Notes under the pieces: model-generated
Seen by the model: only the letters and a program-made list of their open reading frames with translations
What the model was told of the DNA's origin: nothing
Database searches by the model: none
Assembly: GCA_041687695.1 (NCBI GenBank)
Contig: JAWLBL010000027.1
Span: 53,754-117,753, forward strand
Direction: 5' to 3'
Length of the DNA: 64,000 nucleotides
Source: Myxococcota bacterium
GTDB lineage: Bacteria > Myxococcota_A > UBA9042 > PHBI01 > JAWLBL01
Part shown: positions 1 through 64,000 of the stretch, piece after piece
Position numbering within the stretch: position 1 is the first letter of the stretch
Layout: every line of letters starts with the position of its first letter
Translations under genes and position numbers: made by a program

Positions 1-38
1 GCCAGGACCAGGGCGCGGAGCGGGCGGGGCGCGGACAT
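1..38 (-). CDS. 5' end of a gene running off the window (MSAPRPLRALVL..., signal-peptide-like)
   Basis: ATG at 38 on the minus strand just downstream of the 71..688 gene; basic-then-hydrophobic start. Only 12 codons are visible. Confidence 0.35.
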   Translation of the reverse strand, partial: MSAPRPLRALVL

Positions 39-70
39 GCGCGCGATGATCCGGCCGCGGCGCCGGCCGG

Positions 71-688
71 TCAAGGCACGGGCGGGCCGGACGGCAGCGG
101 CTCGAGCCCGCCGAGCACGCGCCGGACGACCGCCAGATCCGGCCCGTCGTCCGAGCGCCCCCAGCGGGTCGTCAGCAGCACCGACAGCGTGGCCTCGCCC
201 GCCGGCAGGAAGGCGGCGTAGGTCCTGCGATGATCCCCCAGCGGGCGGCCGTACACCCCCAGCCGCGCGGCGCCGAACCCGCGCAGCCCGGTCAGGCGCT
301 CCAGCAGCGCTCGCTCGCAGGCCGCACCCAGATGGCTGGGCCCCAGCTCCGCGGCCTCCACGGCACGCTTGACCTCCTCGACGCGGTCGGCGCCGGCGAG
401 CGTGCTCCGTCGCAAGACCAGCCGCGACTTGCCGCTCGACGAGACGATCTCGACCAACGCGCCCGTGCGCTCGACCTTCCAATCGGCGGGCACCTGCACG
501 ACGGCGCCGACCGCCTCGAGCTCCAACCGCTGCCACCCGGGTCCCGGGCGGAACCCCTCCTGGGGGGCCGAGAGCGGGCAGCCGAAGAGGCGCTCGACCG
601 GCGGGGGCTCGGCCTGGGCCGCCGCGGCGCCCCACAGGACGAGCGCCAGTGCGACCGGCAGGGCCCTCGCCGCGCGCGCTGCGGTCAC
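71..688 (-). CDS. Hypothetical exported protein
   Basis: Signal peptide (ALPVALALVLWGAAAAQA); GTG start overlaps the gshB stop (GTGA). Confidence 0.7.
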   Translation of the reverse strand: MTAARAARALPVALALVLWGAAAAQAEPPPVERLFGCPLSAPQEGFRPGPGWQRLELEAVGAVVQVPADWKVERTGALVEIVSSSGKSRLVLRRSTLAGADRVEEVKRAVEAAELGPSHLGAACERALLERLTGLRGFGAARLGVYGRPLGDHRRTYAAFLPAGEATLSVLLTTRWGRSDDGPDLAVVRRVLGGLEPLPSGPPVP

Positions 689-1629
689 CCGCGCGCCCTC
701 AGGCGGGCCTCGGCGGCGTCGAGGACCATGGCCGCGACCGAGATCCCCTCGAACGCGTCGAGCTCGTGGATGCCGGTCGGGCTGGTCACGTTGACCTCGG
801 TCAGCTGGTCGCCGATGACGTCGATGCCGACGAAGACCTGCCCCGCCTCGGCCAGCGCCGGGCCGATGGTCGCGCAGATGACGCGCTCGCGCTCGGTCAG
901 CGTCGTCGGCCGGACGACGGCGCCCACGTGGATGTTGCCGCGGTGATCCACGCCCTGCGGGACGCGCAGGATCGCCCCCACCGGCTCGCCCTCGACCAGG
1001 ATGATGCGCTTGTCGCCGGCCTTGGCCTCCGGCAGGTAGCGCTGCGCCAGCACCTTGCGCGCGCCGTGCACGGTCGACATCTCGATGATGACGCCGATGT
1101 TCGGATCGTCGCGCCGGACGACGAACACGCCCTCGCCGCCGTTGCCGTCCAGCGGCTTGATGACGATGGCGCCCAGCTCCTCGGCGAAGGCCCGCAGCCG
1201 CGCCTCGGACTGGGTGATGAGCGACTCGGGCACCAGCTCGGGGAAGCGCATCGCCCAGACCTTCTCGCTCATCGCGCGCAGGCCCGCCGGCGCGTTGAGG
1301 ACCAGCGCGTGCTGGTTGGCGACGTCCAGCAGGTACGTGTTGAAGACGTACCCCATGTCGAACGGCGGGTCTTTGCGCATCCAGACGACGTCGACCTCGC
1401 CCAGATCCAGGTCGGCCGGCGCCGCGAGCGCGGCGTGCTCGCCCTGCACCGGCTTGAGCTGCGCCCCGCGCGCGACCACGCGCGCACGCCCCGCGCGCAG
1501 ATACAGATCGCCCACCAGGGCGTAGAGCACCTCGTGCCCACGCCGCTGCGCCTCGAGCATCAGCGCGAAGGTCGAGTCCTTGTCGACGCGGATCCCCTCG
1601 ATGGGGTCCATCAGGAAGACGTGCCTCAC
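685..1629 (-). CDS. gshB: Glutathione synthetase
   Basis: Motifs MDPIE..KDSTFALMLEAQRRG, MRKDPPFD, KPLDGNGG, GDKRI, RGNIHVG, EVNVTSPTG. Start re-set to GTG at 1629 (GTGA overlap with the upstream gene). Confidence 0.95.
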   Translation of the reverse strand: MRHVFLMDPIEGIRVDKDSTFALMLEAQRRGHEVLYALVGDLYLRAGRARVVARGAQLKPVQGEHAALAAPADLDLGEVDVVWMRKDPPFDMGYVFNTYLLDVANQHALVLNAPAGLRAMSEKVWAMRFPELVPESLITQSEARLRAFAEELGAIVIKPLDGNGGEGVFVVRRDDPNIGVIIEMSTVHGARKVLAQRYLPEAKAGDKRIILVEGEPVGAILRVPQGVDHRGNIHVGAVVRPTTLTERERVICATIGPALAEAGQVFVGIDVIGDQLTEVNVTSPTGIHELDAFEGISVAAMVLDAAEARLRARG

Positions 1630-2435
1630 GGGCCGACCCCCTGGTCCTCGCCGTCGCCGCCCTCGCCTTCCGGCGACGCGCCGCCTTCGCCCTGCTCGCC
1701 GTCGACCGGCTCCGCCACGCTCGGCAGATCCCAGCCCCAGCCGACCATCATCAGCTCGCGATCGCCGCCCTTGACCCCGATGAGCCGCCCCTTGGGGCCC
1801 ACCCACACGGTCAGCTGCGGCCCGAGCCCATCGATCGTCCAGGCCTGCACGGTCGCGGTCTCGCCCTTGGCGGTCCGCGCGGGCCGCGGCTCGCCCCGTG
1901 TGGCGGTCGCCGACCCGGTGGTGCCCTTGTCGACGTCCAGGAAGGGAACGGTGACGGTCGCCTTGCTGGCGTCGAGCCGCGCGACCCAATGCCACAGGGT
2001 CGACCACACGCGCGCGTCCCACACCGCGTGCCCGGCGACGCCCGCCAGATCCGCCGGCTTGCGCGCGCTGTTGATGCCGACGATGCGCACCCCCTCGCCG
2101 CGCAGGAACGCGAACACGCCCTCGCCCTTCCGCTTGTCCTCGAGCCGCCGGTACTTCTGCAGCGTGCCCTCCGGATCGCGCTGCAGGTGGCCGATGAGCT
2201 TGACGCCGCCCTTGGCCGCCGGCTTGACGGTGAACGTCGCGAAGCGCGTCTTCGTCGGGCTCAGGACGGCCTTGAGGCTCTCGGTCGCGGCCGGCGCCCC
2301 GGCCTTGGTCACGGCCCAGCTGGCCTCGTGCTCGACCGTCTCGGCCGGCGCGTCGCCCGCGTGCGCCATCCCGGCGCCCAGGAGCGTCGCCAGGGTCAGG
2401 GCCAAAACCAGGCTCGAACGCTTCCGCAGCGCCAT
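1626..2435 (-). CDS. Hypothetical exported protein with acidic C-terminal tail
   Basis: ATG at 2435 preceded by GGAGG; signal peptide MALRKRSSLVLALTLATLLGAGMAHA; coupled to gshB. Confidence 0.75.
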   Translation of the reverse strand: MALRKRSSLVLALTLATLLGAGMAHAGDAPAETVEHEASWAVTKAGAPAATESLKAVLSPTKTRFATFTVKPAAKGGVKLIGHLQRDPEGTLQKYRRLEDKRKGEGVFAFLRGEGVRIVGINSARKPADLAGVAGHAVWDARVWSTLWHWVARLDASKATVTVPFLDVDKGTTGSATATRGEPRPARTAKGETATVQAWTIDGLGPQLTVWVGPKGRLIGVKGGDRELMMVGWGWDLPSVAEPVDGEQGEGGASPEGEGGDGEDQGVGP

Positions 2436-2553
2436 CCCGTCCTCCAAGGTCGTCGCGCGGCCGCCAAGCGGCCATTGCGCGTGGGTGTGAACTCCCGTTA
2501 GTTTCCCGACCGGGAAGGTGTCAAGGGTGGCGTGTATTCCCCGGAGGCTCCCG

Positions 2554-3411
2554 GTGCGCTTCAGCAAGTATCACGGTCTCGGCAACGACTTCGTGATCCT
2601 CGACGGCGGGCTCGAGGGTGTCGCCACCCCGTCGCGGGCCGACGTCGTGGCCCTGTGCCGGCGCGGACACGGCATCGGCGCCGACGGCGTCATGCTGGCA
2701 CGCCCTCCCAGCGACCCCGCGCTGGCCGACCTGCGCATGGAGCTGGTCAACAGCGACGGCTCCATCCCCGAGATGTGTGGCAACGGGCTGCGCTGCTTCG
2801 TCAAGTACGCCGTGGACGCCCTGGGCCATTCGGCCAACCCGCTGCGGGTCGAGACCAACGGCGGCGTCCTGGCCTGCGTCTGGACGGCCGACGCGGCCGG
2901 CGTGCGCACCGTGCGCGTCGACATGGGCCGACCTCGCTTCGAGCGCGCGAGCGTCCCGGTGCAGGGCGAAGGCCAGGCCGACGAGGTGCAGGTCCCATGC
3001 GAGGACCGCGTCTTCGTCGCGACCGGCGTCAACACCGGCAACCCGCACATGGTCATCTTCGGCGACGCCACCCTGGACACGGCGCTGCGCTGGGGGCCGC
3101 TGTTGACGACGCATCCCATGTGGCCCCAGGGCGCCAACGTCGAGTTCGCCGACGTCACCGGCCCCGACCACCTGACCGTCACGGTCTGGGAGCGAGGCTG
3201 TGGCCTGACGCAGGCTTGCGGCACGGGCGCCACGGCCACCGCGGCGGCCGCCGTGCGCCGCGGGCTGATGCCGTTCGACGCGCCCATCCGGGTCAGCCTG
3301 CCGGGCGGCGATCTGGCGATCACCATCGCCGAGGGCTTCCGCACGGCCTTCATGGAAGGTCCGGCGACCCTGGTGTACCGCGGCGAGCTGGCGCCGGGCT
3401 GGCGAGGCTGA
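2554..3411 (+). CDS. dapF: Diaminopimelate epimerase
   Basis: KYHGLGNDF, GIGADG, NSDGS.PEMCGNG, GNPH, ERGCG.TQACGTG; GTG start after GGAGG. Confidence 0.96.
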   Translation: MRFSKYHGLGNDFVILDGGLEGVATPSRADVVALCRRGHGIGADGVMLARPPSDPALADLRMELVNSDGSIPEMCGNGLRCFVKYAVDALGHSANPLRVETNGGVLACVWTADAAGVRTVRVDMGRPRFERASVPVQGEGQADEVQVPCEDRVFVATGVNTGNPHMVIFGDATLDTALRWGPLLTTHPMWPQGANVEFADVTGPDHLTVTVWERGCGLTQACGTGATATAAAAVRRGLMPFDAPIRVSLPGGDLAITIAEGFRTAFMEGPATLVYRGELAPGWRG

Positions 3412-3556
3412 GGCGAACGCCGCGTCGGCGAGGTCGAGGCGCGGTTCCGACTGGCGAGGCTGAAGCGCGCCCCGGGCTGGCGCGGCTGAAGGCGTCGCCG
3501 CGGCGGCGAGGCTGAGGCGCGCCCCGGGCTGGCGCGGCTGAGGGTGTCGCCGCCCC
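3401..3556. repeat. Degenerate 26-bp tandem repeat (6 units, 52-bp higher order) beginning in the dapF 3' end
   Basis: GGCG(A/C)GGCTGAGGCG-like cores at 3401, 3427, 3453, 3479, 3505 and 3531. Confidence 0.75.
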
Positions 3557-3579
3557 CGGGTCGCCGGGCGCCGTGGCTT

Positions 3580-3697
3580 CCGAGGCGTTCGAAACGGAAG
3601 AGGCCAGGGCGCTGCCTGGCCTCTCGTCCCGATCACCGAGGCGTTCGAAACGGAAGAGGCCAGGGCGGTGCCTGGCCTCTCGTCCCGATCACCGAGG
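3580..3697. terminator. Tandemly duplicated 56-bp unit, each copy with a GC hairpin (probable rplC/dapF terminator)
   Basis: Copies start at 3580 and 3636 and differ at one base; stem GAGGCCAGG/CCTGGCCTC followed on the minus strand by TTCCGTTT; lies between convergent genes. Confidence 0.7.
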
Positions 3698-3703
3698 GTC
3701 GGA

Positions 3704-4363
3704 TCAGGGCAGGAACTTCGGCTGCTTGCTGCTGACGCGGGCCGAGATGATGGCCCCCTTCGCGCCCGGGACCGCGCCGCGGACGAGCAGCAGGTTCTGC
3801 TCCGGGAACACGGCCACCACGGTGATCGCGCGAACGGTGACGCGCTCGCTGCCGGTGTGACCCGCCATGCGGCGGCCCGGCATCACGCGGCCCGGGTAGG
3901 CCGAAGCGCCGATGGAGCCGCCGTGGCGCCGGTACTCGTGCGTACCGTGCGAGCTCTCCTTGGCGCCCTTGAAGCCGTGGCGCTTGATGACGCCCTGGAA
4001 TCCCTTGCCTTTGCTGGTGCCGGTGACGTCGACCTTCTGGCCCGGCTGGAACATGCCGACCGTCAGCTCGTCACCCACCGAGTAGTCGCCGATGAAGTCG
4101 TCGGCGACGCGGAACTCCTGGACGTGGCGGCGCGGCTCGAGGTTGAGGGCGCGGAAGACGCCGGCCTCGGGGCGGGTCAGCTTGTTCGGCTTGATGTCGC
4201 CGTAGCCCACCTTGATCGCGTTGTAGCCGTCCTTGCCTTCCTTGGTCTTGACCTGCAGGACCTGGTTCGGGCCCATCTCCAGCACGGTCACGGGGACCAG
4301 GTTGCCCTCCTGGTCGAAGACCTGGGACATCCCGACCTTCTTACCCAACAATCCACGAGCCAT
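3704..4363 (-). CDS. rplC: 50S ribosomal protein L3
   Basis: GLLGKKVGMSQVFD, PVTVLE, DGYNAIKVG, VDVTGTSKGKGFQGVIKRHGF, GSIG..AYPGRV.PGRRMAGH.G, VRGAVPG. Confidence 0.97.
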   Translation of the reverse strand: MARGLLGKKVGMSQVFDQEGNLVPVTVLEMGPNQVLQVKTKEGKDGYNAIKVGYGDIKPNKLTRPEAGVFRALNLEPRRHVQEFRVADDFIGDYSVGDELTVGMFQPGQKVDVTGTSKGKGFQGVIKRHGFKGAKESSHGTHEYRRHGGSIGASAYPGRVMPGRRMAGHTGSERVTVRAITVVAVFPEQNLLLVRGAVPGAKGAIISARVSSKQPKFLP

Positions 4364-4490
4364 TGGTGCGTCCTCGGTGCTCCACGGCGCTCGCGCCGAT
4401 GGTCCATTCCATTCGTCTGCTGCGGCACCGTGCGCCGCCGCGCCTCCCAGCGCGGTCCGAAGCGCGGCAGCCGGCCGAAGGGAGTGCGGG

Positions 4491-4520
4491 AAGCTAGCAG
4501 CGCCCCCGCGACGGTGTCAA
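4491..4520 (-). promoter_or_regulatory. Putative sigma70 promoter of rplC
   Basis: Minus strand TTGACA-N18-TAGCTT with a TG extended -10. Confidence 0.55.
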
Positions 4521-4579
4521 TCAAAAGTGGGCCCGGCGTCCGCCGGCCGGACCGCCCCATGGCGGCCCCCACAACGACG

Positions 4580-4602
4580 AAGGGGGCCATGAGGGCCCCC
4601 TT
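4580..4602 (-). terminator. Hairpin downstream of the gltJ-like gene
   Basis: AAGGGGGCC-ATGAG-GGCCCCCTT, 25 bp past the stop codon. Confidence 0.5.
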
Positions 4603-4626
4603 GCGCGCGCGCCCGCAGGGGGCGAG

Positions 4627-6411
4627 CTACTGCAGCCGCAGCGGGTAGTTCACCACCATCTGCGGATCCTTGAACTTCGGGAAGTTCAGGGCCTTGAGGG
4701 CCGAGACGATGCAGCCCTGCACCTCGGGGGTGGTCCCGCCGGGGTTCGACACGCGCGCCGACGACACCGAGCCGCTCGACACGATCGTGAACGACGTACC
4801 CACGGTCACGCCCCCGGCGACGGGCGGCATCTTCTTGTAGCAGGCCAGGAACTTGCCGTTGCTGCCGCGCACCGTCTTCTGCACGACCGGGGCGGCGAGG
4901 CGCTGCGGCAGCGACTCGTTCGAGCCCGTGTCGGTCTTCGTCTCCTGCTTGGCCTCCTGGAGGTTCTTGAGCAGGTTGTTGACGTCCTTGGTGTTCTGCT
5001 TGTTGTCCACCGTGGGCGTGGGGGTCGGCTTGGGAGCGTCGTCCTTCTTGGTCTCGGCCTGGGCGGCCTTGGCCTCGCGAAGACGCTTTTCGCGCTCCTT
5101 GCGCGCCTTCTCCTTGTCCGGATCCTCGTCCTTCTTGGCGGCGGCCTGGGGCTCCGCCTCCTTCGCGCCGTCCTTGGCCTCGGCCGCGGCCTCGTCCTTC
5201 TTCTCCTCGCCCTCGGCGGCCTTGGGCTCCTCGCCCTTGGGCTCCTCGGCCTTCGCCGCGGCCGTGGCGGCCTCATCTTTCTTGTCCTCGGGCTTGGGCT
5301 CCTCGGTCTTGCCCACCGTCGCCGTCGCCGGCTCGGGCGTCGGCGCGGGCGCGACCTGCTGCTGCTGCGCGACCGGCGGCTGCTCGCCCTTGTTCTGGCT
5401 CATCAGGAACCAGGCCACGCCGCCACCGCCGAGCACGAGCACGATCGCGGCGATGGCGATCCACGGCCCCGACCCGCCGCTCTTCTTCTGCACGATCGGG
5501 ACGCTGACGGCCGCGACGTTGGCGCGCGACGGCTGCGACAGCCCCGCGGTGTTGAGATCGCCGAACGGGTTGTCGTTGCCGCCCTTGCGCTGCGACGAGG
5601 CGACGGCGCGGATGTCGATGAGGCCCGAGGACTCGGTGACGAGCGCCTCGTCCTTGCTCATGCCCTTCTTGTCGCCGCCGCCGAGGTCGTCGAGGCTGAA
5701 GAGCACCGAGGAGTCACGGCGCTGGTGCACGTTCGCCGGATCGTCGTTGGGCGACGGCACGTCGAAGTTGAAGAGATCGTCGTCCTCGGCGGCGGGCGCC
5801 GAGGCGGCCGGGGCCGGGGCCGCGGCGACCGGCGCGGGCTCCGCGCTGGCGGCGAGGGCCGCGAACGGATGATCGTCGGCGTCGTCGACGCTCGACGCCG
5901 GGATGGCCTCGTCGCCGAACAGCCCGCCCAGGGGCGCCGACTCGGCCGGCTCGGGCTCCGGCGCGGCGGCGGGGACCTCGGCGGCGAACGCGGCCTGCGC
6001 GGCCAGCAGATCCGCCTGTGACATGTAGGCCGTGTCGGTGTTGTCCTCGGCCGCGTCGCCCGCGTCCAGGGCCCCGCCGGCGTCGAGCAGATCCTGCAGC
6101 TCGGCGACCGACTCGAGCAGGGACCAGTTCGCCATGCCGTTCTGCCAGACGTAGGTCTGCGCCGTGACCTCGCCGGCCTGCACCAGCCCGGCCAGCGCCT
6201 CGCGCGTGATCGGCCCGCGGCGGTCGTTACCGACGGCGTAGTACCAGACGGCGTCGTCGCTCGCGCCCGCGTCGCCGCCCTCGCCCACTCCCTTGACGGT
6301 CATCATCTCGCCGCAGCTCTTGCAGCGGATCTTGAACGTCTTCCCGGCGCCCCGGATCTTCTCGTCCGGGATCGAGTACCGGGTATTGCAGGATTCGCAC
6401 GTGATCTTCAT
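4627..6411 (-). CDS. GltJ/AgmX-like gliding motility protein (zinc ribbon + GYF_2 + TM + AgmX/PglI TonB-C-like domain)
   Basis: MKITCESCNTRY...IRCKSCG zinc ribbon; WYYAVG..RRGPI...TYVWQNGMANW GYF_2; SVLFSL and SGLIDIRA motifs; one TM helix; C-terminal ..ACYK...GCIVSALK.LNFPK. Confidence 0.8.
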   Translation of the reverse strand: MKITCESCNTRYSIPDEKIRGAGKTFKIRCKSCGEMMTVKGVGEGGDAGASDDAVWYYAVGNDRRGPITREALAGLVQAGEVTAQTYVWQNGMANWSLLESVAELQDLLDAGGALDAGDAAEDNTDTAYMSQADLLAAQAAFAAEVPAAAPEPEPAESAPLGGLFGDEAIPASSVDDADDHPFAALAASAEPAPVAAAPAPAASAPAAEDDDLFNFDVPSPNDDPANVHQRRDSSVLFSLDDLGGGDKKGMSKDEALVTESSGLIDIRAVASSQRKGGNDNPFGDLNTAGLSQPSRANVAAVSVPIVQKKSGGSGPWIAIAAIVLVLGGGGVAWFLMSQNKGEQPPVAQQQQVAPAPTPEPATATVGKTEEPKPEDKKDEAATAAAKAEEPKGEEPKAAEGEEKKDEAAAEAKDGAKEAEPQAAAKKDEDPDKEKARKEREKRLREAKAAQAETKKDDAPKPTPTPTVDNKQNTKDVNNLLKNLQEAKQETKTDTGSNESLPQRLAAPVVQKTVRGSNGKFLACYKKMPPVAGGVTVGTSFTIVSSGSVSSARVSNPGGTTPEVQGCIVSALKALNFPKFKDPQMVVNYPLRLQ

Positions 6412-6686
6412 CGGGCCTCTTCTGCGGGAGCAGGGTCGTCGGTCGCGTCCGGCGCGCTCGGCTGACGCAAGGTCAGCGCTAATATAGGGGATTGCAACGG
6501 TTATCGGCAACCCCGGGCGAGCGCGGAGCCGGTGGCGTCTGGTGGCGGGCTCGCGGGCCTCCCAACGACGAGTTGACGGGACGGGACCGGGGGCATGGTG
6601 TCCCCAGCTTCCAAAGACGAACGGACGCCCGAAACGTCACACCGATCTATCACGGGCGCTCCCGACGGCCCACCCGTCCGGCCTCG

Positions 6687-8057
6687 TCACGACGCGGCCG
6701 AGGTGCCCGGCGGCCGCCCGCGCAGCCGGTGGATGCGCCGCCGCAACATGGCGCGCGCGGTGGGCTCCAGATCGCCGACCACCGTGACCTGCAGCCGCTC
6801 GGGCCGCACGAGCCGCGCGCAGGCCGCGCGCACGTCCTCGGGGCTGAGCCGCATGACGCGCTCGAAGCGCTCGGTCGCGCTCTCGTCGGGCATGTAGACG
6901 TGCTGCAGGCCCATCCAGTAGGCCATCGCCGACGCCGAGTCGACCGTGGTCTCCCAGTCGAAGGCGAAGCGGCGCCGGATGCGCTCCCACTCCTCGGCGC
7001 TGGCCTCTAACCGACCGAGATCACCGACGATCTCGACGACGGCGTCGACGACCTGGATCACCTTGTCGTGCGACACCGAGGCCTCGACCGTCAGCAGGCT
7101 CACCCCGTGATAGGTCTCGAGATCGCTGCCCAGGTGGTAGGCCAGCCCCTCCTCGTCCACGATCCGCCGCCGCAGCCGCGAGCAGGTCCCGTCGTCGAGC
7201 AGCCGGTGCCCCAGCTGCAGCGCCGGGAAGTCCTCGTGGTGCTCGGACGGCAGCACCCAGGCGAGCTGCAGGTTCGTCTGGCTGCCGCGCTGGATGACCG
7301 ACTCGAGGGCCGGCAGATCCGAGCGGACGGACAGCGGCCCCACCTCGCGCGCCTCGCCCGCCGGCAGCGCCCCGAAGGCCGCCGCGGCCTGCGCCATCAC
7401 CCGATCGTGGTCGACGGGACCGGCCACCGCCAACACCAGGTTGCGAGCGGCGTAGTGGCGCTCGTACCACCGGCGGCAGTCGGCGTCGGTGAAGCGCTTG
7501 ACCAGCTCGATGCGCCCGCCGATCTTCTGGCCGAAGCTGGATCCGGCGAAAAGGGCCATCTTGGCGACGTTGTCCACGTCGACGTCGCGCCCGGTCTCGT
7601 CGATCTCGTCCTGCAGCTCCTCGACGATGACCTGCCGCTCGAGGTCGACGTCCTGCAGCAGGTTGCGGCCCATCATCCGGCCGACGAGGTCCAGCACGTC
7701 ACCGACCGCGTCGGGCCAGCAGGTCGCGTCGAAGGCGCTGTAGTCGCGCGCGGTCGCCCCGCCGAGCGCCGTCGCCCAGCGCTCGATGGCTGCGTTGAAG
7801 GCGTAGGCGGACGGGTAGCCCTCGCACCCACGGAACAGCACGTGCTCGAGCAGGTGGCTCAGCCCGCTCTCCTCGGGCGCCTCGAAGCGCGACCCGACGC
7901 GGACGAACACCGTCACGGCGGCCGCGCGCAGGTGCGGCAGCGCCGACGTCAGGACCGTCAGCCCGTTGTCGAGCCGCCCGCGCCGCACGTCTGGCCACCC
8001 ACACGGGCCCGCGCCGACCGGCCCGACCGTCCCTTGCCCATCGCGTCGACTATCCAT
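6687..8057 (-). CDS. M16 (pitrilysin) family zinc peptidase
   Basis: LDNGLTV, VGSRFE, GLSHLLEHVLFRG (HxxEH), ERQVIVEE, EEGLAY. Start uncertain (8057 or 8102). Confidence 0.9.
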   Translation of the reverse strand: MDSRRDGQGTVGPVGAGPCGWPDVRRGRLDNGLTVLTSALPHLRAAAVTVFVRVGSRFEAPEESGLSHLLEHVLFRGCEGYPSAYAFNAAIERWATALGGATARDYSAFDATCWPDAVGDVLDLVGRMMGRNLLQDVDLERQVIVEELQDEIDETGRDVDVDNVAKMALFAGSSFGQKIGGRIELVKRFTDADCRRWYERHYAARNLVLAVAGPVDHDRVMAQAAAAFGALPAGEAREVGPLSVRSDLPALESVIQRGSQTNLQLAWVLPSEHHEDFPALQLGHRLLDDGTCSRLRRRIVDEEGLAYHLGSDLETYHGVSLLTVEASVSHDKVIQVVDAVVEIVGDLGRLEASAEEWERIRRRFAFDWETTVDSASAMAYWMGLQHVYMPDESATERFERVMRLSPEDVRAACARLVRPERLQVTVVGDLEPTARAMLRRRIHRLRGRPPGTSAAS

Positions 8058-8197
8058 ACCTTGCACGTTATACCGTCCTACCGACCACTCGCGACGACTC
8101 ACTTCGCTCGCCGACGCCGCGGCGCCGACCCCTGCCGGGCAGCGCCGACGCGCGCGGCTCGAGCGGCGGACCCATGGGAAAGGGCTCGAACTAGTTC

Positions 8198-9334
8198 ATG
8201 ACCGCAGAACACGTCAACTCGCGCTCGGTGCTCCCCGCCCTGCCGGACGCCCCGGGCGCAGGCGCCGAGCCCGCTCCGCCACCCGCTGTCACCTCGCAGC
8301 CCCTGGACCTGACCGCCATGGACGCCCACTCGGTTCGTCTGCTCCTCACCGGCGGCTCGGTCGTCGACTGGCGCAGGCTCGCCTTCGAAAGCCCCGACGA
8401 GGTCGCGCGATTCCTGGAGGTCAACGGCTACTCGCTCGGCGACCCCGACGAGATGGCGCGCTTTTGGGCCCTGCACGCGCGCGCCGTCGGCTACGTCGGC
8501 CGCACCTTCGACGTCACCATCCCCGAGCGCGTCCGGCACCCGGCCAGCGCGCCCGACCTGTTCCTGGCCGCCTCCGGCCCCGAGGGCGTCCTTCAGCGCA
8601 CGGCGTGCGTTGTCCTCAAGATCATGCACGTCCTGAACCACCTCGAGGCGCGCCGGCTCGCCTATCTGCTCAGCGTCAGCGAGCGCGAGCTCTTCGAGGC
8701 GGCCGCCCGTCGCTTCGGCGCCCACATCGCCCGCATGCGCGAAGGCGGCCTGCCGCTGCTCGGCTACGAGCAGAGCACCAAGAGCGAGCACAGCCTCATC
8801 ACCAAGCTGCTGTCCAAGCCGCGGGTCACCGCCGCCCAGATCTTCGACAAGCTGCGCTTTCGCCTCATCACCCGCGAGCGCGACGATCTGGTCCCCGTGA
8901 TGGTCTGGCTCACCCGCCACCTGCTGCCCTTCAGCCAGGTCATCCCCGGCGAGTCGCACAACACCATCCTGGACGAGGCCGAGCTGACCCACGCGCTCGC
9001 GCCCCACGGCGATCTGTCCGAGGTCCTCGCCCCGCGCGCCGGACAGTCGGTCGTCGCCCCCAGCAACCCGGCGACGGCGCGCGACTTCGGCATGATCAAC
9101 TTCGTCGTCGATCTGCCCATCCGCGTGCGCTCGCTGTGCCCCGCCAGCGAGCTCGAGCACCTGTCGACCCTCGGCCACCTGGTCTTCGTCACCCTCGAGC
9201 TGCAGCTGTTCGACCGCGAGACCTTCCGCCGCAACACCAAGGGCGACGCCAACCACGACGCCTACAAGAACCGCCAGCGGCTCGTCGTGGCCCAGCGCTT
9301 GTGGGGCGAAGACGCGCCCGACCTCAAGGCCTGA
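8198..9334 (+). CDS. TIGR04552-like protein (RelA/SpoT-like nucleotidyltransferase fold suspected)
   Basis: LLLTGGSVVDWRRLAF; K..SLITKLLSK; IFDKLRFRLIT; VIPGESHN; ELQLFD; H.AYK.RQ, recalled as typical of this myxobacterial family. Confidence 0.75.
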   Translation: MTAEHVNSRSVLPALPDAPGAGAEPAPPPAVTSQPLDLTAMDAHSVRLLLTGGSVVDWRRLAFESPDEVARFLEVNGYSLGDPDEMARFWALHARAVGYVGRTFDVTIPERVRHPASAPDLFLAASGPEGVLQRTACVVLKIMHVLNHLEARRLAYLLSVSERELFEAAARRFGAHIARMREGGLPLLGYEQSTKSEHSLITKLLSKPRVTAAQIFDKLRFRLITRERDDLVPVMVWLTRHLLPFSQVIPGESHNTILDEAELTHALAPHGDLSEVLAPRAGQSVVAPSNPATARDFGMINFVVDLPIRVRSLCPASELEHLSTLGHLVFVTLELQLFDRETFRRNTKGDANHDAYKNRQRLVVAQRLWGEDAPDLKA

Positions 9335-9346
9335 GGCGACGCCGGC

Positions 9347-10399
9347 TCAGCGCGCGAGCAGCGTGATGTCCGTGCGGTCGGCGCCGTCGACCGCCGGGTC
9401 GCGGCCCAGCTCGGCCGCGCGCAGGTCGGCGCGGTAGGCGTCCAGCTCGCTCGCGGCGTCGTCCGGCTCCGGCGCGTCGCCGAAGGCGCGCCGGTACAGG
9501 GCCGTGAGGACCTGCGAGGCCTGCTCGGCGGGCGCGGCATGGGGCGACAGGCGACGCCCGAGCGCGCTGGCCGACGGCGGGCGGTCGCCGCGGCCCGACG
9601 CGAGGCACGCCTGGATGGCGTCGGCCAACCCCTTGGGCAGCTGGGGCGCCCGCTCGCTCAAGGGCGGCACGGCGGCGGCCGCGACGTTGGCCAGGGTCTC
9701 GGCGGGCGTGTCCGCCTTGAACAGGCGCGCGCCGGTGGCCAGCTCCCACAGCACCGTCCCCAGCGCGAACAGGTCGCTGCGCGCGTCGAGCGCCTCGCCG
9801 CGGACCTGTTCGGGGCTCATGTAGGCGCGCTTGCCCTCGAGCACGCCCGCGCGCCCGGCGCCGTCGGCGTGGCGCCATGCGATGCCGAAGTCGATGAGCT
9901 TGAGCAAACCTGCGCGGCCGAGCATCAGGTTGTGGGGCGACACGTCGCGGTGCACGAGGCCCAGCGGCCGGCCGTCCGCGTCGGTCGCGTCGTGGGCGTA
10001 GGCCAGCGCCTCGGCCAGCGCGACGCCGATGGTGGCCACCTCGACGGGCGCGCACGCGGCGCCGGTCACGGCCAGGGCCGTCTGCAGCGCGGCGAGATCG
10101 CGGCCGTCGACGTACTCCCACAGCGAGCAGGGGGACCCGTGGATGAGCGCGAAGCCGAAGCCGCGCACGAGGCCTGGGTGGTCGAGCTGGCGGCCGAGGT
10201 CGGCCTCGGCGCGGAACGAGCGCAGCACGTCGGGGTCGTCGGCCAGCGAAGGCAGCAGCCGCTTGACGGCCAGGACGCGCGCGCCGTCGCCCTCGGCGCG
10301 CCGGGCCTTGAACACCTCGGCCATGCCGCCGATGGAGACGCGGCGAAGCAGCTGCAGCGGCCCGAAGTTCGGGCGGATCTCGGCGCCGGAGTCGGTCAC
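9347..10399 (-). CDS. Serine/threonine protein kinase
   Basis: GGMAEVF, AVKRL, HRDVSPHN, DFGIA, GKRAYMSPEQ, SDLFALG; GTG start overlaps the upstream stop. Confidence 0.93.
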   Translation of the reverse strand: MTDSGAEIRPNFGPLQLLRRVSIGGMAEVFKARRAEGDGARVLAVKRLLPSLADDPDVLRSFRAEADLGRQLDHPGLVRGFGFALIHGSPCSLWEYVDGRDLAALQTALAVTGAACAPVEVATIGVALAEALAYAHDATDADGRPLGLVHRDVSPHNLMLGRAGLLKLIDFGIAWRHADGAGRAGVLEGKRAYMSPEQVRGEALDARSDLFALGTVLWELATGARLFKADTPAETLANVAAAAVPPLSERAPQLPKGLADAIQACLASGRGDRPPSASALGRRLSPHAAPAEQASQVLTALYRRAFGDAPEPDDAASELDAYRADLRAAELGRDPAVDGADRTDITLLAR

Positions 10400-10662
10400 G
10401 GCGCGCGCCGCCGCAGCCGCGCCGCGACCAGCAACCCGAGCGCGATCACGAGTAGGCCGCGCCCCGCCCACGCGACGCCGGGCTGCCAGGGCGGCGTCGG
10501 ATCGCCCGTCGCCTGCGCGAGCTGACTCAGCGCCAGGAAGGCGAAGCCGGCGGCCACGATGACGGGACGCGCCCCCTTGCGCCGCCGCAGGGCCAGATAG
10601 GCGAAGGCCGCGGCGTGCACGAAGAAGACGGCGGACAGGGCGGCATGCAGGGCCGGGCTCAT
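10396..10662 (-). CDS. Small membrane protein (3 predicted TM segments)
   Basis: Hydrophobic 88-aa ORF between dnaJ and the kinase, coupled to the kinase. Confidence 0.65.
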   Translation of the reverse strand: MSPALHAALSAVFFVHAAAFAYLALRRRKGARPVIVAAGFAFLALSQLAQATGDPTPPWQPGVAWAGRGLLVIALGLLVAARLRRRAP

Positions 10663-10687
10663 GGCCCCACCCGGTGCACGCCCAGGG

Positions 10688-11734
10688 TCACAGGCCCAGC
10701 TCGCGCAGACGGTCGATCGCCTTGCGCTGCTCGCGGCTGAGCTTGTCGGGGACCGCGACGTTCAGGGTCACGAAGTGGTCGCCCTGGCCGCCGCGGTTGA
10801 GGCGCGCGACGCCCTTCTTCTTGAGCCGCACGACCGTGCCGGGCTGCGTGCCGGCAGGGATCTTCACGCGCTCGGGGCCGTGCAGCGTCTCGACCTCGAG
10901 CTCGTCGCCGAGCGCCGCCTGCGTGAAGGTGATGCTGGCCTCGGAGTGGATGTCGGCGCCGTCGCGCTGGAAGCGCTCGTGCGGCGTGACGTGGATGAAG
11001 ACGTACAGGTCTCCGCGGCTGCCGTGCGCGCCGGCGGACTCGCCCTCGCCCGACACGCGCATGCGGACGCCGTCGTCGACGCCGGCGGGGATGGAGACCG
11101 AGACGTTGCGCTTGACGGTCTGGGTCCCGGCGCCGGCGCAGTCCTCGCACTTGTCCTTGACGACCCGCCCCGCGCCGCGGCAGACCGGGCAGGGGGTCTG
11201 GACCATGAAGAAGCCCTGCTGCCGGGTGACGCGGCCGCTGCCGCTGCAGGTCCCGCAGGCCGCCGGCGACGTGCCCTTCTTCGCGCCCGAGCCGTGGCAG
11301 GTGTCGCAGGCCTCGCGCCGGTGGAACTCGATGTCCTTCTTGGTGCCGAAGGCCGCCTCCTCGAGCGACAGCTCGAGGTCGTAGCGGAGATCCGCGCCGC
11401 GCGCGCGCGCCCGGGTGGCGGCGCCGCCGCCGAAGAGGTCGCCCAGGATGTCGCCGAAGTGGCTGAAGACGTCCTCGAAGCCGCCCTGGAACCCCTCGAA
11501 GCCCTGCCCCTGCAGGCCGGCGTGGCCGAAGCGGTCGTAGGTCTGCCGCTTGTCGGGGTCGCTCAGCACCTCGTAGGCCTCGGCGCACTCCTTGAAGCGG
11601 TCCTCGGCGGCCGGGTCGTTCGGGTTGCGGTCCGGGTGGTATTGGACCGCCATCTTGCGATAGGCGCGACGGATCTCGGCGGCGTCGGCGTCGCGCGCCA
11701 CGCCCAGTACCTCGTAGTAGTCTTGCTTCGTCAT
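10688..11734 (-). CDS. dnaJ: Chaperone DnaJ
   Basis: J-domain with HPD, G/F region, four CxxCxGxG repeats, C-terminal GDLYV/IPAGTQ. Confidence 0.96.
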
Positions 11735-11866
11735 CGCGAAAGAGCCCTGGACAATCGGTATCCCGTTTGCGTGGCGGCCCCACGACGTGACGTTGGGGGA
11801 CCGGAACGTGCCCGGGGCGCCGCCCCGCTCACCCGAGGGGCCACCCTACGCACACGCGAGGGAGCG

Positions 11867-12874
11867 TCAAGCAGGGCGATAGGCCGACAGCCCCAGGATC
11901 TCGGCGCCGCCGCGCAGCATGGTGCGCCCGAAGGTGAACAGGGAGATGCCGAAGGCGAGGCCCGCCCAGCCGTCGGGTGTCCAGACGCCGAGCGCCGCCG
12001 GGACGAGCGGGGCGAGCAGGGTCCAGTGCAGCGGCGAGACGACCGAGGCGTCCTGGCCGCGGTGGCGCAGCAGGATGAAGCGGGCGACGGCGTCGGCGGC
12101 GAAGAGGCAGACCATGATGGAGGGCAGCAGGGCCCCCGCGCCGGCCGAGACGTAGCCGCAGGCGCTGAAGGCGATGAGCATCAGCGGCGCGAGCTCGCCG
12201 ATGGGGACCCCCTTGCGCTTGACGCGCACCAGGGGCGTCACGACGGCGACGGTGTAGCCGATGATGAGCGCCACGAGCAGCGCCATGCAGGTGTTGAAGA
12301 CACCCGGGGTGAAGAGCAGGGTCGCAGGCTCGTCGGCGGCGAAGATGACGACCTCGAGCAGGACCACGAGGCTGAGGCCCTCGATCTGGCTGGCCGCGGG
12401 GATGACCAGGAACCCGGTGCGGTACTGCTCCCAGAAGGTCAGCATGAAGCCGATGGCGCCCATGACCATGAGCAGCGCCATCCAGATGCCGTCGATGCGC
12501 AGGATGAAGGCCGCCGTGAGCAGGATGGCGCCGCTGGCGATGCCGTCGAGGCCGTGGTCGAGGAACTCGCCGAGCGGGCTGCACTGGCCGGTGCGGCGGG
12601 CGTGGGCCCCGTCGACGTTGTCCGCCGTCAGGTAGGCGAGCAGGAGGACGCCGCTGACCAGGTACAGGGCCGGCATCCCGCCGGTCGCCGCCCACGCGGT
12701 GACGGCGGCGAAGATGCCGCAGACCTGGCCGGCCAGGGTGATGGCGTTCGGGGCGACCCAGGCCGGAATCACCTCGACGAGGCGGTCCCAGAACAGGCGC
12801 TTGTAGAAGTGGAGGAGGAGCTCGCGGTCCTCGACCTTGTAGGCGGCGGGCTTGTTCGTGTTCGGCGTGCTCAT
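11867..12874 (-). CDS. CDP-alcohol phosphotransferase resembling eukaryotic choline/ethanolamine phosphotransferases
   Basis: FW..LV...P.WVAPNAITLAG and D..DG.HARRTG.CSPLGEFLDHGLD; multiple TM helices. Confidence 0.85.
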   Translation of the reverse strand: MSTPNTNKPAAYKVEDRELLLHFYKRLFWDRLVEVIPAWVAPNAITLAGQVCGIFAAVTAWAATGGMPALYLVSGVLLLAYLTADNVDGAHARRTGQCSPLGEFLDHGLDGIASGAILLTAAFILRIDGIWMALLMVMGAIGFMLTFWEQYRTGFLVIPAASQIEGLSLVVLLEVVIFAADEPATLLFTPGVFNTCMALLVALIIGYTVAVVTPLVRVKRKGVPIGELAPLMLIAFSACGYVSAGAGALLPSIMVCLFAADAVARFILLRHRGQDASVVSPLHWTLLAPLVPAALGVWTPDGWAGLAFGISLFTFGRTMLRGGAEILGLSAYRPA

Positions 12875-13061
12875 GGCGGGTCCTCGTCGGACGGGCCACC
12901 GGCGGCCCTCGGCAGGCATCCTTTAGAATGGACGCGCCGCCGTGTCCAGAGGGCCCGGCGCGGCGCGAGAGACGGGCTGAAGTCGAGTCGGCGTGGGGGC
13001 TTGGCCCGAGCGGGGGCCGGCCGCTATAGTGCGCGCCCTTTGGCGGGATGGAGGCCGGTCG

Positions 13062-15974
13062 ATGCGGAGAGTTGGGCGAGCGTGGCGGACGGGACTCGTG
13101 GCGCTCGCGCTGGCGACGTGGCTCGGCGGGTGCGGGGACGGCGCGACCGGGGGCGGTGACGCCGACGCGGTCGAGGACGTCGAGCAGGACACCAAGGGCG
13201 AAGAGGTCGACGCGGGCGACGACACGCAGGACGCGGGAGACGACGCGCAGGACGCGGGCGACGACGCGCAGGACGCGGGCGACGACGCAGGGCCCGACGC
13301 CGACCCCGACTCGGAGGGCGACGCCCAGGACGCCTCGCCCGACGTGGTGGACGTCGACGACGCGACGGACGTGGACGACGTCGACGACGCCGGACCGGAC
13401 GGGGACGACGACGCCGAGGTGGTGGACGCCGGGGACGACGTTGACGCCGGCCAGGACGCCGAGGCCGACGTCGCGGTGGATGTCGAGCCGCCGCCCGAGT
13501 GCGAGGCCGACGCCGACTGCGCCGGGACCCCGGGCACGGGGCCGTGCAGGCCGGCGGTGTGCCTCGAGGGCGTCTGCGCCGCGGGCGAGGCGCTCGCCGA
13601 CGGGTCCGAGTGCGACGACGGCAACGCCTGCAGCCTGGGCGACACCTGCAAGGCGGGCAAGTGCGGCGGGACGTCGGCCCTGACCTGCAACGACGACAAC
13701 CCGTGCACCGACGACTCGTGCCAGCCGGCCAAGGGCTGCGTCTACAAGAACAACTTCGCCGCCTGCGACGACGGCGACGCCTGCACGGTGGGCGACGCGT
13801 GCCTGGGGGGCGCGTGCATCAGCGGTCCGCAAGCCTGTGACGACGGCAACCCCTGCACGACCGATCAGTGCGACCCGCAGACCGGGGCCTGCACGAACCT
13901 CGCGGACGACGCCCTGCCCTGCTCGGACGGCAGCGCGTGCACGTTGGGAGACGCGTGCGTGGCCGGCGCGTGCGTGCCGGGCGCGGCCAACGGCTGCGAC
14001 GACGGCAACCCGTGCACGGGCGACAGCTGCGTCGGCGGGACGACCTGCCAGAACGCGGACCTGAACAACGTGCCCTGCGACGACGGCGAGCCGTGCACCG
14101 CGACGGACCTGTGCAAGGCCGGCGTGTGCGCCGGCGGTCCGGCGACCGTCTGCGACGACGGCAACCCGTGCACGGCCGACGAGTGCGTGGACGGGCAGGG
14201 CTGCCAGCACACCGTGCTGGTCGGCGCCGCGTGCGACGACGGCGACGCCTGCACCGAAGGCGACCAGTGCGCCGCCGACGGCCAGTGCGTGGCGGGCCAG
14301 GCCATCGCCTGCGACGACGCGAACCCCTGCACCCAGGACGCCTGCGACCCCGCCGTGGGGTGCGTCTTCACGCCGGCCGAGGCGGTGTGCGACGACGGCA
14401 GCGCGTGCACCGAGGCCGACGCCTGCGTGGACGGCGAGTGCGTCGGCGAGGCCCTGGACTGCGACGACGCCAACGCGTGCACGCTGGACACCTGCGACCC
14501 GCTGGTCGGCTGCGAGCACCTTCCGACGCCCGGCGTCCCGTGCGAGGACGGCGACGCCTGCACCGAGGGCGACCTGTGCTCGGCGCAGGGCCAGTGCGTG
14601 TCCGGTGAGGCGGTGGCCTGCGAGGACGACAACGCGTGCACCGAGGACGCCTGCGACCCGGCCGTCGGCTGCACGTTCACGCCGCTGGACGTGGCCTGCG
14701 ACGACGGGTCCGCGTGCACCGAGGGCGACACCTGCGTCGCCGGCGAGTGCGTCGGCGCGGCCCTGGACTGCGACGACGACGACGTCTGCACCCAGGACGC
14801 CTGCGACCCGGAGACGGGCTGCGAGCACCTGTCGCTGGTCGACGACTGCGACGACGGCGTCGGCTGCACGGTCGACACCTGCGACCCGGTGACGGGCTGC
14901 TCGAGCGCGGTGTCGGACGCCGCCTGCGGCGAGGGGGAGCGCTGCGACCCCGAGCTGGACTGCGTCGACGCGACCGCGCTGGTGATGGTCTCGCGCGTCC
15001 TGCTGCTGCCGGCGGACGGCGGCGACGAGGGCGTCGGCCAGTGGATCGAGCTGGTCAACGTCGGCACGACGGCGGTCGATCTGGGCACGCTGGTGCTGAC
15101 CAACGCCGCGGGCGTCCAGGCGATGGTCCATCCGTTGGGCGACGACCCGCTCGCGCCGATCGTCCTCGAGCCCGGCGAGCGCCTCGCCGGCTTCGACGCC
15201 GGCGGCGCCGACTCCGTCGACCCGGCGGACTTCGGCTTCACCTATGGCGTGGCCGACGACGCGTTCTGGCTGGATCCGGCGGGCGATCTGCTGCTGGTCG
15301 GGCTGCCCGACGAGGCGCCGATGGACCTCCTGCCGCTCGAGCCGACGGTCGGCGACGCGCTCGAGCCCGGCGCCCTGCCGATGGCGGTCGGCTACCCGAC
15401 CGCGCTGGACGCGGCGGCCTTGGCGCTGGGCTGGCCGACGGCCAACGACTCGGGCGACGCCTGGTGCGTCCTGCTGCCCCAGCTCGAGGCGCAGGTCGCG
15501 GCCGAGGCGCCCGACTGCGCCCGCGCGGTCTTGAACGAGGTCGCGCTGGCCGGCCCCGACGGCGCCCGCTGGATCGAGGTCCATCTGCCGGCGGGCGGCT
15601 GGGCCGACGGGCTGCGCGTGCGCGTGCTCGACGCCGACGGCGCGTCGCTGGGTGAGCACAAGCTCGACGGCCGGGTCAGCCCTGGCGACGCCAAGGCGCT
15701 GGTGGACGGCGAGCTGGGCGCGGACCTGCCGACGCTGACCGACGGCGCGGTGCAGCTGTGGCGCGACGGCGCGCTGCTGGACGTGGTCGGCTTCGGGACC
15801 CTGAACGCCTCGGTGGACGGCCAGGACGGTCAGCCGCTGTTCGAGGGGGCGGCGCTGCCGGCCCTGACGCCCGAGGCGGGGCTGGCGCGTGTCGTCGACG
15901 GCGTCGACACCGACGACAACGAGGCCGACTGGCAGTCGACGGCTGACGGCACGCCGGGGACGCTGGCGGACTGA
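13062..15974 (+). CDS. Large Cys-rich lipoprotein (Asp-rich linker, many CDDGxxCT repeats, C-terminal lamin-tail-like domains)
   Basis: Lipobox LGGC; DAGDDAQ repeats; CDDGNPCT.D.C repeats; GQWIELVN and LNEV...WIEV motifs typical of LTD domains. Confidence 0.85.
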   Translation: MRRVGRAWRTGLVALALATWLGGCGDGATGGGDADAVEDVEQDTKGEEVDAGDDTQDAGDDAQDAGDDAQDAGDDAGPDADPDSEGDAQDASPDVVDVDDATDVDDVDDAGPDGDDDAEVVDAGDDVDAGQDAEADVAVDVEPPPECEADADCAGTPGTGPCRPAVCLEGVCAAGEALADGSECDDGNACSLGDTCKAGKCGGTSALTCNDDNPCTDDSCQPAKGCVYKNNFAACDDGDACTVGDACLGGACISGPQACDDGNPCTTDQCDPQTGACTNLADDALPCSDGSACTLGDACVAGACVPGAANGCDDGNPCTGDSCVGGTTCQNADLNNVPCDDGEPCTATDLCKAGVCAGGPATVCDDGNPCTADECVDGQGCQHTVLVGAACDDGDACTEGDQCAADGQCVAGQAIACDDANPCTQDACDPAVGCVFTPAEAVCDDGSACTEADACVDGECVGEALDCDDANACTLDTCDPLVGCEHLPTPGVPCEDGDACTEGDLCSAQGQCVSGEAVACEDDNACTEDACDPAVGCTFTPLDVACDDGSACTEGDTCVAGECVGAALDCDDDDVCTQDACDPETGCEHLSLVDDCDDGVGCTVDTCDPVTGCSSAVSDAACGEGERCDPELDCVDATALVMVSRVLLLPADGGDEGVGQWIELVNVGTTAVDLGTLVLTNAAGVQAMVHPLGDDPLAPIVLEPGERLAGFDAGGADSVDPADFGFTYGVADDAFWLDPAGDLLLVGLPDEAPMDLLPLEPTVGDALEPGALPMAVGYPTALDAAALALGWPTANDSGDAWCVLLPQLEAQVAAEAPDCARAVLNEVALAGPDGARWIEVHLPAGGWADGLRVRVLDADGASLGEHKLDGRVSPGDAKALVDGELGADLPTLTDGAVQLWRDGALLDVVGFGTLNASVDGQDGQPLFEGAALPALTPEAGLARVVDGVDTDDNEADWQSTADGTPGTLAD

Positions 15975-16029
15975 GGCGCCGAGACGCGGGCGGGGCCCAG
16001 GTGGCCCGCCCGCGGCTCCGCGTCAGCCG

Positions 16030-16929
16030 CTACTCGTCGCCCTTGCTGGTGAACCGGTCCTCGCGGTTCTTGAACAGCACGTTGAAGGTCGTCAGGCTGC
16101 CGTAGCAGCGGCTGATGTACTGCTGCAGCTCGACCTTCTCGCCGTCGGCCAGGCTCGGGTTGGCGTTGATCTTCTGCTCGAGCACGCGCAGACGGTCACG
16201 CAGCATGACGATCTTGTGGAAGAACGTCTTGATGGGCAGCGTGACCTCCTTCAGATCGTCGTCGCCGGGCTGGAGGATGAGGTTGCCGTCCTCCCACTTG
16301 CGGCCGATCTCGACCTCCTCGAGGCCGATGTGCTGCTCGACGAGGTCGACGAGGATGGCTCCCAGGGTCTGACGATCCAAGCTGGCTCCTGCGGGGGCGC
16401 CCGAGGCGCCCGAGGCCGACGAGAAGAGGGTCCGGGTCACCTGATCGGTGCTCTCGGACTCGGTGACGACGCGCGCGCCGGTGACCGGGGAGCGCTGCGG
16501 CGGCGCGGAGAAGGCCGCGGGGCGCTCGGCCGGCCGGGAAGGCGTCAGCACCGGATCGTCGTCGTCGTCGTCGTCGTCGACGCGCCGGCGCCGAACGACC
16601 GAGGCGTGGGGCGGCGTCACCGGGCCGGGGCGCCCGGGCCGCCGGCCGGGGCTGAAGCCGCCGGACGGGATGCCGCCCCCGCCCGTCGACGCCGCGACGC
16701 GGGGCGACGGCTGCGAGGTCGACTGCGTCAGGGCGGAAAAGCCTGGCAGCGCCCGGTACTCGCCGCACGCGTAGTCGGTCGCCTCGCGCGAGCCGTTGCG
16801 CGGGTAGATCTTGCAGTGCCCATAGACGTCGGGCGGCTCGCCGAAGTCCGAACGGAAGTGTTCGCAGGCGCTGCAGCGCCCGTCCTTGCGCCAGTCGGTG
16901 GCGATGGCGTCGTCGTGGGTCTCGCTCAT
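16030..16929 (-). CDS. Conserved hypothetical protein (N-terminal 4-Cys motif, disordered linker, helical C-terminal domain)
   Basis: CSAC..C..C N-terminus; C-terminal FFHKIVMLRDRLRVLEQKIN...YISRCYGSLTTFNVLF. Confidence 0.8.
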   Translation of the reverse strand: MSETHDDAIATDWRKDGRCSACEHFRSDFGEPPDVYGHCKIYPRNGSREATDYACGEYRALPGFSALTQSTSQPSPRVAASTGGGGIPSGGFSPGRRPGRPGPVTPPHASVVRRRRVDDDDDDDDPVLTPSRPAERPAAFSAPPQRSPVTGARVVTESESTDQVTRTLFSSASGASGAPAGASLDRQTLGAILVDLVEQHIGLEEVEIGRKWEDGNLILQPGDDDLKEVTLPIKTFFHKIVMLRDRLRVLEQKINANPSLADGEKVELQQYISRCYGSLTTFNVLFKNREDRFTSKGDE

Positions 16930-17072
16930 GGGGCGGCAAACTAATCCCGCCCCCGCGCGCGGGCAAGCGCGTGGCCGACTATGTGCGCCTGGGGACCGCG
17001 TGGGGGGCGGCGCGTGGGCAGCGCGAGGGCCCGCAGGGGCGCGCGGAGCCTTTGAATGCTACAGGTTGACGC

Positions 17073-17090
17073 TGTCATGGGCGTATGACA
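17073..17090. promoter_or_regulatory. Inverted-repeat operator-like site upstream of the EF-G paralogue
   Basis: TGTCAT-N6-ATGACA just after TTGACG (17066) and 12 bp before the ATG. Confidence 0.4.
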
Positions 17091-17102
17091 TAGGGCCACG
17101 CC

Positions 17103-19163
17103 ATGTCACGCCGCATGCAGATCATCCGAAACATCGGCATCATGGCCCACATCGATGCCGGCAAGACCACCGTGTCCGAGCGCCTGCTCTTCGTGACCGG
17201 CCGAGGCCACAAGATCGGCGAGGTCCACGATGGCGAGGCCACGATGGACTGGATGGTGCAGGAGCGCGAGCGGGGCATCACCATCACCAGCGCGGTGACC
17301 ACCTTCGAGTGGAGCGGCCACGAGATCCACCTCATCGACACGCCCGGCCACGTGGACTTCACCATCGAGGTCTCGCGCTCGCTGCGGGTGCTCGACGGGG
17401 CCGTGGCGGTCTTCGACGCGGTGGCCGGCGTCGAGCCGCAGACCGAGACGGTCTGGCGCCAGGCCGACCGCTACCGCGTGCCGCGCCTCGGGTTCGTCAA
17501 CAAGATGGACCGCATCGGCGCGAACTTCGAGCGCTGCCTCAAGATGATGGAGCAGCGCTTCGGCGAGCACTGCGCGCCGGCCCAGATCCCCATCGGGGCC
17601 GAGGGCGACTTCCGCGGCTGCGTCGACCTCGTCAAGCAGGTCGCCTACATCTGGCACGGTCACGACGACCCCAAGGGCTTCACCGAGGAGCCCATCCCGG
17701 CGGACATGGCCGACGAGGCGGCCCTCGCGCGCGAGACCCTGCTCGAGCGCATCGCGCTGGCCGACGAGGACTTCGCCATGAAGTACCTCGAGGACTCGGA
17801 CAGCCTGACGGCCGAGGAGATCGGCGCCGCCATCCGCGGTGCCACCATCGCCGGCAAGCTGGTCCCGGTCCTGTGCGGCTCCGCCCTGCGCAACAAGGGC
17901 ATCCCGCCGCTGCTCGACGCCATCGTCGCGTGGCTGCCCTCGCCGCTGGACGTGCCCGAGATCGAGGGCACCGACACCCGCACGGGCCAGCCGGCGCGTC
18001 GCCCGCACGATCCGAAGGCGCCGCTGTCGGGCCTCGCCTACAAGGTCGCGGTCATGGAGGACGGGCGGCGCATGGTCTTCGTGCGCCTGTACTCGGGCAC
18101 GCTGAGCGCGGGCGACGACCTCCTCAACCCGGCGCTGGGCATCAAGGAGAAGGTCTCGCGCATCTTCCTGATGCACGCGAACCACCGCGAGCGGAAGGAC
18201 CGCATCGAGGCCGGCAACATCTTCGGCGTGCTGGGCCTGAAGAAGACGCGCACGGGCGACACCCTGTGCGCCCCGGACGCGCCCATCCTGCTCGAGTCCA
18301 TCGACGCCTACGAGCCTGTCATCAGCCAGGCCATCGAGCCGGCGACGCTGCGCGAGAAGGAGAAGCTCGAGGAGACGCTGACCAAGCTGGCGGACGAGGA
18401 TCCGACCTTCCGCTGGCGCGAGGACGAGGGCACGGGCCAGACCATCATCAGCGGCATGGGCGAGCTCCACCTGGACATCCTGACCGACCGCGTCAAGCGC
18501 GAGTTCGGCGTCGAGGTGCGTATCGGCCGTCCGCAGGTCGTCTTCCGCGAGACCATCACCGGCAAGAGCCAGGTCGAGGAGGTCTTCGAGCGCGCCGAGG
18601 GCGCCGAGCACATCTTCGGGGCCGTGCGCCTGTCGGTCGCGCCGAGAGAGCGCGGCGCCGGCAACACCATCGTCTGGCGCTTCCCGTCGCCCGAGATGCC
18701 GCCCGAGACGGTGGCCTGGCTGAACGACGGCATCCGCAAGGCGGTCGACGAGGGCATCAAGCAGGGCTTCGCGAGCGGCCCCGTGCAGGGCTACCCGGTC
18801 GACGACGTCGAGGTCACGGTGCGCTGGCTCGACCACCGCGAGGGCGTGACGAAGCCGGTGGGCTACACGATCGCGGCCTCGACCGCGATGCGGCGCGCCA
18901 TGCGCGAGGCGACCGCCGTCCTGCTGTCGCCCATCGGCAACGTCGAGGTGGCGACCCCGCCCGAGTACACGGGCGAGATCATCGGCAGCATCAACCAGCG
19001 GCGCGGCCGGATCGAGAGCATGGAGGAGACCTCTCCGCAGCTGTCGACCATCAAGGCCTCCGTGGCGATCGAGCAGATGTTCGGCTACGCGACCGAGCTG
19101 CGCTCGCTGTCGCAGGGCCGCGCCTCGTTCACGATGACCTTCAGCCACTACGACAAGCTCTGA
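17103..19163 (+). CDS. fusA: Elongation factor G paralogue (stand-alone, divergent domain IV)
   Basis: [50 protein letters not shown]; not adjacent to rpsL/rpsG/tuf. Confidence 0.92.
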
Positions 19164-19391
19164 GCGGGTCACATCGGCCCCGCAGGGCGCGCGTTGCCGG
19201 TCAGATGGTTGACCCTCGGCCGCGCGTGTCTCATATCGCATTCGTCGGGCGCGCTCACACGCGCGCTCGGCCGCCTCGCCCCGCCCGTGCCCCGGACCCG
19301 ACCGGCGGCCCCGCGCGGCGCCCCCGAGGCCCCGTCTCCCCAGGCTCCTCGCGGTCCGTCGCGAAAGCGACGCCGGTCAAGCGTTTTCAGT

Positions 19392-19419
19392 TTGACATGC
19401 GGAGAGCCCGCTCCATATT
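19392..19419 (+). promoter_or_regulatory. Putative sigma70 promoter
   Basis: TTGACA-N16-CATATT upstream of the FYDLN gene. Confidence 0.4.
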
Positions 19420-19532
19420 CAGGCAGAGCGTAGTTGGTCACCGGAGCTGTCCGGGCGCCGCTCACGCACGCCGACGTTGCACCAATCTGGGCCCCTGGCC
19501 CCTCGTTGAATCGATGCCGTTGGGTGATTGCC

Positions 19533-19901
19533 ATGTCCGGTAGAGTGGTTGCCGTCCGAGACCAGTCCAAGTTCGGGACCAAGCGCATCTGCGTGTCGTG
19601 CACCGCGCGGTTCTACGACTTCAACAAGGCGAGCTTCACGTGCCCCAAGTGCGGCACGGAGCAGACCGCCACGACCCCCTCGAAGCTCACCATCGACGAA
19701 CTCATCATCAAGGATGAGGAGGAGAGCCGCCGAAAGCTCGCCACGCGCAGCATCGACAGCGATGACGGCGAGGAAGAAGCGGACGACGACATCGAGATGG
19801 AGGAGCTCGACATCGACGCCGGCGGCGACGAGGACCTCGGCGACGACGAGGAGGTCGAAAGCGGCGGTGACGAGGAGTACGAGGAGGACGAGCGCGACTA
19901 G
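19533..19901 (+). CDS. TIGR02300 / FYDLN-acid family zinc-ribbon protein
   Basis: KFGTKRICVSCTARFYDFNK...CPKCG plus a long acidic tail. Confidence 0.9.
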   Translation: MSGRVVAVRDQSKFGTKRICVSCTARFYDFNKASFTCPKCGTEQTATTPSKLTIDELIIKDEEESRRKLATRSIDSDDGEEEADDDIEMEELDIDAGGDEDLGDDEEVESGGDEEYEEDERD

Positions 19902-20020
19902 CCTCGCCCTCGATGCGCGACGTCGCTCACCCGCGGTGGGTGACGTCGGGTCGACTCATGGACGCGGGCGACCTTCGACAGAAGGGGCCCGCGTTCGTCG
20001 TTTCGAAGACCCGGCCGGCG

Positions 20021-21697
20021 TCAGCGGCGCAGCCCCGGGATGTCGACGCCGCGATCCCGGGCGATGTCGATGGCGCGCTCGTAGCCGGCGTCGGCGTGGC
20101 GCATGACGCCCAGGGCCGGGTCGCTGGTCAGGACGCGCTGCAGGCGGGCGGCGGCCTCGTCGGAGCCGTCGGCCACGATGACGACGCCAGCGTGCTCGCT
20201 GTAGCCGATGCCGACGCCGCCGCCGCCGTGGACGCTGACCCAGGAGGCCCCGTTCACCGCGTTGGCCAGCGCGTTCAGGATGGGCCAGTCGGCGATGGCG
20301 TCCGAGCCGTCGCGCATCGACTCGGTCTCGCGGTTGGGGCTGGCGACGGAGCCCGAGTCCAGGTGGTCGCGCCCGATGACGATGGGCGCCTTCACCTCGC
20401 CGCGGCGGACCAGCTCGTTGAAGGCGAGGCCGGCGCGGGCGCGCTCGCCGTAGCCCAGCCAGCAGATGCGCGCCGGCAGCCCCTGGAAGGCGACGCGCTC
20501 GCGGGCCATGTCGAGCCAGTTGACGAGGGCGCGATCCTCGGGGAAGAGCTGCTTGAGCGTCTCGTCGGTGCGGTAGATGTCCTCGGGGTCGCCCGAGAGC
20601 GCGACCCAGCGGAAGGGGCCCTTGCCCTCGCAGAACAGCGGCCGGATGTAGGCCGGGACGAAGCCCGGGAAGGCGCGATCGGCGCCCAGCAGGCCGCCCG
20701 ACTCGGCGGCGGCGCGGATGTTGTTGCCGTAGTCGAAGACGTGCGAGCCCTGGTCGCGCAGGCCCATCATCGCGCGCACGTGCCGGACGACCGTGGCGTA
20801 GGACAGCTCGATGTAGCGGCTCGGCTCTTCGGCGCGCAGGGCCTCGGCCTCGGCCAGGGCCAGCCCGGCCGGCACATAGCCGCCCAGCATGTCGTGGGCC
20901 GAGGTCTGGTCGGTGACCAGCTCGGGGCGCACGTCCTGCTCGAGCACCGCCTCGAACAGATCGGCCGCGTTGGCGCGCACCGCGATGGACACGGCCTCGC
21001 CGTTGCGGCGCGCCTGGACGGCCCGGGCGATGCCCTGGCCCATGTCGTCGTAGGCCTCGTCCAGGTAGCGCGTGTCGAGCCGCCGCTTGATGCGGCCGGG
21101 GTCCACCTCGGCCACCAGGGCCGTGCCGCCGTTCATCGTGACGGCCAGCGGCTGCGCGCCCCCCATGCCGCCCAGGCCGGCCGTCAGCGTCAGGGTGCCG
21201 CGCAAGGTGCCCCGCGCTGGGAAGTGCTGACGCGCCGCCTCGGCGAAGGTCTCGTAGGTGCCCTGCAGGATCCCCTGGGTGCCGATGTAGATCCACGACC
21301 CCGCGGTCATCTGCCCGTACATCGTCAGGCCCTTGGCCTCGAGCTCGCGGAAGTGCGTCCAGTCGGCCCACTTCGGGACCAGCAGCGAGTTGGCGAGCAG
21401 GACGCGGGGCGCGTCGCGGTGGGTCTTGAGGACGCCGACCGCCCGCCCCGACTGCACCAGCATCGTCTCGTCGTCCTCGAGCCGCTCGAGCGTCGCCACG
21501 ATGCGGTCGAAGTCGCCCCAGCTGCGCGCCGCCCGCCCCGACCCGCCGTAGACGACCAGGTCCTGCGGGCGCTCGGCCACCTCGGGGTCGAGGTTGTTCA
21601 GGAGCATCCGGAGCGCGGCCTCCTGCACCCAGCCCTTGCAGCGGAGGGTCGTGCCACGCGGGGCGCCGGTCAGGGCGCGCGTCGAATCACCAGCCAT
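20021..21697 (-). CDS. hutU: Urocanate hydratase
   Basis: [73 protein letters not shown]. Confidence 0.97.
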
Positions 21698-22085
21698 TGC
21701 GTTCCTCCCAACGGGCCAGCCCATAGGCGCCGACCCAGGCGCCCAGCGCGTCGGCCGCCAGGTCCAGCCACTCGGCGCTGCGTCCGGGGATCGCCGCCTG
21801 CGCGAGTTCGACCGCTGTACCGTAGGCGACCGATAAGATCCAGGCCGACCGCGCAGGGTGGGCCACGCTCACGGCCAGGGCGCGGGCGCGCAGGGCCGTC
21901 TCGAGCAGCGCCGCCAGCACCAGCCACGACACGAAGTGCCCGACCTTGTCGGCGTGGTCGAAGCCGCCCAGCGGCACGTGCGGCGGCCGTGGCGTCAGGG
22001 TCAGCCACGTCAGCGCCAGCGCCCAGGCGGCGAGCAGCCCCCGCCGCAGGGCCACGCGGCGCGGTGGATCGATGCCGCCCGCCAC
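21687..22085 (-). CDS. VanZ family membrane protein
   Basis: DKVGHF, E.AQ..IPGRSA...DL.AD..G. Confidence 0.85.
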
Positions 22086-22087
22086 GC

Positions 22088-22708
22088 CTACATCTTGTAC
22101 TTGCCGAAGAGATCCGGGTCGAGGTCCTCGAGGCGGACGTCGTCGGACCCGGTCAGGGCCAGCGCCGGCTCGGGCTCGGGCTCGGCGGCCACTTCGTCGC
22201 CGACGAGGGCCGCGTCGTCGTGGGCCGCCAGGGTGTCGTCGTCGACCAGCGCGGCGGCCTCGGCCTCGGCGTCGGTCTCGTCGGCGAAGCCGCCGGCCTC
22301 CTCGAGCACGTCCTGCGCCACGAAGATGGGCGCGCCGGCCCGCAGGGCGAGGGCGACGCTGTCCGAGGGGCGGGCGTCCAGGTGGCGAAGGCCGCCGGCG
22401 CCGTCGGTCAGCGTCACCTCGGCGAAGAAGGTGCCGTCGGCCAGGCGCGTGATGGTGACGCGGCGCACCTGCCAGCCCAGCGTCTGCACGACGGTGGCCA
22501 GCAGATCGTGGGTCAGCGGGCGCGGCACCTCGACCTGCGCGAGGAAGGTCGCGATGGCGGTCGCCTCGAGCCCGCCGATGAAGATGGGCAGGTACAGCCG
22601 CGGCTCGGCGAGGCCCCGCAGGATGAGGACCGGCGACTGGCTGGCGGGGTCCACGACCACGGCCGCCACCCGCATGGGGACCGCTGCTTCCGAACGCTCA
22701 GTCATCAC
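22088..22708 (-). CDS. Bifunctional nuclease family (DUF151) protein
   Basis: LPIFIG..EA.AI, PRPLTHDL, GTFFA, DARPSDSVALALR; C-terminal FGKYKM. Confidence 0.92.
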   Translation of the reverse strand: MMTERSEAAVPMRVAAVVVDPASQSPVLILRGLAEPRLYLPIFIGGLEATAIATFLAQVEVPRPLTHDLLATVVQTLGWQVRRVTITRLADGTFFAEVTLTDGAGGLRHLDARPSDSVALALRAGAPIFVAQDVLEEAGGFADETDAEAEAAALVDDDTLAAHDDAALVGDEVAAEPEPEPALALTGSDDVRLEDLDPDLFGKYKM

Positions 22709-22733
22709 CCGACCCGGCCGCGCCCCGAACGCT

Positions 22734-24143
22734 TCAGACGATCTGGCCGTAGAGGCTGTGCGGCTTCACGTCGGTCACCTTAACGTGCGCCAACTGCCCG
22801 ATCCAGCGGCGAGTCCAGAAGTCCCCCATCGGCACGGGCACGTTGACGATGACGTTCGTGCGGGTGCGGCCCATGATCTGCCACTCGGCGGGCTGCCCCT
22901 TGCTGGCGCTGCGCGAGGGCCCCTCGAACAGCACCTCGACCGTGCGGTCCTGGTAGCTCGCCATGTGCTCGGCCGTGATGGCCTGCTGCAGCGCGAGCAC
23001 CTGGGTCAGCCGCTCGCTCTTGACCGCCTCGGGGACGTCGTCGGGCATCTGGGCCGCCTTCGTGCCCGGGCGCGGCGAGTACTTGAAGGCGAAGATCGAG
23101 TGGTAACGCACCTGCCGCAGCAGCGCGAGGGTCTGCTGGAAGTCCTCGTCGGTCTCGCCGGGGTAGCCGACGATGATGTCCGTCGTCAGCGCCATGTCGG
23201 GGTGCCGGGCCTTCAGGCGCGCGGCCCGCTCGAGGTAGTGGGCGACCGTGTAGTTGCGGCGCATCGAGGTCAGCAGGCGGTCCGAGCCGCTCTGGACCGG
23301 CAGGTGGAACATCTCGCACAGCGTGCGGAGGTCGCCGAAGCAGTCGATGAGCGCGTCGGTGCAGTCCATCGGGTGCGAGGTGGTGAAGCGCAGGCGCTCG
23401 AGGCCCGGCACGGCGTCGACCGCGCGCAGCAGCTCGGCGAAGTGGACCTCGCGCTGCTTGTCCTTGCCGTAGCTGTTGACGTTCTGACCGAGCAGCGTCA
23501 CCTCGCGCACGCCGGAGCCGACCAGCCGCTCGACCTCGCGGACCACCATCTCGGCGGGCTTGGACACCTCGCGGCCGCGGGTGAAGGGCACGATGCAGAA
23601 GCTGCAGACCTTGTCGCAGCCCTTCATGATGGTGACGAACTCGGTGACCTTGCCGTCTGCCTTGGGCTCGGCCTCGATGAAGCTGTAGTCCTTGCGCTTG
23701 AAGAAGGTGGTCTCCGACACCCGTCCGTCGCTGCCCCGCACGCGCTCGAGCAGCTCGGGCAGCTGCGCGATGTTGTCGGGCCCGAAGACGAGGTCCAGGT
23801 AGGGCACCTTCTCGAGGAGCTTGCGGCCCTCCTGCTGCGCCACGCACCCGGCGACGCCCAGCACGAGATCGTCGTTGAACTCCTTGAGCGGCGCGAGGCG
23901 CCCGAGCTGGCTCAGGACCTTCTGTTCGGCCTTGTCGCGCACGCTGCAGGTGTTGAGCAGGATGAGGTTGGCGCGGGCCGGGTCGTCGGTGGCCTCGTAG
24001 CCGTGCGGCCCCAGGACCTGCAGGATGCGGTCCGTATCGTTCACGTTCATCTGGCAGCCGAAGGTCTGCACGTGGACGTACCGCGGGGGGCGGTCGGCGG
24101 CGGTCGGGGTCGGCTCGGGGCTGGGCGGGAGCGCGGCGCTCAT
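22734..24143 (-). CDS. miaB: tRNA-2-methylthio-N6-dimethylallyladenosine synthase
   Basis: TFGCQMN, NTCSVRDKAE, GCVAQ, CDKVCSFC radical-SAM motif, RFTTSHP, HLPVQSG, TRAM domain. Confidence 0.96.
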   Translation of the reverse strand: MSAALPPSPEPTPTAADRPPRYVHVQTFGCQMNVNDTDRILQVLGPHGYEATDDPARANLILLNTCSVRDKAEQKVLSQLGRLAPLKEFNDDLVLGVAGCVAQQEGRKLLEKVPYLDLVFGPDNIAQLPELLERVRGSDGRVSETTFFKRKDYSFIEAEPKADGKVTEFVTIMKGCDKVCSFCIVPFTRGREVSKPAEMVVREVERLVGSGVREVTLLGQNVNSYGKDKQREVHFAELLRAVDAVPGLERLRFTTSHPMDCTDALIDCFGDLRTLCEMFHLPVQSGSDRLLTSMRRNYTVAHYLERAARLKARHPDMALTTDIIVGYPGETDEDFQQTLALLRQVRYHSIFAFKYSPRPGTKAAQMPDDVPEAVKSERLTQVLALQQAITAEHMASYQDRTVEVLFEGPSRSASKGQPAEWQIMGRTRTNVIVNVPVPMGDFWTRRWIGQLAHVKVTDVKPHSLYGQIV

Positions 24144-24197
24144 GGAGTCCTCCGTGCGCGCGGGGCCGCGGGCGCGGCCGGCCGGCGCGGGCCGCGG

Positions 24198-24226
24198 AAG
24201 TTAGCCCCGGGGTCGTGGCGAGTCAA
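24198..24226 (-). promoter_or_regulatory. Putative sigma70 promoter of the miaB operon
   Basis: Minus strand TTGACT-N17-TAACTT, about 55 bp upstream of the miaB ATG. Confidence 0.55.
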
Positions 24227-24246
24227 TCGGGCGTGGCCCGCCCCGG

Positions 24247-25842
24247 TCAGAGCGGCGCGAAGGGCAGGACGGCCTTGATGTCGGAGTCGGTCCAGTGGGC
24301 GCCGAGGCCGATGAAGTAGTCGCGCGAGTCGCCGTTGAGGATGTCGTCGAGGCCGGCCGCCAGGTAGAGGTTCTTGGCGAAGTCGTAGGCGGCGAGGATG
24401 CGGACGCGGGGGAGGCGCTCGATGCCGAACTGGAAGACATCGAGCTTGAAGCGCAGGGCGTCCTCGAGCAGATCGAGGTCGACGCCCCAGCCGCCGGTGG
24501 ACTCCATGATGCCGTAGCGGAAGGTGAGGAAGTGCCACCGCTTGGCGAACTGGGCGGTGAACTTGAGCTCGTCGGAGGTGGTCGTGACGTCCTCGACCAG
24601 GACGGGGGGCTTGGTCGGGTCGTTGGTCTGGGTGACGCGCAGCGAGGAGCGGACGCGGCCGCGGGGGTCGTCGACGAGCTGGAGGAAGTAGTACTTGTCG
24701 GGCCGGGGGCGGAGGCGGACGTTGATGTAGTGCTTGAGGGCGTTTTGCCCGAAGAGGTACTCGGAGCGGAACTCGAGGTCGACCTGCAGCTGCGAGATGC
24801 GGGAGGTGATGTCGCCGATGTCCTCGACGACCTGCTCGACGCCCTCGACCAGGCGGTCGTCGTTGATGAGGCGGCCCACCGTGCCCTCGCCCGCGTCTAT
24901 CTTGCGGGTGATGGACTGGACGTTGTCGAGGCTGCCCTGCAGCGTCGCGAGGTTCTGGTCGGCCTTGTTGAGCACCTCGGCGAGCGTGCCGGGCCGGCGC
25001 TCGTCGCCGCTGGCGGTCTGCTCGCCGATGAAGCGCCGGAGGTCGGCCGTCATCGTGTCGACGTTGTTCAGGATGCGGTCGAGCTTGCGGTCGACCTTGC
25101 CCGCGCTGCTGCGCAGCGAGCCGGTGGTGTCGCGGACGTTGTCGACGATGACCTTGATGTCGTCGCCCCGCGGGTAGATGTCGCTGCGCATGAACTCACG
25201 CAGCTCGCCCGAGGCCGTCGCGATGTTGCGGGCCGTCGAGGCGACGTCGTCGCGGATCTGGCGCAGCGCCGCCGCGCCGGCCTCGTCGCCGATGGCGGTG
25301 CGCAGGCTGCCCGTGATGGCGCTGATGTCGTCGGTGATCTTCTCGAGCTTGGGGAAGATGGTCTCCGACGACTCCTCGAGCTGGTTCATGATGGCGCCGA
25401 GGCCCGACTCGGTCACCGTGTTGCGGATCTGGCCGTTGGGCTGGATGACCTCGCCCGCGACGCCCGGGGTCAGGGCGATGTAGTAGTCGCCGAGGAGGCT
25501 GGCCTGCAGGCGCGAGGCGGTGGCGCCGTTGACCCAGACGCCGGTCGCCGGGTCCAGCACGCCCTCGTAGAGCTTGACCTTCTTGTCGACGAGCATCCAG
25601 ACCCGCGCCTTGGTCTGGTCGTCGGGGTCGAGGCGGATCGAGGTGATCTGCCCGACCGGGATGCCGCTGATCATGATGCGCGAGTTCTCGACGAGGCCGG
25701 TCGCGTCGTCGAAGACGGCGTACACCGGGTACGCGTCGTCGCGTCCGATGCCGGTGTCGAGGCGACCGAAGGCGTAGATGAACGCGAAGGCGCCGATGAT
25801 GAGGAGGAGCCCCACGAGGAGCGGCGTCCGCTTCTTCATCAT
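24247..25842 (-). CDS. MlaD/MCE family protein with long helical region and beta-rich C-terminus
   Basis: N-terminal TM; FDDATGL...I.ISGIPVG.I; SLLGDYYIALTPG; GEGTVGRLIND. Confidence 0.88.
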   Translation of the reverse strand: MMKKRTPLLVGLLLIIGAFAFIYAFGRLDTGIGRDDAYPVYAVFDDATGLVENSRIMISGIPVGQITSIRLDPDDQTKARVWMLVDKKVKLYEGVLDPATGVWVNGATASRLQASLLGDYYIALTPGVAGEVIQPNGQIRNTVTESGLGAIMNQLEESSETIFPKLEKITDDISAITGSLRTAIGDEAGAAALRQIRDDVASTARNIATASGELREFMRSDIYPRGDDIKVIVDNVRDTTGSLRSSAGKVDRKLDRILNNVDTMTADLRRFIGEQTASGDERRPGTLAEVLNKADQNLATLQGSLDNVQSITRKIDAGEGTVGRLINDDRLVEGVEQVVEDIGDITSRISQLQVDLEFRSEYLFGQNALKHYINVRLRPRPDKYYFLQLVDDPRGRVRSSLRVTQTNDPTKPPVLVEDVTTTSDELKFTAQFAKRWHFLTFRYGIMESTGGWGVDLDLLEDALRFKLDVFQFGIERLPRVRILAAYDFAKNLYLAAGLDDILNGDSRDYFIGLGAHWTDSDIKAVLPFAPL

Positions 25843-25897
25843 CGGCGGGCGTGCTCCGGGCTGCGGGAGGCGGCGGGTGTCAAGGAGGCGAGCCCTT

Positions 25898-26665
25898 CTA
25901 GAACATCATGACGGTGAGGAAGTAATCGAGGATGAGGATGGAGACGGAGGAGAAGACCACGGCCTGGGTCGTCGCGACGCCGACGCCGCGGGCGCCGCCG
26001 CTCGCGTGGAAGCCCTTGTAACAGGAGATGGTGGCCATCGCGAAGCCGAATACGGCCGCCTTGATGATGCCCGACCAGACGTCCCAGGGCACGACGACGT
26101 TGTCGATGCGGTCGAAGAAGACGCCCTCGTCGAGGCCCAGGCCCTTGACGGCGACGAGCCAGGCGCCGGCGACGCCCACCACGTTGCCGAGCATGGTCAG
26201 GACGGGGACGGTGAGCGTGGCCGCGATGATGCGAGGCGTGACGAGGTACTGCACCGGGTCCACGGCCATCGTGCGCAGCGCGTCGATCTGCTCGGTGACG
26301 TTCATCGTCCCGATCTCGGTGGCGATGGACGACCCGACGCGTCCGGTGACCATCAGCCCGGTCAGCACGGGCGACAGCTCGCGGGTGAGGGCGAGGGCGA
26401 CCGTCGTGCCGACCAGGGACTCGGCGCCGAAGAGGCGAAAGGCGTAGGCGCTCTGGACCGCCATCACCATCCCGGTGAAGCCGCCCGTCAGCAGCACGAT
26501 GAACAGGCTGCCGACGCCGATGAACTCGAACGACTGCAGGAAGATGCGCCACCGGAAGGGCGGCCGCAGGGCCCACACCATGGCGTCGATCGCGAGCAGG
26601 GCCATCTGGCCGACGCCTTCCACGCGGTCGAGGGTCCACTGGCCCAGCTGCTCGATGTGCTTCAC
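25898..26665 (-). CDS. mlaE: MlaE family ABC permease
   Basis: IGVGSL, RELSPVLTGLMVTGRVGS, EIGTM.VTEQIDAL..MAVDP..YL, GARGVG.ATT.AVV. Confidence 0.93.
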   Translation of the reverse strand: MKHIEQLGQWTLDRVEGVGQMALLAIDAMVWALRPPFRWRIFLQSFEFIGVGSLFIVLLTGGFTGMVMAVQSAYAFRLFGAESLVGTTVALALTRELSPVLTGLMVTGRVGSSIATEIGTMNVTEQIDALRTMAVDPVQYLVTPRIIAATLTVPVLTMLGNVVGVAGAWLVAVKGLGLDEGVFFDRIDNVVVPWDVWSGIIKAAVFGFAMATISCYKGFHASGGARGVGVATTQAVVFSSVSILILDYFLTVMMF

Positions 26666-26779
26666 GCCGCGCAAGCTAGCCCGCGTCAGGGCTCGGCGCA
26701 ACGCACAACGCGCCCGGCGCGGCAGGGGCCGCGGGCCGGGGGCTGACAAGGCGGCGCGGCGGTGGTAGGACGCGGCCGC

Positions 26780-26998
26780 ATGGAGCCGACCCTCTCGCTC
26801 GTCGTCAACGGAGAGCCGCGCGCGTTCGCGGCCGAGCGGCTGACCGTGGCCGAGCTGCTCGAGCGCCTCGGGCAGTCCGGGCGGCGCGTGGCCGTCGAGG
26901 TCAACCGTCGGATCGTCCCGAGGGCCCGGCACGGCGAGCATCTGCTCGCGGCCGGTGACGAGGTCGAGATCGTCCAGTTCGTCGGAGGAGGGGCCTAG
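26780..26998 (+). CDS. thiS: Sulfur carrier protein ThiS (ends VGGGA)
   Basis: VNGE, VAVEVN..IVPR, GDEVEIVQFVGGG; directly upstream of thiG. Confidence 0.92.
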   Translation: MEPTLSLVVNGEPRAFAAERLTVAELLERLGQSGRRVAVEVNRRIVPRARHGEHLLAAGDEVEIVQFVGGGA

Positions 26999-27850
26999 AT
27001 GGAGAGCCAGGCGGCCGTGAGCGCGTCGACGGGGACCGAGGGCGACGACGCCCTGCGCATCGGGGGGCGTGAGTTCCGCTCGCGCCTTTTCGTCGGGACC
27101 GGGAAGTATCCGACGCGGGACATCGCGCGGCGGGCCCTCGAGGCGAGCGGCGCCGAGGTCGTCACCGTGGCCGTCCGCCGGGTGAATCTGGACCGCGACG
27201 CCGAGGACTCGTTCTGGGACAGCATCGACCTCGAGCGCTACACGCTGCTGCCGAACACGGCCGGCTGCACCACGGCCGAGCAGGCGATCCGCACGGCGAT
27301 GCTCGCCCGCGAGGTCGGCATGGGTGACCTCGTGAAGCTCGAGGTCATCGGAGACCCGGACAAGACCCTGTACCCGGACAACCAGGCGACGCTCGAGGCG
27401 GCGCGCGTGTTGGTCGCCGAGGGGTTCACCGTCCTGCCGTACGTCTCGGACGACATCGTCGTCTGCAAGCGCCTCGAGGACGCCGGGTGCGCCGCCATCA
27501 TGCCGCTGGGGGCGCCGATCGGCACAGGCCTCGGCCTGCGCAACCCGGTGACCCTGCGCCTCATCATGGAGGCGGTGTCGGTGCCGGTCATCGTCGACGC
27601 TGGCGTGGGCACGGCCTCGGACGCGGCCATCGCGATGGAGCTGGGCTGCGACGCGGTGCTCATGAACACGGCCATCGCGGGCGCCCGGGATCCCGTGCTG
27701 ATGGCCGGCGCCATGCGCGACGCGACGCGCGCCGGGCGCGCCGCCTACCTGGCCGGCCGCATCCCTCGCAAGCTCTACGCCACCGCGTCGAGCCCGCTCG
27801 AGGGCGTCGTGGGGGCGCCGGCGGGCGCGCTGGTCGGGGACGGCGTTTGA
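26999..27850 (+). CDS. thiG: Thiazole synthase
   Basis: [58 protein letters not shown]. Confidence 0.97.
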
Positions 27851-28518
27851 TCCATCGGGCGCGCCTGGTCCTGGTGGCGGACGTGCCTTCGCTGGGGGCC
27901 GAGCGCGTCTTCGAGGTCCTCGCGCGAGTCCTGCCGATGGCCCGGGCGGGCGAGATCGCGGTCATCGATCGCGACCGCGCGGCCGATCGCGGCGGAAGCC
28001 CGGATCGGACGCGCCTGTCGCGGCTCGAGCGCTTGCGCGCGCTGACGCGGCGGCACGGGGCGGCCCTCATCGTCTCGGCGCGCGCCGATCTCGCCGTGGC
28101 CGTGGGCGCCGACGGCGTGCAGCTCCCGGAGCGCGGGGTGACGGTGAGCGCGATCCAGGAGGCGTTCCCGACCCTGCCGGTCGGGCGGTCGTGTCACGAT
28201 CGGGCGGGGCTCGAGGCGGCGGCGCGGGCCGGGGCCCGCTGGGCGCTGCTCGGGCCCGTGTGGGCGCCGATTTCGAAAGCCAGCGATGGCCCGCCGATGG
28301 GGCCGGAGGGCCTGCGCGAGACGATCGCCGGGCTGCGCCTGCCCGTGTTCGGCGTGGGCGGCGTGGGGCCCGACAACGCGGCCCGCCTGTGTGCCTGCGG
28401 GGCGACCGGGGTCGCCACGATCGGCGCCGTGTTCGGCGCGACCACCCCGGAGGCGGCCGCGAGGGCCCTGCTCGCGGCCACCCGGACGCCCCCCGAGCGC
28501 GCCGCAGAAGTTGGGTGA
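27847..28518 (+). CDS. Thiamine-phosphate synthase (ThiE)/TenI family protein
   Basis: GADGVQL, VGRSCH, LGPVW...[10 protein letters not shown]; TTG start overlaps the thiG stop. Divergent, so ThiE versus TenI is unresolved. Confidence 0.8.
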
Positions 28519-28523
28519 ACCAT

Positions 28524-28553
28524 TTGACATTCCAGCGCAAAGGTCAGAAGAAT
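28524..28553 (+). promoter_or_regulatory. Putative sigma70 promoter of the FHA gene pair
   Basis: TTGACA-N18-AAGAAT in a locally AT-rich stretch. Confidence 0.4.
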
Positions 28554-28648
28554 TCCGCGGGACGACGTAGGGGTCGTCCGGCCCCGTCCGAGGCGCTGGA
28601 CGGGTCTACGTCTCCCCCGATCATCTCTCTGCCGAGGAGCTGGGCGCG

Positions 28649-30331
28649 ATGCTGATCCTGTCCATCCGTGACAAAAACGGTGAGGAGCGGCGGCTCCAGT
28701 TCGACAAGGAAGAGGTCACGATCGGCCGCACGCAGGGTTCGGACATCGTCCTCCCGCGCAACAACATCTCCAAGCGGCACGCGCGCCTGGTCGACAAAGA
28801 CGACAAGATCGTCGTGGTCGATCTGCGATCGACCAACGGCACCTACGTCAACGGCCGCCGCATCACGGCGCCCGAGATCCTGACCTCCGAGGACAAGGTC
28901 TACATCGGCGACTTCGTCCTCAAGGTCATGACCGAGGTCGAGGCGTCGCAGCCGCAGCCGCCCGCCAGCACGCACCCGGGCCCGCCGCCCGCGCCCGTGT
29001 CGACCGGACCGACCGAGCACGTCGGCGCCGCGGCCGCCGCGATGGAGGTCGAGGCGACAGCGGCCATCGACCTGTCTCAGGTCCCCGACGACACGGCGGC
29101 CGATCTGGACGACTGGGTCGAGGTCGACATCGACTTCGACGGAGGCGGCCGCCCGGCCAAGGCGCCCGTCAAGACGGTCGCGCAGATGCCGGCCGCCAGC
29201 TACCACGCGCCCGAACCGGCGGACCTGGATCTGCTCGACGCCGCCGACGCCTTGGACGACCTCGACGCGATCGAGCCCTACGTCGCGACGGCGCAGCCGG
29301 CCGCGCCCGAGCCGGCTCCGGCTCGGCCCGAGCCCGTGCAGCCGGCCCCCGTGGCGGCGCGTCCGGCGACGCCGCAGCCCGGCGTCGTCGCGGCGGCGCC
29401 CGTCGACACCGCCCCGGTCGGGCTCGGTCGGCTCGACGAGCTGCTCGCCGACGAGGCCGTGCAGGAGATCCACGTCAACGGCTACGACCAGGTGCGGGTG
29501 ATCCGGTCCGGCCGCGCCGAGGAGGCGCCCGGGTTCGCGCAGGCCTCGGACCTCGACGCCGTCGTCGCGGCGCTGTCCGAGCACCTGGGCCACGTCCCGG
29601 GCGACGCGCCGACCATGTTCAACGGCAACCTGCGCTCCGGCGCGTCGGTCGAGGTCATCCGCCCGCCGGTGGCGCCCGCCGGCCCGGTGGTGGTCATCCG
29701 CCGGCCGCGCGCTCAGGTCGTCACGCCCCAGTCGCTCGTCACCTCGGGCGGCCTCACGGAGGCGGCGCTCGGCTACCTGGCCGACGCCATCGCCAAGCGC
29801 CGCAACGTCGTCGTCTCCGGCCGCACCGGCGGCGGCCGCACCACGGTGATGAACGCCCTCGCCTACTTCGTGCCCAGCCACGAGCGCGTGGCGCTGGTCG
29901 AGCACGTGCGCGAGCTGCGGCTGCCTCACGGCAACGTCGTCCGCCTCGACAAGGATCACCTCGACGCGCACGCCGAGGATCTCGCCGGGCTCCTGCCGCG
30001 GCTGAAGGTCGACCGCGCGCTGCTCGACGAGGTGGCCGGGTCGGACGTCTACGGGTTCGTGACGCTCGCGCTCAGCGGGCACGACGGCCTGTTCGCCGTC
30101 ATGACCTCCGGGTCGGCCCACAAGCTACTGCAGCGCATGGCGCTGGAACTCGAGCTCGTCTCCGGCGCGCGGCTCGATGATCGGGCGCGCGCCATGGTCG
30201 CCCAGGCGGTCGACGTCATCGTCCATGTCGAGCGAGACGGAAGCGGCGGGCCGCGGGTCGTCGAGATCGTCGAGGTCGAGGCCGCGACGCCCGAGGGCTT
30301 CCGCACGCGCGAAATCCTGAGCCGGTCATAA
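28649..30331 (+). CDS. FHA domain fused to a degenerate CpaF/TadA (VirB11-like) ATPase
   Basis: FHA: IGR..SDIVL...ISKRHA...DLRSTNGT. ATPase part: L..LLAD..V.EI.VNG, GRTGGGRTT, ERVALVE, LLDEV, SGHDG. Confidence 0.85.
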   Translation: MLILSIRDKNGEERRLQFDKEEVTIGRTQGSDIVLPRNNISKRHARLVDKDDKIVVVDLRSTNGTYVNGRRITAPEILTSEDKVYIGDFVLKVMTEVEASQPQPPASTHPGPPPAPVSTGPTEHVGAAAAAMEVEATAAIDLSQVPDDTAADLDDWVEVDIDFDGGGRPAKAPVKTVAQMPAASYHAPEPADLDLLDAADALDDLDAIEPYVATAQPAAPEPAPARPEPVQPAPVAARPATPQPGVVAAAPVDTAPVGLGRLDELLADEAVQEIHVNGYDQVRVIRSGRAEEAPGFAQASDLDAVVAALSEHLGHVPGDAPTMFNGNLRSGASVEVIRPPVAPAGPVVVIRRPRAQVVTPQSLVTSGGLTEAALGYLADAIAKRRNVVVSGRTGGGRTTVMNALAYFVPSHERVALVEHVRELRLPHGNVVRLDKDHLDAHAEDLAGLLPRLKVDRALLDEVAGSDVYGFVTLALSGHDGLFAVMTSGSAHKLLQRMALELELVSGARLDDRARAMVAQAVDVIVHVERDGSGGPRVVEIVEVEAATPEGFRTREILSRS

Positions 30332-30341
30332 GCGCTTACCG

Positions 30342-31694
30342 ATGTTCACTCTGGTCATCGAAGACAAGAACGGCGCCGTCGCCGACGAGTACACGTTCGA
30401 GGACGGCGAGTTCCTGATCGGGCGCAGCCAGAGCGCCGACATCGTCCTGCCCTCGGACAACGTGTCGCGTCGCCACGCGCGGCTGTATACCGTCGACGGC
30501 AAGTGCTACATCGAGGACCTCGGCTCGGCCAACGGCGTGTTCGTCAACGGCCGGCGCATCCACGAGGTCTTCCCGATCGAGGGCTCGGCCCAGATCAAGG
30601 TCGGCGACTACTTCCTGCACATCGACAGCGACACGGCCAGCGCCGCGGCGCCCGTCGATCGCGTGCTGGTCAAGCTGCACGGGCAGAACCTGGCCTTCAC
30701 CGACCAGGTCTATCGCCTCGAGAAGGCGACGACGTTGGTGGGCCGCGGCAAGGACTGCGGCCTGACGCTCATCGATCCGAGCATCAGCCGCATCCACGCC
30801 AAGCTCACCTTCGAGCGCGGCGGCCGGCTGACCATCGAGGATCTCAAGAGCTCGAACGGCAGCTTCATCAACGGCGAGCGCATCACCACCGGGACGGCCG
30901 GGCACCGCGATACGGTGCGCTTCGGCAACGCCGACTTCATCGTCGAGATCCCCGAGGCCGCGCCCACGTCCTCGCCGACCGCCCGCGGGCGGCAGGCCTC
31001 GTCCGCCGACATGGCGGCCTGGGGTGCCCCGCCCAAGAAGTCGCGCACGGGACTGTGGGTCGGGCTGAGCGTCTTCTTCGTGCTGGTCATCGGCGGCGGC
31101 GCGACGTGGTTCTTCTTCGGCGACAAACTGTTCGGCAAGCCGCAGGCCGAGGAGGCCAAGTCGGCGACCGTCACGCCCGAGGACGAAAAGGCGCAGAAGG
31201 AGGCCGACAAGGCCAAGGAGGAGGCCGAGCTCAAGGCCGAGGAGATCCAGCTCCTGAGCGACCAGGGCACCGCGGCGGTCAAGGGCCGCGAGTGGGACAA
31301 GGCCCTGACCTCGTGGGAGGGCGTGCTCGAGCGCGATCCGCTCAACGAGACGGCCCAGAAGGCCATCAACCAGATAAAGACCTGGCAGAAGCACCAGGAG
31401 ACCCTCGAGTCGGCTCGCAAGCTCCGCAAGGACAAGAAGTACGCCGAGGCCGCCAAGGCCCTCCGCGAGATCGGCGAGGGCAGCGTCTACCACGCCGAGG
31501 CGCAAGAGGAGATCGGTCTCCTCGTCGAGATGAAGGGCTCCCTGGTCATGCAAGCCGACGCGATGGTCAAGTCGCGCGACTGCGACGGCGCCCTCAAGCT
31601 CTACAAGGAGGCGGTCGTCCTCGACCCCCGCGACGCGGTCCTCGTCGAGAAGATCAAGGACGTCGAGAAGCTGCCGGCGCGCAAGTGTAAGTAG
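30342..31694 (+). CDS. Double-FHA protein with a TM helix and TPR-like periplasmic domain
   Basis: Two FHA motifs (IGR..VSRRHA..DLGSANG; VGR..ISRIHA..DLKSSNG), one TM, then helical repeats. Confidence 0.88.
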   Translation: MFTLVIEDKNGAVADEYTFEDGEFLIGRSQSADIVLPSDNVSRRHARLYTVDGKCYIEDLGSANGVFVNGRRIHEVFPIEGSAQIKVGDYFLHIDSDTASAAAPVDRVLVKLHGQNLAFTDQVYRLEKATTLVGRGKDCGLTLIDPSISRIHAKLTFERGGRLTIEDLKSSNGSFINGERITTGTAGHRDTVRFGNADFIVEIPEAAPTSSPTARGRQASSADMAAWGAPPKKSRTGLWVGLSVFFVLVIGGGATWFFFGDKLFGKPQAEEAKSATVTPEDEKAQKEADKAKEEAELKAEEIQLLSDQGTAAVKGREWDKALTSWEGVLERDPLNETAQKAINQIKTWQKHQETLESARKLRKDKKYAEAAKALREIGEGSVYHAEAQEEIGLLVEMKGSLVMQADAMVKSRDCDGALKLYKEAVVLDPRDAVLVEKIKDVEKLPARKCK

Positions 31695-31713
31695 GCGAGT
31701 ACACGCCCGCCGC

Positions 31714-31750
<37 letters not shown>

Positions 31751-31788
31751 AGGCGGCTGAGTCTGAGCCTAGAGGCCGGTTTGGAGTG

Positions 31789-32798
31789 GGGGTAGCCTCC
31801 GCTCCGGCCGGCCTCGAGCGTTTTAGTCGCCTTGCGGCGACGAAAACGCTTGACCCCGTCCTCCGCTGCGGCTGGGGGCTGATATGGCCCGGAACGGGGC
31901 GTTCCGGGCCGCGGTGCGTCCCGTACGCCTCGGCGACTGGGCGCAGCCCTTACCTCGTCTCCCAGCCTGGCAACTTCCTCCGGGAATTAAACACCTAGCC
32001 AATTAGCCGTTCCGGGACGACGGGCTCGGCGAGGCTTCCGCCCCGGGGCGGGGCCATCGAACGCCCAGGTCATTGGTCGTCCCTGGACGAACGGCCTGCC
32101 TGGGCTTCCGCCCCGGGGCGGAGCAATTGGACGCCCATACAATTTGTCGTCCCGGGACGACGACGGACGCCTGAGCTTCCGCCCCGGGGCGGAGCCATGG
32201 AACAAGCAGCCAATGAGTCGTCCCGGGACGACGACGGACGCATGGACTTCCGCCCCGGGACGGAGCAATTCAACGCCCATACAATTAGTCGTCCCGGGAC
32301 GACGACAGCTGCCGGGACTTCCGCCCCGGGGCGGAAAGCAGAATCCAGGTTCTCGTACCGGGACGACGGTGCCCGCCAGCCGGGACTTCCGCCCCGGGGC
32401 GGAGAGCAGAATCCAGGTTCTCGTCCCGGAACGACGACGACCGCCTTTGGCCCTCCGCCCCGGGGCGGAGAGCAGAACACAGGTTCTCGTACTGGGACGG
32501 CGACGACCGCCTGGGCCTCCGCCCCGGGGCGGAGAGCAGAATCCAGGTTCTCGTACCGGGACGACGAACCTTCTCCTCCGCCCCGGCACGGAAGCCGTGA
32601 ACGCGTGAGCGTCGCATCTAGCGCAGGCTCCCAACTCGAGACACCCACGCCGGCCACCGGCCGGGACGCCCCGCGGCCCGGAAGGTCCCCTTCCGGGCCG
32701 ATATCGGCCCTCCAGCCGCAGCGGAGGGCGGGGTCAAGCGTTTTCGGCGCCGTCAGGCGACCAAAACGCTTGAGGCCGACCGGAGCGGAGGCTACTCC
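31789..32798. mobile_element. ~1 kb non-coding unit bounded by ~135-bp imperfect inverted repeats (MITE/REPIN-like)
   Basis: 31789-31923 matches the reverse complement of 32662-32798 over its whole length with scattered mismatches; no target duplication seen; no transposase in the window. Confidence 0.6.
31984..32592. repeat. Tandem array of 9 units (59-71 bp) with two alternating palindromes
   Basis: C(T/C)TCCGCCCCGGGGCGGAG at 32035, 32105, 32176, 32247, 32318, 32386, 32452, 32516 and 32575 (degenerate), alternating with GTCGTCCCGGGACGAC variants. Confidence 0.9.
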
Positions 32799-32844
32799 GA
32801 CCGACCCCACGACCCAAATCTGCGCCGCCAGCTTCCCAAGCAAG

Positions 32845-33245
32845 GAGCCCGCGCGAGCGCGGGCGTTCCAGCTTCCCCAACCAAGGAGCCCGCGCGAGCG
32901 CGGGCACTCCAGCTTCGCCAACCCATGAGCCCGCGCGAGCGCGGGCACTCCTAGCGGCGGAGAGCTGCAACCTGGTGGCGCGAAAGCCCGCGCGAGCGCG
33001 GGCACTCCAGCTTCGCCAACCCATGAGCCCGCGCGAGCGCGGGCACTCCTAGCGGCGGAGAGCTGCAACCTGGTGGCGCGAAAGCCCGCGCGAGCGCGGG
33101 CACTCCAGCTTCGCCAACCCATGAGCCCGCGCGAGCGCGGGCGCTCCTAGCGGCGGAGAGCTGCAACCTGGTGGCGCGAAAGCCCGCGCGAGCGCGGGCG
33201 CTCCAGCTTCGTCACCCCAAGAGCCCGCGCGAGCGCGGGCACTCC
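32845..33245. repeat. REP/BIME-like array: 9 copies of a GCCCGCG-CGAG-CGCGGGC hairpin
   Basis: Copies at about 32845, 32886, 32927, 32984, 33025, 33082, 33123, 33180 and 33221 (spacing 41,41,57,41,57,41,57,41); 98-bp higher-order unit. Confidence 0.9.
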
Positions 33246-33399
33246 AACCGGCGGAGAGCCTTGGCCTCTCACTCCGCGGTCTTCGGTTCGCCACGGCCAC
33301 GCTCTCGGCATCCTCGTCGCTCCCGAAACGCAAGAGGCCGAGCCCCCAAGTGGGACCCGGCCTCGGTGCGGACGGACCGTCCAGACGCCGCGCGGCGGC

Positions 33400-34023
33400 C
33401 TACTCGGCGTCGGGCTTGTTCACCTGCTTCTCGATGCGCTCGAGGAGGGCGTCGAAGCCGCTCTTCTTGACGATCTTGGAGAACTGACCGCGCCAGTTGA
33501 TGGCCATCGAGACGCCGTCGACGACGATGTCGCCGGCGCGCCACTCGAGCTTGCCGCCGACCTTCACGGGCTCGAAGAGGTAGTCGACGTCGGCGGCGGC
33601 CTTTTCGCCCGCGACGGTCGTCTTCACCTCGGCCTTGGCGCCGTCGTCGGCGAAGACCGTGTCGCCGCGGTAGGAGACGGTGAACTGGGCCTTGGGCTTG
33701 AAGCGCTTGGCGTAGTTCTTGATGACGAGGCGCCGGAAGAGGGCCTTGAACTTCGCCTGCTGCTCGGGGGTGATCTCGTCCCAGGTGGCGCGCAGGGTCT
33801 TCTTGGAGAAGGCGTCGTAGTCGACCAGGGCGTCGAAGTGGCCGGTGATGTCCTCGACGAGCTTGTCGCGGGTGGTCGCCGCGTCGACCGACTGCTTGAT
33901 GACCGCGTAGGCGCGGTCGACGTTCGCCTTGGGGTCGCCCGCGGGCTTGTCGGCGGCGGAGGCGACGCCGGCGAGGCCGAGGACGAACAGGGCGAGGAGG
34001 ACGGCGGGGAACACCTTGCGCAT
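33400..34023 (-). CDS. mlaC: MlaC/Ttg2D family periplasmic lipid-binding protein
   Basis: Signal peptide; VDY..FS..TL...W....PEQ...F..LF; VDY; W...DIVVDGVS....WR.QF..I. Confidence 0.85.
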   Translation of the reverse strand: MRKVFPAVLLALFVLGLAGVASAADKPAGDPKANVDRAYAVIKQSVDAATTRDKLVEDITGHFDALVDYDAFSKKTLRATWDEITPEQQAKFKALFRRLVIKNYAKRFKPKAQFTVSYRGDTVFADDGAKAEVKTTVAGEKAAADVDYLFEPVKVGGKLEWRAGDIVVDGVSMAINWRGQFSKIVKKSGFDALLERIEKQVNKPDAE

Positions 34024-34084
34024 GGGGAGGACTCCTTGGGGTCGGGCTCGGACAGCGCGTCGGACGGCGGCGGGCCGCCGAGAT

Positions 34085-35497
34085 TCAATCCTGCGTGGCC
34101 TGCGGGGCCTGCGGGGGCTCGGCGGGCGCGAGCTGAGTGATGTCGGCGCCGACCGCCTGGCTCAGCTCCCAGACGAGCACGTTGTGTTCGTGCACGTTCT
34201 GAAGCCAGGCGACCTTCTTGCTGTAGAACTGCACGAGCGCGTCCATCACGTCTCGAAAGCTGCCGAAGCCGGCGTCGTAGAGATCCCAGTTCGCGGTCAG
34301 CCAGCCCTGGGCGGACCGCTGCGCCTGCGCGTAAACCTCGATGAGGGCGCGTTTGTTCTCGAGCCTCTGATGAAGCTCGCGGACCTTCAGCTCCTGCAGG
34401 TCGCGCGCGACCACCGCCTCTTGCGCGGCCTTGTCGGCCTGGGCCGAGGCCTCGTCGGCGCGGAGCAGGCGCTGGTGGATGTCGAGGTTCCAGCGCAGGC
34501 CGACGATGCCGCCGACCGACCGCGCGTGGTAGGGGTCGTTGGCGAACGAGGTCGGCTGGTCCTCGGCGACGTTGCTGTCGGCGAGGCGCGCCTCGCCCGC
34601 GAGCACGAGGTCCGGCCACAGCTCGGCCCGCTTGTTGTCCGCGAGGGCGCGCCGCGCCCCGGCCGCCGCGCGCGCCATGCGCTGCTTCGGGTCGTTGCCC
34701 TTGGCCACCGCCCAGTACCGGTCGGCCGACAGCAGCGTCACGGCGATGGGCTGGAGGGAGTCGGCCGCCAGGGCCACCGGGGCGTCGCTGGGGCGCGACA
34801 GCAGCAGGCGCAGCCCCTGCCCGGACATCGTGGCGAGCAGGCGGTTGTCGGTCTCGAGCTGGTAGAACTCGGCGACGCGCGTCTTCAGGCGCAGGTGCTC
34901 GAGCTGGTCGTAGTCGTCCGAGTCCTCGGCGCGCTGCCGCTCCATGCGCTCCTCGGCGCGGGAGATCCACTTGTTGCCCTCGACCAGGATGGCGTCGAGC
35001 TCGCGCGCGAGCAGCGCGCCGTAGTAGGCCTGGGCGGCGCGGACGCGGAGCTCCCAGCGGGCGACGTCGACCTGCGCGCGGCCGACGGCGACGCCGTGGC
35101 GCGCGGCCTCGCGCAGGCTGGAGATCTTGCCGAAGGTCCACAGCGGCTGGACCATCGTCACGTTGACGCGCCAGACATAGCCCCAGCGGTCGAAGTTGAC
35201 CTCGCTCTCGAGGGCGTTGCCCCGCAGCTCGGGCATCGGGGCGGCGCCGGCCTCGAGCCGGAAGGTCGGCAGGATCGCCCAGCGCGCCTGCGCCATCTTG
35301 GCCTGGAAGTCGTCGAGCCCGGCGCGGGCCGCGCGCATCAGCGGGCTGGTGCGCTCGATCTCGGTGACGAGCGCGTCCCAGGTGTAGCCGGCTTCGGCCG
35401 GCGGCACCTCGACGTAGGTCTCGGCCCGGCTCGCGTGCGGAGCCGCGATGACGGCGAGCGCGGTAGCGGCGATGGTGACGAACAGGGCGTGCTTCAA
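34085..35497 (-). CDS. TolC family outer membrane protein
   Basis: Signal peptide; SP.MRAA, QPLWTFGKI, AQAYY..LLA, GLRWNLD, YDAG. Start re-set to TTG at 35497 after GAGGT. Confidence 0.85.
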   Translation of the reverse strand: MKHALFVTIAATALAVIAAPHASRAETYVEVPPAEAGYTWDALVTEIERTSPLMRAARAGLDDFQAKMAQARWAILPTFRLEAGAAPMPELRGNALESEVNFDRWGYVWRVNVTMVQPLWTFGKISSLREAARHGVAVGRAQVDVARWELRVRAAQAYYGALLARELDAILVEGNKWISRAEERMERQRAEDSDDYDQLEHLRLKTRVAEFYQLETDNRLLATMSGQGLRLLLSRPSDAPVALAADSLQPIAVTLLSADRYWAVAKGNDPKQRMARAAAGARRALADNKRAELWPDLVLAGEARLADSNVAEDQPTSFANDPYHARSVGGIVGLRWNLDIHQRLLRADEASAQADKAAQEAVVARDLQELKVRELHQRLENKRALIEVYAQAQRSAQGWLTANWDLYDAGFGSFRDVMDALVQFYSKKVAWLQNVHEHNVLVWELSQAVGADITQLAPAEPPQAPQATQD

Positions 35498-35617
35498 CGT
35501 GACCTCGAGGTCGCGGACCGGCCGGGTCGGCCCGGCGCCGCCGGAACACAAGCAAGACTCGGGCGGCGGGTCAACCGCGACGAGGACGGAAAGGCGCGGG
35601 AGGCGCCGGCGAGACGC

Positions 35618-37141
35618 TCAGCGCAGGGGCGCCTTGAGGCGCAGCAGCTGGCGCGTGGCGGCCAGGGTCTGCTCGGCGCCGAAGAACGCGCCCTCGAAGC
35701 CGAGGCCGCCGTACAGGGCGTCACCCGCGAGCAGGACGTTGTCGTAGGGGGTGGCCGGCGCGAGGGCGCTGGCGTCCAGGGTCATCGGGGCCGGCCGCTC
35801 GTAGACGGGCGCCAGCTCGTGCGGGTCGAGCATCGGCTGGCCGGAGCCGCGCTCGACGGTGAGGGCCGGCGTGTCGATGACGCGCAGGTGGTCCGACAGC
35901 CAGGGGATGAAGGCCTGCAGGCGCTCGACGACGCGGTCGGTCAGGCGTCGGGCGCCGCCGACCGTGGGGCCGAGGCCGGTGGTCGCCATCAGGGCCGAGA
36001 CCTGCAGCGTGCCAGGCCCCGGGCGGCCGTCGCGCTCGCCGAAGCTGCCGTCGGGGGCACGGGTGACCCATAGGGCGTTGTCGCCGGTGAGGGGCGCCGC
36101 GGGATCGGCGATGAGCACGACGTCACCCGCCATGCCGCGCGGGATGACGCGCGGGTCGACGGCCAGGTTGACGGTCAGGCGCCAGGCCGAGACCGGCAGC
36201 GACGTCAGCGTGGCGTGGAAGCGGCCGATGCGCTTGTCGGTGGGGATGAGCTGGAAGACGCGGCGCGGGTCGGCGTTGACGACGAGCAGCTCGCAGCCGA
36301 GGGTCTCGCCGGTGCCGGCCAGGCGGACCTCTTTCACGCGGCCGCGGCGCAGGACGATCTCGTCGACCAGATCGTGGGGGCGGTGGTCGCCGCACTGGTC
36401 GACGAGCTTGCGCAGGAACATGGCCTTGAGGCCGTCGAGGCCGTCGCCGAGGCGGTACAGGCCGCCGCGCAGGTGCGTCCAGAGGCGGGCTGTGGGGAGC
36501 GCGCCGAGGCCGAGCGGACGGGAGCCGTCGTGGACGCCGGCGAGGTGCAGGAGCGGGGCGGCCACCAGGGCGCGCGAGAGCGGGTGCGCGGCGACGCTGG
36601 CCACCGGCGCGGGGTCGGGGGCGTCGTCGAGCAGATCGTGGGCGGCCCCGGCGGCGGCGCGGTAGCGGCCGGCGGCGCGCCAGCCGGTCATCGGGTACAG
36701 GTGATCGGCGCGCAGGGCCGGGTCGGCGTCGCGGGCGCGCTCGGCCGCCCAGGCGTCGAAGGAGGTCAGCCGGTCGGGGTCGAGATCGGCCGCCACCTCG
36801 CGGTCCAGCTCGCGGCGCCAGCGCTCGTCGTGGCTGGTGAGGTCGAGGCGGCGGTCGGGCAGGACGAGCTGCAGCACCGGGTCGGTGGCGCAGGGGCGGC
36901 CCTTGAGCTCCATGGCGAGCGACAGCTCGGAGAGGACCTGGCCCACGACCTGAGAGGTGGCGAAGCCGTAGAAGCGCTCGGGCTGGCGCAGGAAGACGTG
37001 GCCCTCGTGGCGGTAGAGGTTCGGGCGGGCGCCCTGCCCGAGCACGGCCACGCGGTAGCCGGCGCGCGAGGCGAGCGCCGCGTAGACGAGGCCGCCCAGG
37101 TCCGTCCCGAGCACGATGATGTGGTACCAGGCGCTGCTCAT
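35618..37141 (-). CDS. Phytoene-desaturase-like FAD/NAD(P)-binding protein (divergent)
   Basis: N-terminal IIVLGTDLGGL..AAL...GYRVAVL Rossmann-like motif; C-terminal TPYDNVLLAGD..YGGLGFEG. Confidence 0.7.
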   Translation of the reverse strand: MSSAWYHIIVLGTDLGGLVYAALASRAGYRVAVLGQGARPNLYRHEGHVFLRQPERFYGFATSQVVGQVLSELSLAMELKGRPCATDPVLQLVLPDRRLDLTSHDERWRRELDREVAADLDPDRLTSFDAWAAERARDADPALRADHLYPMTGWRAAGRYRAAAGAAHDLLDDAPDPAPVASVAAHPLSRALVAAPLLHLAGVHDGSRPLGLGALPTARLWTHLRGGLYRLGDGLDGLKAMFLRKLVDQCGDHRPHDLVDEIVLRRGRVKEVRLAGTGETLGCELLVVNADPRRVFQLIPTDKRIGRFHATLTSLPVSAWRLTVNLAVDPRVIPRGMAGDVVLIADPAAPLTGDNALWVTRAPDGSFGERDGRPGPGTLQVSALMATTGLGPTVGGARRLTDRVVERLQAFIPWLSDHLRVIDTPALTVERGSGQPMLDPHELAPVYERPAPMTLDASALAPATPYDNVLLAGDALYGGLGFEGAFFGAEQTLAATRQLLRLKAPLR

Positions 37142-37794
37142 GGGGTGGGGGCCTGGGGGAGGGGCGGCAGGAGGTCGGCGCGCAGGGCCGGGTCGGCGAA
37201 GGCGGCGTGATCGCCGTCGAGGCGGACGGCGCCGCGGGCGACGGCGTCGAGGGCGCGCGCGTACAGCGCGTGCTCGGCCGTCTGGATGCGCTGGCCGAGG
37301 CTGTCGGGGGTGTCGGCCCGGTGGACCGGGACGGCGCGGCGGGCGATGGCGGGGCCGGTGTCGACGCCCTCGTCGACGAAGTGGACGGTGCAGCCGGTGA
37401 ACGGGGCGCCGGCGGCCAGGGCCTGGCCGATGGCGTCGCGGCCCGGGAAGGCGGGCAGCAGCGAGGGGTGGACGTTGACCAGGCGGCCGCGCCAGCGGGC
37501 GATGAAGGCGCGGGGGAGGATGCGCATGAAGCCGGCGAGGGCGACGAGGTCGACGGCGTGGGCGTCGAGGGCCGCGAGGAGGGCGGCGCACCAGGCGCGG
37601 CGGGAGGGGTGGTCGGCCGGGGCGACGACCTGGGTCGGGACCCGGGCGGCGGCGGCGCGGGCGAGGCCGGCGGCGCCGGGGACGTCGGAGACGACGAGGG
37701 CGGGCTGGGCGGCGAGGCGTCCGGCGGCGTGGGCGTCGAGCAGGGCCTGCAGGTTGGTGCCCCGGCCGCTGATGAGGACGGCGAGGCGTGGCAT
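37138..37794 (-). CDS. purN: Phosphoribosylglycinamide formyltransferase
   Basis: VLISGRGTNLQAL, LAGFMRIL, NVHPSLLPAFPG, GCTVHFVDEGVDTG. Confidence 0.96.
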   Translation of the reverse strand: MPRLAVLISGRGTNLQALLDAHAAGRLAAQPALVVSDVPGAAGLARAAAARVPTQVVAPADHPSRRAWCAALLAALDAHAVDLVALAGFMRILPRAFIARWRGRLVNVHPSLLPAFPGRDAIGQALAAGAPFTGCTVHFVDEGVDTGPAIARRAVPVHRADTPDSLGQRIQTAEHALYARALDAVARGAVRLDGDHAAFADPALRADLLPPLPQAPTP

Positions 37795-38807
37795 CACGGG
37801 GCCTGGACGACCTCGCCGATGACGGTGGCGGCCTCGCCGGCCGCGGCGAGCGTGGCCTGCACGTCCGGGGCGGCGTCGCGCGCGACGATGAGGACGTAGC
37901 CGATGCCCAGGTTGAAGGTGCGGCGCATCTCGTCCTCGGCGACGCCGGCCGAGCGGATGAGTCCGAACAGGGCCGGCTCGGGCCAGGCGCCGTAGTCGAG
38001 GCGGACGGCCAGGCCGTCGGGGACGGCGCGCGGGACGTTGTCGACGAGGCCGCCGCCGGTGATGTGGGCCATGCCGTGGATGGCGTCCCGGTGGGCGTCG
38101 AGGGCGTGGAGGACCGGCCGCACGTAGATGCGGGTCGGGGTGAGCATGGCCTGGCCCAGCGGGGCGTCCAGACCGGGGAGGCTGGCGTCGAGCGGGTGGC
38201 CGAGCTGCTCGAGCAGGGCCTTGCGGGCGAGGCTCAGGCCGTTGGAGTGCAGGCCCGAGGAGGGCAGGCCGAGCAGGATGTCGCCGGCGGCGACGCGATC
38301 GCGGCGCATCTGGCGGTCGCGCTCGACGGCGCCGACGCAGAAGCCGGCGAGATCGTACTCGCCGTCGGCGTACATGCCGGGCAGCTCGGCCGTCTCGCCG
38401 CCGAGCAGGGCGCAGCCGGCCTGGGCGCAGCCGGCGGCGACGCCGCGGATGACGGCCTCGGCGGTGTCGACGTCGAGGCGGCCGGAGGCGAAGTAGTCGA
38501 GGAAGAAGAGGGGCTGCGCGCCGAGGGTGAGCACGTCGTTGACGCACATGGCGACCAGATCGATGCCGACCGTGTCGTGAATGCCCGTGGCGAAGGCGAG
38601 CTTGAGCTTGGTGCCGACGCCGTCGGTGCCGCTGACGAGGACCGGGTCCGAGAAGCCCGCCTCCTTGAGGCCGAACAGGCCGCCGAAGCCGCCGATCTCG
38701 TCGAGGACGCCGGCGCGGCGGGTGGCGGCGGCGAGCGGGCGGATGCGGCGGACGAGCTCGTTGCCCGCGTCGATGTCGACGCCGGCGTCGCGGTAGGTGA
38801 GGCTCAT
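37794..38807 (-). CDS. purM: Phosphoribosylformylglycinamidine cyclo-ligase
   Basis: [64 protein letters not shown]. Confidence 0.97.
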
Positions 38808-38951
38808 GGGCGCGGGTCTCCGGGTGCGAGGCGGCGGGTGTATAGCATACGGGCCGCGGGCGCCGAAGGAATCCACCGGAGGGGCCGCGACATGGTAGGC
38901 TGGCGTGCGCGGCTGGGGTGCCGCGGGGCCGCGGGGCGGCCGGAGGCGACG

Positions 38952-39890
38952 ATGAGGCAGGCGGGTCGGTGGCGCTGGGCGAGGATCGTGGGGGTCGGGG
39001 CGGCGTGCCTGCTGGCGCCGGTGGTGACGGTGGGCTGTGACGCGGGGAGCGTGGCGGACGGCGCGCGCGTCGAAGCGCCGGGGGGCGTGCCAGCGCGGGC
39101 GACCGACGGGCGGCCGTTCTTCGGGGCGGTGGCGGTGGCGGAGCGCGACGACTCGGTGGCGCCGCCGATGGCGGCGGGGCGGGAGATCGACCACGCGCGG
39201 GCCGCGTGGGATCTGGTGAACGGGCCGTGGCGCGCCGCGATGGTGGCGCGGGACGCCGAGGCGCTGCGCAGGCTGCTGCACGATCAGTTCAAGGGGACCC
39301 TGCCGGGCGAGGACGAGTCGATGGGGCCCGACCTGTGGGCGCAGCGGCGGACGACCGGCGAGGAGGCGGTCACGGACGTGAAGGTGCTGGCGCCGCGGCT
39401 GGAGCTGAAGGGCGGGCCGCTGAACTTCATCACGATCCACTTCGTCGAGCAGGTCGAGACGGAGGCGGGGTGCCTGCTGGCCGATCGCATCATGAACACG
39501 CGGGCCGACGACGGGGGGCCGACGCGGGTCTGGCACGAGCAGGTGGCGAACGTGAGGCCGTGCCTGACGCTGGCGCGGACGGAGCTGGCGGCGTTCCACG
39601 AGGGGCTGCGCCGGACGATCGGCGGGCCGAACCCCGAGCAGGCGCGGCTGGACGTGTCGAGCCTGGTGGTGTGGGACTACGGGGTGAAGGTCGACGAGAT
39701 GGACGTCGGCAAGCTGCTGGGGGGCGGCGGCGGGTGGGTGCGCGAGCGGCTGCTGGCCAGCGAGGCCGACGACGACACGACGACGGTGCTGGGCGAGACG
39801 GGGCTGGTGGCGCTCGAGGGCGGCGGGGCGCTGCTGTACGAGAAGCGGACGGGGCGGTGGCACCTCGCGGGGGTCTTGAGAGGGCTGTAG
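38952..39890 (+). CDS. Hypothetical lipoprotein (possible NTF2-like domain)
   Basis: ATG after GGAGG; VTVGC lipobox-like motif; W..AM.ARD..AL..LL.D.F.G helix pattern. Confidence 0.65.
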
Positions 39891-39954
39891 GGTCGGGTAC
39901 AGTGGGGGCCTGCACGACATCATCGGCGACAACGTCCGCGTGACGGAGGCGAGG

Positions 39955-40389
39955 ATGGGATTCTGGGGCCGCGGCCACGACCACATCGGCAACTTCAACT
40001 TCCGCATCGAGATCGAGGGGCTGGCGTCGGCCCGGTTCAAGGCGATGGAGGGCCTCGGATCGGAGACGGAGGTCATCGAGTACGGCGGGTCGGTCGATCA
40101 GATCGTCCGGAAGCGCCCGGGGCGCCACAAGTTCACCGACATCACGTTCAAGCGCGGCACCACGGACAACCAGGAGCTGTGGGAGTGGCGCAAGGCCACC
40201 GCCGAGGGGCGGATCGACCGGCGCTCGGGGTCGATCATCATCTGCGCCGACGACGGCAGCGAGATCTGCCGCTACAACTTCTTCGACGCGTGGCCGACCA
40301 AGTGGAAGGGGCTCGTGCTCGACGCCAAGGGCACGGACACGACGGTCGAGGAGCTGACCATCACGGTCGAGCGCATCGAGCGGGCCTGA
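39955..40389 (+). CDS. T4 gp19-like contractile tail tube protein (eCIS/Afp1-like)
   Basis: [46 protein letters not shown], ..[18 protein letters not shown]. Confidence 0.9.
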
Positions 40390-40461
40390 CCGCCCGCAGC
40401 GGTCGTCGGCCGACCGACGCTGGCGGTCGTCAGGTAGACGGGCGGGCGGCGTAGCTGCTAA

Positions 40462-42141
40462 GTGGCCCGGTACGTCAGTGACGAGGCGAGGAGGCCCGGG
40501 ATGAGGAACGATCTCCGCGACGCGGCCGTGGTCGAGGTCAGGAGCCGCATCGTGGCGGCCTGCATCCAGCAGGCGGCGCTGCCCGACGGGCTGCCGCTGG
40601 ACGTGCTGATCAACGAGACGCTGTACTTCGAGCGAAAGCGCCTCACGGCCGACAAGACCAGCCCGACCTGGGCGGCGGATCTGGCGTTCTGGGACGACGT
40701 GAAGTCGCGCCTGTCTCGGGCCGGCGAGGCCGAGATGCGGCGGCTGCTCGAGCGCATCGTCGACCGGTTCGTCGGCGAGATCGTCGGCAACTTCAACCCG
40801 TGGGTCTACAGCATGGCGACGCGCGTGCTGCCCAAGGGGCTGCCGATGCTGCTCAACGCCATCAGCCCCAAGCGCCTGCTGACCGAGGGCGGGCTGCCGG
40901 ACATCGGCGACACCATCCGGATCCAGGGGCAGGTCGGCGCGCTGCGGCGCAGCCAGGAGCGCGGGACCGTCATCCTGACGCCGACCCACGTGTCGAACCT
41001 GGACAGCCCGGTCATCGGCTGGATGCTCTACGCGGCCGGGCTGCCGCCGTTCACCTACGGCGCCGGGCTGAACCTGTTCTCGAACCCGATGATCGCCTTC
41101 TTCATGCGCAACCTCGGCGCCTACCGGGTCGACCGGATGAAGCAGGCGCCGCTGTACAAGGACGTGCTCAAGGAGTACGCGACCGTCTCGATGGAGCTGG
41201 GGCAGAGCAACCTGTTCTTCCCGGCGGGCACGCGCGTGAGGTCGGGCGAGGTCGAGCAGCACCTGAAGCTGGGCCTGATGTCGAGCGGACTGCGCGCCTA
41301 CATCCAGAACCTGCGCAGCGGGAAGGCCAAGCCGAACGTCTACGTGGTGCCGGTCAACCTCAACTACCACCTGGTGCTCGAGGCCGAGACGCTCATCGAG
41401 GAGCACCTGCGCAAGCTGGGCAAGTCGCGCTACATCATCACCGACGACGAGAGCTCGCGGCCCCGGAAGGTCTACGAGTTCCTGCGCGCGCTGGTGAACC
41501 TGGACGGCAAGATCACCGTGACGGTGGGCGACCCCATCGACCCGTTCGGCAACGCGGTCGACGAGGAGGGCGAGAGCCTGGACCCGCGCGGGCGGCGGGT
41601 CGACATCCGGCGCTACGTGCAGGACCGGGACGGGACCTACGGGCAGCTGCCGCAACGCGACCGCGTGTACACGACCGAGTGCGGCGAGGCGGTGGCGCGG
41701 GCCTTCCGAAGCAACAACGTGGTGCTGACCACCAACCTGGTGGCGTTCGCGATGTTCCAGCACCTCAAGGCGGTGAACCCGGAGATGGATCTGTACCGCC
41801 TGCTGCGGACGGGCGGCGACGGGGCGGGCGTCGAGATGGGGCTGCTGGCCGACCGGGTGCGGCGCATCGCCGAGGCGGCGCGCAAGCTGTCGGACCAGGG
41901 GCGCATCCGGATGGACGAGACGGTCGCGGGCGGGCAGCCGACGGCGATCATCGCCGACGCGCTCAAGCACTTCGGGACCTATCACGCGACGCCGGTGCTG
42001 GCGCGGCACGGCGACCGGGTGTTCGCCGAGGACATGAACCTGCTGCTGTATTACCAGAACCGGCTGGTCGGCTACCGGTTCGAGCAGGTGGTGGCCGAGC
42101 CGCGGGGCGGCGCGGCGCGGAGCGAGGAGGAGGCGGCCTGA
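40462..42141 (+). CDS. Glycerol-3-phosphate acyltransferase (PlsB/GPAT-like)
   Basis: PTHVSNLD (HxxxxD), YGAGLNLF, LGAYRVDR, FFPAGTRVRSG, KLGL; upstream of gpsA. Confidence 0.85.
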   Translation: MARYVSDEARRPGMRNDLRDAAVVEVRSRIVAACIQQAALPDGLPLDVLINETLYFERKRLTADKTSPTWAADLAFWDDVKSRLSRAGEAEMRRLLERIVDRFVGEIVGNFNPWVYSMATRVLPKGLPMLLNAISPKRLLTEGGLPDIGDTIRIQGQVGALRRSQERGTVILTPTHVSNLDSPVIGWMLYAAGLPPFTYGAGLNLFSNPMIAFFMRNLGAYRVDRMKQAPLYKDVLKEYATVSMELGQSNLFFPAGTRVRSGEVEQHLKLGLMSSGLRAYIQNLRSGKAKPNVYVVPVNLNYHLVLEAETLIEEHLRKLGKSRYIITDDESSRPRKVYEFLRALVNLDGKITVTVGDPIDPFGNAVDEEGESLDPRGRRVDIRRYVQDRDGTYGQLPQRDRVYTTECGEAVARAFRSNNVVLTTNLVAFAMFQHLKAVNPEMDLYRLLRTGGDGAGVEMGLLADRVRRIAEAARKLSDQGRIRMDETVAGGQPTAIIADALKHFGTYHATPVLARHGDRVFAEDMNLLLYYQNRLVGYRFEQVVAEPRGGAARSEEEAA

Positions 42142-43283
42142 TGCCCCAGCGCGGCTCGAGTCAGACGGCGACGGTGCTCGGTGGTGGGTCCTGGGGGACG
42201 GCGCTGGCGCACGTCCTGGGGTGCCACGGGTACGACACGATGCTGTGGATGCGCGACGACGAGGTCGTGCGCGAGATCAACGAGCAACACACCAACCGGA
42301 CCTATCACGGCGATCGGCACATCCACGAGAAGGTGCGGGCGACGTCGAACCTGGCGCAGGCGGCGGGGCACGCCGAGGTCATCCTGGTGGTGGTGCCGTC
42401 GAAGGCCGTCCGGGAGGTGGCGTTCGAACTGGGCGACCACGTCACGGGCGACCAGATCCTCATCAGCGCGACCAAGGGGCTCGAGGCGGCGCGGCTGACG
42501 CGGATGAGCGAGGTGCTGCGCGAGGAGACGTGCGTCCGCAAGGTCGGGGCGCTGAGCGGGCCGAACCTGGCGGCCGAGGTGCTGGCCGAGCAGCCGAGCG
42601 CGTGCGTGGTGGCGAGCCGCTTCGAGGAGGTCATCGAGAAGGCCGAGCGGATGCTGGCCGGGCCGCGCTTTCGCATCTACGGCAACTTCGACGTGGTGGG
42701 CGTCGAGATCGCCGGGGCGCTCAAGAACATCATCGCCATCGCGGCGGGGGTGTCGCACGGGCTGGGGTTCGGGGCGAACACGCTGGCGATGTTGATGACG
42801 CGCGGGCTGGCCGAGATCTCGCGGTTCGGCGAGGCGCTCGGGGCCGAGCCCATGACGTTCCTGGGGCTGGCCGGGGTGGGGGACCTCATCGCGACGTGCA
42901 CGAGCGAGCTGAGCCGCAACCACACGGTCGGGCGGCGTCTGGCGCAGGGGCTGAAGCTGGCGGACATCCAGAAGGAGATGCACATGGTGGCCGAGGGCGT
43001 CTTCACGACGCAGGCGGCGCACCAGCACGCGCGGCGGCTCGGGGTGGACATGCCCATCTGCGAGGGCGTCTACAAGGCGCTGTTCGAGGGCGCGGCCATC
43101 GAGAGCGTGCTGCAGAACCTGATGGCGCGGGCGAGCCGCTACGAGAACAGCTACTCGCCCATCGGCGAGCCGGCGACCGTGACCGGGTCCATCCTGGACT
43201 ACGCGACCGCCATCGCGTCGCGCGAGGGCAACGGGCGCGAGGGCGCGGCGAAGGTCGCGCGCAACGGGGAAGCCGTCTCGTGA
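42141..43283 (+). CDS. gpsA: NAD(P)H-dependent glycerol-3-phosphate dehydrogenase
   Basis: GGGSWGTALA, ATKGLE, LSGPNLA.E, GALKNIIAIA.G, GVGDLIATC.S..SRN, AEGV.T. Confidence 0.96.
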   Translation: MPQRGSSQTATVLGGGSWGTALAHVLGCHGYDTMLWMRDDEVVREINEQHTNRTYHGDRHIHEKVRATSNLAQAAGHAEVILVVVPSKAVREVAFELGDHVTGDQILISATKGLEAARLTRMSEVLREETCVRKVGALSGPNLAAEVLAEQPSACVVASRFEEVIEKAERMLAGPRFRIYGNFDVVGVEIAGALKNIIAIAAGVSHGLGFGANTLAMLMTRGLAEISRFGEALGAEPMTFLGLAGVGDLIATCTSELSRNHTVGRRLAQGLKLADIQKEMHMVAEGVFTTQAAHQHARRLGVDMPICEGVYKALFEGAAIESVLQNLMARASRYENSYSPIGEPATVTGSILDYATAIASREGNGREGAAKVARNGEAVS

Positions 43284-44371
43284 GGTGGCGCGATCGGCTG
43301 GGCCTCGGGCGCGGCGAGGGCGCGGCGACCCCGTACAGCTATCCCCTCGAGCGGTCGAGCGAGCGGACCTACGCCGAGGACTTTCGGGGCGATCTCTTCA
43401 TCTGGGACATCGACAAGACGTACCTCGTCAGCGAGTTCGACTCGTTCAAGGGGCTGCTGGCGATCCCGTTCGAGTTCGCGGTCGACAAGCGCAACATCGC
43501 CGGCACGGCGGCCCTGCTGCGCGCCATCCGGCGCGGCCACCGCGACCACGACGGCCTCGCGCGGTCGAACCCGCTGTACTTCGTGTCGGGCAGCCCGGCG
43601 CAGCTGCGGCGCGTCATCGAGCGCAAGATGCTGTACGACGGGGTCGAGTACGACGGCATCACCTTCAAGGACCACCTGGCCATCCTGCGCTCGCGCAAGG
43701 TCGCGCGCGTCCGCGAGCAGATCGGCTACAAGCTCAGCGCGCTGCTGCTCAACCGGCGCGAGCTGCCCTGGTCGGTGCGCGAGATCCTCTTCGGCGACGA
43801 CAGCGAGTCCGACGCCCTCATCTACGGGCTGTACGCCGACATCGTCGCGGGGCGGCTGCGCGGCGAGGCGCTGCACCAGACCCTGCTCAAGAACGGCGTC
43901 GACCCCGAGGACGCGACCTACGTCACCGGGCTGACAGCCAACCTGCCGCGCGGCGAGCTGGTCCACCGGGTCTACATCAACCTGGAAAAGCGCAGCGCAC
44001 CGGCGCGGTTCGCCGCGTGGAGCGGCCGGGTCGTCCCCTGTTGGGACACCTTCCAGATGGGGCTGCACCTGCTCCAGGAGCAGCTCATCGACGCGCAGTC
44101 GGTGGTGGATCTGGCGCAGGAGCTGGCCAACCACTTCGATCGCGGCCCGATCAGCCTGCTGCGCAGCGTCACCGATCTGGCTCATCGCGGGCTCGTCCGC
44201 CTGTCGACCCTGGACGCCGTGTGGGAGCCGCTGCGCGCGCGCGGCCTGCTGCCGTCGTACCTGTCGCTGGAGCGCGCGGCCGTCGAGGCCGAGCCGCCCC
44301 CCGCCGCGCCGGCCGCCGCCAGCGGCGAGTTCGTCACGCCGCTGGAGCACCTGGCCCTCGACCGCGCCTGA
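43280..44371 (+). CDS. HAD-like phosphatase, App1/DUF2183 (phosphatidate phosphatase)-like
   Basis: IWDIDKT (DxDxT), YFVSGSP, K, LFGDDSESD; GTG start overlaps the gpsA stop. Confidence 0.75.
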   Translation: MRWRDRLGLGRGEGAATPYSYPLERSSERTYAEDFRGDLFIWDIDKTYLVSEFDSFKGLLAIPFEFAVDKRNIAGTAALLRAIRRGHRDHDGLARSNPLYFVSGSPAQLRRVIERKMLYDGVEYDGITFKDHLAILRSRKVARVREQIGYKLSALLLNRRELPWSVREILFGDDSESDALIYGLYADIVAGRLRGEALHQTLLKNGVDPEDATYVTGLTANLPRGELVHRVYINLEKRSAPARFAAWSGRVVPCWDTFQMGLHLLQEQLIDAQSVVDLAQELANHFDRGPISLLRSVTDLAHRGLVRLSTLDAVWEPLRARGLLPSYLSLERAAVEAEPPPAAPAAASGEFVTPLEHLALDRA

Positions 44372-44451
44372 GGCCGGAGCCTGTCGACCGCCACGGCGCG
44401 GCGTTATCCTGTGGGTGGACCGACGCACTCCCTGGTGACGCGAGCCCACGC

Positions 44452-44952
44452 ATGAACGCGAACCCGGGTCGCCCCACGCCCTTCGTCGTCGAGTGGTACC
44501 GCCCCAGCCAGCGCCGCGCCATCGTGCGCGTGGTGCTGCTGGCCTCGACGCTGGTGACCGTGGGCGGCCTCACCCTGTCCCTGTCCTTGCGCGCCACGGC
44601 CGGCGAGCCGTCGTTGGCCGCCGTCGCCGCCGTCCTCGGCGGGCTGGCCGTGCTGGCCGGGCCGCTGGTGGCGACGCTCGGCCTGATGCGCATCCTGGTC
44701 GACGACGAGTACCTGCTGCTGCGCAGCGACGGGGTCGTCCTGGTGCGCGGACGCGCGCAGACCTTCGTCGCCTGGAGCGACCTGTCGGGCGCGATGCCCG
44801 CGGCCGAGGTCGGCGGCGTGGCGCTCCAGCGCACCGTCGGCCCGCCGCTCATCGTGCGGGGCCCCTTCGACGACCTGGACCCGGCCACCCTGGCGCGACG
44901 CCTCAACCACGTCCGCCGCAAGGCGCTGATGAACCTGCTGCGCCCCGCCTGA
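44452..44952 (+). CDS. Hypothetical membrane protein (2 TM + soluble domain)
   Basis: Two hydrophobic helices then YLLLRSDGV...VAWSDL. Confidence 0.65.
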   Translation: MNANPGRPTPFVVEWYRPSQRRAIVRVVLLASTLVTVGGLTLSLSLRATAGEPSLAAVAAVLGGLAVLAGPLVATLGLMRILVDDEYLLLRSDGVVLVRGRAQTFVAWSDLSGAMPAAEVGGVALQRTVGPPLIVRGPFDDLDPATLARRLNHVRRKALMNLLRPA

Positions 44953-44968
44953 GGACGCGGCGCGCGCG

Positions 44969-46249
44969 TCAGGCCGGCGCCTTGGCGCGAGGCGGGGTGC
45001 TGTGCACGGCGCGCTCGATGTTGGACAGCCGCTCGGTGAGATCCGCCAGGCGGTCGCCGACGTGGTCGAGCAGCGGCATCAGCAGACGCGCGCCGATCTC
45101 GGGCTTGCCGCGGGCGATCTGCTGGAAGCGCGCGCGCGACAGCCCGAAGGCCCGCGTCTTCTCGAGCGCCGTGACCGTCGCGCTGCGGGCCGACGGCCGC
45201 GCCAGGGCCAGCTCGCCGAAGTGGCCGCCCGGGCCGATGTCGGTCAGGTGGGTGTGGCCACGGGTGACGCGCACGCGCCCGGACAGCACGACGTAGAACA
45301 CGTCGCCCGGCTCGCCCTCGGCGCAGATGGTGTGGCCCGGCTCGAAGAAGAGCTCCTCGAGGTAGGGGGCGATGACCATGCGGTCGGGCTCGCTGAGATC
45401 CTGGAACAGGAAGACCTCGCGCATCAGCGACGCGACGGTGCTGGCGACCCGGCCGGCGTCCCCGCCGGCGGACTCGACGTCGAGCAGGACCAGGCTGACG
45501 TTGTCGGGCGCCCCGGCGTCCTGCGTGGCCTGCATCAGCTCGCGCGAGGCGCGCGCGAGGTCGCCCGCGGCCAGCGCGTTGGCGATGCGCTCCTCGGTGA
45601 CCACGCGGGTCAGGCCGTCCGAGCACAGCAGCAGCACGTCGCCCGGCGCGAGCCAGACCTCGGCGAACTCGACGTCGAGCTCGGGCGTGGTCCCGAGGGC
45701 CTGGGTCAGCGTCTTCTTGAAGGGGCTGGCCTTGTACTCCTCGGCGCTGATGTCGCCGCGACGGTACTGGGCCATGGCGACCGTGTGATCGGTCGTCAGA
45801 CGCCACAGCTGGTGGTTGCGCATGAGGTAGGCGCGCGAGTTGCCCACGTGGGCCACGAACGCGTACTGGTCGACCACGGTGGCCGCGATCAGCGTCGAGG
45901 CCATGCGCCCCTTGCCCAGCCGCTCGGCGCGAGCCTGGATCTCGGCCGAGGCCTCGGCGAAGGCCTCCTCGAAGAAGCGGCCGATCGCCAGGCGGCTCGA
46001 GGAGGCGCGATCGCGGACCACGTGCGCCATGCGCTCGCGGAGCAGCGGTGTGCGCCGCCGCAGCACGTCCAGCGCGATGTCGGCCGGCTCGGGGCCGCCC
46101 GTCCCGTCGGCGACGGCGTACAGCGGCACGTCCGCGGCCTGCAGCACCGCGTCCTCGTTCACCTTCATCTTGAGCCCGACGTCGCTGAACGCCAGCGCGC
46201 GCTTAATCCGCATCGGGCTCGCCACCTCACCGTCCGAGCGCTGCGTCAT
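44969..46249 (-). CDS. PP2C-family phosphatase fused to a cNMP-binding domain
   Basis: SDVG...NED, AVADGTGG, AHVGNSRAY, T.DHT, LCSDGL, DNVS; C-terminal EGEPGD.FY, GHFGELAL...RSATV.A. Confidence 0.9.
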   Translation of the reverse strand: MTQRSDGEVASPMRIKRALAFSDVGLKMKVNEDAVLQAADVPLYAVADGTGGPEPADIALDVLRRRTPLLRERMAHVVRDRASSSRLAIGRFFEEAFAEASAEIQARAERLGKGRMASTLIAATVVDQYAFVAHVGNSRAYLMRNHQLWRLTTDHTVAMAQYRRGDISAEEYKASPFKKTLTQALGTTPELDVEFAEVWLAPGDVLLLCSDGLTRVVTEERIANALAAGDLARASRELMQATQDAGAPDNVSLVLLDVESAGGDAGRVASTVASLMREVFLFQDLSEPDRMVIAPYLEELFFEPGHTICAEGEPGDVFYVVLSGRVRVTRGHTHLTDIGPGGHFGELALARPSARSATVTALEKTRAFGLSRARFQQIARGKPEIGARLLMPLLDHVGDRLADLTERLSNIERAVHSTPPRAKAPA

Positions 46250-46443
46250 GCGCCGCTCTCCCCGCGTCACGAGTCGGCCGGAGCGTAGCCCGGACCCCGC
46301 CGAAATGACAAACGTCCCGCGCGCCCGACCGGCGGGCCTCCGCCCGGCCCTCGGCGGCCGGCTTCGGCCGTTGCCCGGCGGGTCGCGAGCCGCTACCTTG
46401 CGGGGCCTCACGCTCACCCTCGCCGCTCCTCCCGAGGACCGCC

Positions 46444-48582
46444 ATGCCCGCGCTCGCCTCGCTCGACGCGTTCTTCGCCCCCCGCTCGGTCGCCGTCGTA
46501 GGCGCCAGCGCTCGCGAGACCTCGGTCGGCTACGCCCTGCTCGAGAACCTGCTGTTCGGACGCATGGGCGGCCGCGACCGCGCCGAGGGCTTCCCTGGCC
46601 CCGTCTACGCCGTCAACCCCAGGGGCGGCGAGCTGCTCGGCCACCCGGTCCACCGCGCGCTGGGCGAGATCGGCGCGCCCGTCGATCTGGCGCTCGTCGC
46701 CACCCCGCCCGCCACCATCCCCGGCCTCATCCGCGAGGCGGCCGACGCGGGCGCGCGCGGCGTCATCGTCATCACCGCCGGCTTCGGCGAGCTGGGCGAC
46801 GAGGGCCAGGCCCTGCAGCGCAAGCTGACCGAGGCCGCCGAGGCCGCCGGCGTGCGCCTCATCGGCCCCAACTGCCTGGGCGTCCTGCGCCCTGGCGCCG
46901 CGCTCAACGCCAGCTTCGCCGCCGCCCCGCCCCCACCCGGCCGCATCGGCCTGCTCAGCCAGTCCGGCGCCCTGGTCACCGGCCTCATCAGCTACGCCCA
47001 GCGCGAGGCGTTCGGCCTGTCCGCCGCCGTCTCGCTGGGCGCCAAGGCCGACGTCGACGACCAGGACGTCATCGCCTGGCTCGCCGACGACCCCCAGACC
47101 CACGCCATCGCCGTCTACATCGAGGCGGTCCGCGACCCGCGCGCCTTCTTCGACGTCGTCCGGCGCGTCTCTCCGCTCAAGCCCATCGTCGCCATCAAGG
47201 GCGGCGCCACCGAGGCCGGCGCCAAGGCCGCCTCCAGCCACACCGGCAGCCTCGCCGGCTCGGCGCGCGCCTACGAGGCCGCCTTCACCCAGGCCGGCGT
47301 GCTGCAGGCGCCCACCACCCAGGACTTCGCCGTCTGGGCCCGCGCCCTGGCCCACCAGCCCCCCGCCAAGGGCCGCCGCATCGCCGTCGTCACCAACGCC
47401 GGCGGCCCCGGCGTGCTGGCCGCCGACGCCCTGGTCCGCGCCGGGCTCGAGCTGGCCACGCTCTCGGCCGACACCCTGGCCGCGCTGGACGCCGTGCTGC
47501 CGGCCGTCTGGTCGCGCGGCAACCCGGTCGACGTCATCGGCGACGCGACGCCCGAGCGCTACCGCGAGGCCATCAACGTCATCGGCCGCGCGCCCGAGGT
47601 CGACGGCGTCATCGTCATCATGACCGTGCAGGCGATGACCGACCCGATGGCCACCGCCCAGGCCATCGCCGAGGCCCACGCCGACCCGAGCTGGTCCAAG
47701 CCCCTGACGGCCAGCTTCGTCGGCCTCATCGGGACCGAGGTCGGCAGGTACCTGGACGAGCGCGGCGTGCCCGAGCTGAACATGCCCGAGATGGCCGTCA
47801 GCGCCATGCAGGCGCTGGTCCGGCGCGGCCAGTGGCTGTCCCGGCAGCCGGCCCCCGAGGTCGCCCTGCCGCGCCACCCGGCGCCGGACCACGAGGCCGC
47901 GCGGCGGGCGCTGGCCGAGGCGCGGGCCGCCGGGCAGCGCAACCTGGACCTCGAGCGGGCGCGGCGGGTGCTGGCGGCGGCGGGCGTCCGCTACAACGGC
48001 GCGGGGCAGGCGGCGGACGCGGCCGAGGCGGCGCGGGTGGCGGCCGACATAGGCTTCCCGGTGGTCATCAAGGCCAACAGCCCGGACATCGTGCACAAGT
48101 CCGACGTGGGCGCGGTCGTGCTGAACGTCGCGGACGCGGCGCAGGTCGCGCAGGCCTGCGCGCTCATCCGGCGTCGGGTGGGCGAGCGGCAGCCGGGCGC
48201 GCGCATCACCGGGTTCACGGTCGAGGAGCAGGTCTCGGGCACCGAGATCATCGTCGGCATGAGCCGCGACCCGGACTTCGGGCCGCTGCTGATGGTCGGG
48301 CTGGGCGGCGTGTTCGTCGAGGTCTTCGGCGACGTGGCCTTCCGGCTGCTGCCGCTGGGGCGGCGCGACGCGCTGGACATGATCGGCGAGATCAAGGCGC
48401 AGGCGCTGTTCGAGGGGGCGCGCAAGCTGCCGAAGCTGGACCGGGCCGAGCTGGCCGAGGTGCTGGTGCGCATCTCGGCGCTGGTCGAGGCGTTGCCCGA
48501 GATAGGCGAGCTGGATCTCAACCCGCTGGTCCTGACCGCGGAGGGGCTGGTCGCCATCGACGCGCGCGTGGTCCTGGCGTGA
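46444..48582 (+). CDS. Acetate/acyl-CoA ligase (ADP-forming) family, fused alpha-beta
   Basis: SVAVVGAS, IGPNCLG, SQSGAL, SHTGSLAG (phospho-His), TNAGG.GV, NPVD, HKSDVG, GLGG.FVE, DLNP. Confidence 0.93.
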   Translation: MPALASLDAFFAPRSVAVVGASARETSVGYALLENLLFGRMGGRDRAEGFPGPVYAVNPRGGELLGHPVHRALGEIGAPVDLALVATPPATIPGLIREAADAGARGVIVITAGFGELGDEGQALQRKLTEAAEAAGVRLIGPNCLGVLRPGAALNASFAAAPPPPGRIGLLSQSGALVTGLISYAQREAFGLSAAVSLGAKADVDDQDVIAWLADDPQTHAIAVYIEAVRDPRAFFDVVRRVSPLKPIVAIKGGATEAGAKAASSHTGSLAGSARAYEAAFTQAGVLQAPTTQDFAVWARALAHQPPAKGRRIAVVTNAGGPGVLAADALVRAGLELATLSADTLAALDAVLPAVWSRGNPVDVIGDATPERYREAINVIGRAPEVDGVIVIMTVQAMTDPMATAQAIAEAHADPSWSKPLTASFVGLIGTEVGRYLDERGVPELNMPEMAVSAMQALVRRGQWLSRQPAPEVALPRHPAPDHEAARRALAEARAAGQRNLDLERARRVLAAAGVRYNGAGQAADAAEAARVAADIGFPVVIKANSPDIVHKSDVGAVVLNVADAAQVAQACALIRRRVGERQPGARITGFTVEEQVSGTEIIVGMSRDPDFGPLLMVGLGGVFVEVFGDVAFRLLPLGRRDALDMIGEIKAQALFEGARKLPKLDRAELAEVLVRISALVEALPEIGELDLNPLVLTAEGLVAIDARVVLA

Positions 48583-49067
48583 ACGCGGCGGTGGCGGTGG
48601 CGGTCGCGCTCGCGGTGGCGCCGGCCTGCACGTTCTCGCAGTACCGCCCGCGCCCCGGCCCGTTCATCAGCCAGGTGCAGGCGCTGAGCGGGCCCCAGTG
48701 GGTGGTCGAGGGGCGGAGCTACCCGGCCTCGCCGCTGGGCAGTGGGCTGGCGCAGGCGGTCGCGGCGGTGCCCGAGGCGAGGGCCTACGCCGAGGAGTCG
48801 CAGAACGACGCCGTCCTGGCCGCCATCACCGTGCCGCTGGGGACGATGCTGCTCGCCGGAGGGCTCAGCACCTTCCTCATCAGCTCGGCGCTGGACGACG
48901 ATCCGCTGTCTGGGGGCAAGGGCGCGCTGACGCTGAGCCTGATGGCGGCCGGCCTGTCCGCGAGCGCGGCCGGCGTGTTCTTCGCGGTCAGCTCCGAAGC
49001 CCGGCAGATGGACGCGGTCAACCTGTACAACGACACGATGTGGCTGCGGACGCAGGGGGCGCCGTGA
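48579..49067 (+). CDS. Hypothetical lipoprotein with two hydrophobic helices (paralogue of the next gene)
   Basis: GTG overlaps the upstream stop; APAC lipobox-like motif; VPEARA and DAVNLYND motifs. Confidence 0.7.
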   Translation: MNAAVAVAVALAVAPACTFSQYRPRPGPFISQVQALSGPQWVVEGRSYPASPLGSGLAQAVAAVPEARAYAEESQNDAVLAAITVPLGTMLLAGGLSTFLISSALDDDPLSGGKGALTLSLMAAGLSASAAGVFFAVSSEARQMDAVNLYNDTMWLRTQGAP

Positions 49068-49573
49068 GGGCCGCCGCGTGGACGCTGGTGGCGGCGGCGA
49101 TCGGCAGCGGCTGCGCGTCGACGCGGTACGCGCCGCGCGACCTGCCTTACCTCAAGCGGGTGCAGCGCTCGAACGAGATCCTGTGGCAGGCAGGGACGCG
49201 GACCGAGCCGTTCAACCCGTTCGGGGACGGGCTGGCGCGCATGGTGGCCGACGTGCCCGAGGCGCGGGCGCTGGCCGACGAGGCGCGCTCGGACACGTGG
49301 ACCGGCGTGCTGCTGGCCATCGCCGGGCCGCTGGTGATGAGCGGCGCGCCCGCGCTGGTCTTCGCGACCGCGGACGACCCGTCGGATCTGTCGTCCGGCG
49401 AGGCCATCCTGCTGACGACGAGCCTGCTCGGGGGCATGCTCATGACCTTCACCGGGTTGGCTCATTCCGTCTCGGCCCGCAGCCGCGAGCTGGACGCCGT
49501 CAACGTCTACAACGACACCGTCTGGGAACGTCACGGGCTGCTGCCCGCGCCCCAGGCGGCCCCGCCCCCGTGA
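49064..49573 (+). CDS. Hypothetical lipoprotein with two hydrophobic helices (paralogue of the previous gene)
   Basis: GTG overlap; GSGC lipobox; VPEARA and DAVNVYND motifs. Confidence 0.7.
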   Translation: MRAAAWTLVAAAIGSGCASTRYAPRDLPYLKRVQRSNEILWQAGTRTEPFNPFGDGLARMVADVPEARALADEARSDTWTGVLLAIAGPLVMSGAPALVFATADDPSDLSSGEAILLTTSLLGGMLMTFTGLAHSVSARSRELDAVNVYNDTVWERHGLLPAPQAAPPP

Positions 49574-49598
49574 TCCGCACCTTCAGAGGAACCCCACG

Positions 49599-51692
49599 AT
49601 GATGAAGCGCACCTTGCTGTTCCCGCTGGTCCTGGCCGCGCCCGCGATGGGCTGCGGCGGCGCGTCCGTCCAGGCGCCGGCCGGCGCTCCGCCCGAGGGG
49701 CCGCCCCCCGCCGCGGCGACCACCGCGACGGTCGAGCCGGACACCGGCGCGGCCGGGCCGGTGTGGGTCAGCGCCGACAAGCTGACCGAGGTGTGCGCGG
49801 GTGGGCTCGAGCGCGGGCGCGCGCTGGCCGACGAGGTCAGGCAGGTCAAGGCGGACGGCGGCACCAACACCGTCGACAACACCTTCGCGCCCTTCCACCA
49901 GATGATGCGGGTGACCGACACGGCGGCCGGGTGGGCGTCGCTGATGTTCAACGTACACCCCGACGAGGCGGTGCGCGGCGCGGCCAAGCAGTGCCAGCAG
50001 GATCTCAGCGAGTTCAGCACCAAGGTGTTCCTGGACCGCGCGCTGTACGAGGCGCTGAGCGCGGTGCAGCCGCCGCCGGGGGACGCCGAGCTGGCGCGGA
50101 GCCTGAGCCACATCCTGCGCGACTTCCGGCGGTCGGGCGTCGACAAGGACGAGGCGACGCGGACGCGGCTCGAGGCCATCAACAAGGAGCTGGTCGAGGC
50201 GAGCCAGGCCTTCCGGCAGCTGCTCAACGAGGACGTGCGCTCGGTCGAGGTCGACGGGCCGGCGGGCCTGGCCGGGCTGCCGCAGGACTTCATCGACGCC
50301 AAAAAGCCCAACGAGAACGGCAAGCTGGCGCTGACGACCGACTACACCGACTTCTACCCGGTGCAGACCTACGCCAAGGACACGACGCTGCGGAAGAACC
50401 TGTACGACGCCTTCATGGGGCGGGGCTTCCCGGCCAACGGCGAGCGTCTCAAGCAGGTCCTGGCGCTGCGGCACGAGTACGCGACCCTGCTGGGGCACCC
50501 CAACTGGGCGTCGTACAATGCCGAAGACAAGATGGCGCGCGACCAGAAGACCATCGACGCGTTCATCCAGGACGTGGCGAAGATCGCGCGGCCGCGGATG
50601 CAGGCGGATCTCGCCGAGCTGCTGGCGGCCAAGAAGAAGGACGACCCCAAGGCCAAGCGCATCGAGGCCTGGGACCGCTTCTACTACATGGCCAAGGTCC
50701 GCGAGGACAAGCACGCCTTCGACGCCAAGGAGGTCCGCCCCTACTTCGGCTACTCGGCGGTCAAGGACGGCATCTTCGCCCTGTACGGCGAGCTGTTCGG
50801 CCTGTCGTTCGAGCGGCTGCCGGACGAGCCGGTGTGGCACCCGAAGGTCGAGGCCTGGGCCATGAAGGCCGACGGCAAGCTGGTCGGCAAGTTCTACCTG
50901 GACATGCACCCGCGCAAAGACAAGTACAAGCACGCGGCGATGTTCAGCATCCAGACCGGCACGCAGGGCGGCGACATCCCGATGGGGACGCTGGTCTGCA
51001 ACTTCCCCGACCCCGGCGAGGGGGACGGCAAGGCCATGATGGAGCACAGCCAGGTCACGACCTTCTTCCACGAGTTCGGGCACCTCATCCACCACCTGCT
51101 GGCCAGCCGCGCGCGGTACGTGAACCTGGCCGGCATCAACGTCGAGTGGGACTTCGTCGAGGCGCCGTCGCAGCTGCTCGAGGAGTGGGCCTGGGACGCC
51201 AAGGTCCTGCAGCGCTTCGCCAAGCACGTCGACACCGGCGAGCCCATCCCGGCCGATCTGGTCCGCCGCATGCGGCAGGCCGAGGAGTTCGGCAAGGGCG
51301 CCGACGTCATGCGCCAGGTCTTCTACGCCGCCTACTCGTTCTACCTCCACACGGCCGACCCCGAGCAGGTCGACCTCGAGAAGTTCACGAACACCATCTA
51401 CGGCGACTACAGCCCCTACCCGCGCACGCCCGAAGACAAGATCTACGCCAACTTCGGGCACCTGATGGGCTACAGCTCGATGTACTACACCTACCAGTGG
51501 TCGCTGTCGCTCGCGAAGGACATCTTCACGCGCTTCGAGGCCGAGGGCATCGAGAACGCCGAGGTCGCCCGCGCCTACCGCGACCTCATCCTGGCCCCCG
51601 GCGGCTCGCGCGACGCCCGCGACCTGGTCCGCGACTTCCTGGGCCGCGAGCCCTCGCTCGACGCCTACCAGAAGTGGCTGCAGGGCAACTGA
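49599..51692 (+). CDS. M3A family (thimet oligopeptidase-like) metallopeptidase, lipoprotein
   Basis: FYLDMHPR..KY.HAA, FFHEFGH, DFVEAPSQLLEEW, FGHL.GY...YY.Y.WS, FLGREP. Confidence 0.93.
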   Translation: MMKRTLLFPLVLAAPAMGCGGASVQAPAGAPPEGPPPAAATTATVEPDTGAAGPVWVSADKLTEVCAGGLERGRALADEVRQVKADGGTNTVDNTFAPFHQMMRVTDTAAGWASLMFNVHPDEAVRGAAKQCQQDLSEFSTKVFLDRALYEALSAVQPPPGDAELARSLSHILRDFRRSGVDKDEATRTRLEAINKELVEASQAFRQLLNEDVRSVEVDGPAGLAGLPQDFIDAKKPNENGKLALTTDYTDFYPVQTYAKDTTLRKNLYDAFMGRGFPANGERLKQVLALRHEYATLLGHPNWASYNAEDKMARDQKTIDAFIQDVAKIARPRMQADLAELLAAKKKDDPKAKRIEAWDRFYYMAKVREDKHAFDAKEVRPYFGYSAVKDGIFALYGELFGLSFERLPDEPVWHPKVEAWAMKADGKLVGKFYLDMHPRKDKYKHAAMFSIQTGTQGGDIPMGTLVCNFPDPGEGDGKAMMEHSQVTTFFHEFGHLIHHLLASRARYVNLAGINVEWDFVEAPSQLLEEWAWDAKVLQRFAKHVDTGEPIPADLVRRMRQAEEFGKGADVMRQVFYAAYSFYLHTADPEQVDLEKFTNTIYGDYSPYPRTPEDKIYANFGHLMGYSSMYYTYQWSLSLAKDIFTRFEAEGIENAEVARAYRDLILAPGGSRDARDLVRDFLGREPSLDAYQKWLQGN

Positions 51693-51772
51693 CCCGGCGC
51701 CGCTGACGGGCCCCCTCGAGGAGACATCGGGCCCCGGCCGCCTCGCCACCGCGAGCGCGTCCGGGGCCCGCG

Positions 51773-52285
51773 TCATTTGGGAGGGTCCTCCCGTGGCCCC
51801 TCGCCCCGCGACCGCAGATCCTTGAGGACCTGGAGGTAGCGAATGTCTTCCTCGTCCTTGGGGCGCGGGGTCGCGGCCATCTTCTTCAGCGTGATCAAGT
51901 CGTCGATGGCCGGGATCCGGATCGCGTAGTCGCCCGCGCGCTGCTCCTCGCCACGCGACCAGGCGTCCTCGAACGTCAGCTCGGTCCCCTCACGGTTGAC
52001 GAGCGCGCGCACGAAGAACAGGTCCAGGCGGTCGCCACCGCTGTACACCTTCACGATCGGACGCGGCTCGTCGGGCGCGGCCGACAGCTCGCAGCCGAGG
52101 TCGTCTTGGAGGTGCGACAGCACCGGTCGCCGCGCCTGCGGCGGAAACCAGAGATCGTAGTCGAACGAAAACACGGGCGCGCCGTACAGGACGACCGCCT
52201 GACGCCCGATGAGCAGGAACCGGTGCCCCTGCGTTCGCCAGCGCCTGGCCAGGCTCCCCAGATCCAGCTCGGGCTCAGGTCCCAT
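51773..52285 (-). CDS. Minimal nucleotidyltransferase-family protein (DUF6036-like)
   Basis: LIG..AV..YG....FDYDL, LDLF, IDDLI.LKK....RPKD..DI..L. Confidence 0.75.
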   Translation of the reverse strand: MGPEPELDLGSLARRWRTQGHRFLLIGRQAVVLYGAPVFSFDYDLWFPPQARRPVLSHLQDDLGCELSAAPDEPRPIVKVYSGGDRLDLFFVRALVNREGTELTFEDAWSRGEEQRAGDYAIRIPAIDDLITLKKMAATPRPKDEEDIRYLQVLKDLRSRGEGPREDPPK

Positions 52286-52526
52286 CGGCGGTCTCGTCCT
52301 TGGGGCTCAGACCTCGCCGGCGGGCGGCGCGGATGTGCTTGGCGATGGTGCGCAGCTTCACGTCGAGCGGGAGCGGGCCGAACCAGCGGAGGTTGTCGGC
52401 GAGCTCGTCGTACTCGCCGCGGCTGAGGCCGGGGACGGGCGAGGGCTCGGCGTCTTCGGGGCAGGCGCGGAGGACGTCGTCCGCAGCGGGCGTGGGCGGG
52501 AGGTCGTCCGAGGGGTCGTGAGGCAT
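52275..52526 (-). CDS. Small hypothetical protein coupled to the nucleotidyltransferase
   Basis: 83-aa ORF overlapping the NTase start by 11 bp. Confidence 0.55.
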   Translation of the reverse strand: MPHDPSDDLPPTPAADDVLRACPEDAEPSPVPGLSRGEYDELADNLRWFGPLPLDVKLRTIAKHIRAARRRGLSPKDETADGT

Positions 52527-52538
52527 GTCGGCAGCGTA

Positions 52539-53405
52539 TCACGCCCGCGCAGGGCGAGGGGATGGGTCGGCCGCGCGGTGGCGGGCGCCTTCGAGGGCGA
52601 GGAGGGCGGCCTTGCGGGTGGGGTCCCAGCGGTAGTCGCCGAGGGCGCCGCTCTGGTGGATGACGCGGTGGCAGGGGATGAGGACGGCGACGGGGTTGGC
52701 GCCGACGGCGGCGCCGACCGCGCGGGCGGCGCGGGGGTGGCCGAGGGCGCGGGCGAGCTGGCCGTAGGTGGTGGCGCGGCCCTCGGGGATGCGGAGCAGG
52801 GCCTCCCAGACCTTGAGCTGGAAGGGGGTGCCGCGCAGGGCGAGCGGCAGCGGCGCGCCGGCGGCGCGGGCCAGGCGGGCGTTGAGCGACGCCGCGAGGG
52901 GCGCGAGGGCGTCCGGGGCGCGGGACAGCGTGGCCCGGGGCCAGCGGCGGGCGAGGTCGAGCAGGGCGTCGGCGACGATGGTGTCGTCGAGGAACGCCAG
53001 GTGGCACAGGCCGCGCGGGGTGGCGGCCATCAGGGCGCGTCCCAGCGGCGTCTCGACGAGGGTCCACGAGACGGTCAGGCCGTCGGCGCCGGCCTTGTAC
53101 TGGCCGGGGGTCATGGCCTCGTGGGTGACGAAGAGGTCGTGCAGGCGGCCGGTCCCGGACAGGCCGAGCGCGTGGCTGGTGTCGAGCAGGGTGCGCTGGT
53201 CCTGGAGCAGGCCGCGGGCGCGCGCGAGGGTCAGGACCTGCAGGAAGTCCTTGGGCGTCACGCCCGCCCAGCGCTGGAACAGCCGGTGGCAGTGGGACGT
53301 GCTGAGGCCGAGGGCGCGCGCCAGCGCGGGGACGGTCGGCTGCGCGTCGGCGTGGGCGTCGAGGAAGCGGATGGCGGCGGCGACACGGGCGTAGTCACTG
53401 GACAT
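52539..53405 (-). CDS. Ada-like protein: AraC HTH + methylated-DNA-protein-cysteine methyltransferase
   Basis: LS..H..RLFQRWAGVTPK, GRLHDLFV..EAMTPG.YK, GTPFQ.KVWEAL..IP.G, NPV..LIPCHRV. Confidence 0.93.
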   Translation of the reverse strand: MSSDYARVAAAIRFLDAHADAQPTVPALARALGLSTSHCHRLFQRWAGVTPKDFLQVLTLARARGLLQDQRTLLDTSHALGLSGTGRLHDLFVTHEAMTPGQYKAGADGLTVSWTLVETPLGRALMAATPRGLCHLAFLDDTIVADALLDLARRWPRATLSRAPDALAPLAASLNARLARAAGAPLPLALRGTPFQLKVWEALLRIPEGRATTYGQLARALGHPRAARAVGAAVGANPVAVLIPCHRVIHQSGALGDYRWDPTRKAALLALEGARHRAADPSPRPARA

Positions 53406-53520
53406 GGGGCCTCCGGCGGACGCTTGGGCGGCGCCCGGAGCGCCTACAGTGGCGACCGGTGGGCGGCACGTCGACCCGATTCCTGCCGCGAGCGCGCCGC
53501 GACGAGGGCGTCGAGCTGAC

Positions 53521-53535
53521 CGGTAACGCTTACCG
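53521..53535. promoter_or_regulatory. Palindromic candidate enhancer/operator
   Basis: CGGTAA-CGC-TTACCG about 75-90 bp upstream of the sigma54 motif, between divergent genes. Confidence 0.4.
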
Positions 53536-53608
53536 ATCCGGCGCGCCTGGTGCCGGCCCATGACGGCGTGATTGGCCGCGGCGCCGCGTCCGCGCGGCCT
53601 CCGTGGGC

Positions 53609-53624
53609 TGGCACGGCGCTTGCG
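53609..53624 (+). promoter_or_regulatory. Sigma54 (-24/-12) promoter
   Basis: TGGCACG-GCGC-TTGCG matches TGGCACG-N4-TTGC; AGGAGG RBS and ATG follow at 53659. Confidence 0.75.
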
Positions 53625-53658
53625 AACGTGACCTCACGGAGACACAGGAGGTCCCGAC

Positions 53659-56169
53659 ATGAAGCTCTCGCGAATGCTGTTCGACTCCGCCCGCCGCGGC
53701 GCCCTGTTCGGCGCCGGGCTGGCCCTCATGGCCGCCGGCTGCGACGGCGCGGCCACCCCCGCCGACGCCGAGGCCGGCGGGACCCTCACCGGCGCCCTGA
53801 CCGCCGAGACGGCCGCCTCGGGCGAGGCGCGCACCGTCACCCTCGACCGCGTGGCCGAGGGCGGCTCGCTCGTGGTCGTCGCGGAGGCCGAGATCCAGGC
53901 CGACGGGCGCTTCACCTTCGAGGGCGTCCCCGCCTTCGACGGGCCCGCGCTGCTGCAGGCCCGCTCGGACGCCTCGGCCCAGGCCGTGGCGCAGGTCATC
54001 GTGCCGGCCGCTCCGGACGCTGGCGAGGCGATCGCGAGCGCCCCGATGAGCGCCGAGACCAGCGCCGAGGCCCAGGCGCTGCTGACCCTGACCGCCGCCG
54101 GCGTCGCGGCCGGCGACGTCGACACCATCGCCCTGATGGCCTTCGTCAGCGCCGAGATGGCCGCCCACGCCGACGCTCACGCCCTGGGCCGAGCCGCTCA
54201 CGCGGCGTCGCGCGCCTATCGTGGCGCCGCGGCGCGGGTCGAAGGCCAGGCCGAGGCCAGCGCCCGCGCCATGGTCGAGGCCCGCGCCGAGGCCTGGGCC
54301 CAGCTGGCCGCCCGGCTGCAGGCCGCCCGCAGCGAGTGGGCCGCGCGCGACGCCTGGGCCGCCTTCCACGCCGAGGCCCAGGCCGCCGTCAGCGCCGAGC
54401 TGGGCGTCGACGCGGCCGCCCAGGCCACCGCCACCGCCGCCGCCGCCTGGGCCCTGGCCGCCGAGGCCAAGGGGCAGGCCTTCGCCGAGGCCGCCGCCGC
54501 CCACGGCGTCGCGCTGACCGGCCACGCCGAGCTGGCCGCCCAGCTCGAGGCGGCCGCCCAGGCCGGCGCCGACAGCGAGGCCCGGACCGAGCTGCGCGCC
54601 GCCTTCGAGGCGTACTTCGCGGCGCTGGCGACCGCCGGTGAGCTGGAGGCGGTGGCCGAGGCGCGGGCGCGGCTGAAGGCGCGCTTGACCGGCGAGGTCG
54701 AGGGCGAGGCCGGGCTGCTGAGCGAGCTGGTGGGTCAGGCCGCGGGCGCCGTCGAGGTCGCCCTGGAGGCGGCCGCTCAGGCGCGCGCGGGCTTCGAGGC
54801 CAGCCTGGCCGAGGCCGAGGCCAAGGCCGATCGAGCGGCCGCCGCCGCCGAGGCCTGGGCCCAGCTGGACGCCGAGCTGCGGGCCGCCGTCGCGGGCGCC
54901 GGCGAGCTGTCGGCCGGCCAGGTGACGCAGCTGGCGCTGGCCGCGCAGGGGGGCGCCGAGGCGACCCTGGCCCTGCACGACGTCAGCGTGCCCGACGACC
55001 CGCCGGCCGCGCCCACCCAGTCGCTGCATGGCTTCATCGAGGCCACCGTCGATGGCGCGGCCGGGGCCGAGGCGCTGGTCGCCGAGGCGCGCGCCGACGC
55101 CGACGCCCGCCTGCGGAGCGCCGCCAAGGCGCGGATCGTCGTGGTCGACGCGGCCGGCGCGGCCCAGGTCGTCGCGGCCGGCGCGGTCGACGCCACGACC
55201 GGCGTCTTCACGGTGCCGTCGGCGCCCGAGCGGCAGGACGCGCTGACCGTGCTCGAGCTGGTCGACGCCCAGGGGCAGGTCGTCGGCGCGGCCGTCATCG
55301 AGGCGGGCCTGACCGGCGAGGGCGCCGTGGCGCTGCCCCCGGTGACGCTGACCAGCACCGCCGAGGCGCGCGTGCTGCTCGAGGCGGTGGTGCTGGGCGG
55401 CGTCGACCCGGCCAGCGTCGACCGGGCGCTGATCGAGGCGCTGATCGACGGCCCCGCGGCGGTCGCCATGGCGGCCGAGGGCAGCTACGAGGCGGCCGCC
55501 GAGGCCTTCCTGGCCGCTCAGGGGGCGCGTGACGAGGCCGGGATCGGGGCCGAGGGGCGGGCGACCGCCATCGCGACGGCGGCCTTCGAGGCGACGCTGG
55601 CGGCGCGGGCCGGGGCGGACGCCCTGACGACGCGGGTCGCCGACGCGCGTGGGCAGCTGGTGAACGCGGCCGCGTTCGCGGCGACGGCGAAGGCCGAGGC
55701 CGACGGCGACTTCGCGGCGGGGGTCGAGGCCGCCTACGAGGCGCTCGTGACCGCCACGGCCGAGGCCGGGTCGCAGGCCGAGGTGCACGCGGCGGGCGCG
55801 GCCTGGGTCGCCGCGGTGATGGGCGACGGCGAGCTGACGCTGGACACGACGGCGGCCCTCGAGGCGTGGGTGACCGCCGCGTTCGGGGCCGACCTGGGGG
55901 TGCGGGCGGCGATCGAGCAGGCGATGCAAGGCGCCACGACCGCGAGCGCCGCGTGGGCCGCGCAGGTCCGGGCGGCCGCCGAGGCGTCGGCGACGGGTGG
56001 CGCGGAGGCGTCGGCGCAGGCGATCGCCGCGGCGTGGAGCGCCTTCGAGGCCGCGGCCAGCGCCGAGGCCAGCCTGATGGCGACGGGGTCCGTCTCGGCC
56101 GCCGAAGCGGCCCTGCTCAGCGAGCTGCTGATCCAGATGCAGGGCGGCCTGTACGCCACCGCCCTCTGA
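53659..56169 (+). CDS. Large Ala-rich lipoprotein with an internal two-fold repeat
   Basis: AGGAGG RBS; MAAGC lipobox; two beta-rich modules, each followed by long Ala/Glu helices. Confidence 0.8.
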   Translation: MKLSRMLFDSARRGALFGAGLALMAAGCDGAATPADAEAGGTLTGALTAETAASGEARTVTLDRVAEGGSLVVVAEAEIQADGRFTFEGVPAFDGPALLQARSDASAQAVAQVIVPAAPDAGEAIASAPMSAETSAEAQALLTLTAAGVAAGDVDTIALMAFVSAEMAAHADAHALGRAAHAASRAYRGAAARVEGQAEASARAMVEARAEAWAQLAARLQAARSEWAARDAWAAFHAEAQAAVSAELGVDAAAQATATAAAAWALAAEAKGQAFAEAAAAHGVALTGHAELAAQLEAAAQAGADSEARTELRAAFEAYFAALATAGELEAVAEARARLKARLTGEVEGEAGLLSELVGQAAGAVEVALEAAAQARAGFEASLAEAEAKADRAAAAAEAWAQLDAELRAAVAGAGELSAGQVTQLALAAQGGAEATLALHDVSVPDDPPAAPTQSLHGFIEATVDGAAGAEALVAEARADADARLRSAAKARIVVVDAAGAAQVVAAGAVDATTGVFTVPSAPERQDALTVLELVDAQGQVVGAAVIEAGLTGEGAVALPPVTLTSTAEARVLLEAVVLGGVDPASVDRALIEALIDGPAAVAMAAEGSYEAAAEAFLAAQGARDEAGIGAEGRATAIATAAFEATLAARAGADALTTRVADARGQLVNAAAFAATAKAEADGDFAAGVEAAYEALVTATAEAGSQAEVHAAGAAWVAAVMGDGELTLDTTAALEAWVTAAFGADLGVRAAIEQAMQGATTASAAWAAQVRAAAEASATGGAEASAQAIAAAWSAFEAAASAEASLMATGSVSAAEAALLSELLIQMQGGLYATAL

Positions 56170-56228
56170 CGCGAGCCCGAGCGCCATCCTGGAGCCCCGT
56201 CGACCACAAGGCCGGCGGGGCTCCGGCG

Positions 56229-56446
56229 CAGGGTCATCGCAAAGTCCGTCGAGCGTTGCGCGCAGCGAGCTGCGCGGGCCCTCGAGCCCCAGCGAGCTGG
56301 GGCAGTCCGTCAACACTCGCCGCCACGAATCCACCGCGGAGTCCGACGACCGGACTGCACGAGCTCGCTCGTGCTCCGGCGTAGCGCGGCTCGCCGCGCT
56401 GAATGCGAGGCGTGGCGAGCCCATTGGCGACTTTGCGACCGCCCTG
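56229..56446. mobile_element. 218-bp MITE-like element with 18-bp TIRs and a 10-bp target-site duplication
   Basis: Ends CAGGGTCATCGCAAAGTC / GACTTTGCGACCGCCCTG (15/18 complementary), flanked by GGCTCCGGCG at 56219-56228 and 56447-56456. Confidence 0.8.
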
Positions 56447-56543
56447 GGCTCCGGCGTTCCCGACGGCCGCCGGTGGCGTTCGGAATGGACGCGAGCCCGC
56501 GCGTCCCCGAGGATGGCGCCTCCCTCCGATCTGCAGCGGCGCC

Positions 56544-57869
56544 ATGCTCACCTCCCTGGTCATCATCTTCTGCCTCATCCTGCTCAACGGCGTCTTCGCC
56601 GGCGCCGAGATCGCCATCGTCTCGGTCCGCAAGAGCCGCCTCGACGAGCTCGCCGAGCAGGGCAAGCGCCGCGCGCACGCCGTCCAGCGCCTGCGCCGCG
56701 ATCCGGACCGCTTCTTCGCCAGCGTCCAGATCGGCATCACCGTCGTCGGCGCCTCCGCCGCCGCCCTCGGCGGCTCGGACATCGCCGAGCAGCTCGCGCC
56801 CCGGCTCCGTGACCTCGGCCTGGGGGACTCGGCCGAAGGCGTGGCCCTCGGCGTCGTGGTCGCGGGCATCTCCTACCTCTCCCTGGTCCTCGGCGAGCTG
56901 GTGCCCAAGTCGCTCGGCCTGCGCTACGCCGAAGCCTACGCGATGATCATCGGCCCTCCCCTGCTCGGCCTCGCCAAGCTGGCCAAGCCGATCGTCTGGC
57001 TCCTCACGGCCAGCTCGAACCTGGTCCTGCGCGTCTTCGGCGACAAGACCACCTTCAGCGAGGCCCGCATGTCCGCCGAGGAGCTGCAGCACCTGGTCGA
57101 GAGCGCCGCGCGCCAGGGCTCGGTCGAGGTCCACACGGGCGAGATCGCCTCGCGCGCCCTCGACCTCGAGGCGGTCCCGGTGGCCGCGGTCATGGTCCCG
57201 CGCGGCCGCATGGTGTGCATCGACCGCAACGCCCCCAAGGACGCGACCGTCGCCATCGCCATCGAGGCCGGCCACTCGCGCCTGCCCGTCAAGGACGGCG
57301 GCGTCGAGAACATCGTCGGCTACGTGCTCGCCAAGGACGTCCTGGCGCTGACCTGCGGCCCCGAGCCGTTCAACGTCGACCCCATCGTGCGCGAGGCCTG
57401 GTTCGTCCCCGAGACCATGCGCAGCCTGGACGCCCTGCGCGCCATGCAGCGCCGCCGCCTCAAGCTCGCCGTCGTCGTCGACGAGCGGGGCTCGGTGGCC
57501 GGCCTCGTCACCGCCGAGGATCTGGTCGAGGAGCTGGTCGGCGAGATCGTCAGCGAGCACGAGCTGCCCCTCGAGCTGGTGCGCAGCGACGACGACGGCG
57601 CCTACGTCGTCCCGGGCGGCGCGCCGATCCGCGACATCAACCGCGCGACCCCGCTCGACCTCCCCGAGGGCGAGGGCTACTCGACCGTGGCCGGGCTCAT
57701 CCTGGCCCGCATCGGCCACATCCCCGCGGCGGGCGAGGGCGTCGACCTGTCCGACGGCACGCGCCTCGAGGTGCTCGAGGCGTCGCCGCGTCGCATCGCC
57801 TCCGTGCGCATCGTGCCGCCCGACGAGCCGCCCGACCTCGCCCCCGGCGGGGGACACGCCCCCGGCTGA
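56544..57869 (+). CDS. Hemolysin/CNNM family protein (DUF21 + CBS pair + CorC_HlyC)
   Basis: NGVFAGAEIA, VQIGIT, GELVPKS, VMVPR, HSRLPV, VVVDERG...GLVT.EDLVEELVGEI, YSTVAG. Confidence 0.93.
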   Translation: MLTSLVIIFCLILLNGVFAGAEIAIVSVRKSRLDELAEQGKRRAHAVQRLRRDPDRFFASVQIGITVVGASAAALGGSDIAEQLAPRLRDLGLGDSAEGVALGVVVAGISYLSLVLGELVPKSLGLRYAEAYAMIIGPPLLGLAKLAKPIVWLLTASSNLVLRVFGDKTTFSEARMSAEELQHLVESAARQGSVEVHTGEIASRALDLEAVPVAAVMVPRGRMVCIDRNAPKDATVAIAIEAGHSRLPVKDGGVENIVGYVLAKDVLALTCGPEPFNVDPIVREAWFVPETMRSLDALRAMQRRRLKLAVVVDERGSVAGLVTAEDLVEELVGEIVSEHELPLELVRSDDDGAYVVPGGAPIRDINRATPLDLPEGEGYSTVAGLILARIGHIPAAGEGVDLSDGTRLEVLEASPRRIASVRIVPPDEPPDLAPGGGHAPG

Positions 57870-57990
57870 CCCGAAGCCGCGGCCTCCGGGCGCCGTTCGA
57901 CTCGAGCCGGGCCTCGGTGTAGGCTGGACGTTCTGGCGGTGGGGGCCGCCTGGGCGACGCGAGTAGGACGCCGCGAACTCGGGAGGAAGG

Positions 57991-60441
57991 GTGACCTCAC
58001 CGCGCGATCGCGAGTCGGAGCAGCTCCCGAAGCCTGTTCCCGTCGCACAGCGCCTGCGCGCCGCCGGCTTCGCGCCCCCCGCGCCCCCCTCTCCCTGGTC
58101 GCCGCGCGCCGAGGCGCCCCGGCTGCGCGAGCGCCTGTCACGCGGCGCCCGGCCCGACGTCGTCGCCGTCGCCGGCCCGACCGGCATCGGCAAGTCGGCG
58201 CTCGCCGCCTTCGTCGCCCGCCAGCTCGAGCCCGACTACCCGGACGGCCTCGTCTGGATACAGGCCAACCGCCTCGACGACCCCGAGCTGGTCCTGGCCA
58301 CCCAGCTCCACCTCGCCGACCTGCTCGGCTTCCGCGCCGCCCTGCCCGAGCCCGCGATGGTCGCGCGCCCCCAGTTCGACCAGGCCTTCCGCCGCGAGCT
58401 GTGGCGCCCCGGGCGCTTCGTGGTCCTCGACGACGTGCGCCGCCCCGAGGTCGTCCAGCACTTCGTGGACGACGACGTCGCCGTCCACGCGCTGGTGACC
58501 AGCCACCTGCCCCACCTCGGCGACCGCCTCCGAGCCGAGCCCCTGGCCCTCGGCGGCCTGCCCGAGGAGGCCGCCCTCGCCATCCTCGAGGGCTGGGTCG
58601 GCGGCGCGCGCCTCGCCGGCGACTGGCCCGGCACGCGCCGCCTGCTGGCCGTCCTCGACGGCGTCCCCCGCCACCTCCACATCGCCGGCCGCGTGCTCTC
58701 CCGCGAGCCCGCGACCGCCACGGGCGCCCTCGCCGCCCGCATCACCGCCGACCCCACGCCCCTCGCCACCCGCGACGCGCCCGCCGCGCCCCCCGCCCCC
58801 CGCGACGCGCCCGCCGCGCCCTCCGACGCCGACCCCGGCGGCTCGCTGCTCCCCTTCCAGCACCTCCGCTGGGTGATGTCGCCCGCGGCCTGGGACCTCT
58901 TCGCCGCCCTCAGCGCCTTCGAGGACCGGCCCTTCTCGCGGTCCTGGGCCGCCGCCGTCTCCAGGCTGGAGCCCGGCGCGTGCGAGCGCCACCTGCGCGA
59001 GCTGGTCGAGCTCTTCCTCGTCACCGACGACGACCCCGCCCGCGACCCCGGCCCCGCCGAGCCGCGCTTCCACCTCGACGCCGAGGCCGCCCGCGCCGCC
59101 CGCTGGGCCGCCGGGGTCGAGCGCCACGCCCGCTTCCAGCAGCGCCTGCTCGACCACGCAGCCGCCGAGGCCCGCCGCTGGGCGCGGGTCGGACGGGCCG
59201 CCAGCCTTCAGGCCTGGCGCCAGCACCGCGATCTCTGGATCTTCTGCCTGGGCCTGCTCTCGGCCGAGATCCTGCCCCCCGGTCAGGGCCATCACTGTGG
59301 CCCTCCCCAGCCCGGCGACGACGCGCCGAGCCCGCCGGACGCCGGCCGGCAGCTGCCCGACCTCTGCCTCCTGCTGATCGCCGCCGACCTGCCCCGCCGC
59401 ACGTGGGCGACCGGCCGCTGGCTGAACGCCGGGTACCGGGTCGCCCGGCGCCAGGGTCGCGTCGACGCCATGGCCGACATCGCCCATGGCCTGGGCTGGC
59501 GCGCCGTCGGACGCCTCGTCTTCACCGCCTCGCAGCCGTGGTTCCTGCGCGCCGCCGATCACGACCTCGGCTGCGGCCGCGCCGAGCAGGCCGTCGCCTC
59601 GCTCGCGCTGTCCGCCTTCTCGCTGTACCCGCAGGCGCGCCTCGACGAGGCCCGCGCCCTGCTCGCCCGGGCGGTCGACGCGGCGCGCGCGGCCGATCTC
59701 CGCGGCCCGGCGGTCGCCGCGGTGGTCAACCAGGCGGCGCTGTTCGAGGCCCGCTGCGCGACCGAGCTGGACGGCTGGCGGTCGGCGCGGGCCTTGCTCG
59801 CCGAGGCGCTCGGGCGCTGCCTCGGCGTGACGCGCGCCGCCGCGTTCATGGCGGCGACCTGCCGGGTCAACGCGGCCTTCTGCGAGCGACGTCTCGACGG
59901 ACGCCTCGCCGCGCCCGAGCGCACGGCCCGCGATCTGGCCACCTTGGACGAGGCGCTGCCGGAGAGCGACCTGGACCGGCACCGGCTGGCCGCCATGGCC
60001 CGCTGGCTGGGGGTCGCGGCCCCGAGCGCCCGCCCGCTGCCCAGCCCGGGTGAGTGCGTCCGTCAGACCCCGGTCACCGAGCGGGTCCGCATGATGATGC
60101 GCTTCGACGAGCTGACGCGGATCGGCGCGATGCTGGCCGAGCACGAGGCGACCGGAGCGCCGCTGCCGCCCAACGCCAGCGGCGAGCTGGGCCTGGCCGA
60201 GCTGACGCTCGATCTGCCCATCGAGCGCGAGGTCGGGATGATCGTCGCCGTCCTCTTCCCCATCGGCGGGCTGCGGTACCTGCTGACCGAGGACTACTTC
60301 GCCCTCGCCCTGCCCCGCGCCCGCGTGGCGCTCGGCGAGCAGCACCCCCTTTGCGGCCTCATCGAGGCCGAGCGAGACCGCCGGTTCGGGGCGCCTGACG
60401 GCCCGCTCGCGCCCCCGGCCGAGCCGCCCGGCGGCGGTTGA
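57991..60441 (+). CDS. NB-ARC/STAND-like P-loop NTPase with helical (TPR-like) C-terminus
   Basis: VVAVAGPTGIGKSALA (Walker A), YPDGLVWI, FVVLDDV (Walker B), LVTS, L.GL..E.A..IL, DGVP..L..AG (GxP). Confidence 0.8.
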   Translation: MTSPRDRESEQLPKPVPVAQRLRAAGFAPPAPPSPWSPRAEAPRLRERLSRGARPDVVAVAGPTGIGKSALAAFVARQLEPDYPDGLVWIQANRLDDPELVLATQLHLADLLGFRAALPEPAMVARPQFDQAFRRELWRPGRFVVLDDVRRPEVVQHFVDDDVAVHALVTSHLPHLGDRLRAEPLALGGLPEEAALAILEGWVGGARLAGDWPGTRRLLAVLDGVPRHLHIAGRVLSREPATATGALAARITADPTPLATRDAPAAPPAPRDAPAAPSDADPGGSLLPFQHLRWVMSPAAWDLFAALSAFEDRPFSRSWAAAVSRLEPGACERHLRELVELFLVTDDDPARDPGPAEPRFHLDAEAARAARWAAGVERHARFQQRLLDHAAAEARRWARVGRAASLQAWRQHRDLWIFCLGLLSAEILPPGQGHHCGPPQPGDDAPSPPDAGRQLPDLCLLLIAADLPRRTWATGRWLNAGYRVARRQGRVDAMADIAHGLGWRAVGRLVFTASQPWFLRAADHDLGCGRAEQAVASLALSAFSLYPQARLDEARALLARAVDAARAADLRGPAVAAVVNQAALFEARCATELDGWRSARALLAEALGRCLGVTRAAAFMAATCRVNAAFCERRLDGRLAAPERTARDLATLDEALPESDLDRHRLAAMARWLGVAAPSARPLPSPGECVRQTPVTERVRMMMRFDELTRIGAMLAEHEATGAPLPPNASGELGLAELTLDLPIEREVGMIVAVLFPIGGLRYLLTEDYFALALPRARVALGEQHPLCGLIEAERDRRFGAPDGPLAPPAEPPGGG

Positions 60442-60494
60442 CCTCCGCGCGAGCCGTGCCGGTGTTTCCTCGTGGACCGGACGAGGAGGCTCCG

Positions 60495-60710
60495 ATGTCG
60501 TCCAAGCGGATCAAGAAGAAGATGGAGAAGAAGGTGAACCAGCTGCTCGCCGAGCGCGGCGAGCCGACGCTGGACGAGCGCTACACGGCGCGGCGCGTCA
60601 ACACGGGGCAGCTCAAGCAGGAGCGCACCGTCGAGGGCGGCGGGGGCGGCTCGCACGGCGGCGGCGGCGGCAAGAAGGGCTCCGAGGACCGCCAGAAGCC
60701 CAAGGGCTGA
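60495..60710 (+). CDS. Small basic, Gly-rich hypothetical protein
   Basis: GAGGAGG RBS; typical codon use; MSSKRIKKKMEKK... Confidence 0.7.
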   Translation: MSSKRIKKKMEKKVNQLLAERGEPTLDERYTARRVNTGQLKQERTVEGGGGGSHGGGGGKKGSEDRQKPKG

Positions 60711-60738
60711 GGCGGCGCGTCCCCGCCCGCCCCGAGGG

Positions 60739-62967
60739 TCAGTACCCGGGGTCGGCGGGGACGGGGACGTTCAGCGCGACCGGGAACAGGGCGTCGAGCA
60801 CCTGGCCGCGGACCTTGGCGTCGGGCTCGTACAGGTACAGGTAGCGGAGCAGGTGCTCGGCCACCTTGCGGCTGTAGTTGCGCGCCTCGGAGTACGAGAT
60901 CTCCTCGACCACGAAGGCCAGCGGCTGCCCGGGGTTCTCGGCCAGCCACCGCGCGACCGGCGCCGGCCCGGCGTTGTAGCTGGCCGCGGTCAGGACCAGG
61001 TTGCCGCGCCACAGCGCCAGGTGGTTGGCGAGGTACTTGAAGCTGAAGGGGAAGCCCACCGGCGGCCGCCAGAAGGTGCGCTCGTCGTAGGCGGTCCCCA
61101 GCTCGAGCGCCACCCGCTCGGCCGTCGGCGGGATCATCTGCAGCGCGCCGACCGCGTCGGTGTGGCTGATGGCCGCCGGGTTGTAGCGGCTCTCCTGGCG
61201 CATCACGGCGTAGACGAAGCGCGGGTAGACGCCGAAGCGCGCGCCCAGGCGCTCGACGAGCGGCGCGTACGCCTCGGGGTAGCCCAGCAGCCACCGCACG
61301 TCGCCCGCCCGCGGCATGTCGGTCATCGCCGCCAGCTGCCCGTTCGAGACGGTCTGCCAGCCGTGCTTGAAGTCCTCGACCTGCGCGCCCATGAACAGGA
61401 TGAAGGCCTCGCGCTCCGCCTTGGGCACCGCCCGCTCGACCGCCGCGCGCACGCCCCGGTACAGCTCGCGCGCCCGATCCACCTCGCCCAGCTCGACCAA
61501 CCGCCGCACCCGCGCGAACCGCTCGGCCGTCGCCCCCGCCAGCTTCGGCGCCGTCCACCCCGACGCCGTCAGCGCCGACCGCACCGCCGGCCGCCCGCCG
61601 CCCTTGGGCCACGGCAGCTTCGACGCCCTCGGGTCACGCCCCGCCCACTTCGCCTCCAGCTGCAGCCCCAGCATCGCGTACCACGTCAGCGGATAGTCCC
61701 GCTGCAGCTTGGCCAGCTTCTCCTTCGCCTCGCCCCGCCGCCCGAGCTTGTCCAGCGCATACGCCTGCCAATACCAGGCCTTCCCGCGCACCAGCGGGTT
61801 GCCGTACGGCACCAGCTCCTCGAAGGCCGCCACCGCCCCCCGCCAGTCCTCGGCCCGGATGAAGCACCACGCCTTGAACCCGCGCACCAGCGACCGCCGG
61901 TTGCCGAACGCCCGGATGTACGCGTCCATCGCCGCCTCGCACCGCCGCTCGTCGAACGGCAGCCACGCCCGGTAGTAGGCCACCGCCTCGCGGTGCTCGC
62001 CCTTCGGGTACAGCCGGTCGTAGCGGTCGGCCACCTCCAGCGCCTCGGCGTAGCGGTCCTCCTTGATGTAGGTCCGCATCAGCCGGTACAGCGCGCCCTC
62101 CCGGTGCTTGCCCGCCCTCTCGGCCAGCCCGCGAAACATCTCGCGCGGCTCTTCGGCCGCGTCGCGCAGCTTCTCGAGGCCGATGACCCCGACGCTCCAC
62201 CGCGCCTCCTCGCCGTACCGCGGGTGGTCCACCAGCCCCCGGAACAGGACCCGCGCCCGCTCGTAGTCCCAGCGCGCCATCATGTTGCGCGCCCGCGTCA
62301 TCTTCTCGTCGACCGTCAGGCTGCCCTCGGTCGCCCGCAGCCCCGGCGCCAGCGTCGCCTTCTCGCTCGGGTAGGCCACCAGCAGCCGCCGCTCGACCTC
62401 GTCCGCCCGCGCCGGGTCGCTCGCCCTCAGGAACTCGGCCCGCGTCCGCAGCGCCCGCGCCCGCGCCCACCGCGGCCCGCCGTCGATCACCTCGGCCAGC
62501 GCCGCCAGCGCCGCCTCGTCCTGCCCCGCCGCCCGCAGCAACCGCGCCCGCTCGAGCCGCAGCTCCGGCGCCTCCTCCGCGGTCGTTCCTGGGGCCTTCG
62601 GCGCCACCTTCAGGAACCGCTCGATGGTCGCCAGCGCTTCGCCGCCCCGCCCGGCTAGCACCTGCGCCCGCGCCAGCCACAGCAAGCGCAGCTCGTCGAA
62701 GTCCTCGAACGGCGCCGGCAGCGCCTCCAGGTGCGCCAGCCCCCGCGCGTCCCCGCGCTCCGTCAGCAGCCGCCCCAGCAGGTACCGCGCCGCCCGCCCG
62801 TCCGCCCCGCTCAGCTTGCCCACCGCCGGCGTCAACGCCGCGACGGCCGCCTCGTCGTCCCCGGCCCGCACCAGCCGCCGCGCCTCCTCCAGCGCCCCCA
62901 CGCGCGGCGCCGCCTCCGCGGGCGTCAGGACCAGGGCCGTCAGGGCAGCGATGAGGACGAGGCGCAT
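60739..62967 (-). CDS. Soluble lytic transglycosylase (Slt70-like) with TPR repeats
   Basis: Signal peptide; AVMRQESRY, GALQMIP.TA, ASYNAG, ISYSEARNY. Confidence 0.92.
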   Translation of the reverse strand: MRLVLIAALTALVLTPAEAAPRVGALEEARRLVRAGDDEAAVAALTPAVGKLSGADGRAARYLLGRLLTERGDARGLAHLEALPAPFEDFDELRLLWLARAQVLAGRGGEALATIERFLKVAPKAPGTTAEEAPELRLERARLLRAAGQDEAALAALAEVIDGGPRWARARALRTRAEFLRASDPARADEVERRLLVAYPSEKATLAPGLRATEGSLTVDEKMTRARNMMARWDYERARVLFRGLVDHPRYGEEARWSVGVIGLEKLRDAAEEPREMFRGLAERAGKHREGALYRLMRTYIKEDRYAEALEVADRYDRLYPKGEHREAVAYYRAWLPFDERRCEAAMDAYIRAFGNRRSLVRGFKAWCFIRAEDWRGAVAAFEELVPYGNPLVRGKAWYWQAYALDKLGRRGEAKEKLAKLQRDYPLTWYAMLGLQLEAKWAGRDPRASKLPWPKGGGRPAVRSALTASGWTAPKLAGATAERFARVRRLVELGEVDRARELYRGVRAAVERAVPKAEREAFILFMGAQVEDFKHGWQTVSNGQLAAMTDMPRAGDVRWLLGYPEAYAPLVERLGARFGVYPRFVYAVMRQESRYNPAAISHTDAVGALQMIPPTAERVALELGTAYDERTFWRPPVGFPFSFKYLANHLALWRGNLVLTAASYNAGPAPVARWLAENPGQPLAFVVEEISYSEARNYSRKVAEHLLRYLYLYEPDAKVRGQVLDALFPVALNVPVPADPGY

Positions 62968-63106
62968 GGGACTCCCACCGGCAAAGAGCGCGCCCAGGTT
63001 CTATGCCACCCCCAGCCCCCTCGCAAACTACGAGCCACCCCGCCTCCCTCGCTCCTCCCGACCTGGTCGTTACGGTCCCCCTGCGCCACCCCATTCGGAG
63101 GCCACC

Positions 63107-63613
63107 ATGGTCGACGACCCCGCACGCAGCCTGAAGAAGGGCCTCATCTTCGGCCTGTTCGCCGCCATGCTCCTGGTCATGGCCCAGATGCTGACCGCGC
63201 CGCTCGTGGGCTACCCGCCCTCGGGGCCGCTGCGCCTGTACGCCAGCGTCCTGTTCGGCCAGCAGATCCTCCTCGAGGCCAGCGGCGCCCACCTGCTGCT
63301 GGGCCTCCTCTTCCACCTGGCCCTGTCCGGCTGCTACGGCATCCTCTACGGCGCCCTGAACCTGCTGCTGGCGCCCGAGACCCGCGCGCGCCTGTCCTAC
63401 CAGGCCGCCCTCGGCCTGCTCTGGGGCGCCGCCGTCTGGCTGGTCAACTTCGCCGTCCTCGCGCCCTGGCTCTACCCCTGGTTCCTCGAGGCCGCGCCCC
63501 TGGTGCAGCTGGCCTTGCACGTCCTCGCCTTCGGCCTGCCGCTGGGCCTCATGTTCGCCGCCGCCGAGCGCCACGGCCCCTTCCGCCGCGCGCCGAATCA
63601 CGCGCCGTCATGA
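63107..63613 (+). CDS. Hypothetical 4-TM membrane protein
   Basis: GGAGG RBS; four hydrophobic helices with intramembrane His residues (LLFHL, LHVLAFG). Confidence 0.75.
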   Translation: MVDDPARSLKKGLIFGLFAAMLLVMAQMLTAPLVGYPPSGPLRLYASVLFGQQILLEASGAHLLLGLLFHLALSGCYGILYGALNLLLAPETRARLSYQAALGLLWGAAVWLVNFAVLAPWLYPWFLEAAPLVQLALHVLAFGLPLGLMFAAAERHGPFRRAPNHAPS

Positions 63614-64000
63614 GCCCGCCCGCCATCGAAGACCACGCCGCCATCGGCGACGGCCGCTCGGTCGCCCTCGTCTCGCGCGGCGGCTCCGTCGACTGGCTCT
63701 GCTGGCCGCGCTTCGAGAGCCCGGCCCTCTTCGCCGCCCTGCTCGCCGCCGCCGACGGCGGCGTCTTCCGCGTCGCCCCCGCCGCCCCGGCGCGCCCGAC
63801 CTGGCGCTACCTACCCGACAGCAACGTCCTCGAGACCCGCTGGCACACCCCCGCCGGCCGCCTGGTCGTGACGGATCTCATGCCCATCACCGCGGACGCG
63901 CGCGAGCCGGCGCCCGAGCACGAGCTGCTGCGGCTCGCCCGCTGCGAGGCCGGCGAGGTCGAGGTCGAGGTCGTCTTCGCCCCCCGCCCCGGCTTCGGCG
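63610..64000 (+). CDS. Glycoside hydrolase family 15 (trehalase/glucoamylase-like), 5' part, truncated by the window end
   Basis: IEDHAAIGDGRSVALV...GSVDWLCWPRFES...FAALL, Y.PDSNVLET.W; ATG overlaps the upstream stop. Confidence 0.88.
   Translation, partial: MSPPAIEDHAAIGDGRSVALVSRGGSVDWLCWPRFESPALFAALLAAADGGVFRVAPAAPARPTWRYLPDSNVLETRWHTPAGRLVVTDLMPITADAREPAPEHELLRLARCEAGEVEVEVVFAPRPGFG

Follow-up and report, generated by a model that had tools for sequence, protein, structure and literature searches.

In the window, a 64,000-nt stretch of a Myxococcota contig, we describe a non-coding cassette (31786-32801) formed by two inverted modules of about 138 nts (31786-31923 and 32662-32801) around nine palindrome units. 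The cassette belongs, as a member without a gene, to a family of composite elements that is specific to this genome and has roughly 30 loci. We give a probability of about 0.55 to the reading that it is a non-autonomous derivative of a selfish HNH element, in a family that spreads by nuclease- or recombination-driven copying; mobility is what we infer, and the same ends enclose an HNH gene at other loci. A non-autonomous mobile cassette is also the option that we favour among those offered by the initial annotation of this DNA. The family is probably an undescribed kind of selfish DNA element: nowhere in the parts of the literature covered by our search are HNH genes described that lie between structured inverted repeats with palindrome arrays.

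The cassette and its flanks contain the following features.

30342..31694, + strand: gene of an FHA-FHA-TPR protein, left flank (Pfam FHA, E 1.6e-36)
31714..31757, + strand: (GGC)n tract just outside the left module, period 3 with 14.7 copies (TRF)
31786..31923, + strand: left terminal module, a shortened form of the family's 163-nt module (inverted-repeat pair, covariance model, fold)
31924..31984, + strand: variable spacer from module to AATT box (unconserved in the alignment of 36 module copies)
31985..32008, + strand: AATTAAAC-N8-AATTAG box at the head of the array (conserved in that position in most members of the family)
32006..32335, no strand: left sub-array of five 70-71-bp P2/P1 units joined by AATT-type linkers (TRF period 71 with 5.0 copies; motif map)
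32336..32592, no strand: right sub-array, four P3/P2'/P1 units of 64-68 bp and a terminal degenerate P1 (TRF; motif map)
32593..32661, no strand: variable spacer preceding the right module
32662..32801, - strand: right terminal module, inverted (inverted-repeat pair, covariance model, fold)
32828..33259, no strand: separate, unrelated tandem array outside the element, period 98/41, with palindrome GCCCGCGCGAGCGCGGGC (TRF)
33334..33364, - strand: terminator-like hairpin of mlaC
33400..34023, - strand: MlaC gene, right flank, convergent with the FHA-TPR gene (Pfam MlaC, E 1.4e-31)

The left module starts 92 nts after the FHA-TPR stop codon, and the neighbours across 27-38 kb are ThiG, TMP-TENI, two FHA proteins, MlaC and an NAD-binding protein. 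The two facing modules, put at about 135 bp by the initial annotation, are confirmed by two pairs of arms, one of 93 nts (31786-31878 with 32709-32801) and one of 38 nts (31886-31923 with 32662-32699), each 89% complementary. The left module has a long hairpin at about 31814-31853, a second hairpin at about 31886-31910, and the tail GCGTCCCG. The (GGC)n tract at 31714-31757 reads into the element with its G-rich strand, matching the G-rich outer flanks of the family. Terminal inverted repeats around a short non-coding interior, as in a MITE, are present. None of the five open frames across the array has a Pfam match, in agreement with the earlier view that no credible protein is encoded here, and the family's leader (searched at E<=10) and HNH gene are absent from the cassette. 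Rfam searches on the window region return only sub-threshold chance matches, and the mlaC hairpin at 33334-33364 overlaps one of 30 bits to Pxr, which has a gathering score of 80. Promoter scans find no sigma-70-like promoter. The separate GCCCGCGCGAGCGCGGGC palindrome has 23 exact sites in 8 clusters genome-wide, and none of the other arrays of this type that we matched (contigs C21, C29, C39 and C47) adjoins a module.

Tandem Repeats Finder resolves the array into a period of 71 with 5.0 copies (31985-32335) and a period of 64-68 with 4.1-4.3 copies (32289-32567). The nine tandem units reported earlier are all found; their lengths had been given as 59-71 bp and measure 64-71 bp, with no 59-bp unit seen. 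By motif mapping, P1 (TCCGCCCCGGGGCGGA) has nine sites, six of them perfect, and P2 (GTCGTCCCGGGACGAC) has eight sites, three of them perfect, with one degenerate copy near 32486. Both are centred on CCCGGG and alternate strictly along the array, as the initial annotation had described. So do its two linker subtypes hold: linkers contain AATT in the left five units and are of type AGAATCCAGGTTCT in the right four, the latter being a third near-palindrome (P3) that it had not reported. The palindromes deviate from consensus at about 3-8% of positions (our own count, from the motif map) while whole units match at 76-83% (TRF), so that the palindromes are better conserved than the linkers, a point also made from the first inspection. 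The units fold no better than shuffles (z -0.7 and -0.9). P2 (33 copies) and P1 (15 copies) are the commonest perfect 16-nt palindromes in the genome, the next having at most 5, and the P3/P2'/P1 unit type of the right half recurs in gene-less cassettes on contigs C3 and C7. The likeness to dual-repeat guide arrays raised earlier finds no support. Where a CRISPR array has unique spacers, the linkers here are repeats in two subtypes, and there are no cas or effector genes among the neighbours across 27-38 kb.

The family module is 163 nts long and consists of an imperfect hairpin of about 110 nts, a 12-bp hairpin and a conserved tail. The covariance model scores the left window module at 118.8 bits and the right one at 125.9 bits. 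As DNA, modules fold better than shuffles (z -3.8 to -5.8); the left window module has a z of -3.79, with 0/200 shuffles as good, and the right one a z of -5.83. In the module stems, 98% of the pair cells are standard pairs, and 13 of the 53 pairs have changed on both sides, compared with 5.6+-1.4 in shuffles (0/500 reach 13) and at most 3 in slid controls. The module hairpins are maintained by compensatory changes. Both window modules have a private 30-nt deletion with compensated stems, and they are mutual best matches at 88% identity; against all other modules they are the most diverged of the family, with a median identity of 64%. The gene-less modules on C7 and C3 group with them in the module tree. 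Homology stops sharply at GGTAGCC, the outer module boundary, and in the G-rich tracts outside the modules the G strand always runs into the element. The covariance model, applied to 150 first-look candidates in each of 17 other genomes of the order, does not find the module there, so that no close relative shows an empty or filled site. In genome contigs, an 18-mer taken from the loop of the module occurs at 76 loci in unrelated phyla (about 17 expected by chance, by our own estimate), of which 0/76 match the covariance model, and a module pattern with 22 specified bases run over metagenome contigs gives one locus that is not a module.

In the genome as a whole, the covariance model identifies 43 module copies, 41 full and 2 cut by contig ends. 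There are 39 palindrome arrays (counting those with at least 3 palindromes), and every one is in a family locus, either beside a module or across the HNH gene from one. Arrays and modules scattered independently, the outcome named in the initial annotation as contrary to its proposal, are therefore not what the genome holds. Read from the outside to the inside, a full element includes a G-rich tract, the 163-nt module, about 100 variable nts, the AATT box, the array, a conserved leader of about 250 nts, and an HNH gene encoding about 385 aa; the second half mirrors the first with array, module and C-rich tract. The 22 HNH loci comprise 5 complete two-ended elements, 6 with arrays on both sides that are cut by a contig end or miss one module, 10 that are one-ended, and one near a contig end for which no module is found. 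Looking for copies with a nuclease between the same ends, as had been suggested, thus yields 5 complete and 6 further loci with an HNH gene, and the statement that no nuclease is nearby is true of the window and fails elsewhere in the genome. The leader is present at 21 HNH loci, and its alignment gives only a weak consensus fold (-22.5 kcal/mol). In the one-ended loci, the array is upstream of the HNH leader (10/10) and the module is in sense with the HNH gene (10/10). In the ten one-ended copies, the 3' end of HNH is exactly where the element stops, which is unexpected for a simple two-TIR transposon. The other loci that lack gene and leader are C7:201564-202475, C3:293117-295046 and C47:29731-30290; the window cassette retains its two modules and its two arrays. 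Of the 126 contig ends, 14 are at most about 500 nts away from an element. Rfam on three full elements (L001, L004 and L011) gives sub-threshold chance matches only, with no HEARO or omega-RNA. Pfam returns 10 Y1_Tnp matches above its cut-off for the genome, and no element has one of these genes within about 16 kb.

Target-site duplications are absent at the 8 pairs inspected, where the flanks are instead G-rich tracts in inverted symmetry. There are no near-identical dispersed copies in the genome, and the closest HNH paralogues have a dS of 0.30 and 87% amino acid identity; together with the 64% identity of the modules, this gives no sign of recent transposition. Rearrangement is visible between the C4 and C6 elements, whose HNH genes have opposite orientations with respect to the module lineages, and in tandem modules that are 99% identical on C47 and 92-97% identical in the C3 cluster. 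We know of no transposase that is an HNH domain alone.

Across 81 homologues, nine columns of the HNH protein never vary, some of them Cys, His and Asn positions of the HNH region; C303, C312, H322, H344 and N345 are among these residues, which we take to be catalytic and metal-binding. Pfam HNH (PF01844) matches 55/81 homologues, and dN/dS amongst 12 intact paralogues is 0.22-0.66 (median 0.41). In the AF2 model (pLDDT 85), residues 26-136 resemble KorB (8qa8_A, Z 7.1, rmsd 3.7, 97 aligned) and Spo0J (1vz0_A, Z 6.2, rmsd 2.9, 91 aligned), residues 190-242 resemble RHH folds (Z 4.3-5.1, 46-58 aligned), and residues 275-354 resemble HNH domains (Z up to 7.6), all at values of Z below 8 that are common by chance. 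Foldseek against the PDB gives no match at E<=0.001. From N to C terminus, the modelled protein would thus comprise a ParB/KorB-like domain, an RHH-like domain and an HNH nuclease domain that is intact. It is also predicted to form a homodimer, with a score of 0.73 against 0.00 for the best of 3 controls, at least 70% of contacts agreeing between runs and a partner pLDDT of at least 62; this mark is reached by 20/30 proteins solved as one-chain pairs and by 1/23 solved as single chains. The multi-site protein-binding platform considered in the initial annotation is compatible with a non-autonomous mobile cassette, and such binding is probably part of the mechanism, because the protein is modelled as a dimer and with HTH- and RHH-like domains. 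A protein search returns 178 matches, of which the majority come from metagenomic contigs only a few kb long, and the nearest Atlas clusters occur most often in Myxococcota, Acidobacteriota and Bdellovibrionota. A pattern search of genome contigs with one HNH protein gives 126 pattern matches, none confirmed; tblastn against plasmids has no match, PADLOC has no family for the 3 proteins submitted, and PHROGs returns generic HNH families only.

An orthologue of the FHA-TPR gene is present in 19/20 relatives searched, and the convergent FHA-TPR/MlaC pair is adjacent in 5/9 relatives' loci. The spacer between the two genes, where an empty site was to be looked for according to the check proposed earlier, is 37-427 nts in five relatives, all from other families, and 1706 nts here. 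This spacer also holds unrelated repeats, here (32828-33259) and in relatives. In a distant relative (G011), inverted repeats of 217-425 nts bracket 8/9 homologous HNH loci, with a sequence unrelated to that of the window family; a CCCCGGGG palindrome is found at 9/9 of these loci, and 17/17 modules adjoin HNH genes, so that gene-less copies number zero. We find no long inverted repeat around the HNH loci examined in four other genomes (G034, G015, G020 and G022), and the inverted-repeat bracket is therefore not universal to the protein family.

Several known systems share part of this organization. Like a MITE, the cassette has terminal inverted repeats, no coding capacity, an intergenic site and a tandem array between its ends, and it has longer partners in the genome in which the same ends enclose a nuclease gene (the 5 complete HNH elements); these would be autonomous partners if their HNH protein mobilises the ends. 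MITEs that carry an internal minisatellite are described (PMC4596501). The differences are that the partner here is an HNH nuclease and not a DDE, HUH, serine or tyrosine transposase, that the 8 pairs of the window family display no target-site duplication, that the ends are structured hairpin modules of 138-163 nts and not short TIRs, and that the copies are old and diverged, with oriented G tracts outside their ends. With free-standing HNH homing endonuclease genes, the family would share a selfish nuclease gene and the spread that we propose, by break-induced copying into gene-less alleles; the window cassette would be such an allele, and gene-less cassettes with the same arms exist. The "alleles" here, however, are dispersed paralogous cassettes instead of one conserved host gene, and cleavage is putative. 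As for DUF222-HNH proteins, which presumably correspond to the mycobacterial REP13E12 repeats, the likeness is in multi-copy proteins of about 400 aa with a helical N-terminal domain and a C-terminal HNH. DUF222 matches weakly in 7/81 homologues (E<=0.01, best 3.2e-4) and one neighbouring Atlas cluster is 23% DUF222, but the two proteins scanned from the window family's own genome fall below the Pfam DUF222 threshold. The HNH domain is nearest in sequence to that of IscB/Cas9 (NCBIfam 30 bits, PDB E~0.05), and the hairpin-forming element ends, with the conserved non-coding leader that precedes the gene, recall IscB/OMEGA and IS200/IS605 elements; yet the protein is without RuvC, its match covers no more than positions 177-242 of the 314 in the IscB model and scores 30 bits where the cut-off is 175, the three full elements searched (L001, L004 and L011) match no omega RNA in Rfam, and no TnpA is adjacent. 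In partition systems such as ParB/KorB with parS/OB and the RHH proteins ParR/ParG, dimeric HTH or RHH proteins bind palindromes of 13-16 bp or tandem repeats beside their own gene. A modelled dimeric HTH/RHH protein with tandem 16-bp palindromes beside its own gene would fit that pattern, except that the protein here is fused to a nuclease, has no ParA partner, and is chromosomal with 22 copies. Integron attC sites were considered and dropped, as there are no gene cassettes between the hairpins.

In the reading that we prefer, a full element would have lost the segment between its arrays to give the window cassette, a deletion for which the palindromic units could serve as direct repeats. The arrays would be iteron-like binding sites for the dimeric element protein with its modelled ParB/KorB-like HTH and RHH-like domains, and the structured modules with their G tracts may be the place where the HNH domain, or stalled replication, nicks to start copying. 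The family would then persist and spread as selfish DNA through homing-like gene conversion, arm flip-flop and local tandem duplication among its loci. The window cassette would depend on the HNH protein in trans, which would make it a MITE-like non-autonomous derivative. Pointing to a selfish or inserted nature are the contig breaks near elements, the many homologues on short contigs, the abrupt end of homology at GGTAGCC, the shorter FHA-TPR/MlaC spacers of relatives and the inverted-repeat bracket in G011. Speaking against this reading are the missing target-site duplications, the lack of near-identical dispersed copies, the one-ended elements, a bracket that is not universal, the absence of gene-less copies in G011, the modest Z values of the fold matches and the array units that fold no better than shuffles. 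A more specific proposal, which we put forward as tentative and at clearly lower odds, is that of an unrecognised class of selfish element without a classical transposase, in which a dimeric HTH/RHH-HNH nuclease recognises the palindrome iterons, cuts at or near hairpin modules flanked by G-quadruplex-prone tracts, and drives homing-like copying, arm conversion and inversion. The window cassette would be an "empty" or non-autonomous target or passenger of this process.

An unlikely alternative, though one with several observations in its favour, is that the cassette is an inert relic whose HNH gene was deleted and whose remnant decays, immobile, in a tolerant convergent spacer. No modules of the family have diverged further than those of the window (median 64%), dS between even the closest HNH paralogues is at least 0.30, there is no visible target duplication, and the spacer carries other unrelated repeats both here and in relatives. 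Against simple decay, the private stem-preserving changes of the arms and their 88% mutual best match call for homogenisation or selection that continues, P1 and P2 have stayed close to perfect in units that as a whole match at only 76-83%, and a unit subtype is common to gene-less cassettes at three loci. We consider it improbable that the cassette is a domesticated binding platform without mobility, whose iterons would act as a decoy or insulator that titrates or positions HNH/HTH-RHH proteins, or would block read-through between FHA-TPR and mlaC. Such a role agrees with a protein modelled as a symmetric dimer with KorB/ParB-like and RHH-like domains, with 16-bp palindromes in tandem as its sites, with an array upstream of the HNH leader in 10/10 one-ended loci, as an operator would be, and with a position between convergent genes; it leaves the structured modules, the oriented G tracts and the sharp outer boundary without explanation, as well as the upkeep of 22 paralogous nuclease genes.

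That the cassette is transcribed into a structured RNA is more doubtful still. An inward transcript would carry the module and small hairpins, and the modules would pair as a panhandle of about 138 bp processed to unit-length RNAs. The module stems covary, the module is in sense with the HNH gene in 10/10 one-ended loci, and on the inward-reading strand G-U pairs (16 cells) outnumber A-C/C-A cells (5), a weak strand bias. Many of the compensatory changes, however, are GC<->CG swaps, for which a palindrome in DNA is just as good an explanation; Rfam gives nothing above threshold, the promoter scans found no sigma-70-like promoter, and the linkers are related repeats and not spacers. Ordinary REP/BIME palindromes mobilised by a RAYT (Y1) transposase, with the HNH link incidental, are a very remote prospect. 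The comparison is with REP/BIME elements and their RAYT genes (PMC2817692); alternating GC-rich palindromes and linkers at regular intervals recall BIME arrays, a nuclease gene lies between its own inverted palindromes, and there are 10 Y1_Tnp matches above the Pfam cut-off in the genome. The palindromes here are confined to about 39 arrays (39/39 in family loci) where REPs have hundreds of dispersed sites, only 33 (P2) and 15 (P1) perfect copies exist in the whole genome, and the gene is an HNH with 22 copies, where RAYT genes are few per genome, with no adjacent Y1 gene and none within about 16 kb of an element. Least credible of all is an assembly artefact, a collapsed or chimeric repeat: family elements do break the assembly at 14 contig ends, but the cassette is interior to a 127-kb contig, and with units 76-83% alike and arms only 88-89% alike it is placeable by short reads.

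If the reading that we prefer is correct, a large and widespread group of proteins annotated as "HNH endonuclease" or "hypothetical" would gain a genomic context and a testable role, and the bacterial mobilome would gain a nuclease-driven, non-transposase route of repeat proliferation. It would also help to explain assembly breaks in these GC-rich genomes. The compact protein would combine a part that binds palindromes in a sequence-specific manner with a domain that nicks or cuts. Oriented G tracts beside structured inverted repeats are an unusual pairing, through which the connection of G4 or hairpin DNA with recombination could be put to a direct test in a bacterium.

The cassette at 31786-32801 is a gene-less member of a family of inverted-repeat elements associated with an HNH nuclease gene. 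The layout proposed in the initial annotation, two inverted arms around an array of alternating palindromes, is borne out by repeat search and motif mapping, and consists of the following parts:

31786-31878/32709-32801, outer inverted arm pair, 93 nt, 89% complementary (repeat search)
31886-31923/32662-32699, inner inverted arm pair, 38 nt, 89% complementary (repeat search)
31985-32335, left tandem array, period 71 x 5.0 (Tandem Repeats Finder)
32289-32567, right tandem array, period 64-68 x about 4.2 (Tandem Repeats Finder)

Motif mapping finds the palindrome P1, TCCGCCCCGGGGCGGA, nine times in the cassette, and P2, GTCGTCCCGGGACGAC, eight times with a further, degenerate copy; P1 and P2 alternate strictly along the array. 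The linkers are AATT-type in the left five units, and AGAATCCAGGTTCT, itself a near-palindrome, in the right four. No other perfect 16-nt palindrome in the genome is as common as P2 (33 copies) and P1 (15); the next one has at most 5 copies. None of the five open frames spanning the array has a Pfam match. As single-stranded DNA, single array units fold no better than shuffles (z of -0.7 and -0.9), so that duplex protein sites fit them better than structural hairpins.

The source genome is a 7.97-Mb draft with 73% G+C in 63 contigs. BLAST, an nhmmer profile and a covariance model (R1, based on 18 copies) all lead to a census of 41 full copies of the module (the structured terminal repeat that forms each arm) and 2 truncated at contig ends; 20 extra weak matches come from the palindromic stem, read in the opposite direction. 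All 39 palindrome clusters, defined by at least 3 sites, are within family loci, typically 100-150 nt inside the module. An alignment of 36 copies gives the module a sharp outer edge, at GGTAGCC, and the order inward is module, about 100 variable nt, a AATTAAAC-N-AATTAGT box and the first palindrome. Of the 126 contig ends, 14 are no more than about 500 nt away from an element.

Full-length members have module pairs 2.0-3.2 kb apart that flank an open frame of 384-392 aa with a C-terminal HNH domain (Pfam PF01844, E 1.6e-4 and 2.8e-3); an NCBIfam IscB match is confined to the HNH part and scores 30 bits, where the cut-off is 175. There are 22 loci for this protein in the genome, with 57-87% amino acid identity to the copy on contig C4, and 4 of them have an in-frame stop within the matched stretch. 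After mapping modules and arrays, we classified 5 loci as complete, 6 as having arrays on both sides, 10 as one-ended and 1 as module-less. In the 6 with arrays on both sides, one module is missing or a contig end cuts the locus. One-ended loci have a module and an array upstream, with the gene directed away from the module in 10/10, and the homology between copies ends at the 3' end of the gene, often at a single P1 palindrome. The locus where no module was found is near a contig end. The complete two-ended elements are (contig and positions):

C4:340441-343055
C6:74790-77988
C11:165323-167987
C22:25757-27748
C33:12448-14955

The gene-less loci are:

C27, the window cassette (the window is C27:53754-117753)
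C7:201564-202475
C3:293117-295046, a cluster in which a single module faces three array-module repeats in tandem
C47:29731-30290, a pair of modules in direct orientation with 99% identity

The right-hand unit type of the window also occurs in the C3 and C7 arrays, and in the module tree the modules of these two gene-less loci cluster with those of the window.

At 21 HNH loci, a conserved leader of about 250 nt precedes the start codon, as in the non-coding stretch C4:340967-341212 (about 668-913 of fetched locus L001). It has near-invariant stretches in 15 aligned copies drawn from both protein subfamilies (57-87% amino acid identity), and its consensus fold is weak (-22.5 kcal/mol). Its role may be cis-regulatory, or it may be an RNA. 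A search at E<=10 does not find it in the window.

A protein search returns 178 relatives of the HNH protein; most of the matches listed come from contigs only a few kb long, and the handful with a name are annotated as HNH endonuclease or McrA. Invariant across 81 aligned members are E40, R44, P136, R298, C303, C312, H322, H344 and N345. Pfam matches in the same 81 are to HNH (55), DUF222 (7, best E 3.2e-4) and RuvA_C (6). PADLOC assigns no family to the 3 proteins searched, and PHROGs matches are to generic HNH families only. The AlphaFold model has a mean pLDDT of 85, and Foldseek finds no match to it in the PDB at E<=0.001. All VIA-align fold matches have Z below 8, a range that often reflects no more than a common arrangement: residues 26-136 align with KorB (8qa8_A, Z 7.1, rmsd 3.7, 97 aligned), ParB (6s6h_B, Z 7.0, rmsd 8.0, 113 aligned) and Spo0J (1vz0_A, Z 6.2, rmsd 2.9, 91 aligned); residues about 190-242 with RHH folds (3no7_B, Z 5.1; 7wj0, Z 4.8; TraM 3omy_B, Z 4.4; NikR 1q5v_A, Z 4.3); and residues 275-354 with HNH nucleases (5h0o_A and 6ghc_B, both Z 7.6; the IscB HNH domain 9nvu_P, Z 6.9). 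Modelling supports a homodimer, with an interface predicted at residues 5-46 and 60-69. The homodimer score is 0.73 against 0.00 for the best of 3 controls, a mark reached by 20/30 proteins solved as one-chain pairs and 1/23 solved as single chains; contact agreement between runs is at least 70% and partner pLDDT at least 62. The full-length paralogues examined are all open (12/12), and dN/dS over 66 pairs is 0.22-0.66, with median 0.41 and a smallest dS of 0.30. By these rates the HNH genes are under purifying selection, and their duplications are old.

For the module itself, RNAalifold on the module alignment gives an imperfect hairpin of ~110 nt and a 12-bp hairpin, with 98% of cells pairing. 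Both-side changes occur in 13/53 pairs; shuffles have 5.6+-1.4, with 0/500 reaching 13, and a control with slid partners has at most 3. Modules also fold as single-stranded DNA, at z of -3.8, -5.8 and -5.2. The inward-reading strand has 16 G-U cells against 5 A-C/C-A cells, a weak hint of an RNA role, which the cassette may have. Both window modules have their long hairpin shortened by the same private 30 nt, with the stem re-paired, and they are mutual best matches (88% identity; the median to the remaining modules is 64%), so the two arms undergo concerted evolution. Not every element does: the left and right modules of C4 and of C6:74790 come from different lineages. Between C4:340441-343055 and C6:74790-77988, left and right modules pair across elements at 93-97% identity and the HNH gene is flipped relative to the module lineages, which points to an inversion of the internal segment between the arms.

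The flanks outside the modules are G-rich. Over the 100 nt beyond the outer module edge, G minus C on the inward-reading strand is at least 0.15 in 26/40 copies and the reverse bias appears in 0/40; 12% of random windows reach that value. Of 123 tracts genome-wide with 5 or more G4+ runs, 16 are within 400 nt outside a module, with the G strand running into the element in 16/16, and 10 of the 13 longest are at modules. Repeat units vary from copy to copy; the window left flank is (GGC)14.7 by Tandem Repeats Finder. Examples of G4-prone outer tracts are:

C4:343073-343197
C8:248590-248756
C6:74689-74775

The bias is present on both flanks of two-ended elements, which excludes a pre-existing microsatellite split by insertion and makes the tracts part of the inverted architecture. 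Five loci carry an extra copy of the first 24-53 nt of the module, at a distance of 20-65 nt outside the full one:

C3:293018-293069
C33:12341-12383
C9:2214-2260
C13:400-449
outer flank of C2:186700-186865

The outer flank is partly duplicated too in at least two of the five (C3 and C2). These duplicates could be the footprint of slippage or abortive copying at the long hairpin.

Outside the source genome, the HNH protein has matches in 12/40 relatives, several with many each (G011, G015, G020 and G025). Inverted repeats of 217-425 nt, each with two or three hairpins and unrelated in sequence to the module described here, bracket 8/9 HNH loci (fetched loci L011 and L020-L027) in G011, a genome of a different family in the same order. 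All 17 of its modules adjoin HNH genes, with 0 gene-less copies, and AGTCCCCGGGGACT palindromes are near the gene at 9/9 loci; where inverted repeats are present, these palindromes stand in tandem just outside them, whereas the arrays of the source genome are inside. G011 is a second lineage with its own version of the bracket. No long inverted repeat was detected around the HNH loci examined in G034, G015, G020 and G022. The covariance model, scoring 150 first-look candidates per genome, does not find the source module in 17 other genomes of the order, nor do two motif scans in public collections. The 18-mer CCAATTCCTCGCGGACGA, present in single copy in 76 genomes from many phyla (loci L053-L128) against a chance expectation of about 17, is in no case part of a module, and its excess is likely from codon-biased coding sequence.

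Gene order in the window is FHA-T2SSE, FHA-TPR (plus strand) and convergent MlaC (minus strand). FHA-TPR and MlaC are convergent and adjacent in 5/9 loci fetched from relatives, at about 37, 55, 327, 395 and 427 nt and with unrelated spacer sequence. The window spacer is 1706 nt, with a (GGC)n tract, the 1016-bp cassette, an unrelated 430-bp array and a terminator-like mlaC hairpin. Since these relatives are distant, the comparison shows an apparent lineage-specific gain at the spacer, without a precise empty site. The orthologous spacer of G010 has a (TTGCCC)n microsatellite (L037 2812-3205), and lineage-specific repeats seem to accumulate in this convergent spacer. The unrelated array (32828-33259, period 98 x 3.8, 97% matches, with period 41 at its left edge) is built on the palindrome GCCCGCGCGAGCGCGGGC, which has 23 exact sites in 8 clusters genome-wide; its arrays on C21, C29, C39 and C47 do not adjoin a module. 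A sub-threshold Rfam Pxr match at 33326-33417 (minus strand; 30 bits, gathering score 80) coincides with the 13-bp terminator-like hairpin that directly follows the mlaC stop, and probably reflects just this terminator.

A literature search of titles and abstract openings finds no description of this architecture. A CRISPR-like array fails because the linkers are repeated, and a REP/RAYT system fails on palindromes that are not dispersed and 10 Y1 genes that are not adjacent. These ten Y1_Tnp matches above the Pfam cut-off (IS200/IS605- or RAYT-type), several on short contigs (C40, C48, C54, C59, C61 and others), are unrelated to the HNH elements. Classical transposition is opposed by the one-ended loci, by the lack of target duplications at the element ends inspected, and by the lack of near-identical dispersed copies in the genome. 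Signs of recent events are limited to local tandem duplication, with 99% identity on C47 and 92-97% in the C3 cluster. The family would persist through nuclease- and recombination-driven copying. The window cassette would be a deletion derivative dependent on HNH protein made elsewhere, and its arrays would be binding sites of that protein.

Follow-up and report, generated by a model that had tools for sequence, protein, structure and literature searches.

The window, by which we mean the whole 64,000-nucleotide stretch analyzed here, carries a MITE of 218 bp at positions 56229-56446, whose neighbors are an open reading frame without a Pfam match, ending at 56169, and a gene for a CNNM/CorC-type transporter. 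The element is bounded by two imperfect 18-bp terminal inverted repeats (TIRs), the left one (CAGGGTCATCGCAAAGTC) at 56229-56246 and the right one at 56429-56446, and these are in turn enclosed by a 10-bp target-site duplication, GGCTCCGGCG, present at 56219-56228 on the left and at 56447-56456 on the right. Fourteen copies, the window's own counted, occur in the genome at 82-100% identity; their alignment runs from CAGGGTCATCGCAAAGTC to GACTTTGCGACCGCCCTG, with similarity being lost exactly at both ends, and their end signature reads CAGGG...TCGCAAAGTC. The same ends were found in all seven copies that could be paired cleanly, and each of the seven pattern-paired copies lies within a perfect 10-bp target duplication, the sequence of which differs each time. 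With inverted ends and a 10-bp duplication in every paired copy, the element is correctly called a MITE, as it had been in the first-pass annotation.

The ends of the MITE are those of the ISAs1 family, for which passages of PMC11946415 give as hallmarks (i) inverted repeats of 14-22 bp that start with CAGGG and (ii) a 10-bp direct repeat; the MITE matches these with its CAGGG-starting 18-bp TIR and its 10-bp duplication. Unlike members of that family, the 218-bp MITE has no transposase, and its interior is taken up by a doublet of repetitive extragenic palindromes (REPs), short selfish hairpins of a familiar kind, with its two units in inverted orientation. Our search of the 63-contig draft for an ISAs1 transposase gave no match to NF033564 or PF13808, and the TIR pairs less than 4 kb apart in the same draft included none beyond MITE-sized ones, and hence no autonomous insertion sequence with matching ends. 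The MITE is an ISAs1-like, DDE-type shell, separate from the REP doublet that it encloses.

The left REP unit comprises an untagged hairpin, CGCGCAG-CGAG-CTGCGCG (56259-56276, plus strand), followed by a tagged one, GCCCCAG-CGAG-CTGGGGC (56286-56303, plus strand), which with its tail AGTCC (56304-56308) occupies 56286-56308 and on the minus strand reads as a GGACT tag, stem, CTCG loop, and return stem. The right unit comprises, on the plus strand and in the tag-strand orientation at 56352-56374, the tag GGACT (56352-56356) and the hairpin GCACGAG-CTCG-CTCGTGC (56357-56374), and after these an untagged hairpin, AGCGCGG-CTCG-CCGCGCT (56383-56400, plus strand). All four hairpins stand at the positions given for them in the first-pass annotation and combine a perfect stem of 7 bp with a loop of 4 nt, and the symmetry described there, with CGAG on the top strand in the left two and on the bottom strand in the right two, was borne out. 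Folded as single-stranded DNA, 56229-56446 reached -71.8 kcal/mol (z = -4.5) with four out of four hairpins predicted, and none of 200 shuffles folded as stably. Each of these stems recurs elsewhere in the genome: the GCACGAG stem is the commonest of the CGAG type, with 53 perfect copies, and the stems CGCGCAG (with a CGAG loop), AGCGCGG, and GCCCCAG are present in 32, 14, and 10 copies, respectively.

Some 23 kb away, a tandem cluster at 32828-33259 (plus strand) contains nine REP hairpins of the sequence GCCCGCG-CGAG-CGCGGGC, which span 32847-33240 in one orientation throughout. All nine have a perfect 7-bp stem and a CGAG loop, so that the geometry said to be shared with the MITE hairpins is indeed shared; six are followed by the tail ACTCC and three by GTTCC or GCTCC, and Tandem Repeats Finder reported periods of 41 bp (3.0 copies) and 98 bp (3.8 copies). 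In its hairpin as well as in its spacer, agctt[ct]gccaacc, the array unit is similar to the REPs (GCCCTCG/CGAGGGC) that flank a RAYT gene on contig C26 of the same genome, from which it is one compensated stem pair apart. RAYTs (REP-associated tyrosine transposases), also called TnpA-REP, are single-strand nucleases of the HUH/Y1 type. The array is a tandem cluster of REPs from the subfamily found beside this RAYT gene. The proposed link between the MITE and the array holds for the hairpin design that they share; it goes no further than that, because the two are connected solely through the REP doublet that the MITE carries.

We scanned the genome, a 7.97-Mb draft of 63 contigs with 73% GC, for perfect 7-bp stems with 4-nt loops. 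Among the 2359 hairpins found, the loops CAAG (300), CTTG (293), CTCG (143), and CGAG (137) predominate, the next commonest 4-nt loop occurring 43 times. The two complementary loop pairs, CGAG/CTCG with 280 and CAAG/CTTG with 593, together make up 873 perfect hairpins, as compared with about 65 expected (about 55 and 10, respectively) from five genomes simulated with a third-order Markov model, which contained 48-61 and 9-12. CGAG loops are therefore enriched about five-fold and the sister loop CAAG about sixty-fold over composition-based simulation, and the suspicion that CGAG-loop hairpins are no more frequent than others in so GC-rich a genome can be set aside. About 50 of the 280 CGAG-type hairpins may nevertheless be chance occurrences, as the simulated 48-61 would imply and as is consistent with the 33 CGAG-loop stems that were seen only once or twice.

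The constant features of these hairpins extend beyond the loop. When 1923 candidates, which are hairpins with at most one stem mismatch, are oriented by their loop, 446 of them carry a 3' tail A[CG]TCC (ACTCC in 364 and AGTCC in 82), and among the 873 perfect hairpins the five letters that precede the stem are GGAGT in 344 cases and GGACT in 71. Written on the tag strand, the design therefore runs from 5'-GGA[GC]T through the first arm of a perfect 7-bp stem, whose first two letters are GC, and a CT[CT]G loop to the second arm. Tag and loop stand at the proper distance from each other at 776 sites. The stem is perfect at 415 of these, has one mismatch at 31, and has two mismatches at 13, and the remainder form a background hump centered on five mismatches, as is also seen with a control tag. 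An untagged C-R-A-G hairpin lies 7-10 nt upstream of 394 of the 446 tagged hairpins (four of these at 23 nt), which makes the usual unit one of two tandem hairpins, about 50 bp long. The first-pass annotation had overlooked both the tag and the commoner CAAG form. A shifted register that would give a GNRA-type loop (GCGA or GCAA) was rejected by inspection, the remaining arms being unpaired.

Within the tagged hairpins, the stem is variable in some pairs and nearly invariant in others. Pairs 1 and 2 (the basal G-C and C-G) and pair 4 hardly change, pairs 3, 5, 6, and 7 each take two to four Watson-Crick types, and loop and tail stay constant. The tagged hairpin occurs with at least 13 different perfect stems and its untagged partner with 11, and stems differ at up to four of the seven pairs, with the change being compensated in every case. 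The CT[CT]G loop, on the other hand, is retained in 415 of the 429 tagged perfect hairpins with a 4-nt loop, and its second base on the tag strand is T in 427 of them. The same stems are also found under both loops, GCACGAG with 46 CGAG and nine CAAG copies and GGCGCAG with 28 CGAG and 137 CAAG copies, so that the CGAG and CAAG hairpins belong to one system.

These data call for several changes to the picture drawn from the window alone. The loop is constant genome-wide, as had been suggested, but CGAG is the minor form of C-R-A-G, with CAAG being twice as common; the stem sequence is free in the sense that stems vary and are compensated, but not at its two basal pairs and pair 4. A fixed G at the closing pair did not hold up: among the 446 tagged hairpins, 335 close with G-C and 108 with C-G. 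Nor are the repeat families unrelated: the A[CG]TCC tail, the basal pairs, and the two-hairpin unit with its 7-10 nt linker are shared among them, and the families are subfamilies of one REP design. In keeping with what is usual for REPs, the 415 tagged perfect hairpins exceed 100 per genome, and inverted doublets and clusters occur as MITE units, as four-hairpin inverted CAAG elements, and as tandem clusters; the GTAG or GTGG tag that canonical REPs carry 0-2 nt 5' of the stem is missing.

The repeats are also extragenic. With genes called by a crude GC3-based prediction (4142 open reading frames covering 74% of the genome), 35 of the 446 tagged hairpins fell inside predicted genes against the 74% background. 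Hairpins of the chance type, that is, solitary untagged ones with one mismatch, lay inside predicted genes in 711 of 965 cases.

Profile searches of the genome returned 11 Y1-type genes with PF01797 and 13 with NF047646, and four of these, on contigs C47, C26, C15, and C54, score above the NF047646 cut-off for RAYTs; the paralogs are 47-52% identical to the C26 protein. The C26 RAYT, a protein of 199 amino acids, matches PF01797 and exceeds the 80-bit cut-off of NF047646 (REP_Tyr_transpos) with 104.1 bits; among relatives of known structure, E. coli TnpA-REP (4ER8; E = 8e-5) matches it best. The HUH motif (His81-Tyr82-His83) and the catalytic tyrosine (Tyr142) are invariant in an alignment of six RAYTs and also align to the 4ER8 sequence.

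Among the four RAYT genes, that on C26 alone is flanked by C-R-A-G hairpins, and it has them in inverted orientation. Upstream lie four GGAGT-tagged units, namely three perfect copies of GCCCTCG-CTCG-CGAGGGC and one imperfect copy, and downstream lie inverted units with ACTCC or GCTCC tails, whose loops on the gene strand are CGAG, CCAG, and CTAG; the flanks thus hold only CTCG-, CTAG-, and CTGG-loop units, of one subfamily. The C54 RAYT is flanked by GGAGT-GCTCGGC-CCATG-GCCGAGC, a third loop class with 33 copies in the genome. In this assembly, neither the commonest CTTG subfamilies (293 tagged copies) nor the GGACT-tagged subfamily inside the MITE lies beside a RAYT gene. The C47 and C54 RAYT genes are 165 bp and 416 bp, respectively, from the end of their contigs. 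The flanks of these two genes offered no assignment of the abundant CTTG subfamily: no CTTG-type hairpin is present in the C47 flanks, one of which is cut short by the contig end, and the C54 flanks are of the CCATG type.

We then looked at the design in other genomes, using the pattern GC-N4-G-CRAG-C-N4-GC-ASTCC with its reverse as the control. The window's own genome gave 335 matches against one for the control. Among 60 relatives from the same order or class, none of them from the same family, a single genome of the same class (G053) has the design, with 83 pattern matches and 85 hairpins of this type, on other stems, and no RAYT was found in that genome (95% complete, 270 contigs). The best RAYT score among these 60 relatives, against the query protein (P0001), was E = 3e-25, and as a positive control, classical GTAG-tagged hairpins were recovered beside other RAYTs in the relatives (L057 and L058). 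A single-protein search of a species-level genome collection yielded two loci. The nearest RAYT, 45% identical, is in a metagenome-assembled genome titled Acidimicrobiia (G061). One of its sides bears GGAGT-GCGGGAG-CTTG-CTCCCGC and, behind it, another CTTG hairpin; an inverted unit that ends CAAG-CTCCCGC-ACTCC lies on the opposite side, so that two-hairpin units are present here too; this genome has 17 pattern matches against two for the control. Another RAYT, at 39% identity, keeps the GGAGT tag beside a TACA loop.

An alignment-based scan of metagenomic contigs found at least 536 RAYT relatives among the first 600 pattern matches, and we examined the best 80 of these, which are 42-55% identical and lie in loci of 36-68% GC. 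Of these 80 loci, 72 have a perfect hairpin tagged with GGA[GC]T within 1.2 kb and eight have no tagged hairpin within that distance, and several have both GGACT and GGAGT tags beside one gene. A CT[CT]G core is present in 147 of the 229 tagged hairpins at these best 80 loci, on 31 different stems; the loops comprise CTTG (76), G-CTTG-A (26), G-CTCG-A (23), CTCG (11), TCTTG (10), and minor classes, and loops other than CT[CT]G are found at 23 of the 76 loci that were scored. The hairpins stand upstream on the plus strand in 73 cases, downstream on the minus strand in 65, downstream on the plus strand in 47, and upstream on the minus strand in 43. Units of two hairpins are not the rule at these loci, with 34 of the 229 being followed by another CT[CT]G hairpin. 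When loop class is mapped onto a tree comprising 86 RAYTs, it requires 12 changes, compared with a mean of 20 after shuffling and with none of 500 shuffles as low, and one clade of 12 rows has exclusively non-CT[CT]G loops. Since kinship alone can yield such clustering, it supports a correspondence between loop and RAYT but does not prove it.

Our preferred reading, to which we would give a probability of roughly 80%, is that the hairpins are REPs of a single design that serves as the recognition signal of a RAYT clade, with the MITE being a separate element and the array belonging to the RAYT-flanking subfamily. The structure-specific signal that the first-pass annotation had envisaged, to be read by a host DNA-binding protein, an HUH nuclease, or an RNA-binding factor, would then be that of an HUH nuclease, the one of the three with direct support, which comes from the RAYT gene flanked by inverted hairpins and from its relatives elsewhere beside hairpins of like design; the RNA-binding factor is not favored. 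The design, its excess over chance, its extragenic position, and its association with RAYT genes in several genomes are all observed, and from them we infer that the RAYT would bind, cut, and spread these hairpins. It would bind the folded single strand and read positions in the tag and the loop, and it would need a perfect stem but no particular stem sequence. Because such a RAYT would be indifferent to stem sequence, stems could drift by compensated changes into new subfamilies, with loop, tag, and stem length staying fixed.

This is the footprint to be expected from what has been described of group-3 TnpA-REP proteins. In the Stenotrophomonas and Marinomonas systems treated by Corneloup et al. 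2021 (PMC8266576), whose REPs are short and perfect, cleavage cannot do without individual loop positions and the 5' tag, is nearly abolished by a stem mismatch, and is affected only mildly when the stem is exchanged for its complement. A REP transposase that reads the loop and the tag, and that needs a stem but not its sequence, would accordingly leave behind a constant loop, tag, and stem length on freely varying perfect stems. Further, the first and last loop bases of the Marinomonas REP appear to be paired in the same account, which parallels the C...G loop ends found here, whereas the E. coli REP loop is assigned a structural role only.

As an alternative, the main reader could be a host factor, such as a DNA binder of the nucleoid or gyrase type, an RNA-level factor, or a 3'-end stabilizer, with the RAYT being secondary. 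Spacers between convergent genes make up 62 of the 139 REP-bearing spacers compared with 611 of 3025 overall, and those between divergent genes 21 of 139 compared with 659 of 3025, so that the hairpins are enriched at 3' ends, which favors such a factor. Roles of REPs in mRNA stabilization, transcription termination, and host-factor binding have been proposed, and the relative G053 keeps its 85 copies with no RAYT detected. An RNA-level factor is disfavored by the spacers between tandem genes, where sense and antisense orientations are about equally frequent (61 vs 55). Likewise, a terminator was rejected, a T-run being absent, by eye, after the hairpins, and there is no Rfam family at 55900-56800, the only hit with E <= 1 being Ms_AS-8 (19.8 bits; gathering score, 48). 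The design also accompanies a single RAYT clade in genomes far apart, an association that would be left unexplained by a host-specific factor. We therefore regard a host factor as unlikely to be the main reader, and note that its involvement is compatible with the RAYT explanation.

It is also conceivable that loop and tail are constant through shared ancestry only, the loop not having mutated yet and being read by nothing. The subfamilies agree in how the unit is built and in its basal GC pairs, and copies are near-identical within a subfamily, so that many copies reflect few events. Between the stems of these same hairpins, however, as many as four of the seven pairs have changed, always with compensation, and CT[CT]G has been kept nearly throughout; moreover, the 42-55%-identical metagenomic RAYTs are accompanied by this loop and tag on different stems, in loci that range widely in GC content. 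Ancestry by itself thus seems very unlikely to account for the constant loop. That the hairpins are just internal parts of the MITE, spread by a DDE transposase alone and like the array by coincidence, is hardly credible in spite of the mobile type of the element (TIRs and perfect 10-bp duplications in all seven paired copies), given (i) 14 MITE copies against 53 perfect GCACGAG hairpins and 446 tagged hairpins, (ii) a two-hairpin module of about 51 bp at dozens of sites without MITE ends, including tandem arrays on contigs C58, C34, and C25, and (iii) an array and RAYT flanks that lack CAGGG ends.

Taken as REPs read by a RAYT, the hairpins form a variant of the known REP/RAYT system. Closest are the group-3 REP/REPIN-RAYT systems ("REPtrons") of Stenotrophomonas maltophilia, Marinomonas, and Pseudomonas fluorescens, which likewise comprise hundreds of short, perfect, extragenic palindromes in inverted doublets and clusters, with the RAYT gene flanked by its own inverted REPs, and in which loop and 5' tag are essential and the stem is largely free (parts of PMC8266576). 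According to PMC6006769 and its supplement, several RAYTs may coexist in one genome, every one of them with a REP family of its own, and P. fluorescens REPs also carry a CTTG loop. The present design differs from these REPtrons in its tag, which is GGA[GC]T directly at the foot of the stem and not GT[AG]G, and in its unit of two tandem hairpins with an identical loop. In the alignment with E. coli TnpA-REP, the residue positions that contact GTAG according to PMC6006769 appear to read differently in the C26 RAYT.

The E. coli REP/BIME system is like the present one in having extragenic palindromes in mosaics and an HUH/Y1 nuclease (TnpA-REP, 4ER8) that acts on folded single-stranded DNA. Its REPs, however, are longer and imperfect and have a required bulge, whereas here stems are perfect and the loop is constant, and the C26 RAYT resembles E. 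coli TnpA-REP only distantly (the E-value being that given above). Another parallel is offered by the GTAG- and CGTC-tagged repeats of Di Nocera et al. 2013 (PMC3733652), which are grouped into superfamilies by a terminal tag beside a variable palindrome, an idea that the present design follows; neither of these tags fits GGA[GC]T.

Parts of the design have been tabulated before. Canonical REPs have GT[AG]G 0-2 nt from the stem and some subclasses are atypical, according to sections of Quentin et al. 2018 (PMC6006769), and a row of its supplement assigns to the RAYT of Chloroflexus aurantiacus (ABY36092.1) REPs in which the foot is GGAGTG/GGCGTG, the stem is 7 bp long, and the center is of the CCATG type, and which match the 33 GGAGT-...-CCATG-... 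hairpins of the C54 RAYT type. This entry, a single table row in subclass 2.2, notes neither a CT[CT]G loop nor a two-hairpin unit; together with the P. fluorescens CTTG entry, it covers pieces of the present design. Neither GGAGT nor ACTCC occurs in the main text of PMC3733652, GGAGT is absent from the main text of PMC2817692 (Nunvar 2010), and a full-text literature search for GGAGTGC together with "repetitive extragenic" returned nothing relevant, the match being an Aeromonas typing paper. We found no description of a GGA[GC]T/CT[CT]G class in the main texts of PMC3733652 and PMC2817692 or in parts of PMC6006769 and PMC5581495. The tag being non-canonical, annotation pipelines keyed to GT[AG]G would miss the design.

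Tentatively, and with more doubt than confidence, the observations may be joined into a larger proposal in which a large GGA[GC]T/CT[CT]G REP/RAYT clade exists, the four paralogs of this genome form a series in loop specificity, and the MITE provides a second route of spread. If so, the clade would reach across widely separated lineages of bacteria sampled in metagenomes from soil and sediment, with at least 536 relatives among the first 600 pattern matches, and the flanking REPs, which keep the tag and differ in the loop (CTCG at C26 and CCATG at C54), would point to a loop specificity of single-strand nucleases that evolved after gene duplication. Four RAYT paralogs and at least three loop classes in one genome make loop specificity testable. 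A REP doublet inside a DDE-type MITE would, for its part, be a case of RAYT-independent spread of elements that are normally RAYT-dependent. REP units nested in an unrelated MITE also advise caution when the mobilizing enzyme is inferred from repeat families.

As a minor observation on the assembly, repeats of the REP design fall at several contig ends.

Three RAYT (REP-associated tyrosine transposase) paralogues lie outside the window in the same genome, at positions 165-575 of contig C47, 152183-152578 of C15, and 416-808 of C54, each scoring above the NF047646 cut-off (80 bits). Together with the RAYT on C26, they form one group on the RAYT tree (SH-aLRT 90), on long branches. Besides the RAYTs passing this cut-off, the genome contains nine weaker Y1-like genes, and contigs end only a few hundred bases from several of the RAYT or Y1-like genes.

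The C54 RAYT is flanked by hairpins of the form GGAGT-GCTCGGC-CCATG-GCCGAGC (C54:1-230, outside the window), and 33 tagged copies with this loop, representing at least four recurrent stems, occur genome-wide. The CCATG hairpins are a third loop class, which has the GGAGT tag in common with the CT[CT]G class. Several short palindromes preceded by CCATAG or CCACAG, as in CATAG-CGCC-TTCG-GCGCG, lie downstream of the C15 RAYT (C15:152690-152900, also outside the window); these may constitute a fourth family of REPs whose tag resembles GTAG.

The same hairpin design recurs in G053, a genome of the same class and a different family, which carries 85 such hairpins with a CAAG loop and an ACTCC tail, arranged as tail-to-tail pairs (e.g., at 1501-1620 of locus L048). 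A search of this 95%-complete assembly (270 contigs) detected no RAYT. Its hairpin stems (GCGCAAG, GCGGCAG, and GCGGTAG) are all also present in G061, a metagenome-assembled genome titled Acidimicrobiia.

In the window, the MITE lies downstream of an 836-aa ORF (53659-56169) for which Pfam gave no match at E ≤ 0.001. Just 3' of the stop codon of this ORF, two 15-nt arms separated by a 4-nt gap, GGAGCCCCGTCGACC / GGCCGGCGGGGCTCC, form an imperfect inverted repeat (56191-56224). Because this repeat extends into the target duplication of the MITE, the element must have integrated at the base of a hairpin that was already present.

Excluding the 873 REP-type hairpins, the genome contains ∼1490 perfect 7-4-7 hairpins, versus ∼2240 expected for non-REP loops from third-order Markov simulations, a depletion of about one-third that possibly reflects coding constraints. 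CAAG-type four-hairpin elements are found at several contig ends (e.g., C6:56-307, C5:324518-324772, and C3:359750-360045), and copies on C1 and C2 adjoin N-runs; these repeats therefore appear to be one cause of the breaks in the assembly.
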